Assembly: GCF_001447785.1 (NCBI RefSeq)
Contig: NW_015164181.1
Location: 2,082,891-2,146,890 of the forward strand
Origin: Gekko japonicus
Taxonomy: Eukaryota
Length of the DNA stretch: 64,000 nt
Direction: 5' to 3'
The first letter of the stretch is position 1, and each line of letters starts with the position of its first letter. Of the stretch, positions 1 to 64,000 are shown in pieces. The translations under genes and the position numbers were made by a program. The notes beneath the pieces are model-generated. The model worked only from the letters and a program-made list of their open reading frames with translations, did not search any database and was not told where the DNA came from.

Positions 1-518
1 TTAGCTTGGAGAAACGACGACTGAGGGGAGACATGATTGAGGTTTATAAGATAATGCATGGGATAGAGCAGGTAGAGAAAGAGGTACTTTTCTCCCTTTC
101 TCACAATACAAGAACTCGTGGGCACTCCATGAAACTGCAGAGCGGTCGGGTTAGAACGGATAAAAGGAAGTACTTCTTCACCCAAAGAGTGATTAACACA
201 TGGAATTCACTGCCACAGGAAGTGGTGGGTGCTACAAGCATGGACGGCTTCAAAAGGGAATTAGATAAGCATATGGAGCAGAGGTCCATCAGTGGCTATT
301 AGCCACAAGGTATAGCTAGGGGCTCTGGGGCAAGTGATGCTCTGTCTTCTTGGTGCTTGGGGGGGGGGTCAACAGTGGGAGGGCTTCTAATGTCCTGGCC
401 CCACTGCTGGACCTCCTGATGGCACTGGTATTTCTGGCCACTGTGTGACACAGAGTGTTGGACTGGATGGGCCTTTGGCCTGATCCAACATTGGCGTCTC
501 TTATGTTCTTATGTTCTT
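1..518 (+). mobile_element. CR1 LINE 3' end (ORF2 C-terminus, 3' UTR and (TTCTTATG)n tail), continues upstream of the window
   Basis: ORF 6-302 LEKRRLRGDMIEVYKIMHG...RTRGHSMKL...KYFFTQRVINTWNSLPQEVV is typical CR1 ORF2 C-terminus; octamer tail tcttatgttcttatgttctt at 499-518. Confidence 0.93.
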
Positions 519-909
519 AACATAATGGGCTCTAGAAACCAAATTGACTACTATTATTTTATTAAACTGCATTCTTCAATCCACCTGCAGCCCCACTGGC
601 TTCAGCTCAGTCTCATTGCTTGCGAGAGAGCCATCCATTTGGCTCATTAGCCCCAGGTGTTCCTCTTGATTTGGCAGTTGCCAGGCAGCGAGGCACACGC
701 TCCGCCTCCTCCTGAGGAGCTCCAAGCGCGCCCTCCTCCTCCTGTGTTCCCCTGGCTCCGGGGAAAGGAGAGGCGAAGCAGCCTGTGAAGTCTCCCCAAG
801 ATCTTGGGTTGTTGAGGCGCTTCCTCTCCGGGTTGCCTCTTCCGTGTTCCCAGTGCTCATGGGGCTGGAGTATATGCTGACCTTAGCAACTGGGGCACTA
901 GGACCTGCC

Positions 910-1614
910 ATCCGGAACCTAAAAAGGTAAGTCAAACAGAACAGAGGGCCAACAATAAAAACTTAATGCATATAGTATAAAAAGATACCTGTATTTATTA
1001 ACAAAGAATTAAAGAACATATAAGGGCCCAATCACACCTCATGTAAAAATACCAAAATCTAGCACACAAGGGCCAGTGGACTTGACCTGACGTGTTTCAG
1101 CCCGCTCTTTGCTTAAAGGACAGTTTTACTGAGGACACTTTGGCTAAACAATCATTGGAAGGTGCTTTCTGGACCAGAAATTGTTATCAGTGAAACATCA
1201 TTTGGCATGTGATTGCATCTTTGGAGGCCTCATTTATACTTTTATTCTGTGCCTAGTGGTTTCACTTTGGAACAATTCTTTTCTGGTCCATCTTGTATCT
1301 ATGTTGCTTAATTGTATGATTGTACTGTATTATGATATAAGCCAATATGCTCATCATTGTGTTTGACCTCTGAAGAAAGCCTATACAGGCTGAAATGCGT
1401 CAGGTCAAGTCCACTGGCCCTTGTGTGCTAGATTTTGGTATCTTTACATGAGGTGTGATTGGGCCCTTGTATGTTTTTTAATTCTTTGTTAATAAATACA
1501 TGTATCTTTTTATACTATGTACATTAAGTTTTTATTGTTGGCCCTCCATTCTGTTTGAGTTACCTTTTTAGGTTCTGGATCCTAGGTGTCAGGGATAATC
1601 CCCCCCCCCTTTTT
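910..1614 (+). mobile_element. Penelope-like element relic: inverted pseudo-LTR arms, 34-bp tail and 16-bp TSD
   Basis: Arms 910-1102 and 1388-1580 are reverse complements (about 12 mismatches in 193 bp); unpaired tail 1581-1614; TSD GGCACTAGGACCTGCC at 894-909 and 1615-1630; hammerhead motif inside. Confidence 0.85.
1363..1408 (+). ncRNA. Minimal type I hammerhead ribozyme motif (Penelope-type)
   Basis: Stem I TTGACCT(1363-69)/AGGTCAA(1402-08); core CTGAAGA 1370-76; stem II AGCCT-atac-AGGCT; GAAA 1392-95; short palindromic stem III ATGCGT; predicted GUC cleavage after 1401. Confidence 0.82.
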
Positions 1615-3081
1615 GGCACTAGGACCTGCCTCCACCATCTCAGGGTTGTTGACCGCATCAGCTGGTTGAGTCTCGGAGTTGCTAATGGGGATGTTATCAG
1701 CATCAGCTGAGTGATCCTCAGCTAAAGCAGGCTGGCGCAGGATACATTTTCGGGTCCCCCCAACTATGCACAAGTGGAGAGGAAGTGCATGAGCAAAAGT
1801 CCAAGCCCAAGGACTTTCTCCTTTGTTCTCCTCATAAGTAAACTGGATTTGTTAATGAACTATGAATACAGCCTATGTAAACTAATGTATCACAAGAAAA
1901 ATGACCAGGTGCTGGTTTGTGTTCTTTAAATTCACATTACCCTTCTTGTCATGTGGTGGCAACTCATCTGTGCATTGTAGTCTGCAGCCAAAATGAAGCC
2001 ATGCGCATACTGTACTATCTGAAAAGCTGGCATTGAGAAATGCCAAAAGAGTCACCCGCGGGGACCCTGCAAATGCAGGTTTCCAAGCTTAGTCAGCGGC
2101 TGCTGTGTTGAAATCCTTGGAATTCACTCCAGGGTCTTAAGCCCGAGAAAAGCAAGCCAGTTGTTCTGTGCATTAATAAATCAATGAGAGCTGGTGTGTT
2201 AAGCTCGTAAAAAAAGAGGGTGAACTAGGATTGTTTTACAGCAAGCACTTGCAGACAGCAAAAGCTGCATGTAGCTATTAGAGACTTTGCGAAATAACCG
2301 ATTTCAGGCTGCCAAGCGCCAGCTCCTGATGCGGCGTTGGAGCTTTTGAAATGGAAAGAAAGAATGAATCCTTTTGAAGATCCCCTGGAATTTTTGTTGA
2401 AGCCTGCCTGAGGACAGAACATTACAGCAATTTAATTCATTACTCCACTTAAAGATTTCCCCCCAAATATATATATATATATATACACATCCATACACAT
2501 ATGGATGAAACGTTTATAAACCTCAGTGGGTGTTCAGCTTGCTGAATGGAGCAGGTCTCTTTGAAGGTTTGCTTTACAAGGTGCTCAGGGATGGTTTACA
2601 GCAGAGAAGGCCTATTGGATAAGCAAGGAGAAGAACAGACTGGCAATTGGACTGAGGGCTGGTGCTGATGACACAGCTTTGTGTGGGGTTCTTGCTGACA
2701 GAGGAGTTGGCTTGGTGATGTTGAAAACCTGCAATATAAAAACATACCAGGCAAAGTGGAAAGAAAATTTTAACAACAGAAGAAACCTGGAACGGGTACT
2801 AAAACCCTATCTCCACCCAGTTCAATTTCAAACAGTTAAGAGGTGTATTGTTTGCAGAAGATGCTCACACTTGGCCTTGGGAGGGACTTGCGGGGTGGGA
2901 CGACACTTTTTCAGGTGAAAGGGAGCCACTAAAAATGTGCCTCTGCATGCCCGCTTGGCACAGGGTTGTTAAATCTGCCCATGGCCGTCTTTGAAGTACT
3001 GGCGGGAGTTGCAGGGCCCCAGCAGGAGAGGAGACGGGGCTGTCCCTGGCTGCCCTTGGATGGGTCACGTAGCTCTGTGAC

Positions 3082-3287
3082 CAGTGTTCCCTCTAAGCTG
3101 AGTTGGTGTGAGCTAGCTCACAGTTTTTTAGCCTCCGGCTCACAGATTTTTGTCTTAGCTCAGGAAGGAGGGCTCCAGAGCAAACTAATTGATGCAGTAG
3201 CCAAATCACTCGCTCACAACTTTAATGCCAGTAGCTTACAAAGTAGAATTTCTGCTCACAAGACTCCACAGCTTAGAGGGAACATTG
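3082..3287 (+). mobile_element. ~205-bp hAT-type MITE, family A
   Basis: TIRs CAGTGTTCCCTCTAAGCTG / CAGCTTAGAGGGAACATTG; same family as 8170, 39481, 41997, 46221 and 61060; TSD not clear in this copy. Confidence 0.85.
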
Positions 3288-3454
3288 TGACAACCAGCCT
3301 TTTGGGGGGAGCGTGCTCCCAAAGTCACACCCCAGGGAAACAAAGTAGCACCCCTCGGATGCATACTGGAATATATCTCCCCACCCCCGTGCTGTACTGT
3401 GATTTTGCCTCTGAGCAGGTAAGGAAGAGCCTCTAAAGCAGATGTGATACAATA

Positions 3455-3550
3455 GCCCTGTTTGGTGTAGTGGTTAAGTGTGCAGACTCTAATCTGGAAG
3501 AACCAGGTTTGATTCCTCACTCCTCCACATGCAGCTGCCGGGTCACCTTA
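3455..3550 (+). mobile_element. tRNA-derived SINE, 5' part
   Basis: tttggtgtagtggttaag A-box head; same family as 9604 and 32700. Confidence 0.7.
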
Positions 3551-3979
3551 CGGTAGGGGATTGTTCACGGGTCCCTCAAATGCTTACAGTACAGCTCTGT
3601 GGCATGACCCATGTAGATGGGCACAAGCCCTGATCATGTGAGCCTCGCTGGGATTGCTGTCATATTCCCACCTCCACCTTGGTAGCGAGTGTGAATTTCA
3701 TATTCAGAATGCTGCACCAACCCATTTAGGGGGATGCCATATTATATTTTCCAGGTTCTTGTAGGATGTTGTGTAGGGCCTGTAAAACTGCTGTTTATTA
3801 TTATTTTTTAAATCATTCTACTGCATTGGGTGCTTTTCTTCGGTCAAATTTTTAGGAGGTAGAGCAGTATACCATAGTATTAAATAAGTGAAAAATCCTG
3901 TCTTCCTTTGAAAACAGTTTCAGAATACTTGTGGATTCTCCATTCCCTTACCCTTTTTTAATATATATATATATATATA

Positions 3980-4018
3980 NNNNNNNNNNNNNNNNNNNNN
4001 NNNNNNNNNNNNNNNNNN
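3980..4018. other. Assembly gap within a (TA)n microsatellite
   Basis: Run of N flanked by TA repeats. Confidence 0.98.
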
Positions 4019-4153
4019 TATATATATAGTGTAAACATATATGGAGTAGCATTGCATGAGAGACACCCAACCTTTGTACATAAAACGTTCTGCAGTCAGC
4101 TGCCCTTTCAACTCAATCGCAGACTAATAGACTGTCTTTCTGTTTCCTCCCAG

Positions 4154-4202
4154 GGCTGACGAAATTGAGATGATCATGACGGACCTTGAAAGAGCAAATC
4201 AG
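4154..4202 (+). CDS. CUX1: CUX1 exon 9 equivalent (49 bp), (K)ADEIEMIMTDLERANQ, coiled-coil
   Basis: ttcctcccag acceptor and CAG|gtagga donor; translation identical to recalled human CUX1/CASP. Confidence 0.96.
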
Positions 4203-5037
4203 GTAGGATTTTAGATGTCAGATCGTAAGAGCAGCCTTGAAGCCATGGAATGTTATGCTACCAGGTGGGCCAAGGCTTTTACTGTCAGTTTTTAGCTGCA
4301 ATATCATGTCTCATTACTTCAGTGACACTCAGTTTTCTCAGCTTAGGGCATGATGCTAATATTTCTGATTGTTTAACCACAGTTAATGGTTATTCCATGG
4401 TCACAGTTAATCAGTGGGGGGGCCCTGTCGACAGGGTTTATTTAATTATTTAAAACATTTCTATGCTGCCTTTCCACCCAACTTAAGGGCAGCGAACATA
4501 AAAACCTTCTGAACATTAAAACAGCATTTAAAATACAGATATGTATATACACAGACCCTCACACGCACACAGTTAAATAAAACAAGCACATAACTAGGGA
4601 GGAGAGCTGATGAGAGTTGTTTTTTCATATACATCCTTAACTGTGACTTTTGGATCCTGGGTTCATGTGCTGATTAAGAGGGAAGTCCTCTTTGCCCTAG
4701 GGTTTAACGTCACTGCCAGCTTTCACTTAACGCAGTGATCCGCAACATGATATGCATGAGCGTCACGGCACTCGCCACTGTGTTTCCTGATGTTCACTTC
4801 CTTCTTCCCGAAAGCAACGAGCCAATCCTGGCTTTCCTTCACCTCATTGGAGTGCAAGATGTTTCAGAAGAGCTTAGGTGGCGTTACCTTTGTGTTTGTG
4901 GGGAGCACCTGTTGGGAAATAGCTGTCCCCATTGTAGGAGGACACTTGATTTGGCTGTACTCCCATCCAGAACAGGGGATTCCCCAATTCCTGGGTCAGC
5001 ATAGTTTGATAGTGCTCCTGACTGGAATGATCTTGTC

Positions 5038-5079
5038 ACTGTGATGAATGGCCTACTGACTGTGATGAATGGCCTACTG
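5038..5079 (+). repeat. 21-bp tandem duplication (ACTGTGATGAATGGCCTACTG)x2
   Basis: Directly visible, immediately 5' of an L2 fragment. Confidence 0.9.
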
Positions 5080-5280
5080 ACATCTGATTTAGATTACTGC
5101 AAGGAGGTCTGCATGGGGCCGCCCTTGAAGTCTGTCCAAAAGCGACAGTTGGTACAGAATGCTGCAGCCAGAATGTTGACTGGAGTGGACCATAGGGACC
5201 CTGTCGCTGCAGTCTCGTTGCATCTGTAGTGGCCCCCGTTTTGCTCCCAGGCTTAATTCAAAGTGGTGGTATTGACCTCC
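5080..5280 (+). mobile_element. L2 LINE ORF2 fragment
   Basis: Translates SDLDYCK...GPPLKSVQKRQLVQNAAARMLTG, the L2 LDYC/LQLVQNAAAR motif. Confidence 0.8.
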
Positions 5281-5339
5281 TTCTCCCATATGACCCTACC
5301 CATCTGCTCCAGATATCTTAATATTAATAAGATATCTTA

Positions 5340-5361
5340 TTAATAATAATAATAATAATAA

Positions 5362-5392
<31 letters not shown>

Positions 5393-5394
5393 AA
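5340..5394. repeat. Compound (TAA)n(GAA)n microsatellite
   Basis: Directly visible. Confidence 0.95.
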
Positions 5395-5583
5395 TTCTGT
5401 TGCATTGATTGAACTTGATAACTGTTTTTTCTTTGAAGAGTTCAGAATAATTGTCCTGCATTTTTACGGTCATTGGGAAGAAATGGGTCTCAACTCAGTG
5501 CGGTCGCTCTGTTGTTCTGAAAGATGTAACGTTCTCTCAATGCCTTAGAAGTTTTGAGAAAAATCCAAGCAGATTGTTTAAAA

Positions 5584-6179
5584 CAGAGATGTCAAACTCA
5601 TTTGTTATGAGGGTCGGATCTGACATAATGTGTGCCATAATATGTAATGCCAGATACCGGAGATATAAACTTTATAAGAGATGGAGGGGGGTTATACCCC
5701 GCCCTTCACTACCTGAAGGAGTCTCGGAGTGGCTTACAATCTCCTTTCCGTCCTCTCCCCACAACAGACACCCTGTGAGGCAGGTGGGGCTGAGAGAGTT
5801 CTGAGGGAACTGTGACTGGCCCAAGGTCACCCACCTGGCTTCATATGGAGGAGTGATTAGAGTCCGCCGCTCTTAACTACTACACCATGCTGGCTCTATA
5901 AAGGACATGGGCAAACCCAATTAACAATATTATTTTTCACTCAAAATACAAACATGCTTAAAACATTGACACTCTTACAGTATTTCCTCAAAGTCTCTCC
6001 CTGATGCCCACCCTCCCACTTCCACGGCCCGTTACCCATTTGCACTGGGGCAGTATATGGGGACATAATGCACAGCCTTTATCATCTGGCAATAAAGGTA
6101 ATGACCAGTTGCTCACGGGCCAGATAAGAGCTCTGGATGGGCCGGCTCTGGCCCACAGGCTGTATGTTTGACACCCCTG
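5584..6179 (+). mobile_element. hAT (Charlie-like) non-autonomous element with a nested minus-strand tRNA SINE (~5685-5895)
   Basis: TIR CAGAGATGTCAAAC / GTTTGACACCCCTG; 8-bp TSD GTTTAAAA (5576-83) / GTTTGAAA (6180-87). Confidence 0.8.
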
Positions 6180-7588
6180 GTTTGAAAGATTCTCTCCACC
6201 TACCCTGTCCCTTTCCTCCCTCCTTGCAGTTGCATTAAGCAGTAAAATGAAATGTTGCTGTTCTCCTTGCTGGACAGAAGGGCTTTCTGTGGTGTATTAA
6301 GCGAGCCTGTGTAATATGAACATCTCTGTAATTCCCCAAGGCAAATGTCCCATCTATTGACTCTTTCCACTGGTACCCCAGAAGGATACCACAGCAGGCT
6401 GTCGGGGGGCGGACCATGGCGGGTGCCGTTGTATGAAGGCCTGGGGCACACTTTGTCAGTGGGATGTAGATAGCTGCGCTGCAAAGCTTTCAAAATAGGC
6501 GATGAGCACATGCTGACCATTAAAATGAGTTGTTAAATAGCAGTGGTTCTAAGAGAAACACTTGAGGGAAGCCCCACTTGGACAGCAAGAAAGCGAAGAA
6601 CTTCCCGTTACATTTGCAGTTCATTCAAAATTTCTGCAAAGCCCCAATATGGATTGGGCGTGCGGCGGACCCCAGAGTGCAGAAGGAGGGAACAAGAGCT
6701 CCTGTGGCCGCCAAACACCTAACCTGGACTGGGGCCTCGGGCCAATTTTTAAAGAACAATGGCGTTGGCAGCCACAGGATAGTCCTGCGGCTACCGTCAC
6801 TCGTAGTTTGAACCTGATACCTATATTTGCATTAGAGCTGCAACAATGAACCAATTAGAGTCGCCAGTGAAAAAATTGATGATCAGAGGTGAGCCTGGTT
6901 AGTCAGGCAGGAGAGGCTTTCAATTCAAGTTCCACCCCCTCCAGGTGCCTCTTTAGACTAGGCATCCTTCTTTCCTCTCTCCAATTGGAGGGACTGTCTT
7001 CAAACAACAGACAAGCCTGTCTCATTTTACAAACAAACTGTGTCTCTCCCCCCCCCCCTTCAGAAAATGTGTTTTTAGTCTTACCAGCATTTTAATCTCC
7101 TTGGTAATTTTCTGTCGATTAAAACATGAATGCGCATGGTGGGCCCTGACTTCATTCTGTATTGTGCGAGAGAAATCGTTACGGAGCAGAGGGATCAGCC
7201 CACTCCCGCCCCCCGATTGTGCTTGTTTCAGGCCAAATGGGCAGAGTATCTCTTAATTCAGTATTTACTCGTGAGAATTACTCCCACGAGGAAGTGTGCA
7301 CGGCCGCCTTGCTTTGGCTGGGAAGCACGGGAGGCAATTGAATCAAAGGCTTCCATTTCCACTTGCTTTCCTCCAGCCTGGGAAATTCAGTGGGCTGCAG
7401 CATTTGTGTCAGCAGGGGATTCCTTGCTCCTAGCGTTAAATTACTGTCATAATCGCTCAATTATTTCTTCCTTGTACTGTTTAAAATAAAAATCCATCAC
7501 ATTCTGAGGAATTTCCCCCCACCACCACCACCCTATCGTTTATTAGGTTGAGTGTTTAGGAAAATCAATTATACTCAGTCGGGCATGA

Positions 7589-7885
<297 letters not shown>

Positions 7886-8169
7886 TGACCTCCTCTTGTG
7901 CTGTTGGTTTCCAGCATAGAGTGGGACGTTAATGGGGAGGGGGAACGGGCTTTTATGTGCCTGCCTGGATCCCTGGGGGATCCCTAGGAGACGAAATCTC
8001 ACGTGGAGCAAATGTGCCTCCTCCTCCTCCTCCCTTCAGCCTTGTCTTGCCCAGTACAAAGCCCAGTACAGACACCCCTGGGCTTACTGCTCACCCACAG
8101 CATCCCCATGGGCAGATGGCGGGGGTGCCACTCCCTCACTGTCCGTTCTCCGCTTTCTACAGTTGTGGG

Positions 8170-8375
8170 CAATGTTCCCTCTAAGCTGAGTTAGTGTGAG
8201 CTAGCTCACGGTTGTTTAGCCTCCAGCTCACACATTTTTGTCTTCGCTCAGGAAGGAGGCCGCCAGAGCAAACTAACTTACGCAGTAGCCAAATCGCTCG
8301 CTCACCACTTTAATGCCAGTAGCTCGCAAAGTAGAGTTTTTGCTCATAAGACCCCACAGCTTAGAGGGGACATTG
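8170..8375 (+). mobile_element. hAT MITE family A
   Basis: TIRs plus perfect 8-bp TSD GTTGTGGG (8162-69, 8376-83). Confidence 0.9.
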
Positions 8376-8680
8376 GTTGTGGGGATTTACTCAGAATCGG
8401 GCCTAGAAATCGTGTGTCTGCCCATTTTTTAAAAAAATCATAATTAAAAAAATAGTCCCTCGACCTTGCGACTGTTGCGCAGCTGTTGTTTCCCGCAAAG
8501 CACTGGCATTGGAAGCCATGCACTGGGCTCATTCTTGCTGAGCAGTTATGTAGAATGCTGTCTACACACTTTCTTCCCCTTTGTATCTCTATAAATATTT
8601 TTTTAGAGAGAGAGCTGAAAATTCAACAAAACGTCCTGAAATATCCCTGAGGAGGTCCCCTCCTTCCACATGGCTGTGGG

Positions 8681-9023
8681 CAGGGGTCATTTCATAGAAA
8701 AAGAGCTAGGGGAACTCATTAGCATAACTCATTAGCATATGCCACACCCCCTGACATCAGGGGCCCTGCGGTGGACCTGCAAGGCCAGCGGGAGTGCGAG
8801 GAAGCCCCGCTAAGGCCCTCCCTGGCCCCAGGCAGGCAAGGGTGGGGAGAGGCGGGGAGGAAGCAACTTACCCTCCCTCTTCTCCTGCCTCCTCCTGGCT
8901 GAATGAGGGCCGGAAGCAGGGCGGCCAGAAGCAGGGGGCGGGGCTTCGTCATGTGCCCCGCCCCCATGCACCTCACCCCGGGGGAACTGCGTTCCCCCAC
9001 GTTCCCCCCCAAAATGACCTCTG
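8681..9023 (+). mobile_element. GC/CpG-rich hAT MITE, family B
   Basis: TIR CAGGGGTCATTT / AAATGACCTCTG; perfect TSD GCTGTGGG (8673-80, 9024-31). Confidence 0.88.
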
Positions 9024-9187
9024 GCTGTGGGCATTCTCGAATGGGCCAGGGCATCTTTGGGGGTTGGAATGGCTGGCTGGTAAAATTTAACATCAAGAAG
9101 GTTTTGCTGGCTTACGCGGAATCGAACAAAGTCACCTTCTGGCTCCTCCCAGCCCTGTGTATCAACCGAGATTCTGTCTCGATGGGA

Positions 9188-9390
9188 GGGGCTGTGGCTC
9201 AGTGGCAGAGCATCCACTTGGCATGCAGAAGGTCCTACGTTCAGTCCTCAGTATCTCCAGGATCTGGCAGTAGGTGATGTGAAAAACCTCTGCTTGAGAC
9301 CCTGGAGACCTGCCGCCAGTCTGAGTAGACAGTACTGACATTGATGGACCAAGGGTCTGATTCAGCATAAGGTAGCTTCATGTTTTCATG
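9188..9390 (+). mobile_element. tRNA-derived SINE with CR1-like 3' end (Squam3-like)
   Basis: ggggctgtggctcagtgg head and ...gattcagcataaggtagcttcatg tail. Other copies at approx. 12330(+), 16296(-), 20855(+), 21603(-), 22315(-), 22883(-), 40795(-), 49668(-), 52355(+), 54955(-), 55350(-), 57665(+). Confidence 0.8.
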
Positions 9391-9603
9391 CATTAGCAGT
9401 ATGGCTGGCTTCTTTGGGTCTGGGCGTTAGGGAGCCCTGGCTGTTTGTGCCTGGAGAGCAACGAAGAAAGATCACTTGAATGGCAGAGCAACTTCGAGAA
9501 AGGAGAGCTACATGGATTGAGGCCATCTGTCAGGCCATGACCATCAAGTGCCTCCAGTAGTGAGGCTGCCAGGAGGGGAAGCCGCTTCAGCCAGTGTGAT
9601 GTA

Positions 9604-9862
9604 GTTTGGTGTGGTGGTAAAGAGTGAGGACTCTAATCTGGGAGAACCAGGTTTGATTCTCTACTCCTCCACATGCAGCTGCTGGTGTGACTTTGGGTCA
9701 GTCACAAGTTTTTTCAGAGCTGTTCTCTCTCAGCCCCACCTACCTCACAGGGTGTCTGTTGTGGGGAGGGGAAAGGAAAGGAGATTGTAAGCCTCTCTGA
9801 GACTCTTGAGTGAAGGGCAGGGTATAAATCCAATATCACCTTCTTCTCCTCCTCCTCCTCCT
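9604..9862 (+). mobile_element. tRNA-derived SINE with L2-like tail
   Basis: gtttggtgtggtggtaaag head, cctacctcacagggtgtctgttgtgg core, gggtataaatcca followed by a (CCT)n tail. Confidence 0.8.
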
Positions 9863-10903
9863 CGTTTCCTCCCAGAGCATCATTAACGTCCCCTTGATGT
9901 GTGTGGCCTACCATGTCCCTCTGAAATAGCACCCTTTCGAGGATTCCAAGTTGTCATTACTTGGTAGCTCCCTTCAGCCTGTTTCACAAGGCCTCTGCTG
10001 TTATACAAGTAATTTATTCACTTCGGGACCAACAGCCAAAAACTTGGGTTGTTTTGAAACAATATGTGAGAATCTGCTCAACCCCCCCCCCGCTTCCTGC
10101 CAGTGCTGCACAGCCCCTCCTCTTACAAATCCACATGGGTGATTCGAGTAGCGTTTTTACCTGGGTATGGAATGATCTGTTGGGGATCATTCCCAATGCC
10201 CACTTTGGAAGCATCAGCTTTACGTGGGGAATTGCCATTTGGACTTTGGAGGCTGATGGCTCTGAGTTCTTCTGGGGAAAGTGTGGTTCATTAGCAGAGA
10301 CGGAAAAGGTCCAAATGCCTCCTTGTCCAAGGGCTTAATAGTTAGAAATATTTCCCGCCCACCCCCACAGTTGTCCAGAGGCATGTTTTTACAAATACTT
10401 AGTCCCACCACATGGATATCCATCAAGATGTTCAGATCATAAGTCAACACCCAGAAATACTTAAAAAGAACTGACGTTGCTGCTACAGACACCATTCATC
10501 ATTGCGCTATGATCATCCATATCACATAAAACCGTCAACGCAAGAGGTTCTGTTGCTGTCGTCAGGCCCATAACAAAGTGGAATTTCGTCCTCCTCTTTC
10601 TACCTTCTGGTTGTCAGCGCAGAGCCATCAGCCAACTTTCCCTTTCTGTTTAGATAATTATAGCCTCCTCTTCTCCCCAATGGGAATCCAAAGTTGTTTC
10701 CAACATTTTTCTCCCCTCCTCCGTTTTATCCTCACAGCCACCACCCGCACGGGGTAGGATAGGTTAGGCAGAGCGAGAGGGACTGGCCAAAGTCACTCAG
10801 CTTCCTTGGCAGAGAGGAGGTTCAAACCTGAGTCTCCCAGATTCTCGTCCAACAGTCTAACCAACTGTACAGTGCTGTAGTGGCCGTCTACAGTTGGTTA
10901 GTT

Positions 10904-11684
10904 CAGGGCTTTTTTTGTAGAAAAAGCCCAGCAGGAACTCATTAGCATAATAGGCCACACCCAACAGCAGAAACACGGTAGCATATTAGGCCACACCCCT
11001 GACATCGCAGCTTATTAGCCTATTAGCCCACACCCCCATGTTACCAGAAGTGTGGTCGTCCGGCCACACCCACCTTTTGCTTCTTATTCTGTTTACTTTG
11101 TTGTCAAAACCCTGGGCTTTTTTTGTAGCAGGAACTTCTTTGCCTGTTAGGCCACACACACCCTAATGAAGCCAGTACTAATGAGTTTCTGCTGTTAGGT
11201 TCTGCTGTTATGTGAAGAAGAAGAAGGAGGAGGAGGAGGAGGAGGAGGAGGAGGTGGTGATGGTGATGGTGATGGTGATGGTGATGATGGTGATTGGATT
11301 TATACCCCGCCCTTCACTTGGAGTCTCAGAGTGGCTTACAAACTCCTTTCCCTTCCCCTCCCCACAACAGACACCCTGTGAGGTGGGTGGGGCTGAGAGA
11401 ACTCTGACACAAACTGCTCTTTCAGGAACAGCTGTGCCAGAGCTTGTGACTTACCCAAGGTCACATCAGCAGGTGCAAGTGGAGGAGTGGGGAATCAAAC
11501 CCAGTTCTCCCAGATTAGAGTCCGCACACTTAACCACTACACCAAACTGGCTCTTAACCACTACACCACTACACTGGCTCTTAACCACTACACCAAACTG
11601 GCTAATGAGTTCCTGCTGGGCGTGGCCAACTCAGGAGCCAGCCGGAACTCCGTTCCTGTGCGTTCCTGCCCCAAAATAGCCCTG
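10904..11684 (+). mobile_element. hAT non-autonomous element (related to family B) with nested SINE and microsatellite
   Basis: TIR CAGGGCTTTTT / AAATAGCCCTG; perfect TSD GGTTAGTT (10896-903, 11685-92); internal attagcata-ggccacaccc repeats. Confidence 0.88.
11214..11603 (-). mobile_element. tRNA SINE (L2-tail family) with expanded (GAA)(GAG)(GGTGAT)n tail and triplicated head
   Basis: Reverse complement of the 9604/32700 family; ~17-bp duplication CTAATGAGTTYCTGCTG at 11178-94 and 11602-18. Confidence 0.85.
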
Positions 11685-11946
11685 GGTTAGTTACACTTGC
11701 TCCCCTATCATGGCGCCCCTAGTTTTTTGAAGGAAGCTGGTATATCTTTTCTCCCCTCTGTGGCTTCAGGTCCACCATAATATGATGTCATCTAGATTGG
11801 ACATACTGCACACTGGCAATCATATAGGTACCGTACGTGGATACCCAGTGAACTTAGGGCTAGCTTTTTCTCCTGAGTTGTATACACTACCTTGCTTTTT
11901 TAACCCTTTTGCCATTTACCTTAATTTTGAAACCTGCCACAGGTAA

Positions 11947-12297
<351 letters not shown>

Positions 12298-12676
12298 TAG
12301 ATGAGTAGTGACATGCTCCTCCTTGCTTGCTGAAGGTCCCACGTTAAGTGCTGGGCATCTCTCAAGTAGCAGACGTTGGAAAAGACCTTCCTCTGCCTGA
12401 GACCCAGGAGAGTGGCTCTCCATCTTAGTAGACATAGTTGAGCTGAGGGGATTGGTGATCTGACTCAGTACAGAGCAGCCAAAGTCACCTAGTGAACTTC
12501 CTGGCTGGATGCTCAATATACTGTAATGCCTGAGGCACGGCATTCAAATAGCATGGCCCTTGGCACTAAGAAAAATAATATTAGAAAAAGACGAGTGGGA
12601 ACCCACAAGGAATTGTGGGAGGCATTCCACTTCCCCCTCTCTATTTCCTCTTTCACTTTCCCTTTCCCGAAAGCAC

Positions 12677-14120
12677 CCAGATCCACCTAACAGTCATAGG
12701 ATCTGACCACATTTTTCCAATTTGTCAACAAGAATATTATGTGGAACCTTATCAAAAGCCTTACTGAAATCAAGATAAACTATGTCTACAGCGTTCCCCT
12801 GATCCAGCAAGGTTGCAACTTTCTCAAAAAAGAGATGAGGTTAGTCTGACATGACTTGTTTTTGAGAAACCCGTGTGTCCTGGAATGCTCAAGAACCGTC
12901 TGTTTGATTATTTGTTCTGAAACGTTCCCAGGTATAGACGTCAAGCTGATGGTTAGGTAGTTACCTGGATCCTCCATTTTCCCCTTCTTGGGGACAACAT
13001 TTGCCCGCCTCCAGTCTTCTGGCACCTCACCTATTCTCCAAGAATTTTCAAAAAGAATGGACAAAGGCTCAGAAATTACATCCATGAGTTCTTTTAGTAC
13101 CCTTGGATGCAGTTCATCTGGCCCTGAGGACTTAGTATCATTTAAAGAAACTAGGTGTTTATGTACTATCCTTATTCTGATCCCAGGCTGCAGCTCCCTT
13201 CCCTCATCATGTGTTCTGTTTTTGCCATATTGAGCACCATTTCCCTCACAAGAGAAGACTGAGGGAAAGTCGGAATTGAGCAGTTCTTCCCTCTCTTCAT
13301 CACCTGTTACAATTTCACTTTCCTGTCCCCGCAATGGGCCTGCCATGTCCTTGCTGTTTTTCTTACTCTGAACATAAGAAAAGAACCCTTTTTTGTTGTT
13401 TTTTAGCGTCTCTTGCTAGCCTAAGTTCATAGTGAGTTTTAGCTTTCCTAACTCTCTCTCGACAAGCACTGGTTATTTGTTTATATTCATCCTTGCTTAT
13501 GAGGCCCTCCTTCCACTTTCTGAATGAGTCTTTTTTTATTTCTCAAGTCATTAGAAAGCTGTTTATGGAGCCACCTTGGCTTCTTTAGGCTCCTCCCATT
13601 TTTCCTTCTCATAGGAAACGTTTGTGAATGTGCCTTCAGTATTTCACTTTTAAGAAACTCCCATCCCTCTTGAACTCCCTTATCCTTAAGTATTTCTGAC
13701 CATGGGATTCTACCCAGCATAACTTTAAGTTTGTCAAAATTTGCTTTCCTGAAGTCCAACTTATATGTCTGACTACATATAGCTTTTACCTTCCCCATGA
13801 CTGTAAATTCTAAAGTTCCATGGTCACTGTGGTCCATGGAGTTGTAAAGAGTTGGACTTGACTGTGCGACTGAACAACAACAACAGCAACAACAAAACTA
13901 CCGAGGGTGCCCACTACTTTCACCCCATCAACCAGTTCTTCCCTGTTAGTAAGAATCAAGTCCAAGACAGCAGATCCCCTTGTTTCCCTCTCCACTTTCT
14001 GGAGAATGAAGTTGTCAGCAAGACAAGTCAGGAACTTATTGGACCTTTCATTTGTAGCAGAGTTGGACTTCCAACAGATATCTGGGTAACTGAAATCTCC
14101 CATGACCACCATGTCTTTGT
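12677..14120 (-). mobile_element. CR1 LINE ORF2 fragment (end of endonuclease to N-terminal RT), degenerate
   Basis: [49 protein letters not shown] and YLDFSKAFD motifs in broken frames. Confidence 0.93.
13829..13896 (+). mobile_element. BovB/RTE 3' tip inserted into the CR1
   Basis: ggtccatgg...gactgtgcgactgaacaacaacaac, matching the end of 19389-19905; interrupts the CR1 GTLGS/SDH codons. Confidence 0.85.
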
Positions 14121-14231
14121 AATCAGTTCTGGGTCCTCCCAGTTGATCTTACTGTTTGTCTAAGCCGTCTGTGCCTCTGGAAGTAGCCGAACACTTGGGG
14201 GGGGGGGGGGGGGACACGCAAGGCCACAGTG

Positions 14232-14499
14232 NNNNNNNNNNNNNNNNNNNNNNNNNNNNNNNNNNNNNNNNNNNNNNNNNNNNNNNNNNNNNNNNNNNNN
14301 NNNNNNNNNNNNNNNNNNNNNNNNNNNNNNNNNNNNNNNNNNNNNNNNNNNNNNNNNNNNNNNNNNNNNNNNNNNNNNNNNNNNNNNNNNNNNNNNNNNN
14401 NNNNNNNNNNNNNNNNNNNNNNNNNNNNNNNNNNNNNNNNNNNNNNNNNNNNNNNNNNNNNNNNNNNNNNNNNNNNNNNNNNNNNNNNNNNNNNNNNNN
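14232..14499. other. Assembly gap
   Basis: Run of N. Confidence 0.99.
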
Positions 14500-14768
14500 G
14501 GGGGGGGGAGAACGCACAGCCCAAGCTGTTCCTACCAGAAATATTTGGTTATTATGTGTGGAGTTGTTGCATCATCACAAAAGTCACGATGCTCAGCCAG
14601 AGCAAAAGGAGGTATGCTGATTATTTTAGGGGAAAGAGGTTATATTAAAAAGGAAATGTGCTGTTCTTGTATGCAGGCAAATGGAAAAGGTTATGTAACT
14701 CTTTAAAGTAGGCTTGAAAGCCAGAACCTAGGAATGGGAGCGCTTCAGTGCTCAATTTCTTTTTCTCA

Positions 14769-14769
14769 T

Positions 14770-14808
<39 letters not shown>

Positions 14809-14831
14809 GATAGATAGATAGATAGATAGAT
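14769..14831. repeat. (GATA)n microsatellite
   Basis: Directly visible. Confidence 0.97.
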
Positions 14832-15429
14832 ACTGTTGCGTAGATTAATAAATGAAGTTTGACTTCTTAGTGAGACTACTTTGCAGAAGCCACTGTATGG
14901 GAGTCTCTCTCATCTCCCCCCTCCCCCCTCCACACACACACTCACTCCACTGCTGTTAGTGCATTATTTGCAAGCTCCCGGAGGGTGTATTTTTAGACCT
15001 TGTGTGACATTAGAGACATGCCTTTTATTTTGTCTGAAAACGAACCAAGTCGATATTTAGAGCCAGATATTAGTTCCTCCAGATTGTCGCACAGCTTGAA
15101 CCTTTTGTTCCGCTTTGTGTTTTACTGGCTCCTTTCAGACAATTAATATGCTAATCTCTTTTCCACAACTGTTGCAGTTCTTGGAGAAAGGGGCGGGGGA
15201 GACACACAAAAATGCCTAAATGGCCGCATCGCGTGAAGTCAGGAGCTTCCCATTTGTCAGGGGCATTTGCCGAGAAAGGTATCTAGGTCAGCTTGCGGGC
15301 TTCTATCTTTGTCGGGAAGGCCAATCATTTTGTGGGTTTTCAGCATACGAAATGGTTCAGAGGAGGTAAGAGAAGGAAATATGTTGCGGTCATCATCTCT
15401 TTGTCGTCTCTTTAGGCCCAAACGAGACC

Positions 15430-15655
15430 CATGAGGGTAGTAGCCCTAGTTGCTCAGGGTGGCCTGATCTTGCCAGAGCTCAGGAGCTAAGCCGGGTTCA
15501 CTATTTAGGTGGAAGACCACTAAGGAAGACTGGGGCTGCCATGCAGAGGAAGGCAGTGCCAAACCGCCTCCGTTCATCTCTTGTCTTCAAAACCTCATGA
15601 GCTAGGACGCCAGGGGTTTGCTGTGAATCGGTTGCAACTCAGTGGCACACCTCAC
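15430..15655 (+). mobile_element. 5S rRNA-derived SINE, degenerate copy
   Basis: gatcttgccagagctcaggagctaagccggg 5S-like head and gcagaggaaggc...aaaccgcctc body. Confidence 0.65.
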
Positions 15656-16913
15656 CTGAGAGCCGTGAGGACTAAGAAACCTATTCCTTTGGAGGGCGAA
15701 TTCTTCAGTTGAATGCATGAGTTTGCCCATGTACCAGGTCAGGCCCCTTGTTCCAATTAACCCAGTACTGTCTGCTCTGAACCAGGTGAACTCCACAAGG
15801 CTTGTCTAAAGGGGGGGGATTGCTCTTTGCAGGTCTTCAACAGGGATGCTGACAAAGAGCACCCCCTGCACACTGTCAAAAATAGGCACCTGTCCCTTCC
15901 TTGCTAGTTCCCCCCCCCCTTTCCCACTCAACACATTTTACCTTTGCAAGCGGTGAAGGGAGGTAACCAGTTCAGAAACCCAAGGAAACTACAATTCCCA
16001 TGAAACCTGGCAGGCGGTGATGGCCAGAGAAGGTCAGGAACTGTAATGATAAGAACAGGCCTTATCTGATGTTGAACATGTCCTCCTGCGTTGGACTAGA
16101 TGATACCTGATCTGGGTCTCAGTAAATGAACATGTGAAGTTACTTTGGGCCTTTTTAGGCATTACTTGGTACAGAGCCAGACCTGTAGGCTGCTGTGACT
16201 GGTAGCCACTCTCCAGGGTCCTGCTGCCTTTGGTCTTTTAATTGGAGACTGAATTTGAGACCTCCTCTAAGCAGAGCATGGCCTCTCCCCAAATATGAAC
16301 ACTTGAAGCTGCCTTATACTGAATCGGGCCATTGGCCTATCAAGATCAGTACCGTCTACTCAGACTGGCAATGGCTCTCCCAGGTCTCAGACGAGAGGTC
16401 TTTCATATCACCCCCTGCCTGATCCCTTTGACTGGAAATGCCAGGGATCAAAGCCGGGACCTTCCACATACCAAACAGATCCTCTATCACTATGCCACAG
16501 CTCCTTCCCTAAACAGGGGCTCCTTGTTCCTATGAATCAGAAAGGAAGAGAATGGAGTGTAACAGGATTCCTGTACACTTAAGGTGGCTATGCTGCGCAG
16601 TAAAGTTCTCACAGCTGCTGTCCACGTGGAGAGGCTGTTGTTTCCCTTCCCGGGAGTTCTGACAAACAAACTTTTCCTGGAGACTTGACATGTGGTGGCC
16701 TGTCTTTGGCTTTTTAAAGGCCCATCCTGCAAGCAGGGGAGGTGCAGATTCAGATAAATAGCTGTCGGTTTTATCCTACATGATGATGGACATTGTTCCT
16801 ATATCGTAGTGAACGTTGTTTCTGAAATTTGGGGGTCAGGGGGGCACGGGAAGGCCAGATTATGAAATATTAATCTGATCCAAATAAGTTTTATCTCTTC
16901 TGTTTTTTTAAAG

Positions 16914-16972
16914 CAACTGGAAGAAAAACTGAAGGGGCAAGCGGATTATGATGAGGTGAAGAAAGAATTAAA
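16914..16972 (+). CDS. CUX1: CUX1 exon 12 equivalent (59 bp), QLEEKLKGQADYDEVKKEL(N)
   Basis: tttttttaaag acceptor and AA|gtaagt donor. Confidence 0.96.
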
Positions 16973-17085
16973 GTAAGTTTTTGCATATTTATTATTATTT
17001 TGTTGTTGTTGTTGTTGTTATTATTATATCATATCAGGTTGAGCTGGACAGCGTGGATTCTGAAAAACCTGATGATTTTCGTCTA

Positions 17086-17230
17086 GTAAAAGTAAAGGTT
17101 TCCCTTGCTCGAAAGCCAGTCGAATCCGACTCTAGGGATGCGGTGCTCATCTCCGTTTCCAAGCCGAAGAGCCAGCGCTGTCCAAAGACGTTTCCATGGT
17201 CATGTGGCCGGCATGACTAGACGACGAGGC
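17086..17230 (-). mobile_element. Sauria SINE 3' fragment
   Basis: Reverse complement of gtcatgccggccacatgacc...gagatgagcaccgc...agagtcgg with an accttt-type tail. Confidence 0.85.
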
Positions 17231-17873
17231 ATGCTAGGAGCCCATAAATACATGAACAGGAGGAAGGGTCAAAGAGAATCAGTGAGGGAACGTCGGACAA
17301 ACAAAATAGTCTTCCATCGCTGGCAGCAGACAATGATAGAAGGGGACGGCCAAATCTCCCTGGGGAGGGCATTCCATACTTTTGGTGCCATGACCAAGAA
17401 GGTCCTTTCCTGCATTAGTTACCTGGTCGTTCCTAGCCAATCAGGGATCACAGAATGATGATGATGATAATGTAATGCTACTCAGCTATACAGTGGCTAT
17501 ACAGTGACATCACCAAGGCCAGTAGTGAGTTAGGACAGTATGCTTTAGCCATGTGGCTGGTACCACCCAAACAGGAACGATCCATTGAGCAGTGCATTGT
17601 TGCAGTGTAATGTATAGAAAATTGTATTTGTCAACATGATGATCTCACTGGAACATTGGGGGTGTGTGTGCCAAAAAGTCATTGAAAAAGGCACACTTGG
17701 GAGCGCACTGCTGAAAACAGAAACAAATGTGGCTGGCTACAAGACTAGATATGGCTCTTTAAAAAAAGGAAAGGGAATCTTTAAGTTATGTTGGAGTGGT
17801 GGGTGGGATGCTTGAATGACGAGTGTATGAGGACAGCGGCAGGCAAAGATTTTTAGAGCACTAAAGGACTTTG

Positions 17874-18100
17874 TGACCTGGATGTCCAAGGCTAGCCCTA
17901 TCTCGTCAGATCTCAGAAACTAAGCAGGGTCGGCACTGGTTAGTATTCGGATGGGAGACCACTAAGAATGTCTAGGGTCACTATGCAGAGGAAGGCAATG
18001 GCAAACCACCTCTCTTGGTCCCTGCCTTGGAAACCTTATGGTGTTGCCATAAGACAGTGTGACTTGACGGCACTTCACATACACTCTCTCTCACACACAC
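17874..18100 (+). mobile_element. 5S rRNA-derived SINE with RTE-like body and tail
   Basis: atctcgtcagatctcagaaactaagcagggtcgg...tggttagtattcggatgggagacc (5S internal promoter region), then ggcaatggcaaaccac...gacttgacggcac and (CA)n. Confidence 0.85.
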
Positions 18101-19296
18101 AGGATTACTTAGAGTAGCTTTACAGAAGGGAAAATGAACAGTTGCCAGTAATCCAAGTGTAAACCATGCCCAGATTTACGCCAGTAGACTAAGACAATTA
18201 TGCAGGGTGCTCCGGTGTATATTTACTTATTGTGAGAACAGTGGTTGGACTGTGGAAAATGTGTGAGTTATTAATCCGCACGTCAGTTATCAGTGCTGTT
18301 AAAGTGTATGATTTCAGTTTTGCAAACTGACTTTCTTATATTGGCTCTTCATTGGCCTCTTGATCTGAGTTTTGACATTCTTTGGCTCTTTAATTGTCCA
18401 AAGTGGCCAACACTCTCCAAGCTCCTCCTGGGACATTCAGGGATCCCATGGTAAAACAGGATGGATGCAGAGTGGCTGCTTGAGATTAAGGCCTTGAATC
18501 CTGCCAGCCTAGCCACGAGTGTTAGACCCTCCCAGCAGCTCTGTTGGAAGGAGTCAGTCCGGCCGGGCCAGGCAGCTCTCATTTGCAGAGTCCTTTAATC
18601 AGGACAGGGGACTGAAGTACAAAGTCGCATCTTTAAAATGTATTGTAATTTTTCCAGATGCTTCATAGCGCTTAAGAAATATTAAGCAATTCTTTGGCCC
18701 TGTCACCAGAGAGCAGAAGATTATTAAAATGAGAAATAGCTACTGCTATTTTTAATGTGTTTTCTTTTAAAAACCCGCAGCATGTATCAGGTCACACAGA
18801 TAATTGCGCATATTTTCCTTGATGTGCCCATTGATCTACTTCACCTGTATTTATATTTCATATTTCATGACAGCGTTCTAACCGTGACGGCTGTTTCCTT
18901 GTTATTTCTATTTTTAATTTTTTTTTTGTTGCGCTTTGTTATCACTTTTTTTTTTGCCTCCCTTTCCTTCGAGCATCGCACATAAATTTATATTGTTTCT
19001 GACAGTTTAAAATGTTATATCCTTATTAACCTTTACATTTATGCTCCAAATGAGCCTGGTGGGACCTGCACGCTCAGTGATTTAGAGGGACGCTTGAGAA
19101 AATGTTCCCGTCTGCTAACTAGTGTGAATAGTTATTCTATATTCATTATCAGATTATATTGCTGCAAAGAAAAGTTGTTAAAGTTAGCACTTAGGGTGTT
19201 CCTGGAGAGCTGAAAATTACAATGTTAATGCTCATTAGCGAGGCCGTTATTGAAGGGACGGAGCGGAAAATAACTCTTCCTCTTTCCACTTCACAG

Positions 19297-19345
19297 CATC
19301 TTGAAGTCCATGGAGTTTGCCTCGTCTGATGGCTCCAGCGCCCAG
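19297..19345 (+). CDS. CUX1: CUX1 exon 13 equivalent (49 bp), (N)ILKSMEFASSDGSSAQ
   Basis: cacttcacag acceptor and CAG|gtaatg donor. Confidence 0.95.
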
Positions 19346-19388
19346 GTAATGGATTTCCTGTGGATTTGGGGGGCGGGGGGGGGGGGGC

Positions 19389-19905
19389 AACCTAAACAGA
19401 ACGATAAAAAGTAGAGACATCACCCTGCCAACAAAAGTCCGCATGGTCAAAGCAATGGTATTCCCAGTAGTCATGTATGGCTGCGAGAGTCGGACTAGAA
19501 GGAAGGCCGAGCACCGAAGAATAGATTCTTTTGACCTATGGTGCTGGAGAAGACTCTTGAGAGTCCCTTGGACTGCAAGGAGATCAAATCAGTCAATTCT
19601 AAAAAAATCAACCCTGACTGTTCCCTGGAAGGCCAGATAATGAAACTGAAGCTCAGATACTTTGGCCACCCAATGACAAGGGAGCACTCACTGGAGAAGA
19701 CCCAAGACCCTGATGCTGGGAAAGACTGAAGGTCAAAGAAGACCGGGACGGCAAAGGATGAGATGGTTAAACAGTGTCATAGATGCAACGAACATGACGT
19801 TAAGCAAACTCCAGAGGACGGCAGAAGACAGGAGGGCCTGGCGGGAGCTGGTCCATGGGGTCGCGAAGAGTCGGACTCGACTGTGCGACTGAACAACAAC
19901 AACAA
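19389..19905 (+). mobile_element. BovB (RTE) LINE 3' fragment with (CAA)n tail
   Basis: VKAMVFPVVMYGCES...RRIDSFDLWCWRRLLRVPWTARRSNQSIL, LKLRYFGH; tail gactgaacaacaacaacaa. Confidence 0.95.
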
Positions 19906-20089
19906 GGGGGGGAGCAGAGCCCAAGGAGGTTTCGAACGCATTTGGGAACAGCGCAGCTGGGGTTCTCGTATAACTTTTCATCTCCCTCAGTAGCCCACTG
20001 GCATTAGGATTTAAAGTGCTGGCATTCAAAAGCCGCAGGAGTGCAGAAACGCCGTGAGAGTTCCTGTGGCTTTCTGGGATCAAGGATAG

Positions 20090-20340
20090 TTTCAGAGGTA
20101 GCCATGTTGGTCATCAGTAGACCAGTTAGGTTTGAATCCAGTAGCACCTTAGATATCGACAAGAGTTTCAGGACACAGGCTCCTGAGAGTCAAAGGTCCC
20201 TTTAGCAGATATGAGGAGGAATGGAGAGCTGAGTCCAGATATCCCAGTCAGAAGGTGGGAGGGGTGCTGCCAAGAATGCTTGCAAAGGATGCAGAGGTGC
20301 CATGCATATTGTAATCATCTTGATTAGAACACGGTGTCGG
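20090..20340 (-). mobile_element. Penelope-like element relic, degenerate
   Basis: ggtagccatgttggtc...tccagtagcaccttaga, similar to the terminal sequence of 56258-56462. Confidence 0.6.
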
Positions 20341-23333
20341 CCTGGCCTACCTCACAGGGTCGTCTTGGGGATAAAATGGAAGAGCAGAAAATAATGGAAT
20401 CCTTCCAACCTGGGGAGAATGACGGGGTGCGCATAAAGTGAAATAAAACGAACAAGCATTTCCTCTCTGCTCCAGTCAAGACACTTACAGAGAGGAAATG
20501 CTTGTTGGTTTTATTTTACTTCATGCAGACTCTCTCTTTCTCCCCAGCTGGGAACGATCCCATCATTTCCCACTGTTCCATTCTGTCCTCACAGCAACCC
20601 TGCAAGGTAGGCTAGGCTGTGAATGTGACGGGCCCAAGGTCACCCAGCAGGCTTCCATGGCATGAGCGGGAATCGTAGGCCAACATTCTAACCCCCGCAT
20701 TATGTTGGCCGTGTTGGTCGAGTTGGACTTAACAGAGCTGAGTTCACTTTCCCATTCAGCTGGGGACTCAGCTGGTGTGCTCTGGGAGCAAGAGCTCTGT
20801 CCGCCAGTTCCAGCAGAAATGAAAATGATCCCTCTATCATGATGGTAAAATGAGGGGGGGGGACTCTGCCTCAGCAGAAGAACATCTGCTTTGCATGCTG
20901 AAGGTCCCAGGTTCTGTGGGGAAAGACCTTTCTCTGCCTGAGAGCCTGAAGAGCCACCACCGGGAAGAATAAACAGCACAGAACTGGGCAGCCTGGCAGA
21001 GTGTGAGAAGGCAAGATTATATTTTTTTAACAAAAGTAGGGACGGTGGAGATTTTGCCACAAACGTATTTGACCTTCAAACTTACCGCGTTCGAAGATTT
21101 GTTGGGGAATTCAGCCTCCTGGTTCACACTGGGAGTCGACAAGAATTTGACACAGAAGCAGCTTTGTAAAATGCAAAGGGGGAAAATTTATTTGGAATCG
21201 CAAGGAGAGCCCCCAACCATCCGCAGAGAGAGAAGGGGGGGGGGGTGTCTTTCTGAACAAAGCATTTCCCAAGAGATGTCAATCAAAGACAAATGATTCA
21301 CATGATCTGTTCAGTTTGTGCGGAAACACAGCATTCATTTATGACTGATCTCTGTGATTTGCAAGTTATCTGTCTTTAAAACAATTGCCTGCCAAGGGAG
21401 GCCGTAATGCCACAAGGATTGGGGCCAGGGGGTAGTCGCACTCGATCAGGCTGCAGGAGAACACAGATGTGTGAAAAGTTAGTTGTGTTGTAATGCGCGG
21501 CTAGGAAATAATACAGCAAACGAACCTGTCAAACACCAACAAAAAAACTGGCAAAGTATTAAAAAATCTTGTCAAAAAATCTTGTCCCTGTTCCTGATTG
21601 GTGAACACATGAAGCTTCCTTATACTGAATCAGCCTATTGGTCCATCAGGGTCAGTATTGTGTACTCGGACTCACAGTGGCTCTCCAGGGTCTCACAAGC
21701 AGAGACCTTTTACATCACCTTCTACCTGGTTCTCTCCAAGATGTTAGGGATTGCACCTGGGACACTCTGCATGCAAGGCAGATGCTCTGCCACTGAGCTA
21801 TGGCCCCTCCCCAACAGGAGATGAGCCGAACATGACATGTGCAGGTGTTTGAGTTTCCCTAAAAAAGAGCTGACATAGCTTTGTGGCAAAATGTGCAATC
21901 TCGGAAGGCACTGGTCTCAGCCACAAACCCACCAGGTGGCCACGGGCAGACCAATAACCTCTCAGCTTTCACTCCTCCCTGCCTGTGAAGTAGGGTTAGT
22001 GAGACCACCTTTTGCGATCCTTGCCAAGATCACTGAGTGTACATGAAATTGTTTAGTATCCCTTTATGGTGCTTTTCACATTATGGGGTCATTGATAAAG
22101 CGAATGATTCTGATGAGTATTATGAATCTTTAGCGTTTAGAAAGAAGAACTGGGATGATTCCATTTGGTGAAGAGAACTGATAACCATTAAATAGAGGTG
22201 GAATATCTAGAATCTAAACTCCTCTCTTGTGTCTACTTAAGAGAGTGTCTCCCCCGATCCCAAACTGGTGTTTTTCTTGACTTCCATTTATGAAGATGAT
22301 GATTAAACAGTCCTGAACACGTGAAGCTGTGTTGTACTGAATCAGACCTTTGGTCTGCCTGGATCAGTATTGTCTCCTCTGACTGTCCGTGTCTCTGCAA
22401 AGTCTTGGGTAGAGTCCTTCACACCATCTGTACCTGCCAGGGATTGAACTTGGGACCATCTGCGTACGAAACAGCTGCTTTGCCACAGCACCTCTCAATA
22501 AGAAAGTCTAAAAGAGCGACTGCCAAAAATTATCAGGGCTTTGTGCTTAGAGCAAAGACTTCTTAAACCAAAAACGCCTCCCATTTTTCAGTGAACACAC
22601 ATGCATGCAAGATCTGCATCTGTTTGTAAGAAACAGCCACCATGTGTTCATTTGATAAATGAAACTGGGGACCAGAACCCAAATAAACCTGTGGTTTCAA
22701 TCACATGTTAAGCTGTATGTGCATTGAATGTAACATGAGAATTATTTTATACACCTACGGAAAAATCAGGTGTACACAGATTGCTCATGTGTTCACTGTA
22801 ACGTGTGAACCAGGCTTCGGTGCATGAGGGGACGAGAAGGATGGAACGCATGGGCCCAAGGATTTCAGGCTTGTTCACATGCAACACATGAAGCTGCCTT
22901 ATACTGAATCAGGCCCTTGGTCTATCAGAGTCAGTACTGTCTACTCAGACTGGCAGCAGCTCTCCAGAGTTTCAGGTGGGGGTCTTTCTCGTCACCTCCT
23001 GCTTGGTCCTTTTAACTGGAGATGCCAAGGATTGAACCTGGGACTTTCGACATCACAGATTGCTGTTTAGTTGACATCTGAATGCAGCAGCTGGATTTTT
23101 CCTTGTATTACTAGTTGACTGGTAAAAGGAAATCCTAAACTTCAAGCCACCTTTACTGCACCGTTGAACTAAATAGAACAAAGGCGGTTTAGGTGGGGGA
23201 GTTGGCAACTTCTGGCCTTTACAGCATATTAATCTCACATCAGAGCAAAGGTTACAAATTGGATTCCAGCATCTTTAGCCCAAACCCGAAACGACATTTC
23301 CGTATCCCGGACACGTTACTTTCAGTAGGTTTC

Positions 23334-23401
23334 NNNNNNNNNNNNNNNNNNNNNNNNNNNNNNNNNNNNNNNNNNNNNNNNNNNNNNNNNNNNNNNNNNN
23401 N
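23334..23401. other. Assembly gap
   Basis: Run of N. Confidence 0.99.
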
Positions 23402-23728
23402 GTTCTTTCCGTAGCGCTGAAACAGTGTTTCGAGGAAGATACGCCAAGATAAGCACTGTGTCGAAAGACAAACAGGTGTTTAAAAAAAAAAAAGATTAAT
23501 GGAGCACTTAAAAATACATCTCATGGTCCGATAAGTGGTCTGCATCAAAACCCCTAGCCATCGGGTGCTGTAGACTGGAGACTTGTAACATTCTCGCTGG
23601 AACACAGATGCCACATGCTAGAGTTCCAGCACCAGTCCCTTGCTGAATTTGTCCCCACTTGCTCAGCGACTCTTCCCGACGTCTCACAGGCATCCCCGGA
23701 CTGACTGCTTGTTCTGCTTTCCCTGTAG

Positions 23729-23828
23729 GATGCTGCGTCCAAACCACTGGAAGTCCTGCTTCTGGAGAAGAACCGCCTGCTACAGTCTGAGAACGCCACG
23801 CTACGGATCACGAACAGTGACCTGAGTG
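23729..23828 (+). CDS. CUX1: CUX1 exon 14 equivalent (100 bp), [33 protein letters not shown](G); last exon shared with CASP
   Basis: ttccctgtag acceptor and G|gtaagt donor; [12 protein letters not shown] motif. Confidence 0.96.
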
Positions 23829-24525
23829 GTAAGTGGGTGAGATCGGATTGAGGGGGGGAGGGAGCTGTGATGCTTTGATTCTTTGGGAGAATGAAAGGAG
23901 ATCAGGGCCCTGGTGCGTGACCGGGACTGTGAGGATCTTGATTCGCTTTTGATATCTCTCCCTGCTTCTTCTCTCCCGGCCTCCTGTTATGAGAGAGATG
24001 TACAGAATAAGATCTGAAGACCTGAGAGGCATTTGCAAGGGTTTAGGATGATGGGAATCGTTCCGGATGTTCCGGTGATTGGCATTTTTTGAATCTGTCT
24101 TCCATTGCTGTAGGACACTTGGCAATGGTGCTAATGTCTTTTCCCCTTCCTCATAAAATAGATTTAAAGTGAATGTCCAAAGTATGTGTGCGTCTCAAAT
24201 ACTTAGCCAGGCTGTCAGGAAAAAACCAAATTTCCAGTGGTGCGTTTGGGGGTTTGTTGGTTTTCTTACATTTTCATTTTGCCCCCCCCCCCCCCCGTAT
24301 TTCTTTTTTAAGTGGATTGGAATTTGCAGTTGAATTGGGTTTTTTTCTCTTCACATAATGGTTTCCACGGCAGTTGGCAAATGTGTAAACGGGCATCTAG
24401 GTGTTTATTACATTCTAAAATAGCCTCTTAGCTATTCCATGGGATCCTCCATGCTAATAGTCTGTGTAAACAAGCAAGAGTTATCCAGTGTTATCAAATG
24501 TTTGCTGCATTTGGGTTCAACCAAG

Positions 24526-24526
<1 letters not shown>

Positions 24527-24578
<52 letters not shown>
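24527..24578. repeat. (TG)n microsatellite
   Basis: Directly visible. Confidence 0.97.
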
Positions 24579-24582
<4 letters not shown>

Positions 24583-24646
24583 ATCTGGGGAGGGGGGAGG
24601 AGGAAATCAAGTGGGAACGAGATTTTTTTTTCCCTTTTGTCAATGA

Positions 24647-25696
<1,050 letters not shown>

Positions 25697-27324
25697 TGAG
25701 GCGTTGGCCACCAACCTTTCTTTCAGTGTATGTTCTCAGTAGATGGCGGGATTCAATCAGACAGCTTGCCAGACTGAGCCACCAAAGCCCTTTAGATGGT
25801 TTTCGATTTAAGCTTAAAGAGTTAAAGGCAGATTGTACATGGAAGACACAAAGGTAGCTTTGCCATAAATCACAGTGAAGCAGCAGAGTGGAAGACCATT
25901 AAGATGGTGCAAAGACACGGGGACAGTCTCCAGTGTCACCCTCATTGAAACAAGCAGGAGGTGGTGCTTGACCTTGACTTTTCGCAAAGCCATCCCTCTG
26001 TGTCCGACCTACAATTTGCCTTGCACAGATTGTATGTGGGACACACATATAGTTGCTTACCTCCTCTGCTCTTCTACAAGACTGATGTGGTAGAACTTCA
26101 CAGGGAATTGGGTCCTCTGTTAATTCGTAAGAAGATTGGTTGACCATCTACCATGCACGCTCAAAGGTCTTGGGATAGCCCCAATTCATTTGACTGCAAC
26201 AAAACATTTTTTAAAAAAAATACACTTCCAAAGGTCTGAAGTATATTCAGAAAAAAATATACTTTCAAAGGTCTTCCTCATCCCTAATCATGGTTTGTTT
26301 CAAGGGCTTCATTGGAAGCTATTCTAGGCTGGTGCAAAATGTGCTTTCACTGAACAGTCCTCATGGTTCATGTCCGCCATGTGTCCCACTTTCATTGTAG
26401 GACTGTTTTGAGGAGGTGGAATGGTATCTACTTCCCCTCACCCATCCCTCTCATTAGTCCAGTATACATCAAATGGACCCAAGTGAGGAGTAGGCCTTTG
26501 AAATCACGCCTTGTTATCATCTGAATGATCCTTGGGGATGGCATGGTCCAGACCCCTGCCCTCTTCAACAACCTGTAGACAAAAGGAGTCATTGAGCTTT
26601 ATCACTGTGGCCCCTCCCCATGGCAGGCTCATAATTACCCACCCCACAAATGCAAGAGAAAGGGATTACGCTCCTTGCCATATTCAACTCTCGTCTTCTG
26701 CTTAAGGGCCAGGCAGATCAATAGAAAGCAAGAGCAGCAGGGGTTATATAATGTACTTCGCCGAAGCGTAAAGAAAAACTGTAGAGGGGGGAGGGGGGAT
26801 GGTTATCCCATTGATCTCCATTAACAGAAGGGCTGGCACACGCTTGCAGAGGAGGCTGTGCAGTATTGAGTTGGGTGAGATGGTCCATGTAAGAACCACT
26901 GAAATAAATAACCCATCTTTGCCAAGTATTTCTTTTGCGCACTCCCACGAGAAACAGGTTTCATCGCCGACAGGGCAGAACGAGTTATTGCAAGAGAGAT
27001 GGAGTTGCCACCACTCTCTCCCCTGTCCCTGGTAACGTCTGGCGGAGCACAATGGGTGCCTCGTGCTAAATGTTCTTATTTTGCCCCCAAGGACTCCGTG
27101 AGTTGGTGCTGGCCAGCCTTTTCAGTCAACCTCACTGACTTCCCGTCCTTAGTACAACCTCCATCTCATATGTAATGTGTGTCCCGTGATTCCTAGCATA
27201 GCCTTTTTGGGTAGCCAAGGGGAACTCCTCCTTTCATTTTCCTGAGCAGAAGAGATTGTTGGATCCAAACCCTGGGTCTATTGTAACAACTGGTTCATTC
27301 TTTCTAGGGCCATATAATAACAAC

Positions 27325-27537
27325 NNNNNNNNNNNNNNNNNNNNNNNNNNNNNNNNNNNNNNNNNNNNNNNNNNNNNNNNNNNNNNNNNNNNNNNNNNNN
27401 NNNNNNNNNNNNNNNNNNNNNNNNNNNNNNNNNNNNNNNNNNNNNNNNNNNNNNNNNNNNNNNNNNNNNNNNNNNNNNNNNNNNNNNNNNNNNNNNNNNN
27501 NNNNNNNNNNNNNNNNNNNNNNNNNNNNNNNNNNNNN
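27325..27537. other. Assembly gap
   Basis: Run of N. Confidence 0.99.
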
Positions 27538-30280
27538 TGCCCTATGCTGGCCTCCGGCCATCTCAGGCAGTATTGCCAGGCAGTGATTTCCAAGGTTTCA
27601 GGCGGAGAAAAAGGGACTTTCCCAGCAGCAGCTACCCAAGAATTTAGGGGTCGAACCTGGGGCCTACACCATGGAAGTCATGCGCTCCACCCATGGAGAC
27701 AAAGCTGCACGGTACTGAGACAAGATAACCCGTGTAGCCCAATGTGGTCTCCTCTGACCCATAGTAACTCTCCAGAGTCAGGCGGAGAAAAGGGCCTGCC
27801 ACTTGAAATCCTTCCCTGGAGATACTTAGGATTAAGCCCTTGGATTTTCTGCATGCCAGCTGTGTGCTCTGTTAGTAGGCCACGGTCCTGTCCCAATGAG
27901 GAGGGCTTTCCTGGTGCCTCTCCTCTTGTTAATAGCGCAAGGAGGTGGCGCAGATGACTCCCACTGTCTCCTATGGTCTGTTCCCCGTCGAGCTTCTCAG
28001 GCAGAATGTTGTAACTCCTTCTAGGAAAGCCAAATTTCCCCACCCGTCGAAATCGCCTGTTGTTCCTTTTCCTTGTGGTTGTCCTCGCCTTCATACTTTG
28101 TGATCAAAACCCTTTTCCTTGATTTATGCTGCACTTGCAGCTTCTTATGGCAGAAGCTAAGCTGTCTGCCTTGGGTCATGGTTTTCCTCCGTTTGGGGTA
28201 CCCTCTGTAGCACCATCCACCTCATGTCTTGGGTTGTGTGCAAGCACATGGGTGCAGTGGGTCGAATCCGGCATTATTTTAGCAAAAAGGAATCTACTGC
28301 TGAAAGCCTGCAGTTCCAGGTAGAGGAAGGAGAGGTGCATACCAATGGGAAAACTTAACTACAATCTGTGCTTGGTTCAGAGTGGAATGAAATTGAGAAC
28401 GGGGCCTTAGTTGCAAGGCTCTGCATAGCAAAACGGCTGTGGGAATAGAAATGCTAAACCATCCTGGGTTTTTTTGTTCAGTGGTAGCCACAGTTCTGTC
28501 AGTCTGCTTGGTGTGGAGCAGTTCCCCTACCCCCTTCCCTTCCTCATCCCTAATCCTGGTTTGTTTCAAGGGCATCATTGGAAGCAAAAACTTGACTCCC
28601 CACCAAGGGGGTCTCTGTCTATGGTGGCTAAACCAGGGACAAGGGGCTGATGAATTCCCCCCCCCATTGCAACGTTATCTCTAATTCACTTTCTACTGCA
28701 ACAGTGGCTGTATGTTTAAAAAAGCATTGACAGAGATGTCTTAGGATGCTCGGAGCACTTTGTGTGCGTTGTTCTCTTGTGAGTGCAACAATCCCAGGCG
28801 TTGAGGCTAGGGAGGTTGTGACTTGCCTAAGGTCACCTGATAAGATCTTGGCAGAGGCAAGGTTTGAACTAAGGACTACCCGGTGGGTAACTTCCTGTGT
28901 AGTCCACCCTCTCCCGTGTTTTTATTCCTTTTAATGTCGTTACCTTGACTCAGAGCTCAAGGCAGCATCCCCTGGGGGTTCCTGTACAGGCAGTGAGCAG
29001 ACTGAGACCTGCTGAGCTTCTGCCATGTGGCTGCATCCTGCGCCTTCAAAGCAGGCACTGGGACAGCCCTTTGCATGCCGGCGAGAAGGCAAAGGGGTCA
29101 CCCGCAGGGGCAAGGCACTAAACCTTCCCCCTGCTAAGACCAGGAATAAAAATATAGGTTTCCCTTCTTAGCCGTGTCTTGGGGAGTACAAAATATCCTA
29201 ACCCTCTGCTCGTTCACAGTTTGAAGAAGTTCTCTCCTTGTGAACGATTGTTGCGTATAATGCCTAAGATGATTTTAAATTGCAATAGCATTACCGATTT
29301 CTGCATTTCTCTCTCTCTCGATTCGGTCATTCATTTTGGAACTTCCGTCACAAATCCTCCCAACATTCTAAATTGATCTCGAACAGCAGAATGACCGACA
29401 CCAAGCACCGAATAAGAGACTTGGGATGCTTTATCGTTCTTCCCACAACTGTTTTTCTTTTTTCCTTTTCCCACATGCAACATGGCTAGTTATACAGCCG
29501 GTCCGTCTTCCATCTTCTCGTGCAGCCCCACAGTGGCACTGCACTGGCGCAGGCTGGCCGCAGGACATTTTCTCTCTAGCTCAAAAACGCCAAAGAGGGG
29601 GCGCCCCGCCCTTTTTCGGAGCCGACGCCCATGTGGGACTCCCGCCCAACATGTCACCTGCTCTGTCAGCTGTCTCCCTCTTCCCTCAAAACTCAAAATT
29701 TCCACAAATTGAGTTGGTTCCAGCCGAAAGTGGCTTTTCCTTTATGTTGCATGGTAGCTTGGGCAAGAGGGGTTGTCCCCTGGAATTTCTCTTTGCTTGC
29801 TTGCTTTGCTCATTGGTGTGCCGTCATCTGAAAGGGGGTGGGGGTGGGAGAATCCATTTTAAGAAAGAGAGTGGGGGGTTGACCCATTTAATCCTAAAAT
29901 CTCTCGGAGGCACCTCTTGCCTGGAAATCCTGTGCTTGCAAACGGGGGTGTGGGTGTCTTGTACCGTGTTGTCCTCCTTTTGCTCGAGAGCTCTTGCAAG
30001 GATTACTGACCCCTCTCCAATTTTTTTTATACCTTTTGAGAAGTGTATTTATATCTTGACTAATCTCCTTTCTTGAGCATAGCCGTAATCTTTATTAACA
30101 ACCCGGCCTGCCTCGCTTCCTTTCCAAAGGGCCCCCAGCTTCTCTGGCTGGACTGGAAAAGTCGGAACCCCCCCCCCCATACTGCTCGTTTTTTTTCACC
30201 CCCTCTGCCTCTCCCCTGCTAGACCAGACCCGTTTTGTGTCGTCTCGCGGCCCACAGTTGTCAGAACCATCATCCCCTGA

Positions 30281-30490
<210 letters not shown>

Positions 30491-32699
30491 TAAAAGGGTT
30501 GCAGTTTGATTCTGGCCTGGAATCTGATGGAAAAACAGACAATGGGCCGGTGCATGCGTAATGCCGGCTCTCTGCCAGTGTGGTTTGCTAATCAGGAGCC
30601 AGTCTTGGGGAAATCACCCTTTTCTCTCCCTCTTCTGGCGCACAAATTCATCCCTCCTGTCCCTTGCTTGTATGAGCCCACAGTTTCAGTGTTAACGTGT
30701 GCACAGATGCTAACTGTGGTTGACGCTAACCAGAGTTTTCCAGTGGCTCCGATACTGGCTGCTTTAACAGTGGTGAACTTCGGAGTGTGTGCAAAGCCAA
30801 ACCTATGGGTGACTCAAATAAAGGAAGGGTGGAGGGGTATTTGTGCTGGAAGAGGAAAGAGGCATGCTTTCTTGAGGCTGGCTCCTGGTTCGCAAACCGT
30901 GGTTCTCAGGGAACCAGTGTTGGGTCTGCACCGGACCAGTAAGTATAAAACAAACCATGGGTTTTAACAGCAAGAGCTCTAGATCTTTCCCCATCTCTCT
31001 CATTCTACTGCTCTACTACTACTAACCTGGCTCCTTTGAGTGAAAGCTTCTACCTCTCCTAGACAGAATCAGATATTATTTTTCATTTATCTTGATCACA
31101 CTGGTATCCTGTCGATCCTGCAAGCCCCATTTGACCATCACAGCAACTCTTATCAGGCCATTTCGGCTGAGAGAGAGAGAGAGAAAGAGAGAGTGTTTGT
31201 GTGTGTGTGTGACTGGCCTGAGGTCACCCAGTGAATTTCATGGTTGAACACAGATTTGAACCTGGGTCTCCCTAGCCCAAGTCTGAAACTCTTGCCTTCT
31301 ACCCTATGTTGACTGTTCTTACAGGAAATGGCTTATAGCCACTGAGACCAACTCTTTGGGGCTTTGTTGTGGAGGTCTCACTTTTCACAACAGTAAGTAA
31401 TTCTGCTATGAGTTGATACATAAAAGGAGACTCCAGTATCACAGCGATGCGCACACTCCTCAGGAGACCCGTATGATGCAAGCAGGGTTTCCTTCTACCG
31501 TGATTGTGCCTTAATGACACACAGATTTTGAAGCAACTGGTTCTAGCCCATCGGCTAAGCGGATGAGCTGTGATCTGTGAAGTTGCCGGTTCATATCTTG
31601 TCTGTGCCACAGACTCACTAAGTGGCCTTAAGAAAGCCTTTCTGTCTCAGTCTCAGTCCTGCTATTCCCCCAAATAGGTGGTTGTAATTCTGGCCTGCTT
31701 TGCAGGACTGTTGTGCAGATCAGCACAATATCGTATGTTGCAGGACTCTGAACACTGAAAGCATTGCCTATGTCCTAAGTATCATTTTTGATTAGGAGCG
31801 CTGAACGTGGGGAACCAGCACAATGCCCCAAATGGGAATTTGCTCAGGTAGCAAGTAATTCTTGCCTCAGACATCATCTTTGTGGAAGGATTCAGAGGGT
31901 CTGATATTAAGGTTCAGCTTCCTGCTGAGGGAGGATGGGATTCCTGATAGATTACATATAAAGCATAGGAGAAGATGGTTTTGTGAGGGAGTATTGAACT
32001 GTTTCTGTAAAACTGCAGTTCACCTCTGCACACTGTCACTGTACTAACTGAAATGTTTTTGGCCGTCCTTTCCCCCGCTTTCCAGAAGAGGGACCCAAGG
32101 CGGATTACCAAGAGTCCAAGTCAGACAAAATGAAAACACAACATTCGGTGACACCGATATACAAAATAATAGCAGCCCTGACTCCCTCTGCTATTAACTA
32201 AAGTCTCTCCTAAAAAGTACAGCCTTACTAGCATTTTCAAAAGCAGAGAGAGTAGAGATGCTCCTGATCTCCAAGGGAAGCCCAGTCTCTCTTCTGTTCT
32301 CAGGATTTTTCTGCTGTACCCCATAACGGTATAGGACCAGCTGCCCTCGGCGGTCAGTGTCATCTTTATTTTCAAAGGCGAAATTGACACACGTCACTTA
32401 AAGTGTTTTTCTGACTTACTCTTGTGGCCTGCTTGAAGCACACAAAAAAAAAGCAGGCCATTTTAAATGTGTGTGTGTGTGTGTGTGTGTGTTAGATTTC
32501 TGAACTGATTAACAAGTAAAAAGGTGACTTCACAGCCATGTTTCAGCCTCCCCATGCTTTGCAGAGCTAAATCAGATACAGCAGAGAGCAAGTGCAGTGC
32601 CAGGAAGCCTTGGGTTCAAATACCGCCAAGGTAATGAACTCCCTCAGGAACAGTGGCCTTAAGTAAGCTGCTGGTTTGGTTTGGTTTTTGATTTATGCT

Positions 32700-32980
32700 T
32701 GCCAGTTTGGTGTAGTGGTTAAGTGCACAGACTCTAATCTGGGAGAATCAGGTTTGATTCCCCACTCCTCCACTTGCACCTGCTGGATGACCTTGGGCAA
32801 GCCAGAGTTCTGATAAGAGCTGTTCTTGAAAAAGAGCAGCTCCTGTCAGGGCTCTCTCAGCCCCACCTACCTCCCAGGGTGTCTGTTGTGTGGAGGGGAA
32901 GGGAAAGGCATTTGTAAGCCGCTCTGAGCCTCCTTCAGGTAGTGGAGGGCGGGGTATAAATCCAATCTCCTCCTCTTCTT
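32700..32980 (+). mobile_element. Full-length tRNA SINE (L2-tail family)
   Basis: gccagtttggtgtagtggttaag...ggggtataaatccaatctcctcctcttctt. Confidence 0.85.
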
Positions 32981-32994
32981 ACTATATTTATAGC

Positions 32995-33214
32995 TCTCTG
33001 ACCTGGATGACCAAAGCTAGCCTGCTCTAGTCATATCTCAGAAGCTAAGCAGGTTCAGCCCTGGTTAGTATTTGGATGGGAGACCACCCAGGAAGTCCAG
33101 GGATGCTATGTAGAGACAGGGAATGGCAAGCCGCCACTGTTCGTCTCTTGCCTTGGAAACCCTATGGTGGGGTGTCCATCATTCGGCTGCAACTTGATGG
33201 CACTTTCCACCACC
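32995..33214 (+). mobile_element. 5S-derived SINE with 11-bp TSD
   Basis: TSD ATATTTATAGC (32984-94, 33215-25); 5S head. Further copies at approx. 33555-33760, 35497-35715 and 61960-62140. Confidence 0.87.
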
Positions 33215-36079
33215 ATATTTATAGCAGCTCATCCTATCCTCAAGACAGGTTGTGAAACAATATTGAATACCTAAAATTGCAACATTGGGATTGTTCGTCT
33301 AATTAGCTCTGTTTCTGTAATATGAAAGTAAGCCAGTTTTTTTAAAAAAAACCCCTCTTTCCAATGGCAACAGGACTCAGCAAAGCCAGAATAGCTACAG
33401 CAGTTTTTTAAAAGAAACTTTATTTGAAATATTTTTTTTGTGCCACCTTTCCACCTAGGTAGGATCCCCAAGGTAGCAAACATCAGACGTTAAAACATTT
33501 CAAAATTAAAAGCATTTAAAATAAAGTATACATACAAAACTTCCATAAAAGTGATAAGCCCAGGCAAGCCCAATCTTGTCAAATCTCAGAAGCTAAGATT
33601 CTTGCCGACCCTGGCAAGTACTTGGATGGGAGACCTCCAAGGAATACCAGGGCTTGGATGCAGAGGCAGGCAATAGCAAGCCACCTCTCTGAAACATCCA
33701 AGCCCCACTAGGGGTCACCAGAAATCAGTCATGACCTCCAGGCATACACACACACACACAATACCCAAAAAAACCAACAACCCCAAAACCCTTCCATAAA
33801 AGCATATGAACAGCAGAATACAAAAAAAGTGATAAAATCTTGCACATCTTCCTGATGCCAGAAAGTGAGGCACTTTGGCACACCACCTCTGGGAGCGTCT
33901 CTTTCTGTCTTGGGGGCCACAGTGGCAAAGGCCTTGCTTTTTCCTCAAACCAATCTTGCCTCCCAAACAGGCAGAACTCTGTACATCTGTAATCGGGGCT
34001 GGCAATACTAGACTACCTTGCATATTGGCTCACTGATGCCAAATGTTCCTTCTCAATATGGCAAGCTCCTCTGCTCTTCTGACAAGCACAGTGCTTGTAG
34101 GACAACAAGGTACCTCTTCTTTCTGCCCCATCCCAGACCTTTTCCACACTCTGGACTGACTCCTGATTTTCTTGGCCATCAATCCACAAGTATTGGAATC
34201 GGCTGGAGCATGATTCTTCCACACATCTGTCCTCCCCGTGCATTTTCAAAGTTGTAGAGTCAGGTTATTTTCTTCCTCACATGCCTTTAATAATGAGGAT
34301 TTTCAAGAGAGAGTGCCGTCATCATCAGTAATGTTTTAAGCACCCCCATTAAAAAAAAAAAAGCCTAACATTCCCAGCTTTTGTTTTGTTTTGTTTTTTG
34401 AAAAAAATAAGTCTCTAGCCTTTCCCTTTATATCTACATGTCAGGGGGGGGGGGGATAAAGTTTTACTCTTTTTTTTAAATGAAAGCTGTGAATTCAGGA
34501 AACCTTCTTAAACTATCATTACAACACTGCATCAATATATTGCTATTTTAGGGCTGTTTTTTTTTTTAATCAAAACTGAAACCACACATCTTTGGAGTGG
34601 GGGGAGTGGTTTGAGGATGACAGTAATTGAAAAGTGGGTTGAAGGTGGGTGGGACAAAGAAAACAAACAGAAACAGTACACACAAGGGGGGAAAAACGAC
34701 TCAGAATCAGCTTCCAGAAAAATATAGGGGTAAAAGTGGTTTCAAAAGACCGGTGTGTGTGTGTCAAAAAGAATGAAGCTAAAATTAAAGGCATAAGAAT
34801 GTGTGCAGAAATTGAGATAAACCGAAGCAGTATGACACCAGAACCAATGGAAAGAAATCCACGCTGAAAAGGCCCCACTAACCAACTTAATACTCCTCTA
34901 TAAACATATATGAGCATCCCTCCATCTAGTCAAGTGTCGACTTCTCTGACTGACGGTGGCCTCTGCAGGGTATCAGGTGGACAAAAGGCTTTTCCGGCAC
35001 CTGCTACCTAGATTCCATCCCCAATCCAGCCACCCAAATGTGCCTCAAAGCAGAGAGCGGGTGCCGTGCGGAAAGGAGCCTGTACAGCAATGGCTGCAGA
35101 CGACCCGGTCGCACCAAGCCACACTTCTTCCTCTTGCCTGACTCTGGTTGCAGAGGGCAGTGCAAATCTGGATCAAACTTGCGAACCGTAATACAGTTGT
35201 AGCCTGGTTATCTCCAGTCCAGTGTGTCTGTGTCACCCTTTGCTGATCCCTACTCCAGACACAAGTGTCGATTTCAGCCTTATGTTGGAGCACTGTTTAT
35301 GCCCGGGTGAAGTGGGGGGACCGGGATGGCTCTGGGCAATTGTGCCCAGCATTGGCTCTCAGCCTGGTGGCTCTTGGGCAACTTTCTGTGGCTCTGCCCC
35401 CCTCCCCCAATCCAGCTGGCCGGCGGACCTAAGGGCTGCAGGGTGCAATCCAGTCCACAGTCCATGTTCAAATGTAGTTGTAAGGGTGCTGGGCCCTGAC
35501 CTGGATAGTCCAAGGTATCCCGCTCTCGTCAGATCTTGGAAGCTGAGTGGGGCCAGCCCCGGTTAGTATTTGGATGGGAAACCACCAAGGAAGCCCAAGG
35601 TCACTACCCAGAGGCAGGCAATGGCAAACCACTCCTGTATGTCTCTCGCCTTGAAAACCCCATGAGGGGTTGTCATAAGTCAGCCGCAACTGGATGGCAA
35701 AGGGTGTGTGTGTGTCGGACTAGGATCTGGGTGGCCCAGGTTCAACCCCCTGCTCTGCCGTGTCAGCTTGTTGGGTGGCCTTGGACCAGCCATTCTCTCT
35801 CAGCCTAACCTACCTCGCAGGCTTGTCGTCGTGAGGATAAAACAGGGGTGGGGAGAACGGTGTGAGCCACTTTGGGTCCTCATTGTAGAGACAGGCCGGG
35901 GTATAAGCGAAGTAAATAAAGAAACCCCCACCCCCACTGAATGGTCCGGGGGGCAACGTTGGGGGTGGGGGCGCAAAGCAGAAGCAACCCCACCAAAAGG
36001 CAAGGTGATGCCAGTGGATGTCATACAAAGTAGCAGAGTGGGGAGATGGAGACTTAGGATCCCACACTGCATCTGCACT

Positions 36080-36227
36080 AGGTAAAGGTAAAGCTTTCCC
36101 TTGCTCGAAAGCCAGCCGATTCTGACTCTAGGGATGCGGTGCTCATCTCTGCTTCCAAGCCGAAGAGCCAGCGCTGTCCAAAGACGTTTCCGTGGTCATG
36201 TGGCCGGCGTGACTAGACGCCGAGGCG
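36080..36227 (-). mobile_element. Sauria SINE 3' fragment
   Basis: Near-identical to 17086-17230. Confidence 0.85.
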
Positions 36228-37966
36228 TATTTCAGTTGATGGAAGGCAACTGCCTTGCCTGTCCCCTCCTGCTGCAGCCCAGAACGCTGATCCTGGGAGA
36301 CAGGAGACCCATAATCATGCGAGGGGCAGATCTAGTTGTCTGCAGCAGGAGGGAGGAAATCGCTGAAATTTAACAACATGCGCCCCCTTCCACTAGCAGA
36401 AATTTACCATGGGATCCAGCCCTTTACCATGCAGTCTATCTGGAAGCCTTCCCCCCACAAGCCTCCCTGAATTACGCAAGAGCTGTTCCCGGGAACTTCA
36501 CAAAGGATCCCCCCCAACGTGTGTAAAATGAATGGGAGCAAAAGCCAGCTTGGACTTTCTGCCACAGGCGCCAGAATGTCGTGGGCCAGCCCTTCGGTAC
36601 ACATAAATGCCTCCCTGCGTCCCAGCAGTGATGGTGGCCGCTGGAGGAATGGGGAGGGGGGAGACCTGTCAGGTCCAAAATCATGGGAGTCTGCTCTGTC
36701 ACCCTGCATTAGTTACGCTTTACGTCTTCAAGTGCAATTCACACTCAGCTGTGTGTGTGTGCGCGCGTGCATGCTCCTGTGTCTTTTAAAAGCAGCCCTG
36801 TGAGAAGCATTATACTTACGGATGGCAAACGAAATAGCTTTCCAAGTTGTTAGGCGTGTTGTGTTTTTGTTTTTAAAATGAAAAATATGCTTCATCTTAC
36901 TGGGGAGGGGACTTTTAAAAATCACATTTAATCGTATAGGCAGCTCCAAGTATTGCCAGGATAACTCAAATAAATGGTTCTCCCCCTGTACCCTTACCCC
37001 ATAGTCAGTATTTCCTCTTAAAGATTCTCCCCTGCAACGGAAAAAGCGCTATATTTGGAACAGTAGTTTGTAGTTGGTTTTCTTTTCTTTCTTTTTCAAG
37101 TGGGAAAGAAATAGGCCTACAACTTGTGCTTTCTTTCACTAGCTGTTGTTGAGTGGGAATAGTTTTAAGTCTTTGTGATCAGGTTCTGGTGCTTGGAAGC
37201 GTCCTCTCATCTCAGAGGCAAACCGAGTTTAAGAGGCTTTGTTAGGCAAGTATCCTCCAGGGAGCTCGGAGATAGCATGCCTGGTTCCTCCCTCTTCCAT
37301 GTTGTTCCTCAGAGCAATCTTGTAAGGTAGGTTAGGCGATGAGAGAGAGAGCCTGGCCCCAAGGATAACCAGTGGACTTTAGGTCAGAGAGAGGATTTGT
37401 ACGCAGGTCTCCCAAGTCTTAATCCAACCTTTGTATTACCCTGCCTTAGTGATGGAGCATGTGTCTTCCACATAGAAAGTCCCTGCTAAAATATATTGGG
37501 TAGCAGGGTTAAAGGCCTTCAAGAGATGTTGCCAGGCAGAACAGACGGCACCTGGCCCAAGAGAATCTGATCCAATATGTTAAATCTGTTTAAAAGAACA
37601 TTTGTTTAAAAGACACTCTGTAAGTAATTTTTGACCAGAGACTCCAGAGGTGTTCACCATATTCGTTATTTAAAAAAAGGACAGTTCAACAAATTAAAGT
37701 CATACAAAAGAATGAGGGAAGGGGGAACACAGGAAGCTTGAACAACTGAATTTTAAAATTCGGAATTCAGAATGTAAAGCAGTAAAAAAAAAATAATCCA
37801 GGCCATTTTTGAGGTGAGTATAAGGCAGGTTGGTGTCCTTACACAGAGCACAAAAATGTGGCAGTGGATACTGGTTTTGATTTGGTTTGGTTGATCTCCT
37901 ACTGGCTTTGAATGAAAACCCTCTCCTCCGATGGTTAACCGTCGTTAAATTTCTCACTTTTTCCAG

Positions 37967-38068
37967 GTAACATCACCACGAGAATTCGAACCACAGAGGC
38001 AAGCTCCGATGATGCTATCAAATCCATCCTAGAGCAAGCCAAAAGGGAGCTACAGGTGCAGAAAACAG
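37967..38068 (+). CDS. CUX1: CUX1 exon 17 equivalent (102 bp), (G)[33 protein letters not shown](A)
   Basis: tttttccag acceptor and CAG|gtaggg donor. Confidence 0.96.
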
Positions 38069-38557
38069 GTAGGGACTCACTGCCGCCCTTGCCGTTTGAG
38101 GGCAGGAGAGTGGGATAATCTATGTGGCCGGCCCCCTGCCAACTGTGTCCAGCACCAGCGAAAGTGCCACCCACAGGAGGCTTCTCTCTATATTCAAGAC
38201 ACTCTCCAGGTGTGCCCCAAAAAAAAAAAATGACTTGGATATTAACCAGAAGCATGGAGACCTCAAAAATAGACTGACTGGGGCTGAGCATGCTCTAGCA
38301 GGCGTAGAGTGTTGAGTGCAGTTGAGACTTAGTTAAAGAGCGGAAATGAAAGGAAAGGAAATGGGGAAACTGGCCTGCTCAAGTCCCAGAGTGTTTGTAG
38401 GGACCTGGAGGAGGAGATTTGGGTGTGGGAAATTTCCCAGTCGTCGCTCCCCGCCACCCGCTCCCTCCCTCATACCTTCCCACAGTTCTCAGGGCCCCTG
38501 GCTTGTGCAGACTGCTGCCAAGAGCCCTTTAGGGAACCTTGCTACACAGGAGGTGGC

Positions 38558-38760
38558 TAGCACCTTAAAGACTAACAAACATGCATTTCAGCACGAGCTG
38601 TCATGAGTCAGCATTCACTTCCCCGGGTGCATCATCCACAGCCTTGGTTACATACCTAGCCACAGCGGCGAGGGATGGGGGGTGTTGCAAAGAAAGGCTT
38701 TGACCAAATCCAGTCCAAAGTGAGCTCTGACTCATGAAAGCTCACGCTGAAATAAATTCA
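38558..38760. mobile_element. Penelope-like inverted-repeat relic, degenerate hammerhead halves
   Basis: tagcaccttaaagactaac...ttcagcacgagctgtcatgagtcag pairs with ctgactcatgaaagctcacgctgaa; another relic at ~39070-39150. Confidence 0.65.
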
Positions 38761-39244
38761 GGGTGACGGAGGGGTGCCTCTAACCAAATTCTCTGCATCC
38801 TCGTGAGACTACAGTTTGGGCGGGTGGTGGTGGTGGTAATTAAAGCAATTATAGCAATTAAACTGGTATAAGACCAATATTTGTGTTATTATGCAAGAAA
38901 CTTTTTTCACTTTCCCAAACTAGTCCTCATCAGGGTTTTTTTTAAATCATCTCCAGTGTGGACACAAAAGCTTTGTGTTGGTGCCTGTGTGATTTGAGAT
39001 GATTAACTGATACAGAAGGTAGAATGCCTGGGAGAGTGAGTGGGAAAAAACCTGAGAACAGAGAGAAGGGAAAGGACTTGTATCTGATAAAGCGAGCTTT
39101 GACTCTCAGAATCTTGTTGGTTTCTACAGTGCTACTGGACTTGAATCTAGTAGTAATTCTCAGGGGTTTGAGAGACTGATGAAAAGATGTCAGCAAACTT
39201 TCGCATTGCTTGGTAGAGCTCAGTGCTGTCCAAGGGACTTTGTT

Positions 39245-39401
39245 TCATACCATAGATTGGCATGCCAGCCAAATCTGCAATCATGTCCATCCAATGCTAA
39301 AAGCTTCTTGTTGTCCAAATTTATCCACTGCTCTATCCAAGTAAAGCAGATCGCTTCGTAATACAGTCTGAAATTCGGCAACTGAAATCCTCCTCTTTCT
39401 A
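39245..39401 (-). mobile_element. Internal L1 ORF2 fragment flanked by a 17-bp direct repeat
   Basis: Translates ERGGFQLPNFRLYYEAICFTWIEQWINLDNKKLLALDGHDCRFGWHANLWY; repeat GTCCAAGGGACTTTGTT at 39228-44 and 39402-18. Confidence 0.8.
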
Positions 39402-39480
39402 GTCCAAGGGACTTTGTTAAAGAACACCGTGGTTGATTTGTACATAACCAAGGTACCCCCCCCCCGAGATAATTATTGCA

Positions 39481-39665
39481 AGGTGTTCCCTCTAAGCTGA
39501 GTTAGTGTGAGCTAGCTCAGTTTTTTAGCCTCCGGCTCACACATTTTTGACTCAGCTCAGGAAGGATGTCTCCAGAGCAAAGTAATTTATGCCGCAGTCA
39601 AATCGCTCGCTCACAACTTTAATGCCAGTAGCTCACAAAGTAGAATTTTTGCTCACAAGACTCCA
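39481..39665 (+). mobile_element. hAT MITE family A, 3'-truncated
   Basis: gtgttccctctaagctgagttagtgtgagc...gctcacaagactcca. Confidence 0.87.
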
Positions 39666-39780
39666 GTAAATTTCTTTGCAGTACTTGAGGTCGGTATCTG
39701 TAGTTCTGCAAGAGCTGACACTGGTGCTCAGGTGGTGACCCTGGTCTCATCTGGCCCTGTCTTGTTCCTCCCCTCCCCAG

Positions 39781-40598
39781 CTGAGCCTGCTCAGCCCCCT
39801 TCTTCCTCCAGCAGCGGCAGTTCGGACGATGCCATTCGCTCCATCCTGCAGCAAGCCCGGCGTGAAATGGAAGCACAGCAAGCCGCCCTGGAACCGGCCT
39901 TAAAAGTAACCCCCCTGTCCCAAGCAGAGATATCCATCTTGTCCCCGAAACTGATCTCTGCATCGGCCTCCAGCTATTCTCCCCTGGCCATGTCCTTGAA
40001 GAAGCATTCGTCCTCGGTGGATTCCGGCGTCTCCTCCCTGCCGAACCCCTCTGGATTGAAGAAGGAGGCCCAAGAGGCCCCCATTCTCGATCTCCACGGT
40101 ATCTCCGACTCGACGCAAGGAGTGCTGAGGCACGTTAAAAACGAACTGGGGCGGAGCGGGGTGTGGAAAGACAACTGGTGGAACACTGTGCAGCCGGAGA
40201 GGAGAAACGCAGCTCCTCCCGAAGACCCCAAAGTCGAGGAGGTCCCCAGCGGGAAGGAGAAGGCCAGCAGCCAGTCTCGGTCGGATCGTAGCCAGCAGCT
40301 CCAGGGGCCCTCCTCTTCAGACTACTGGAAGGAGTGGCCAAACGCGGAGTCCCCCTATTCCCAGAGCTCTGAACTGAGTGTGACGGGGGCCAGTCGCAGC
40401 GAGACGCCTCAAAACAGCCCCCTCCCTTCCTCCCCCATCGTCCCTCTGTCAAAGCCATCTAAACCTTCCGTTCCTCCACTCACCCCTGAGCAGTATGAGA
40501 TTTATATGTACCAGGAAGTGGATACGATAGAGCTAACCCGTCAGGTCAAAGAGAAGCTAGCAAAGAATGGCATCTGCCAAAGGATATTTGGGGAAAAG
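39781..40598 (+). CDS. CUX1: CUX1 exon 18 equivalent (818 bp), linker plus first half of CUT repeat 2
   Basis: ccctccccag acceptor and AAG|gtaagg donor; [20 protein letters not shown]...[29 protein letters not shown]. Confidence 0.98.
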
Positions 40599-41996
40599 GT
40601 AAGGATTTGCCTGAGTTCTCCTCTTTTTGTGGTGGTTAGTCCTGTTACGGCTGGCACTAGGCAATGGGGGGGGGGAGATTGTTTGCAGTGAAAACACCTC
40701 CCAACTTGGTACCGGGTAAACGCTGATTTTTAGCAAAGTTTATCTGTGTTTCAGTCACAATAACTGCTACTTCCCATCTTCATGGACTTACCTCGCTGCC
40801 TTATGCTAAGCCAGGCCCAGTCAGGGTTCTCTCCTCTGGCCAGGAGAGGCTTTGCAAGGTCTCAGAGATCTTCCACATCACTTACTACCCGATCCTGTTA
40901 ACTGGAGATTCTAGGGATTGAACCTGGGACCTTCTGCACACCAAGCAGATGCTCTTTCACCCAGCCGTGGCCCCTTCCTGTTAGCTGATTGTGAGGTGGA
41001 CTGGAGATGGTAGTTCATTATGGGGCCTTCTTTTGTTCTCTGCTTGCCTACATGCAACATCTTCCTCACGGCTACTGTGGGGCTCCCGGCTAATGTTCTC
41101 GTCTGGTCGACGTGTGAAATGAACACTGAGCCTTGAACACCTTTGAGTGGAGATGCTGATTCTGAATAAATGAATCTCAGCTAAATAAGCGCCAGAACAG
41201 AAGACAGAAGGCATATTTTGGAGATATTCTTTGCCAAGAAGGTGTTTTGTGCCTCTCAAGATGCACCTGTTTTGAGGTCTTCTCTTAAGAGCATGGCGTG
41301 GTAGCACCTAAAACTTGAGGTTCTGGTCAGTTGCCAGCTTGTACGCTGGACTGTGCAAGCACGCCCTTGTGCATGCATGTAAATAGCCACTGGTCTGGTT
41401 TCCTCCGATGAGTCAGAATGATTGCCTGAAAGGGGTGTTCTTTTGTTCCCCTACAAAGAGGAAGGGGTGTTCTTTTGTTCATTCTTTCTTACAAATAGCT
41501 ACTGTGGGTATTAGTGGTAGATGGGCTGGTGAATATTTTTTTGTGGTCTTAAGTCATGTTTATTTTCAAGGCCACTTTGGTAAATGGCAGCCTATTCTTT
41601 TTAGGGCATCACTGTAGACATGTGGCAACAAAAAACAATTGTGAATATTCTGCCACCATTTATCTATTAACCGAGTATACTTGGGAGATCAGGTGCGCAG
41701 CATTAGCCAAAAACAACCCTCAGTGTAACAAACACAGTAATATTATTTAAAGCAGAAACCAACCAACTTCTGGAGCCTGAGGAAGGGTGTCCAAATTGTG
41801 CAAGGACCAGATTCTGTCTCTCTGTCTGTCTTGCTCCTCAGCCCCGTCTTAAGAAGTTGGTGGGAAAGGGTGATTGTAAGACGAGAAGAGCCTCTGCCCA
41901 GTTTGGGGGCTGCAGGTGGAGGAGGGATTGGCCCCAGATATTTGGGCAACATATCTTACCCAATGGGCACTCTTCTATTTGAACATACCTTGCTGG

Positions 41997-42202
41997 CAGT
42001 GTTCCCTCTAAGCTGAGTTAGTGTGAGCTAGCTCATAGTTTTTTAGCCTCCAGCTCACACATGTTTGTCTTAGCTCAGGAAGGATGGCTCCAGAGCAAAC
42101 TAATGTATGCAGTGGCCAAATTGCTTGCTCACAACTTTAATTCCAGTAGCTCACAAAGTAGAATTTTTGCTCACAAGACTCCACAGCTTAGAGGGAACAT
42201 TG
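41997..42202 (+). mobile_element. hAT MITE family A
   Basis: TIRs plus perfect TSD CTTGCTGG (41989-96, 42203-10). Confidence 0.92.
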
Positions 42203-42362
42203 CTTGCTGGTTCCCCTCTTGAGAAAGGAGGCAGATGCCCACAAGATGGCGACATGTTCTCCTGGCTGTCCCGATCTGGTGCAGGGAGGGGGCCAAGAAA
42301 AACCGGGGCGGAAGGAGCCCAGTGCGGGACCATGGGCTACCTGCTGGTCTCGTCTGCTCTAA

Positions 42363-42596
<234 letters not shown>

Positions 42597-45135
42597 TGAC
42601 TGGGAACCCTCAGCCACCCGTCTCTCACAGCGAAAGCTTCAAGCGTTAGCTTGGATTCTTTGGGTTTTGTATCCATTTGGTTGAAGAATGGGTTTCCCTG
42701 AAATTTGCACATGTGGGAATTCCCCTGCACTTTGGTATCCAGAGGTGGCCGGGGATTGAAGCATCATGGATAGAAATGGCAGTATCTTGCGGGACAAGGT
42801 ATGCCCAAGCGTGTACACCGTGGTGGTCAAGACAAAAGATTTGCTTTGAGCAAAAACATATTCCTTCCCAGTGTTGCTCTCTGATACTAGTGTGGGATGA
42901 AACACTCTGCTTCCTTGACTTGTTGCATGGTGGGGGCAGGGAGTACCCTACCTCTAGAAGCCAGGAGCTTCCAAAATATAATGCAAGGGAGATGTAGAGA
43001 GAGTCCAAGAAACATGAAAGCTTCCCTCGCTTTGCACACCAACACTTGCGCTTTGACGCATATGCCAGAAGCGGAGGCTTCCCCCCGCTTGTGGGATTTG
43101 TCAGTGTTTCAGAACTCTTCAGGTTCTGACAGCTTGCAGGAACCCTCAAGTAACACCTACTTTCCCCCTTTTCCATTCCTTTAACTTATTTGTCTCCAGA
43201 CTGAGGGCAGGTAAGAAGAGGAACCTATCTAGGTTCAAACCGATCAGCCAGAACTTTGGAGTTAAAGGTTAGTCTCTAGAAATCCAGAATGCCTTCTTCC
43301 CATTCTCAGATCTTACCCCCTTGCTCACTGGGACATTGTGATGCTTCTGCACACTCAGAAAGTCCAGGCTAATTCAGGGGACTTGCAAGCCGGATTAGCA
43401 TGCATAGCTGAGGATGCCTTGAGCAGGGAAAGAACCTGTTGCAAAGCCCAGACAGTGTATTCTGAGTGGATTAATTGTACTCTGGCTCCCGACAGTCGTC
43501 GGTGGTTTTCATTTCTGACCTGAGATCTATTAAGTGGGGATAAAAATCATTTGTGCAGACCGTGAAGTTTAAGACATTTAGCAATGACTTGCTTAAGAGC
43601 AGATAACTTCCAAGTGCTCTGAAGGGAACTTGAGCTAGCCTAGCCAATGGCAAAGAGGCTAAGCCCCAGGTCAGCAAGATCTTAGTTCAAGTCTTGTCTC
43701 TGCCTGCCATGAATTCACAAGGAAGCCTTGGGCAAGCTGCGTCTGCAGTATGAGGGATATAAAGTATTATCCAGTCTTAAATATTGCAGTAAAATAATGT
43801 ACAAGAAGCACCGAAATCTTGAAATCGTTATAGCGAGAAAGGCCAAGCAACAATAACTATGGCAAGGAAATGGCTACCATCTCATTATTTTGTTTGTTTG
43901 TTTATTTAGAAAAGTTTTATACTGCTTCTCCAAGGAACCTGCCTGAAGTGGCTTAGAAGATAAAACATAATAACAACATAAAATGTTTAAAAGTTATCAA
44001 TTAAAATCCAGAATTAAAAACCCAGCCAGAGTATGAGAACAGGTAATTGGGAAGCTTAAAGTAACAATTTTCAGCCAGAGCATAAAAACAGAGAATTGAG
44101 CATCTTAAAATAAAAGGTTTTAGGCTAAAAGTACATTGTAAAATGGTGTTATAATGGACTTTGGGCATTCATGCGTCCTTAAAGGCCTGAAATCATGGAG
44201 TTGTCCCAGCAAATGCTGACAAGCACCATTAGGTAGCTGTTCACATCCAGAGGTCCAGCGTGGGGGTTTTCACATGTGCCGGATGTTTGCACTCTTCTTT
44301 GCGAATGTCAGCTCTGCATGCTTGACATACGCATTAACACAAATGTTAAACTGCAAGATCAGGAAGTAACTCTCTAGCGACGATTCAAAATAGGCTTTCA
44401 ACTGCATAAAGCCTTTACACATTGGGAATCAGGATTTTGTTCATCCGTTTGGTGCACCCTTCCTGCTTGGACATGTGTTGGGCATTATGTTGCCACCAAA
44501 AATGTGGATTTCACTGAGTCTGGTGGTTGACCATTAATGAATTGGGGGCTGTATTGGATAGCCAGATAAATACCTCAGCTGATATCCAGCTGAAAAAATA
44601 CCCAAAAAATACCGGTAAGCTTCCTTTGACAGCTCCAGCTACTCTACACACAATCATTTTAATAGGGGTCACGCTGATATCTGGTGGTTGACCATTAATG
44701 ATATCTTGGTAGGCCAAAATCATGCAGTCCATTCCAGGATTTTTGAGATCAGCCATGCATTTTGGGCGCACACACTGAATTTTATGCTCACATGCCCTTG
44801 TTCTGGCACGAGGCCCATACATGGATGACTCGGGTGTGGGGGGAGGGCAGGCACGCATGGTGGACGTAGCAGGAAGATGAAATCTTGCATCCCTACCATG
44901 CAAAGGAATAGGTAAGGTATGGTGTCCTCTGAACCAGGCCGCAGAGCTTTTATCCTGGAGGAGCAAGCCAGTTTAGTTGTGCAGCTTTCCTCGCTTGTGA
45001 TACTTTATAAAGCTTGAAGCAGTTTTGAGCCGACTGTGACCCTTTGAAGTCAAAGCCAGTGCCAGTGGTACTGGCAAGAAGTGGGTCGTGTGCTTCTCGT
45101 GCCTCTTCCTGATAGCCCTCCTTTTCTTTCTCCAG

Positions 45136-45192
45136 TCCTTCCCTCTGCGTCGTCGCTACAAGATTCCCTCCAGCAGGGATGTGCAAGCTCAG
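45136..45192 (+). CDS. CUX1: CUX1 exon 20 equivalent (57 bp), (V)LPSASSLQDSLQQGCASS(E)
   Basis: ttctccag acceptor and CAG|gtaatt donor; resembles human VLHSVTSLQDPLQQGCVSS. Confidence 0.93.
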
Positions 45193-46220
45193 GTAATTGG
45201 CTGGTTTCTTACTGACTCTTTTGCTTTGCTGTTTCTGCTTCTGTTTGGAGGGGTGGGGGAAGCAGGTGGGCTGGCCTCCTTTCTCAACTTGTGTCTTGGA
45301 GGTAGCACCTCCACATTTCCTGGATAGAGCGGTGCGCTTTTGTGCATTTAGCCGGTATGATTCCTTCACTCTTTCTGATGGCCACGTAGCCCCTGGGGAC
45401 CATGGAGGTGTTCGGTAGAATTCCATTATTGCAGCAGAATTCTGGTTTTAAGTAAGTCACTTGGAGAGCTAAAGTGCCATAGAAGCTAGGACACCCAGCC
45501 GTGAACCAGGCAGTCCCCAGTTCTGATCTTCCCTCTGACAGTGTCTCCTTCCCCATCCCTTTTCTGCAATACAGGAATAGTAATGCTGTTTATCATCAGG
45601 ATTTATTATAAAGAAGGTCAGTGTGCTTGAAGTGCCACGGACACTTGACTGTGTGGCAAAAATGAAAAGTGTGTTGTTTGGTAGCTGAAGAGTGAGGACT
45701 TGCATTGTGGAGTGCTTTTCTGTGCTATGCGTCGCGCGTCTCTCATCCCTGTCCCGTTCTTGATCATTTTCCTTTTCCAATTCTTGTATGAAACCTGGTC
45801 CTAACCGTACAGTAGACTTTTTCCAGGTGCTTGCATTGATTAAAGATTGACCCAAAGGCACAACTGCGTGTTAGCTGAAAAGTGTTGAGGGCTGATAACA
45901 GAGGCAGCGGGGAAGCAAAGCTTGGGGCAGTGCCACATCTCTTCGCACATTTTGGAATTCTTCCCCCTCAAGCCAGATAGGGCCGGGAGTGGGGGGCCAG
46001 GTCTCACTCTTTGGGAGACCTCCTGCTCTGCACCCTCAGGCACCCGCTGCTGTGTCATGGAATTCGCATAGCTGAAACAGCATTTAAGGAGAATACTAGA
46101 GTGCCTCCCAGATGTGATTCCAGGTTTGTGCCCAAACCGTCACTGCAGCGTCATCGCAATGCTAATGTACCCCCCCCCTCATTTTTTTCCCGCTTCTCCA
46201 CAGCAGTAGGGGTCCAGGGG

Positions 46221-46426
46221 TAATGCTTCCTCTAAGCTGTGGAGTCTTGTGAGCAAAAATTCTACTTTGTGAGCTACTGGCACTAAAGTTGTGAGCGAGC
46301 GATTCGGCTGCTGCATGAATTAGTTTGCTCTGGAGCCATCCTTCCCGAGCTAAGACAAAATAGTGTGAGCTGGAGGCTAAAAAACTGTGAGCTAGCTCAC
46401 ACTAACTCAGCTTAGAGGGAACACTG
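46221..46426 (-). mobile_element. hAT MITE family A, inverted orientation
   Basis: Reverse complement of 41997-42202; TSD TCCAGGGG / GCCAGGGG. Confidence 0.9.
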
Positions 46427-47412
46427 GCCAGGGGTACTGAGCAGGTGGTAAAACCATAGAGTTTCAGGTGAACCCTAGAGCATCACCCTGACACATAGAT
46501 TTCATTTCCAGGCCCATGCCAACTTTGGGTGCCACAGCATTGACATGACGCCGATTATGTTGTCTGTGTCGGTCCCCGCCTCCTAGACTGTCCCAGGGTT
46601 GCATGGCTGGCAACCCTGGGTGGGAAGTTGAGCGCATCAAAATCCAGGGGGCCTGAAAGAACTTCTTTCTTTTGTTTGTTTATAGTCTGTCGTCTGTTCA
46701 GCACCGGGGTGGGCAAATTTTGCAGCCTGAGTGCCCCATCTGGGCCTCTGCAGGCTTTTGAGGAAGGGCTCCAAGTTGAACGGCGACCCTTCCAGAAACA
46801 AGAGGAGCTGCTGGCCAATGTAGAGCACTCCAAAACAGGCAAAGACACCCAGACCGGGCCGTCTTTACCACTCTGCTGCTGCTCTCAGTGGCATTTCACT
46901 CTCAAGCTGGCAAACCGTTTTTCAAGAACATCAGCCACTAGCCAAGGCTGGAGCACAGTCCGCTTTTTATCCTGGGTACCCAGTCCTCACGAGAGAGACT
47001 GTGTACACAACTGAACTGGGACTGCCCCAATGTCAAACTAGGACGCTGAGAAGAATCGCTGCTCGAGGGCTGGGATGTCCCACACGATGCAGCCTGAACA
47101 GTCAAGGAAACACTTGTGTATTTTCTGTCAGCCTCGTTCAAAATATGCAATTATATCTTTTTTGATCAGAGAGGGGAATTGGCAGGCTCCTGCTCCCATC
47201 TTCCGCACACTTATCTTTCCACCTCAGTGCTCTAACGCCCTTGGGTGAATCCTGTCGTTCTTAAAATGTACGTGTCGAATCCGCTGATCCAGTCACGAGG
47301 GAGTAAAAAAAAAAAAACCATACCAGAAGAATCTGAATTTCTCTGTACTTCCCCTCATGAATTTTTGCTACAGACTTAACTGTGTTATTGATTGCTGAAA
47401 TTGGGTTCTGTC

Positions 47413-47416
<4 letters not shown>

Positions 47417-47500
<84 letters not shown>
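47417..47500. repeat. Compound (TG)n(AG)n microsatellite
   Basis: Directly visible. Confidence 0.97.
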
Positions 47501-47502
<2 letters not shown>

Positions 47503-50094
47503 ACACACAACTCTTATTTGAAATCCTTTATAGTAGACTTTCCCTAAAGGTGCTTGTGTGGCTCACGTAATCTGACGCAGTGGTCTGAGGGGCTGACTTG
47601 GCTCAAGGAGATGCAAGCCGTTGTCAGCCACGTGGATTGTACGACATTCTACTAGCCGCTATCACACTCTCTCAGCCTTCCTCACAGAAGAGAATGCGTT
47701 GCCCTGAGATCATGATGGAAAACATGGGATAAAGATGTACCAGGGTAGCTTTAGAGAGCCTTGCTGTTTTGACTCTCCGGACTTTGCAGCCCCCCTCCCT
47801 GTCTCTACTGCATTGTGGGTCTTTCCGGGGGGACCTGGAGGCACCAGAAATACAGCAACCCATTTGCAGCACTTGTGCATTCATGGTTAATACCATTTTG
47901 CAATGTGATAGGTGATACCATTTTGCAGTGTGCGCACGCTCTCTCCCTCTTTCTCGAAATCAAGACTGCTCATTTGTGGGTACAGCTGTGGGTGATCCCG
48001 GGAGGCCTTCAGATGTCTCTCTCACATTTCTTCCTTCCTGGGTATCATTCATCATTCCAAGTTTCACACAGCTTAAGTGCAAGTAACTGTCACGGGATGG
48101 AGGGAGGCCTTAATTGGGGGACCTAATTTAGAAGATTTCTTTTGTCAGAATTAGAATCAAGTCATATAGTGTCCAGAAATAAGGAATCGGGGCAAGGGGT
48201 GTCTGAAGCCTGTGAAGTGATTGGACGAGCTGCTCTGAGGTCACAGGAAGGTGGGGTGGGCAGGAGGACTATCGACTGTGGTAGGGCTGCAGAAATCCTG
48301 GAGGGGGACTTGGAGGGATGGAAGGATCATGGAGTTAGGAAAACGGGGGTCTTGGAGCAAATGTTAAAGGAGGGGCCACAGATCAATGGAACAGCCCCTA
48401 TTTTGCTTATAATAGGTCCCGGAGAGGGAGCGTAGCGCAGTGGTCAGGGTGTAAGACAGGAACCTAGGAGACTTGCGATGAACACATCCCAGTAGGTGGG
48501 GTTCAAATCCCTGCTCTGTCATAAACTCACTGGATGATCTTGGGGCAGTTAGACCCTCTTGGCCTAACGTACCTCACGGTGATGTCAAAAAGGGGGCAAG
48601 AGTAGAACCAACCTGAGCTTCGGGGGGGGGGGGAGAAAAGTGTGTGGCTAGGAGTTCAGGCACCAGGTGTTGGGGAAAGACCTTGCCTGGCCTCAGAGAG
48701 CCACTGCCACTCTTAGGAGACAAGACTGAGCTAGGGGATTCTTGGGCTGACCCATGATACAGCCTCTTCATAGATTCACGTGGTTGAGCTGGCCTCAGTC
48801 TGGGCACAGGGGAATGCAGAGATTAACCCATGCTTTGCCATGGGTCAGCTTTATATCTCAGTGCAAATGGGCCAGAAGCCCTGCTCTCAGAAACCTAGCT
48901 ACTTTCCTTTTCTCACAGCCCCCTGCTCTAGGGCAGCTGCTTGTGTTGCAGGTTAGCTTTTCCACTTGTGCCATTGTGATTTCCGCGTGGTTAGTGCCTC
49001 TCTTGCTAGCTTTCACTTTCCATACTTCACATCTCTTTCCATTCCCTGCATCCCCATATCAGAAACAGCTCTGGATGCTTTCCCGTCAAGTTTTTATTTG
49101 AAGATGACTTCAAGGGTTGCAAAGACTTAGGCAGATTTTAAGAAGAATAGGAGCTTGGAGCTGGCACTTTGCCTTCTGGAGATTTCTGGTCTTTGGGGGG
49201 TGGCCAGGAGGGGTGGGGGGGGGGGGGGTCCAGCATCTAGGGGAAACCAGCGGGCATTCTGCACTTAACTGGCAGCTGCTCAAGCAAGTCAGGAATGAAA
49301 GCCAGGTGGCAATTCTCTGCAGGCTGGCAAGAGAACTGGCACAGGGTCATGGTGACTTTGGGGTGCTTTCAGGATCCTGTCGTTTTAAAGAAGCCACAAG
49401 GCTTTTGTGGGTTGGAGAAGTTGCATCGGAAGCATGCCAGGCAAAGGGTCCCTTCTGAGGGGGTCACTCCTTCGTCGCCTTTGATCGTGTCCCAAGTCTC
49501 TCCAAGCTGTGTCTTGGACTTGAGTATAAAATGAACAGATTGCAATCCCTAAAGCAGGCCAGATGATTTTCTCACTGCAAGCTTTTCAAGAAAGTTTGCA
49601 CTACAAAACTCCTGTTCCACATGGCAGGTGCAAAATGTTTTTTTAAATGTATAGCCCCCGTGCTCAGGCACATATGAAGCCGCCTTATACCAAGTGAATT
49701 CTTTGCTCCTCTCCAGGTCAGTCTTGCCTCCTCCGACTGGTAGTGACTCTCTTAGGCAGGAAAGGTCTTTCCCATCACCCGCTCCCCAAGATCCTTTCGC
49801 TAAAGCTGCCAGGGATTGTGTCTGGGACATTCTCCATACAAACCAGATGTTCCGTTACTGAACCTACTCAAGGAGGTATTTTGAATGCAGTTGGAATGCC
49901 TCATCAAACATTGTCTATGCCCACCGGCACCAGCTCTCCAAAGTCTAGAGCAGAGAAAAGTCACCACCTGCATTTTGCTGAGATGCAGCTGAGGATTCTA
50001 CCATCTCATTCTTGATATCTGGGGTCCAGTTTATCCATTCAGGAGAATCAAGCTGTAAAGGACTGTACCACTTTGGGCTAGCAGTGTGTGTGTG

Positions 50095-51715
50095 AATCAA
50101 TCAATCAAACTTTTATTGGCATATTGTATTAAAACTGACAGGCAAGGAAATACAAAAGTCATATGCACTTAGTGATACATTCTCTTAGAAATAAAAAATA
50201 AAAATTTGGCCACCATTTCCATAATCACTAAGGAGTAAGTAGAGAGTAAATAAGATATCTTCCATTCATCAGAATGATTTACTAGGATTCTCAACAAAGG
50301 CTTGAGATATAATGAGAACCTACCACACAGTACAGCTGAAAGCAGCACATTAAAACGGCCTAACATAAAAGCTCTTCGATAATGAGGAGTGGTTAAACAG
50401 AAAAAAATATTCTGCTATAAACCCTTGGGGAGGAACCCCTACCTTCAAAGGGGAGCATCTACCTGAAGCCAGGCTAATCAGCTTTTGGCGTTCTATGTCG
50501 AGGAGCCTTTGTTTACTCAAGTGAAAGGCTGAACTTTCTGACAAACGAAGAAGCTTTCCAAAACTAACTCCTATATGCGCGATCTTACTCTCCATACGGA
50601 GAAACCATGCCAAGGATGAGGACTCGGTAAGCATTTGTGAAATAAGAGGATTGAAATTAGCTCTAAAATCTAACCTGAGCCAAAATTTAAATGCCATAAT
50701 CCAAGCTTTCGTTTCCAAGAGACTCTGATTGGTCGCATAGGACACATGTGGGGGAAGGCCTAATATCTTCCGTAAAAAATTAGATTGGACTTTTTTCTAT
50801 ATCTTTATTAATAGCCAAAATCCATATTGGAACCCCATACATCAGTTTAGCACTGATCTTATGACTGAAAATCACCAAGGCTGCGGGCACATACTGATTG
50901 CCCTTAGTATAGTGAAAACAAGAAACTGCAAAGCATGGTACTATTGACAAATTCCTTTTTATGTACTGCCCACCTAAGGCTGTGATGAAAGTGTATTCCC
51001 AGGTATTTAAAGCTTGGAACCTGCTCAATCAGGTTACCCCTTACCTTCCATTTATTAGGCTTCCACGTCTTCCCAAAGGCAATGATTTTAGATTTTCCAA
51101 AATGTAAAGTTAATTTATTAACATCACAATATTCAAGAAAGCAGACTAAGAGTCTTTTCATTCCCACTTGAGTCAAAGAAAGAAGTACAGCATCATCTGC
51201 GTAGAGAAGCAACGGAAGATGGATCACCCCTGATTTGGGACTATGGCCATCAGTGGTTTTCAAGTAACAGTCTAGATCGTTCACAAAAAGATTAAATAGT
51301 AGCGGTTCTAGGGTGCAGCCTTGTTTTACTCCAAGATTTATTGGAATCTTAGGGGTTAAGTCGCCCTCGTTGGAGCATCTCACCTGGCAAGGAGTGTTGA
51401 GGTGGAGCTTCCTAATCAGGAAAAGCAACACGGGTCCCTTAGTTTTTTCCATAAAAGGTCTCTAGGGATGGAGTCGAAGGCTCCCTTCAAGTCTAGAAAG
51501 GCTGGAAATAACTTAGAGCGCCTCTCATTACTGTACTGGCTCACCAGATGACTTAAAGCAGCACAGTGGTCCAGAGTTGATTTTCCCCTGACAAAAGCCT
51601 GCTTGTTCTGGGCCCAGAATTTCCTGCTCAGACATCCAGGTCTTGAGTTTAGCCAGATGTGTGTGAGAGATGTCTTTGAAGGATCTCCTTGAAAAGAGTT
51701 TTCCTACACATAGAT
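50095..51715 (-). mobile_element. Non-LTR retrotransposon (RTE-X-like), RT domain to 3' end, degenerate
   Basis: ILGPEQAGF, LDLKGAFDSI, GVKQGCTLEPLLFNLF, LLLYADDAVL and FKYLGIHF motifs; AATAAA followed by a (TTGA)n tail on the minus strand; frameshifted. Clade is inferred. Confidence 0.85.
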
Positions 51716-53739
51716 CCACAAAACAGCTAATTCAAAGGAAGGCCAGGCTCTCTGTGACATGCAGGGAGCTCTGCTGGTAACCTGGGAAGTGGTTCAGGCC
51801 AGGGAAAGCTAGTTGTTTATTCTGCTGGATGTCTCAACTGGCTCTGAGGTCTGATTCTCACTGAGGCGACCAGCCTGTGTCTAGGCCTTGAACTCCTTCT
51901 CACTCACCTGATAGCATGCGGATGTCCCCAACATACTTCTCTTTCCCAGGCGGAAGGCAGCTCTTTGCATGGAGGAGCATACAATCAGATTTACCTCCTC
52001 AGTGAGCTCTTTCTCCTTACCTTTTGTCCATATGGGCTAGCTGGCCCATCTTGGCTTGGATTTGAGGCATGCCACCTAATGCCAAACCAGGCCCAGATTT
52101 CCAACTTGCATTTTTTTAAAAAAAAAAAAGCCCTATATCTTTTATAGATCCAGAGGAATAAGGCAAAAAGTCCAGACAGTCTTCTGCCTAATCTGCTAGG
52201 GAGAAAGATGCCTGCTTCCACCCTCCATTGCTGTGGACAGCGGGGACAGTAATAGCTGGGACAGTTGCTGTGTCCCCTCTGGCAAGCTTGGCTGTTGTCT
52301 GGGAGAAAGCAGGAGCAAATCCTGGGCACAAGTAAAAATGTTCCAGTGACAAGGGGAGAAGCTGTGGCTTAGTGGTAGAAACCCCCGCTTGGCATGTGGG
52401 AGGTCCCAGGTTCAGTCCCTGGCATCTCCAGCGAAAGAATCTCAGGTATTAGGTTCTAGGGAAGACCCTTCTTTGCCAGAGACCTGGGAGAGCCACCATT
52501 AGGGAGAGCAGACAGCAGCGATGTAGATGAACCCTTTGGTTTGATTTGGTACGAGGCAGCTTCGTATGTTCTCACATAGGTTTCCAGGCAGCTGCCAGGG
52601 CAGGCACAAAGTAATGGGCAAATAATGCAGTGATTAATGTGCTTGATTTGCGTAATTAGCAACACATTTGCATAAGAAACCAAAGAGAGAGGCCTGGATT
52701 TCAGGAACGAAAATAGAGCCACTTTCTTGCCTGAGTCTCACGTTTTTATAATCTGACTGTGCCCACCCCCGCCATGCAAGACAATTTTGTCCCCTCTCTC
52801 TTCTGTTAAGAGTCAGAGTTTCTCATTCTTTGTAAAATTACTCCCTTGTTTATTTGTCGTTGGAGATAAGCTGCACTGAGCATGGATAGCGGATGATCGC
52901 CTCCCCTCCCCTCCGCTTTCTCTCTCTGTCTTCTCCTCTAACACGAATCATTAATCCAGTATCAGCATAACTTCAGTTTTTTTGTTCCATACTGGATTCT
53001 TTTTTTCCCCTCCTCTCCCTGCCCCCGTCCAATTTCCCATTTGGAACTCAGATCCTAAAAATAGTGCCAATTTGAACTGGCAGATGTTTCGTTTTGACCT
53101 TTAGCAAAAGGGGCCGGAATTAGCCTGTCAGTGGATACCTAAATAAAGCAACTAAAATTGCCTTTTGTATAAAACTTTGCCATTGCTATCCTTGGAGGTT
53201 TTAATGTTTTTAATCTGTTTGCGGGGTGGTGTTGGTGGCATCAAGGGACTGTTCTATAAGCAGGAGCCCAGCAGCTTGGGAAAAAGAAGAGATGCCCGGG
53301 TCTGAAAGTCCCGGCTGAAAACTATAAGGGAGCCCTCTTCTCCTGCGGTGCCATTCATTTCTGGGGGGATCAGGCAGGAAGTTGACTCCTTGGGTTACAC
53401 TCCCGTGTTTACTGGAGGGGGCAGTGCCATCATTCTTTCTGTATGTCTACAGAGTAGTCTTGTTAGGAATTCTTGGCGCAGTTCCGGTCTCCCCACCGCC
53501 AAAAAGGTATTGCAGACCCGGAAAATATTCAGGAAAGGCCAAAGAGGAGTTGGTGCCATTCGGCTTAGGAAAAGGACAGCTAAGGGGAGGAGCAGGATTT
53601 TTTTTTAAAAGTCTATACAATTGTGTTAATGGGGAAAGTGGGGAGAGGGAAAAAGAAAGAGATATTCTTTTCTCCCTCACCTCTAAATGCCGCAGAGTCA
53701 CCCAATGAAATGCCTTGGTAATGGACTAGCAAAAGATGT

Positions 53740-54088
53740 AAAGAAAGTATTTCATGCAAAACACAACCTGTAGCAATGCGGTACTTACGGCTACTTGGCC
53801 AATAACCGTAGATGGCTTTAAAATGGGACTAGGCAGATAAATGGAGTCAAGGCCTATCACTGTTAGTCGTGGTGGCTAAAGTCGAGCCTCCATATTCAGA
53901 GGCAGTGTATCTCTGAAGACCAGTCGCTGGTGGGGGTAGTTGCTGCAGGAGGACTGCTGCCTTTCGTAGCCTATTTGTGAAAATTCAGGAAGCTTCTGGG
54001 CAGCTACTGTTGGAAACGAGACTGTGGGCAAGGCAGACATCTCCCCCCCTCCCCCCAGTCTGATCCAGAAGAGCTCTCCTTATGTCTT
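53740..54088 (+). mobile_element. Old CR1 3' end
   Basis: tagatggctttaaaatgggactag...ctgatccagaagagctctccttatgtctt. Confidence 0.65.
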
Positions 54089-54482
54089 CAGGAGTCCTGA
54101 GATGGGAAGTCCCAGAGCTACCCCTCCTTCTAGTCATTGAACCTGGCTCCAAGTATCCATTCAGAAATTCTCCTGTCCAGCCGCCTGCCCACTTTGTGCA
54201 GGTGATCTTCCCACTGGGGTTGTGTTCCTTTGCCATCTGTTCAGGGAGGTTTGATTTCTTCCTTCCTTTCCCTGCCCCTTTCTCACCCTGCAATTACTTA
54301 ACGTGAGAAAGGTAACGCTAAAAATGCACTAAACTGCAAATGTTGAAGGGGGGGGGGGGAGGAGAAAATTGAATAAGAGGGAGAATTCTCAGAGAGTGGG
54401 GAAGGGGGGAGAGCTGTGCAGAGATTCAGGCCCGAAGCTGGGTTAGCAGTGGGAGTCCCCCAGGGCAACAGAAAGATGTTAT

Positions 54483-54638
54483 NNNNNNNNNNNNNNNNNN
54501 NNNNNNNNNNNNNNNNNNNNNNNNNNNNNNNNNNNNNNNNNNNNNNNNNNNNNNNNNNNNNNNNNNNNNNNNNNNNNNNNNNNNNNNNNNNNNNNNNNNN
54601 NNNNNNNNNNNNNNNNNNNNNNNNNNNNNNNNNNNNNN
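54483..54638. other. Assembly gap
   Basis: Run of N. Confidence 0.99.
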
Positions 54639-56257
54639 TGGCTGATAGTGCGCCCACCGAAGCGGGAAGATGATAAATTACTTTTTACTGACTGTCCTAC
54701 ATTTAAGTACCCTCTTCTCTCAATGGCTTTTTTTTTAAAAAAAAATCGCAAATTAAGGAAAGCAGGATGGTGCAAATGGGAGGATGTGTAAAATAATGTA
54801 CCTTAATGGCTTTTATTATGACGCCCGGGCGGCTTATGGAAATGGGATCTGGTTTCACAAGCCAGGAGTGCAAACAGCCACAGTGGCAGGTCAGTCTGTC
54901 AGCCGGTGTTCTCCTGCGGTGAGGGATGAGCTGTCCCACTGAAGCAGAGACAAGCTTTGAAGCTGCCCTTATCGGGGTCGTACCATTTTTGTTCAAGGTT
55001 GCCTGTTTTGATGGGCAGAGAGGGGTCTTTCCCAGCACCTGCTTCCTGAGATCCTTTAACGGGAGATGTCAAGGGTTGAACAAAGGGCCCTCTGCCTGCA
55101 AAACACATGCAGTGCTGCTGAGCTGCGGCGTGGGGACGTGTGGTGGTCTTGAGTCACCGAGAGAGCGGCAGTGGCTTGGGGGGGCTTCCCCATTTCAAGA
55201 GTGTCACATGACTCTGCCTTGTACTGTGCCAGAGCATCAGACTCACTGTTGCCCTGTCCGGCTGGCAGTGGCTCCGCTTTGACGGCAGACAGTTAAACCT
55301 AGAATATTTTGCATCCAAAGCAGATGCTCTGCCATTGAGCTCCTGTGTGGACACATGAAGTGGCTTTACGTCAAAGTCAGACCACTGATTCCTCTAGCCC
55401 AGCTTCGTCTCCGCTGGCTGGTAGTGGTTTTCTGGCGTAGATGGCTCTTCCCCCACACCTGGTTCTCGAGGTCCTTTCACTGGAAATGGCAGAGATCAAA
55501 CCAGGGGACCTCCTGCACGGGAAGTTCATGCTTCCCTGCCTTTTCCCTGGATGGCGAAATGGGTTTTCCCCAATATGGTTGAATCTGTCACTTGCTCATT
55601 ACCGCTTCTTCCCCCTTCCCGTCCCACCCCTTGGGGTTGGGTCGGGCAGCTGCAATTTAAAAACAGAATGCATTAGAAAGAAATTAAGATAAGACACCTA
55701 ATTAAGAAGATTGGAGCCACTGATATGTGCCCTACACACCTACATAATCCAGTTGTTAAAAGCCAGCCTGAACAAGAAGATGTGCAGCCTGTCTGGGAAA
55801 TGCTCAGACTTCGAAGGATTGCTAAGAGGGAGGAGCCCCGTGCGGATGCTGACGCCCGCGCCCCACCCCTTTGGAAGGTGACATCGTTGTTCACAGCTGA
55901 AGCTTGGATAGGTTCCAGTGCAGCTGCTCCTGCGCATTAGGGGATGCCTGTGGCTGTAAGGCAGGGAAAGGAACTGAAGGGCTGCCTTGGGAATCCCCCC
56001 TCCCTGCAGTCAGACAGAATGCGTCCATACTGCAGAAAAATGCACAATGCCCTCTCCAAACCTATGGTTCATTTGAAGTACGGTGTACAGTTCAGCTGAG
56101 CAGAGCAACCGTCATGATCAAGGAGGTGCTAGAGTCTGGGGCTCTTTTGTTTAGGGAAAAGTAGTCTAAGGGGTAGGAGAGGGAAGGCATGGTATAGCCC
56201 GATCTTGGAGCCTCAGCAGGGTTGGTACAGAGATCACCAAGAAAGGCTCTACAGAGG

Positions 56258-56462
56258 AAGTAGAAAAGAGCAAGTGTCCAGTAGCACCTTAAAGACTAAC
56301 AAAATATGAGCTTTCGCGAGTCACTGCTCACTTCTTCAGATACGAAGTGATTCATGAAAGCTCATCCCCTGTCATGAATTGTGCTAGTCTTTAAGGTGCT
56401 AGTGGTTTCTTGCTCTTTTCTGCTGCTACAGACAGACTAACACAGCTACCCATCTTGGTCTA
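56258..56462 (+). mobile_element. Short Penelope-derived element (inverted arms plus ~38-bp tail) inserted in a 5S SINE
   Basis: agtagaaaagagcaag...tagcaccttaaagacta pairs with tagtctttaaggtgcta...cttgctcttttctgct; duplication TCTACAGA(GG) at 56248 and 56463. Confidence 0.82.
56304..56343 (-). ncRNA. Minimal hammerhead ribozyme motif, antisense to CUX1
   Basis: Minus strand gtat-CTGAAGA-a-GTGAG-cagtga-CTCGC-GAAA-GC-TC-ata. Confidence 0.7.
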
Positions 56463-56470
56463 TCTACAGA

Positions 56471-56853
56471 GGTCCTGGTCACACGGCGAATTTGCCACGG
56501 GTGGTGGGCGGATTATCGGGGCGCGATCACACCGCAACATCTGGCAAGTGGAACGCACCTGTGGATAACTGTGGCATACTGCCGAAAAAAGCGCAATAAA
56601 AAAACAGTACCTCATATGTAGTGGCAAACCGTTTGCCACTGGCTGCCTCTGGACTCCTGCGGTGTGATCGCGACGGCCCCCCGTTAATGCGCAGGTGGGG
56701 AGGACAGGACCCGTGGTTTGCCGCCGACGCGTCGGAGCGTGTTCTGGCGGCTCTAATTGCAGCGGAGCAATTAGCCATGCCTTACCCCAGGGGGGGAATT
56801 ACCCCACCCCTCCCCCCCCCCCCCCATGTTATCCGGCCCGTGTGACCGGGGCC
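56471..56853. mobile_element. CpG-rich PIF/Harbinger-like MITE
   Basis: 16-bp TIR GGTCCTGGTCACACGG / CCGTGTGACCGGGGCC; 3-bp TSD AGA; internal perfect inverted repeat 56522-36 / 56658-72. Confidence 0.75.
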
Positions 56854-56995
56854 AGAAGAAGGCAGCAGGAAACCACCTCTGCTTCTCAGTTGCCTTAAAG
56901 CTCTTCTGCCGGGGTCTCCATAAGTCAGTTACGGGCATACATAAGGGGTAAGGGAGACATGATAGCAGCACAGAAAATTACACATGGTGTGAAGG

Positions 56996-57273
56996 TAGGG
57001 TTGCCAAGTCGGAAAAACTCCGGACCGGGGGACTCCTGCTCCGTGGCTGGAGTGCGCGTGTCACCAGGAAGTGACGTTATGACGCCAGGCACGCTGGGGG
57101 TTTTCCCTCGGATGACTGTGGCCCCGCCCCCAGTGTGCCCAGCGTCATAACGTCACTTCCTGGTGACGCGCACGCCGGGGTGGGGTTCCCCCCAGGGCCA
57201 AATCTGCCACCGGCGGGGAACGGGCCTCTGGGGCGGGGGTTTCCCCGCCCCCCGGGGGGACTTGGCAAGCCTG
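56996..57273. mobile_element. CpG-rich hAT (Tip100-like) MITE with internal hairpin
   Basis: TIR TAGGGTTGCCAAGTC / GACTTGGCAAGCCTG; TSD TGTGAAGG / CGTGAAGG. Confidence 0.85.
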
Positions 57274-57664
57274 CGTGAAGGGAGTGTTTAGCTTCTCCTT
57301 CTCCAGTAGCAGAACTCAGGTGGCACTCAATGAAATTGATAAGTAGGGGGCCCATATCCAGTTGTGCAGTTCCTCCAAGGGACTGGCGTTTCCCTGAGTG
57401 GAAGAGGGAGCTGTGGTTTTTTCCATTGACTTCCTGCCCACATTGTCTCTCTTCCTGTTCCTGAGGGTCTGCTGAGCTTGACACACACACCCCTTAATGG
57501 GCTGCATCAGGAAGGAGAAGCAAAAAAAGTCCTCCTGTGTGAAAATCACAGGTGGTTCGATATAAGGGTGGATAAAAGGAAGCATTTCTTCACACATTTA
57601 ATCCACTGAGGTCATTACATCAAGATGTAATAATGGCTGCTAGTTAGGTGGCTCTTAGAAGCGA

Positions 57665-58150
57665 GGGGATGTGGCTCAGTGGGAAGGCATTTGCTTGGCA
57701 GACAGAAGGTCCCAGGTTCAATCCCTGGCATCTCCAGTTAGCAAGATCAGGTAGGAGGTGATGAGAAAGACTTCCGCCTGAGACCCTGGAGGAGGAGAAG
57801 AGGAGGAGGAGGAGGAGAACAGTTGGAGGGTGGGATAAAAATCTAACAAAATAAATAAAATAAAATACTCAGAGTCTCAGAGTGGCTTACAATCTCCTTC
57901 CCTTCCTCTCCCCAGAACAGACAACCTTTGAGGTAGGTAGGGCTGAGAGAGCTCTGAGAGAACCGTGACTGACCCAAGGTCACCCAGCTGGCTGTATGTG
58001 GAGGAGTGGGGAATCAAACCCGGTTCTCCAGATTAGAGTCTGCCACTCTTATCCACTACACCAAACTGGCTCTGCCAGTCTGAGTAGACAATACTGACCC
58101 TGATGGACTGATGGTCTGGTTCAGTATAGGGCAACTTCATGTATGTTCAT
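57665..58150 (+). mobile_element. Squam3-like SINE interrupted by a minus-strand L2-tail SINE (~57868-58071)
   Basis: Head 57665-57790 resumes at tgccagtctgagtagac (58073). Confidence 0.8.
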
Positions 58151-59266
58151 GTGTAACTTCCCCTCTCCAATCGGTCCCCCCCCTCCATGTTAATTTATGC
58201 CCCGCTTTTTGAATTTGGTTTGATGCAAGCCTGCACCCTGGACTTAATGAGGGGGGGGGCACGTATCAACCCCATCCGCCAGGAAAATCATGTCTGGGTT
58301 TTGCTTGGACTGTCACGGCATGGCCTGTCATTTTGTTTCAGCGACTCGTCCTTCCAAATGCGCAGTTCGCCTTATGGCACGCCAGCAGTGAAAATGTCAC
58401 TCTCAATAATTACTTTTTGGCGAAGATGCCTGCTGACTTCCTACCTTCAAGCTGTTTTTTACACAGTGGGGAGATAATAAGAAATGACTTTATCCTGACT
58501 GCTCAAATGAACACTAAATGGAATTTGGGTTATTATTACTGGAGATCGAGGGCCGTGCGTCGGAATTTAAATAGTGGATCAGATCAGCGATAGACATTTC
58601 TTGGCAAATCACAGCAGATCTGCTTCTCAGGTCCACTCCGGTTTAAGAGTTAACGTGGTAGCTGTCTGCTCTCTGTCTTTAGAATAGAGCTCTCTCTTTT
58701 TTTTTCTCTCCTCCTGTCCTTAGAGATTTTTTTTTTCTGTTTCAGCAGTCTTACAAGTCTGGGGTCTGACGTGTATCCCCCGTTTCTGTCTTCTCAAAAA
58801 CCGAAGCTAGGAAATTCAATACCCTTTCTCGAGAGGAGCTTTTATGTAGCTTTTAATGATTTCCAGGGATGATCATAAAATCCTGTTAGGGTGGATTTGG
58901 CCATCAAATCTTCGTCCATCTGCCCTCCTCGAGTCTTTGCTTCAGATCAAAGCCCAGGCAGCGAGTAGTCAGAGGGAGTGTTTGCAGTGTGTGTGTGTGT
59001 GGGGGGGTGCCTCTCAGTTTTTTCTGTGTATCCCCAAACACTGACGGGTTTTTTTTAAAGCTACAGACGCCTGTGGATACACATTCCTATGAACCTGTGA
59101 AAGCACAGCCATATGTTGTGATCTAGAATTTTAAAAAAAATATATCAAAAGCTGTCCCTTCAGAACTAACCCTTTGAATGCCAAAAAAACATGTTGTGTT
59201 TGGTTTTCTATTGTTTCCGCTAACAAAGGGGTAATTTGGGTGTGTGTGTGTGTGTTGTATTGCAAC

Positions 59267-59486
59267 CAGGGTTGCAAACCTCCAGGTGAGGCCTAGGGAT
59301 CTCCTGGAAATATAACTGATCTCCAGATGACAGAGATCAGTCTCCCTGGAGAAAAGGGCTGCTTTGGAGGATGGACTCTGTGGCATTGTACCCTGCTGAG
59401 GTCCCCACCCCACCCCAAACCCTGCCCTCTCCAGGCTACACTTCCCAAATTTCCAGGTGCTTCTCATCTCAGAGCTGGCAACCCTG
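59267..59486 (+). mobile_element. hAT-like MITE (CAGGGTTGC...GGCAACCCTG)
   Basis: TIRs visible; TSD degenerate. Confidence 0.7.
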
Positions 59487-60593
59487 GTTGGGACACAAGC
59501 ATTACGCTCATCCTGGGTTCCTGCAATCTTGAGGCCAAAAAATAAAAGCCACTGGTATCCATGATCTCCGCAGACACAAAAGATACAGGGACGCGGATCG
59601 ACTCTTCACCCTTCTGATTATGCTTCTTGAAGTTTCACCAAATGCACTGAAAGATCATCGCAGTGAACCCACATCCCTAGGATTGCCAGGTCCTCCCTGG
59701 CAACTAGTGGGGGGCTCCTGGGTCAACTGGAAGTGATGTCATTGTGTCGCCGGTGGCAGGGAGGTGACGCTGTAGTTTTGGGGCAAAACGCCTTCAAAAC
59801 CATAGAGTTTGCTCAAAAAAACTAGTGTGGTATAGTGGTTAACTAGGACATAAAAGGCCCAGGTTTGAATTCCCACTCTTCCATGGAACTTTGCTTGGGT
59901 CAGTCACACACATTCAATCTAACCTACCTCACCAGGTTGTGGTGAGGCTAAAATGGATGCAAGAAGAACGAGGCGGGGTATAGATGAAGTAAACAAAGAA
60001 AATGTCTTCTCTGGCCTTTTCCCTTGTGTTTGGAAGGAAGTAGGAGAAATTCTCCAGTACTTAAACCAGTAAAGGAGCAACCCATTTACTTTTGACTCAC
60101 CCTTTATTTTCAGTTGTGTAAAGGGAGTTAGTTGTATATTTCTCGTAGTGCATCTGTGTTGTGTTTTAATGTTGTTGTTGTTGTTGTTGTTGTTGTTTTA
60201 AAGCAAGTGTAAAGGTTGAACAGGCATTTTGGAGTGCAGAAGCAGCCGGACAGAAAGCAGCACTAGTCCCTGGGCGATTTCCATTTAGTCAATGGCTAGA
60301 GTGTCAGGCGAGGATCTGGGAGACCCAGGCTGGAATCCCGACTCTGCCATGAAGGCTCACTTGATGACCTTGGGCAAGTCACGACCTTTCAGCTTAACCT
60401 ACCTCACAGGGTTGTTGTGAGGATAAGACTGGAAAAGAGGGAAATGATATGAGCTTCTTTGGGCCACCATCAGTGAGAAGGGCAGGAGAGAGGGAGGAAG
60501 TAAGTAAATAAATAAATATTAAAATCAACCATTTCGGGGCCCAGTGAAGACCAAAACAATAGACAAGAGTTTTAGCAATGGGAACAGGCAGAT

Positions 60594-60628
<35 letters not shown>

Positions 60629-61059
60629 TTTTTCACATTTATACCCCGCCCTCCCCGATTGGTTTTACCCTTCACTTCTTCCAAGTAATAGGAGTTGTGT
60701 ATACATTCTAAGTGAGAAATCTGAAATGATTTTCTAGATTCATATTAAGTGTACTTGGAAGCCCCCTGTTGGGAAATTCAGTGAAAATTTATTTTTAAAA
60801 CAATATTTTCATTCTCTACTAAAAAGATCCCCTTTCCCAAATACTGTAGACTTACTGTACTTTGGATGGGTTTTGTCTATGTAACTTGTCTAGAAGATGT
60901 CAGCATTGTCACCATTATTTAACTAAGTCTCTGTTTACATATGATAAACTGCAACTCCTCCGTGCCTCTGGCTGCTGCCTGAGCTGATGTGATGTCACAG
61001 AATGCTCAAAGACATTCCAACTGCAGAGGCGAAATCACTCATTGAACATTCATCATAAC

Positions 61060-61626
61060 CAGAGTTCCCTCTAAGCTGAGTTAGTGTGAGCTAGCTCACA
61101 GTTTTTTAGCCTGCAGCTCACAGATTTTTGTCTTAGTTCAGGAAGGATGGCTCCAAAGCAAACTAATTTATGCAGCAGCCAAATCGCTTACTCAGAATTT
61201 TAATGCCAGTAGCTCGCAAAAAAAAAGTAAGGAGCTGCGGTGGCTCACGTGGTTAAGACGCTGAACTACAGGCTGTGGAAAGTTGGTAGTTCAGCAGTTT
61301 GAGATCTGAGTGTGCCGCATGACGGAGTGAGCTCCCGTCTCTAGTTCCAGCTCCTGCCAACCTAGCAGTTCGAAAGCAAGAAATTGCAAATAGATAAATA
61401 GGTACCACTTCAGTGGGAAGGTAACAGCGTTCCTTGCGCCTTGGTGTTTAGTCATGCCAGCCACATGACCATGGAAATGTCTTCGGACAGCGCTGGCTCT
61501 TCGGCTTTGAAACGGAGATGAGCACCGCAACCCTAGAGTCGGAATCGACTGGCTATCGAGCAAAGGAACCATCAGAGCAAAGTAGAAATTTTGCTCACAA
61601 GACTTCCCAGCTTGGAGGGAACATTT
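61060..61626 (+). mobile_element. hAT MITE family A interrupted by a near full-length Sauria SINE
   Basis: MITE 61060-61225 resumes at caaagtagaaattttgctcacaag (~61578). Confidence 0.87.
61230..61570 (+). mobile_element. Sauria SINE, near full length
   Basis: tRNA head ggagctgcggtggctcacgtggttaa; ctcctgccaacctagcagttcgaaagca; gtcatgccagccacatgacc; gagatgagcaccgc. Confidence 0.9.
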
Positions 61627-62168
61627 TGGAGTGAATTTGGATTTAACCCTAAAGGGATAAAGAGCATAGGCAGCTGCACTCGTACATTCCAAGGGTACGT
61701 TTGGACAGGATGGGGGGGGGGGAATTCTGGAGTGCTTAGAAGAAAGTTGGTTTGGCAGAAGGGAGAGCTTATGCAGGGCCTCCCAACAGGAAGGAGTTTG
61801 CTTCAGGACACTAGGGATATTGTTGTGGGTCTAGAGCAAGCCCAAATGGTCCTGCACTTTGGATCCAGCTCGCAACAGAGATGACGACAGGCCCTTGTTA
61901 CACTGGGGCTTGGCTTGTTCCTGGCCTTCAAAGCAAACACCTTCTACAGTAAATCAGTCTAACCTGATCTGATCAGATCTTGGAAGCGAAGCAGGGTCAG
62001 TCCTGGTTCGTATTTGGATGAAGACCACCGAGGAAGTCCAGGATTGCTTGCAGAGTCAGGCCATGGCGAACCACCTCTGAATGTCTCTTGCCTTAAAAAC
62101 CCCAAGGGTTCGCAATGAGTTGTTTGTGACTTGATAGCCGAAAAAAAAAGAAAAAAAATCATAGCATC

Positions 62169-62450
62169 AAAGCATGGACGGCTTCAAAGGGAATTAGATA
62201 AGCATATGGAGCAAAGGTCCATCAGTGGCTATTAGCCACAAGGTATAGATAGGGACTCTGGGGCAAGTGATGCTCTGTCATCTTGGTGCTTGGGGGGGGG
62301 GGTCAACAGTGGGAGGGCTTCTAATGTCCTGGCCCCACTGGTGGACCTCCTGATGGCACTGGTATTTCTGGCCACTGTGTGATACAGAGTGTTGGACTGG
62401 ATGGGCCTTTGGCCTGATCCAACATTGGCATCTCTTATGTTCTTATGTTC
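62169..62450 (+). mobile_element. 5'-truncated CR1 3' end, near-identical to 237-518
   Basis: Same 3' UTR and tcttatgttcttatgttc tail. Confidence 0.92.
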
Positions 62451-64000
62451 ACTTCCTCTTTTGGAATGCACAAACCATTTTCCTTACTCTAAAAAAGGGC
62501 ACCCTATACCTAAGCATGTTTCCGATAATACGATCTTGGAATCTCTTGGAAGCTTATTGTGGCTTGCCATGAAATGAACATGGCCCATCTAAACGTGCTG
62601 CCAATAGGTAACTGTCAGATTGCCTGCAGATTTCAGTAAGCCCAGTTGGCAAAGGCAGCAGTTTTTATGAAGGTGACTGCTCTTGGTCATTCCAGCTGCA
62701 TTGCTTTTGTGTGTGCACCTTCCTTTATTCTCCTCTGCAACACACACACACACACATACTGTGAGCATTATGGTCTGTATAGGGTTTGCGCTACATGGTC
62801 AAGAGAATTGCCTAGAAAATTCACAGCTGCTGTCATTTTCCAAGATTCCTTTAAGCTGGCACCGGGGACAGAATGAGAAGGGGAGCTCCAACCGGCACAG
62901 AGCCGTTTTTATTAACCAGGCAGCCATCGTTCTTCTGACCTTGCTGTGGGTTAAAGGACGTGGATCTGAGGAGAAATCTGTTTATCATGTGCGGAATTCA
63001 TGCCATCCCTGACAGTGTACAGTGAACAAGATGGATGATCTGCCAAATTGGTCCCTCGCATGGGTGCATCAGGGCAAATTTACAGTACCGCTTCTTCGGC
63101 TGCTCCAGTACAAAAATAACATTTGGTTGGGCCTTGGATGCAGCTGCACAGCGACCTGGGGCTAAGCAGAGAAAAGAAATTAGATCTGCGGTGTCCTTAT
63201 TGCCTTAAAGATTACATGAGGGCTGAGGTGGCTCTTTTTAATATGTCTTTCTCCTCTGCATCTTTCATAAGCACCCCCTTCATTTAAAAAAAAAACAATG
63301 AAATGCAATTACTTGAACTGAGAGAAGCTTTTGTGGGAATGCCAAAGCTCCTGTTCCCTACATACGATGTGGTGTTTTCTTTAAAAACGAGTCTCAGTGA
63401 TTTTTTTCCAAATAATTTTGGTTTGTTATAATGGTTCCTTACTTTACCTATTGCATTGCTGCGTTCACTACTGTTCGCAAGGGACTTTGAACCTCCAAGG
63501 AACAATACAGGGAAGGTTGCACTGGGTTTCCAGAAGGAAGGGAAGGTTTTTTGGCTGGTGGGGCAAACATTTTTCTGGTGGGCCTGGTGGGGGCTGCCAT
63601 TATTTTTATGGCAGCTCCAGTCTGCCCCCAAGCCCAGTTGCTGGCGGCCACCCCCTCCCTCCCCTCCTGCAAGATTGGCAGGGAGCACGTGGCCTGCCAA
63701 TCAGCTGGAGGGCCCTGTAAATCTTGTAGGAGGGAGGGAGAGGTGCCCATGCCATCCCCCGCTTCTTCTCAAAAGCATCCAAAGGATCCCTTTAAATCTT
63801 CTTCTAAAAAAGCTGCTTCTCAAAAAAATCTTGTGGGGCTGGCCCTTTAAGGCAGAACCCCCAGTAGCCTCACTGTAGCTATAGGCCAGGTCAAACGGTG
63901 TTCTGGGGAATCTTGAGATCCCTTCCAAGCTTATCAGGAGCTCACCACTGTGAACATAGGCAGTGGCAGATGTGCCAGAATTCTCAAGGACAATGCCGTA

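What the first reader, a model, noticed from the sequence alone, without database searches (positions are those of the whole stretch)
894..1630. Sense-strand hammerhead ribozyme in CUX1 intron 8, masked by its own upstream antisense arm
Seen: a complete minimal hammerhead (1363-1408) in the CUX1 transcription direction, inside a Penelope-like relic with 193-bp inverted arms (~94% identical), a 34-bp tail and a 16-bp TSD. The left arm ends in the middle of the ribozyme, so 1082-1102 is complementary to 1388-1408 (half of stem II, GAAA, stem III, the cleavage site and 3' stem I). The two copies carry different CpG mutations (GAAATGCGTC and GAAACACGTC), which points to an ancestral GAAACGCGTC. 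AUGCGU can still self-pair through G-U wobbles. Established: Penelope-like elements carry minimal hammerheads that cleave best as dimers and often have inverted pseudo-LTRs with a short tail. Inference: the antisense arm is transcribed first and would sequester the catalytic half, which could make a sense ribozyme tolerable in an essential pre-mRNA. Editing or unwinding of the duplex could also act as a switch.
Basis: partly seen in the sequence, partly recalled or inferred. Interest (0 to 1): 0.7.

Follow-up and report, generated by a model that had tools for sequence, protein, structure and literature searches.

The report
Decayed spliced Penelope leader in CUX1
This is an old, mutated piece of a common jumping gene that landed in an intron of the CUX1 gene of a gecko-like lizard; its small self-cutting RNA is likely inactive and its mirror-image arm is likely a by-product of insertion, but the family shows a clean split between short spliced copies and long intron-keeping copies that bears on how these elements copy themselves.

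Summary
The anatomy is real: 16-bp target duplication, 193-bp arms (12 mismatches), 34-bp tail and a minimal hammerhead at 1363-1408, sense in CUX1 intron 8. The arm is predicted to pair over the ribozyme's 3' half. The functional reading is not supported. The insert is one copy of a repeated family: the spliced 5' leader (pLTR) of a Neptune-type Penelope-like element, copied twice head to head. Two GT-AG introns of the family are precisely missing here, and in a long copy the tail runs into ORF1. This ribozyme has three changes beside the core, no partner copy within 85.6 kb, and needs a dimer. Arms are common (14 of 56 copies) and start at scattered places; 3 of 14 cover the cut site. Side result: among 56 copies picked by a ribozyme motif, 20 of 21 that begin at the transcription start are spliced (one unclear) and 4 of 4 reaching upstream keep their introns; this argues for sense templates of two kinds. 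The scan noted a similar spliced fold-back in another genome (e1-9506236). Orientation bias and cleavage were not testable.

The parts
894..909 (+). left target-site duplication (16 bp)
   Evidence: single copy in 7 of 7 paralogues of the host repeat
910..1102 (-). inverted, 5'-truncated second copy of the leader (equals 1388-1580), without the tail
   Evidence: 193 nt, 12 mismatches
1103..1179 (+). leader exon 1; begins at the family's recurrent 5' end, about 30 nt below a TATAAA box that only long copies carry (inferred transcription start)
1180..1272 (+). leader exon 2; a 83-94-nt GT-AG intron of the family is precisely missing at 1179/1180
1273..1614 (+). leader exon 3 with ribozyme and tail; a 90-98-nt GT-AG intron of the family is precisely missing at 1272/1273
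1363..1408 (+). minimal type I hammerhead, core letters intact, three changes from the family majority (G1378A, C1391T, C1396T); predicted cut after 1401
1491..1496 (+). AATAAA, candidate polyadenylation signal of the pLTR (also present in a sister subfamily)
   Evidence: function inferred
1581..1614 (+). 34-bp tail, between the family's two recurrent 3' ends; ORF1 ATG follows about 35 nt later in long copy L183
1615..1630 (+). right target-site duplication
603..1745 (.). older interspersed repeat (603-909 and 1615-1745) into which the element inserted
4154..4202 (+). next CUX1 exon (exon 9 by count), 2.75 kb downstream of the predicted cut site

Best explanation
The insert is a decayed copy of the spliced 5' leader (pLTR) of a Neptune-type Penelope-like retrotransposon, present twice head to head, likely made when the element's enzyme cut both target strands and began reverse transcription at two internal sites of an uncleaved leader RNA, so that the arm over the ribozyme is likely a by-product and the ribozyme likely does not cut CUX1 pre-mRNA. 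Shown: family membership, link to ORF1 and an RT/GIY-YIG ORF, exact loss of two introns, two recurrent 3' ends, tail at one end only, scattered arm lengths, CpG decay, no partner copy. From the literature: internal initiation at two sites and extension of both strands (Poseidon of Anolis, in vitro); inactivity of a single minimal hammerhead. Inferred: that the same mechanism made this copy, and that it is neutral.
For: Family: 106 matches from 40 scored of 2328 candidates; 62 exact matches of a 27-nt ribozyme motif. L183 (85-98% identical to the window pieces) reads tail > ORF1 > RT/linker/GIY-YIG ORF > 3' UTR > exon1-intron-exon2-intron-exon3 with hammerhead; a sister subfamily (L179, about 70% identical in the pLTR) has an open 769-aa ORF with RVT_1 and GIY-YIG over Pfam cut-off, a CxxCxxC linker, the same TATA box, two introns and a hammerhead with another loop II. 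Introns precisely absent in the window. In 28 loci with both orientations, 26 have the tail at exactly one end, 0 at both, and in 20 the tail-less end stops at 1565-1585, as expected from two initiation sites (PMC11167929). Head-to-head arms in 14 of 56 motif-selected copies, starting from 1319 to 1535; 3 cover the cut site. Neutral-looking decay: ribozyme CpG positions 0.73 conserved against 0.72 for all CpG positions and 0.94 for other positions (29 copies); only 4 of 80 ribozyme copies keep core, G10.1-C11.1 and CGCG together. No second copy and no second hammerhead motif in 85.6 kb covering intron 8 and the window.
Against: All catalytic core letters of this copy are intact and the 10.1-11.1 pair changed on both sides to A-U, the only such pair in 80 copies; given A at 10.1, a T at 11.1 is expected in about 13 of 80, so this is weak. 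3 of 14 unbiased arms start at 1383-1408, more than the 0.8 a uniform spread would give, and six more among the biased top hits; junction microhomology with the leader's first letters (CTG, ACT) may explain this but was only inspected by eye. No cleavage, nascent-RNA or orthology data were obtained.
Confidence: 0.85

Rival explanations
1. One reading: the ribozyme can cut, and the copy survived in an essential pre-mRNA because the arm, transcribed first, sequesters its catalytic half; editing or unwinding would release it as a switch.
For: Sense orientation in CUX1 intron 8; arm predicted to pair 1388-1408 with probability near 1; core letters intact; retrozymes are somewhat depleted in Xenopus introns, though 42-44% still lie there (bioRxiv 10.64898/2026.07.22.740005).
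Against: Single minimal hammerhead inactive, dimers weak; protein needed for the Anolis PLE ribozyme; no partner in cis; three changes beside the core and a weaker dimer helix; intronic hammerhead cleavage reported compatible with splicing; such arms arise in about 3 of 56 copies anyway. Released from the arm, the ribozyme would still lack helix III.
Confidence: 0.05
2. The ribozyme is irrelevant, but the 193-bp duplex has a mild effect on CUX1: it would be an ADAR substrate and would hide a sense AATAAA (1491-1496) and a strong donor-like AAG|GTAAGT (923-932), lowering the cost of a sense insertion.
For: Both signals lie inside the predicted duplex; the arms are still 93.8% complementary.
Against: Arm divergence (about 3% per arm) is in the range of the family's general decay; intronic AATAAA and donor-like words are common; too few locus-specific reads to see editing (12 of 741 reads at 99% or more in three raw RNA runs).
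Confidence: 0.1

Closest known systems
EN+ Penelope-like elements, Neptune clade (scheme in PMC8557442, passages read)
   Same: pLTR with hammerhead, head-to-head inverted 5'-truncated copy, 30-40-bp tail at one end, upstream ORF1, CX2-5CxxC linker before a C-terminal GIY-YIG, intron(s) in the 5' UTR.
   Different: The window holds only the leader, with both introns removed; the paper stresses intron retention and calls its significance unknown. Clade assignment rests on architecture; no RT tree was built.
Poseidon of Anolis carolinensis (PAc; PMC11167929, main text read)
   Same: Two internal reverse-transcription starts that define the tail; both strands extended; uncleaved RNA as template. 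The window copy spans the cut site uninterrupted.
   Different: In PAc the ORF starts inside the ribozyme; here ORF1 starts about 250 nt after the cut site, behind the tail, and the element has two ORFs.
Minimal hammerheads of metazoan PLEs (PMC4209133, results and discussion read)
   Same: Type I, extra nucleotide between 9 and 10.1, palindromic 15.2-16.2/loop 3, mostly single dispersed motifs.
   Different: This copy has lost the conserved G10.1-C11.1 pair (A-U) and the perfect palindrome; the family majority has both.
Non-LTR retrozymes (bioRxiv 10.64898/2026.07.22.740005, parts 1-3 of 5 read)
   Same: Non-coding pLTR-derived unit with a type I hammerhead.
   Different: Not a tandem array, not circularly permuted at the cut site; fixed start below a TATA box and an autonomous parent in the same family.
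Conserved intronic hammerheads of amniotes (RECK, C10orf118; passages in PMC10761166)
   Same: Hammerhead in an intron of a host gene.
   Different: Those cleave as single motifs and match curated models (their conservation across amniotes is recalled and in a cited title; the paper itself was not held); this one is minimal, repeat-borne, decaying and has no Rfam match.

Membership tests
EN+ Penelope-like element (Neptune type) | pLTR linked to an ORF with RT and C-terminal GIY-YIG | tested here: met
   L183, L150, L157, L158; Pfam RVT_1 and GIY-YIG in sister L179. The window copy itself has no ORF.
EN+ Penelope-like element (Neptune type) | upstream ORF1 and CX2-5CxxC linker | tested here: met
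   ORF1 in L183 and L179; CGRCEDC (L183, broken frame) and CGGCQVC (L179) before GIY
EN+ Penelope-like element (Neptune type) | inverted 5'-truncated copy, tail at one end, target duplication | tested here: met
EN+ Penelope-like element (Neptune type) | RT phylogeny places it in the Neptune clade | not tested
Minimal type I hammerhead | CUGANGA, GAAA, UH with stems I and II | tested here: met
Minimal type I hammerhead | G10.1-C11.1 closing pair and palindromic helix III | tested here: not met
   window has A-U and AUGCGU; family has G-C (64 of 80) and majority ACGCGU
Minimal type I hammerhead | second copy nearby for dimer formation | tested here: not met
   none in 85.6 kb
Minimal type I hammerhead | self-cleavage | not testable with these tools
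   needs a bench assay
Rfam hammerhead families | match to a curated covariance model | tested here: not met
   no hammerhead family among 8 hits at E<=10 on 1-3000
Non-LTR retrozyme | tandem units each with a hammerhead | tested here: not met
   single ribozyme, head-to-head partial copy
Exapted intronic ribozyme | orthologous conservation across species | tested here: inconclusive
   the one orthologous-looking contig of another organism (X12 record 16, window 1649-2450) stops before the junction; empty-site joints may come from paralogues of the host repeat

The most novel reading that the evidence does not exclude
This family explains why Penelope-like elements keep their introns. The pLTR holds promoter, two introns, ribozyme, AATAAA and the two internal RT start sites. 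A fully processed mRNA, cut at the downstream AATAAA, keeps RT start sites only in its spliced 5' leader and so yields short spliced leader copies like the window's. Only sense RNA not yet 3'-processed, whose terminal introns are therefore still in place, keeps the downstream start sites and yields long, intron-bearing copies that can found new masters. No antisense template is needed.
Probability: 0.3. Interest if true: 0.7.

Novelty: new member of a known kind. Interest (0 to 1): 0.3.

Why it matters
As a CUX1 regulatory ribozyme it would be a rare natural case of a self-cleaving RNA held off by its own antisense arm; the evidence makes that unlikely. The family data matter more. Intron retention by Penelope-like elements is called unexplained in PMC8557442, and PMC3846280 proposed an antisense template for head-to-head inversions and intron retention while leaving an unspliced sense template open. 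Here a head-to-head insertion has both introns precisely removed, so at least its long copy came from spliced sense RNA, and splicing state follows the copy's 5' extent almost perfectly. With intact sister elements in the same genome (L179, L067) the model can be tested in cells or in vitro.

Tried and rejected
Rfam scan: no hammerhead model. First GIY-YIG survey found intact Neptune-type elements of other families, none the parent; a 32-nt tail-like match in L075 (E 4e-4) was set aside as low-complexity. Idea that arms end at the ribozyme cut site (cleaved RNA as template): only 1 of 28 listed arms starts at 1402; rejected. Idea of a stand-alone SINE: rejected once long copies ran upstream into the ORF. 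RNA runs: no RNA holder listed; three raw RNA runs of a same-label organism gave mostly paralogue reads (12 of 741 at 99% or more), no pile-up of ends at 1401/1402; standard libraries would not show a cut well, so this is no evidence either way. Orthologous presence or absence unresolved. Polyadenylated genomic copies ending near 1515: 3 of 123 3' ends at 1510-1519, none with a clear A tail; no support from this for use of the AATAAA. AATAAA is kept in 94 of 96 fuzzy matches (0.994 against 0.947 for A/T positions), which I do not take as selection in dead copies. Orientation bias among intronic copies: not run, no gene annotation. Literature searches showed no paper describing the spliced-short versus unspliced-long split; subscription papers (Arkhipova 2003, 2006), Repbase entries and supplements were not seen and may describe it.

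Full report
Observation. The 16-mer at 894-909 recurs at 1615-1630. The flanks belong to another interspersed repeat; all 7 paralogues examined carry the 16-mer once with both flanks adjacent, which fixes the insertion ends. The arms 910-1102 and 1388-1580 are 193 nt with 12 mismatches and the tail is 34 nt. The hammerhead has stem I (7 bp, extendable to 9), CUGAAGA, an extra A, a 5-bp stem II, GAAA-UGCG-UC and a predicted cut after 1401. It is the only hit of my descriptor on either strand; random windows with the same dinucleotide frequencies give 0.025 hits at loose and none at strict settings in 200 trials. Rfam finds no hammerhead here. The host gene is CUX1 on the + strand; seven upstream exons lie on the same contig, the last ending about 22.8 kb before the cut site, and the next exon is 4154-4202. 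With one unlocated first exon this is intron 8. The exon matches lizard and gecko proteins at 99-100%.

The family. A search of the own genome scored 40 of 2328 candidates and returned 106 matches; a 27-nt ribozyme motif matches exactly 62 times. Many copies start at window position 1104. Some copies carry 83-94 extra bases at 1179/1180 and 90-98 at 1272/1273; these begin GTAAC and GTAAG and end TAG and CAG: two spliceosomal introns that the window copy lacks precisely. Intron-bearing copies continue upstream through a TATAAA box 30 nt before the recurrent start and into the end of a GIY-YIG ORF. L183 is nearly full length: tail, ATG of ORF1 about 35 nt later, a broken RT/GIY-YIG ORF, then the unspliced pLTR with an intact-looking ribozyme. 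A sister subfamily about 70% identical in the pLTR has an open 769-aa ORF with RVT_1 and GIY-YIG, and keeps TATA box, two introns, AATAAA and a hammerhead with a different loop II. So 1103-1614 is the spliced 5' leader of a Neptune-type Penelope-like mRNA. The Neptune label rests on ORF1 plus the CxxCxxC linker (PMC8557442, passages); no tree was built.

How the insert was made. Frangieh et al. (PMC11167929, main text read) showed in vitro that a lizard PLE protein cleaves and extends both target strands, starts reverse transcription at two internal sites that bound the tail, uses mainly uncleaved RNA, and that its hammerhead cleaves only with protein. The family fits: of 123 3' ends, 43 fall at 1570-1589 and 65 at 1590-1614; of 28 loci with both orientations 26 have the tail at exactly one end and none at both, on either the long or the short copy. 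The window copy runs through the cut site without a break, so its template was uncleaved. Both arms share two departures from the family majority (1391T, 1414C), consistent with one source. Applying the in vitro mechanism to this copy is inference.

Is the masking special? I held 57 of the 62 motif matches (56 after dropping one segmental duplicate). Fourteen have a head-to-head arm; the arms start at 1319, 1339, 1389, 1408, 1408, 1426, 1434, 1447, 1478, 1483, 1485, 1495, 1496 and 1535 (four 5'-inversions listed by the script were dropped by hand and three arms it missed were added). Three cover the cut site. So an arm like the window's turns up in about 1 copy in 20. There is a mild excess of starts at 1383-1408 (3 of 14 against 0.8 if uniform); several junctions there share 2-3 letters with the leader's first bases, and the stem II hairpin may stall the enzyme; both are unproven.

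Is there anything to mask? Against the family majority the window ribozyme has G10.1A, C11.1U and C15.2U. G10.1-C11.1 is listed as highly conserved in PLE hammerheads (PMC4209133) and is kept in 64 of 80 copies; A-U occurs once. The dimer helix falls from -7.5 to -3.9 kcal/mol. A single minimal hammerhead showed no detectable cleavage and dimers only low cleavage. No second copy or motif lies in the 85.6 kb from exon 8 to the window's end. CpG sites in the ribozyme decay like CpG sites elsewhere in the element (0.73 against 0.72; other sites 0.94-0.96; 29 copies), and only 4 of 80 copies keep core, closing pair and palindrome. Even an active hammerhead need not be harmful: PMC2995048 (passages) reports that introns cut by a hammerhead were still spliced, whereas a fast HDV ribozyme blocked splicing. 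Against my reading: the core letters are intact and the A-U pair restores Watson-Crick pairing; neither is unlikely by chance. RNA reads gave no usable test, and orthology stayed unresolved.

The side result. I classed 103 distinct loci by 5' extent and intron state (14 duplicates dropped first). Script counts: reaching upstream of the start, 15 retained, 1 spliced (L043, 41 nt upstream), 1 unscored; starting at the start, 41 spliced, 2 retained, 1 mixed, 1 unscored; 5'-truncated, 18 spliced, 13 retained, 10 unscored. The two 'retained' start-site copies (L152, L165) have upstream ORF sequence and were misfiled, and the mixed one (L108) holds an unrelated 93-nt insertion. This pooled set is biased, because L001-L030 were found with the spliced query and L150-L169 with the ORF. 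In the motif-selected set of 56 the table is 4 retained/0 spliced upstream against 0 retained/20 spliced (plus L108) at the start, Fisher p = 9e-5; in the 16 copies found with a 5' motif, 3/1 against 0/10, p = 0.011. No copy clearly has one intron removed and the other kept. Arkhipova et al. (PMC3846280, discussion read) proposed an antisense template to explain head-to-head junctions and intron retention, leaving unspliced sense RNA open; Schostak et al. (PMC2377424, passages) proposed selection against intronless elements; Craig et al. call the significance unknown. The window's head-to-head insert with exact intron loss shows a spliced sense template for its long copy. My model (inference): processed mRNA cut at the pLTR AATAAA keeps RT start sites only in the leader; RNA that still has the downstream start sites has not been 3'-processed and so keeps its terminal introns. 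Coupling of terminal splicing and 3'-end formation is established (PMC3737548, abstract start in listing only). I found no direct sign that the AATAAA is used, and an antisense template for the long copies remains possible. Searches listed no paper on this split, but subscription papers, Repbase and supplements were not seen.

Verdict. Observation confirmed; functional masking unlikely (about 0.05); an ordinary decayed Neptune-type PLE leader copy (0.85). Interest 0.3, carried mostly by the family-level splice pattern.

Noticed in passing
L067-L071 (G000:C3894, C4962, C7827, C11188, C15143): A young Neptune-type family with open ORF1 (276 aa) and ORF2 (763 aa), inverted pLTRs 99% identical, two intron-like stretches in the pLTR, the second ending at helix I, and a hammerhead-like motif with U3-A8 in place of C3-G8 (read by eye).
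   Followed up: partly
L179, L180, L181, L182: Sister subfamily with open ORFs and a perfect minimal hammerhead (G10.1-C11.1, ACGCGU, loop II GAUUC); a natural active-looking control for assays.
   Followed up: partly
window 923-932 (+): The inverted arm carries AAG|GTAAGT, a consensus splice donor in the CUX1 direction; on the element's own strand this is the pyrimidine-rich stretch before the tail.
   Followed up: no
L012, L016, L082, L045: Short inversions of the leader's first 20-45 bases at the 5' junction, making small palindromes like those described in rotifer Penelope copies.
   Followed up: no
L043 = G000:C12859:702045: The one spliced copy that also carries the TATA box (41 nt upstream of the usual start); an exception to the splice pattern.
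   Followed up: partly
L110, L123: Copies whose arm covers the whole ribozyme, giving two hammerheads on opposite strands.
   Followed up: no
window 1-520: 3' end of a very abundant LINE-like repeat ending in short TTATGTTC repeats (CR1-like by recall), shared with several fetched loci.
   Followed up: no
window 30314-30382: Small CUX1 exon (about 22 codons) present in isoform P0007 but not P0002.
   Followed up: no
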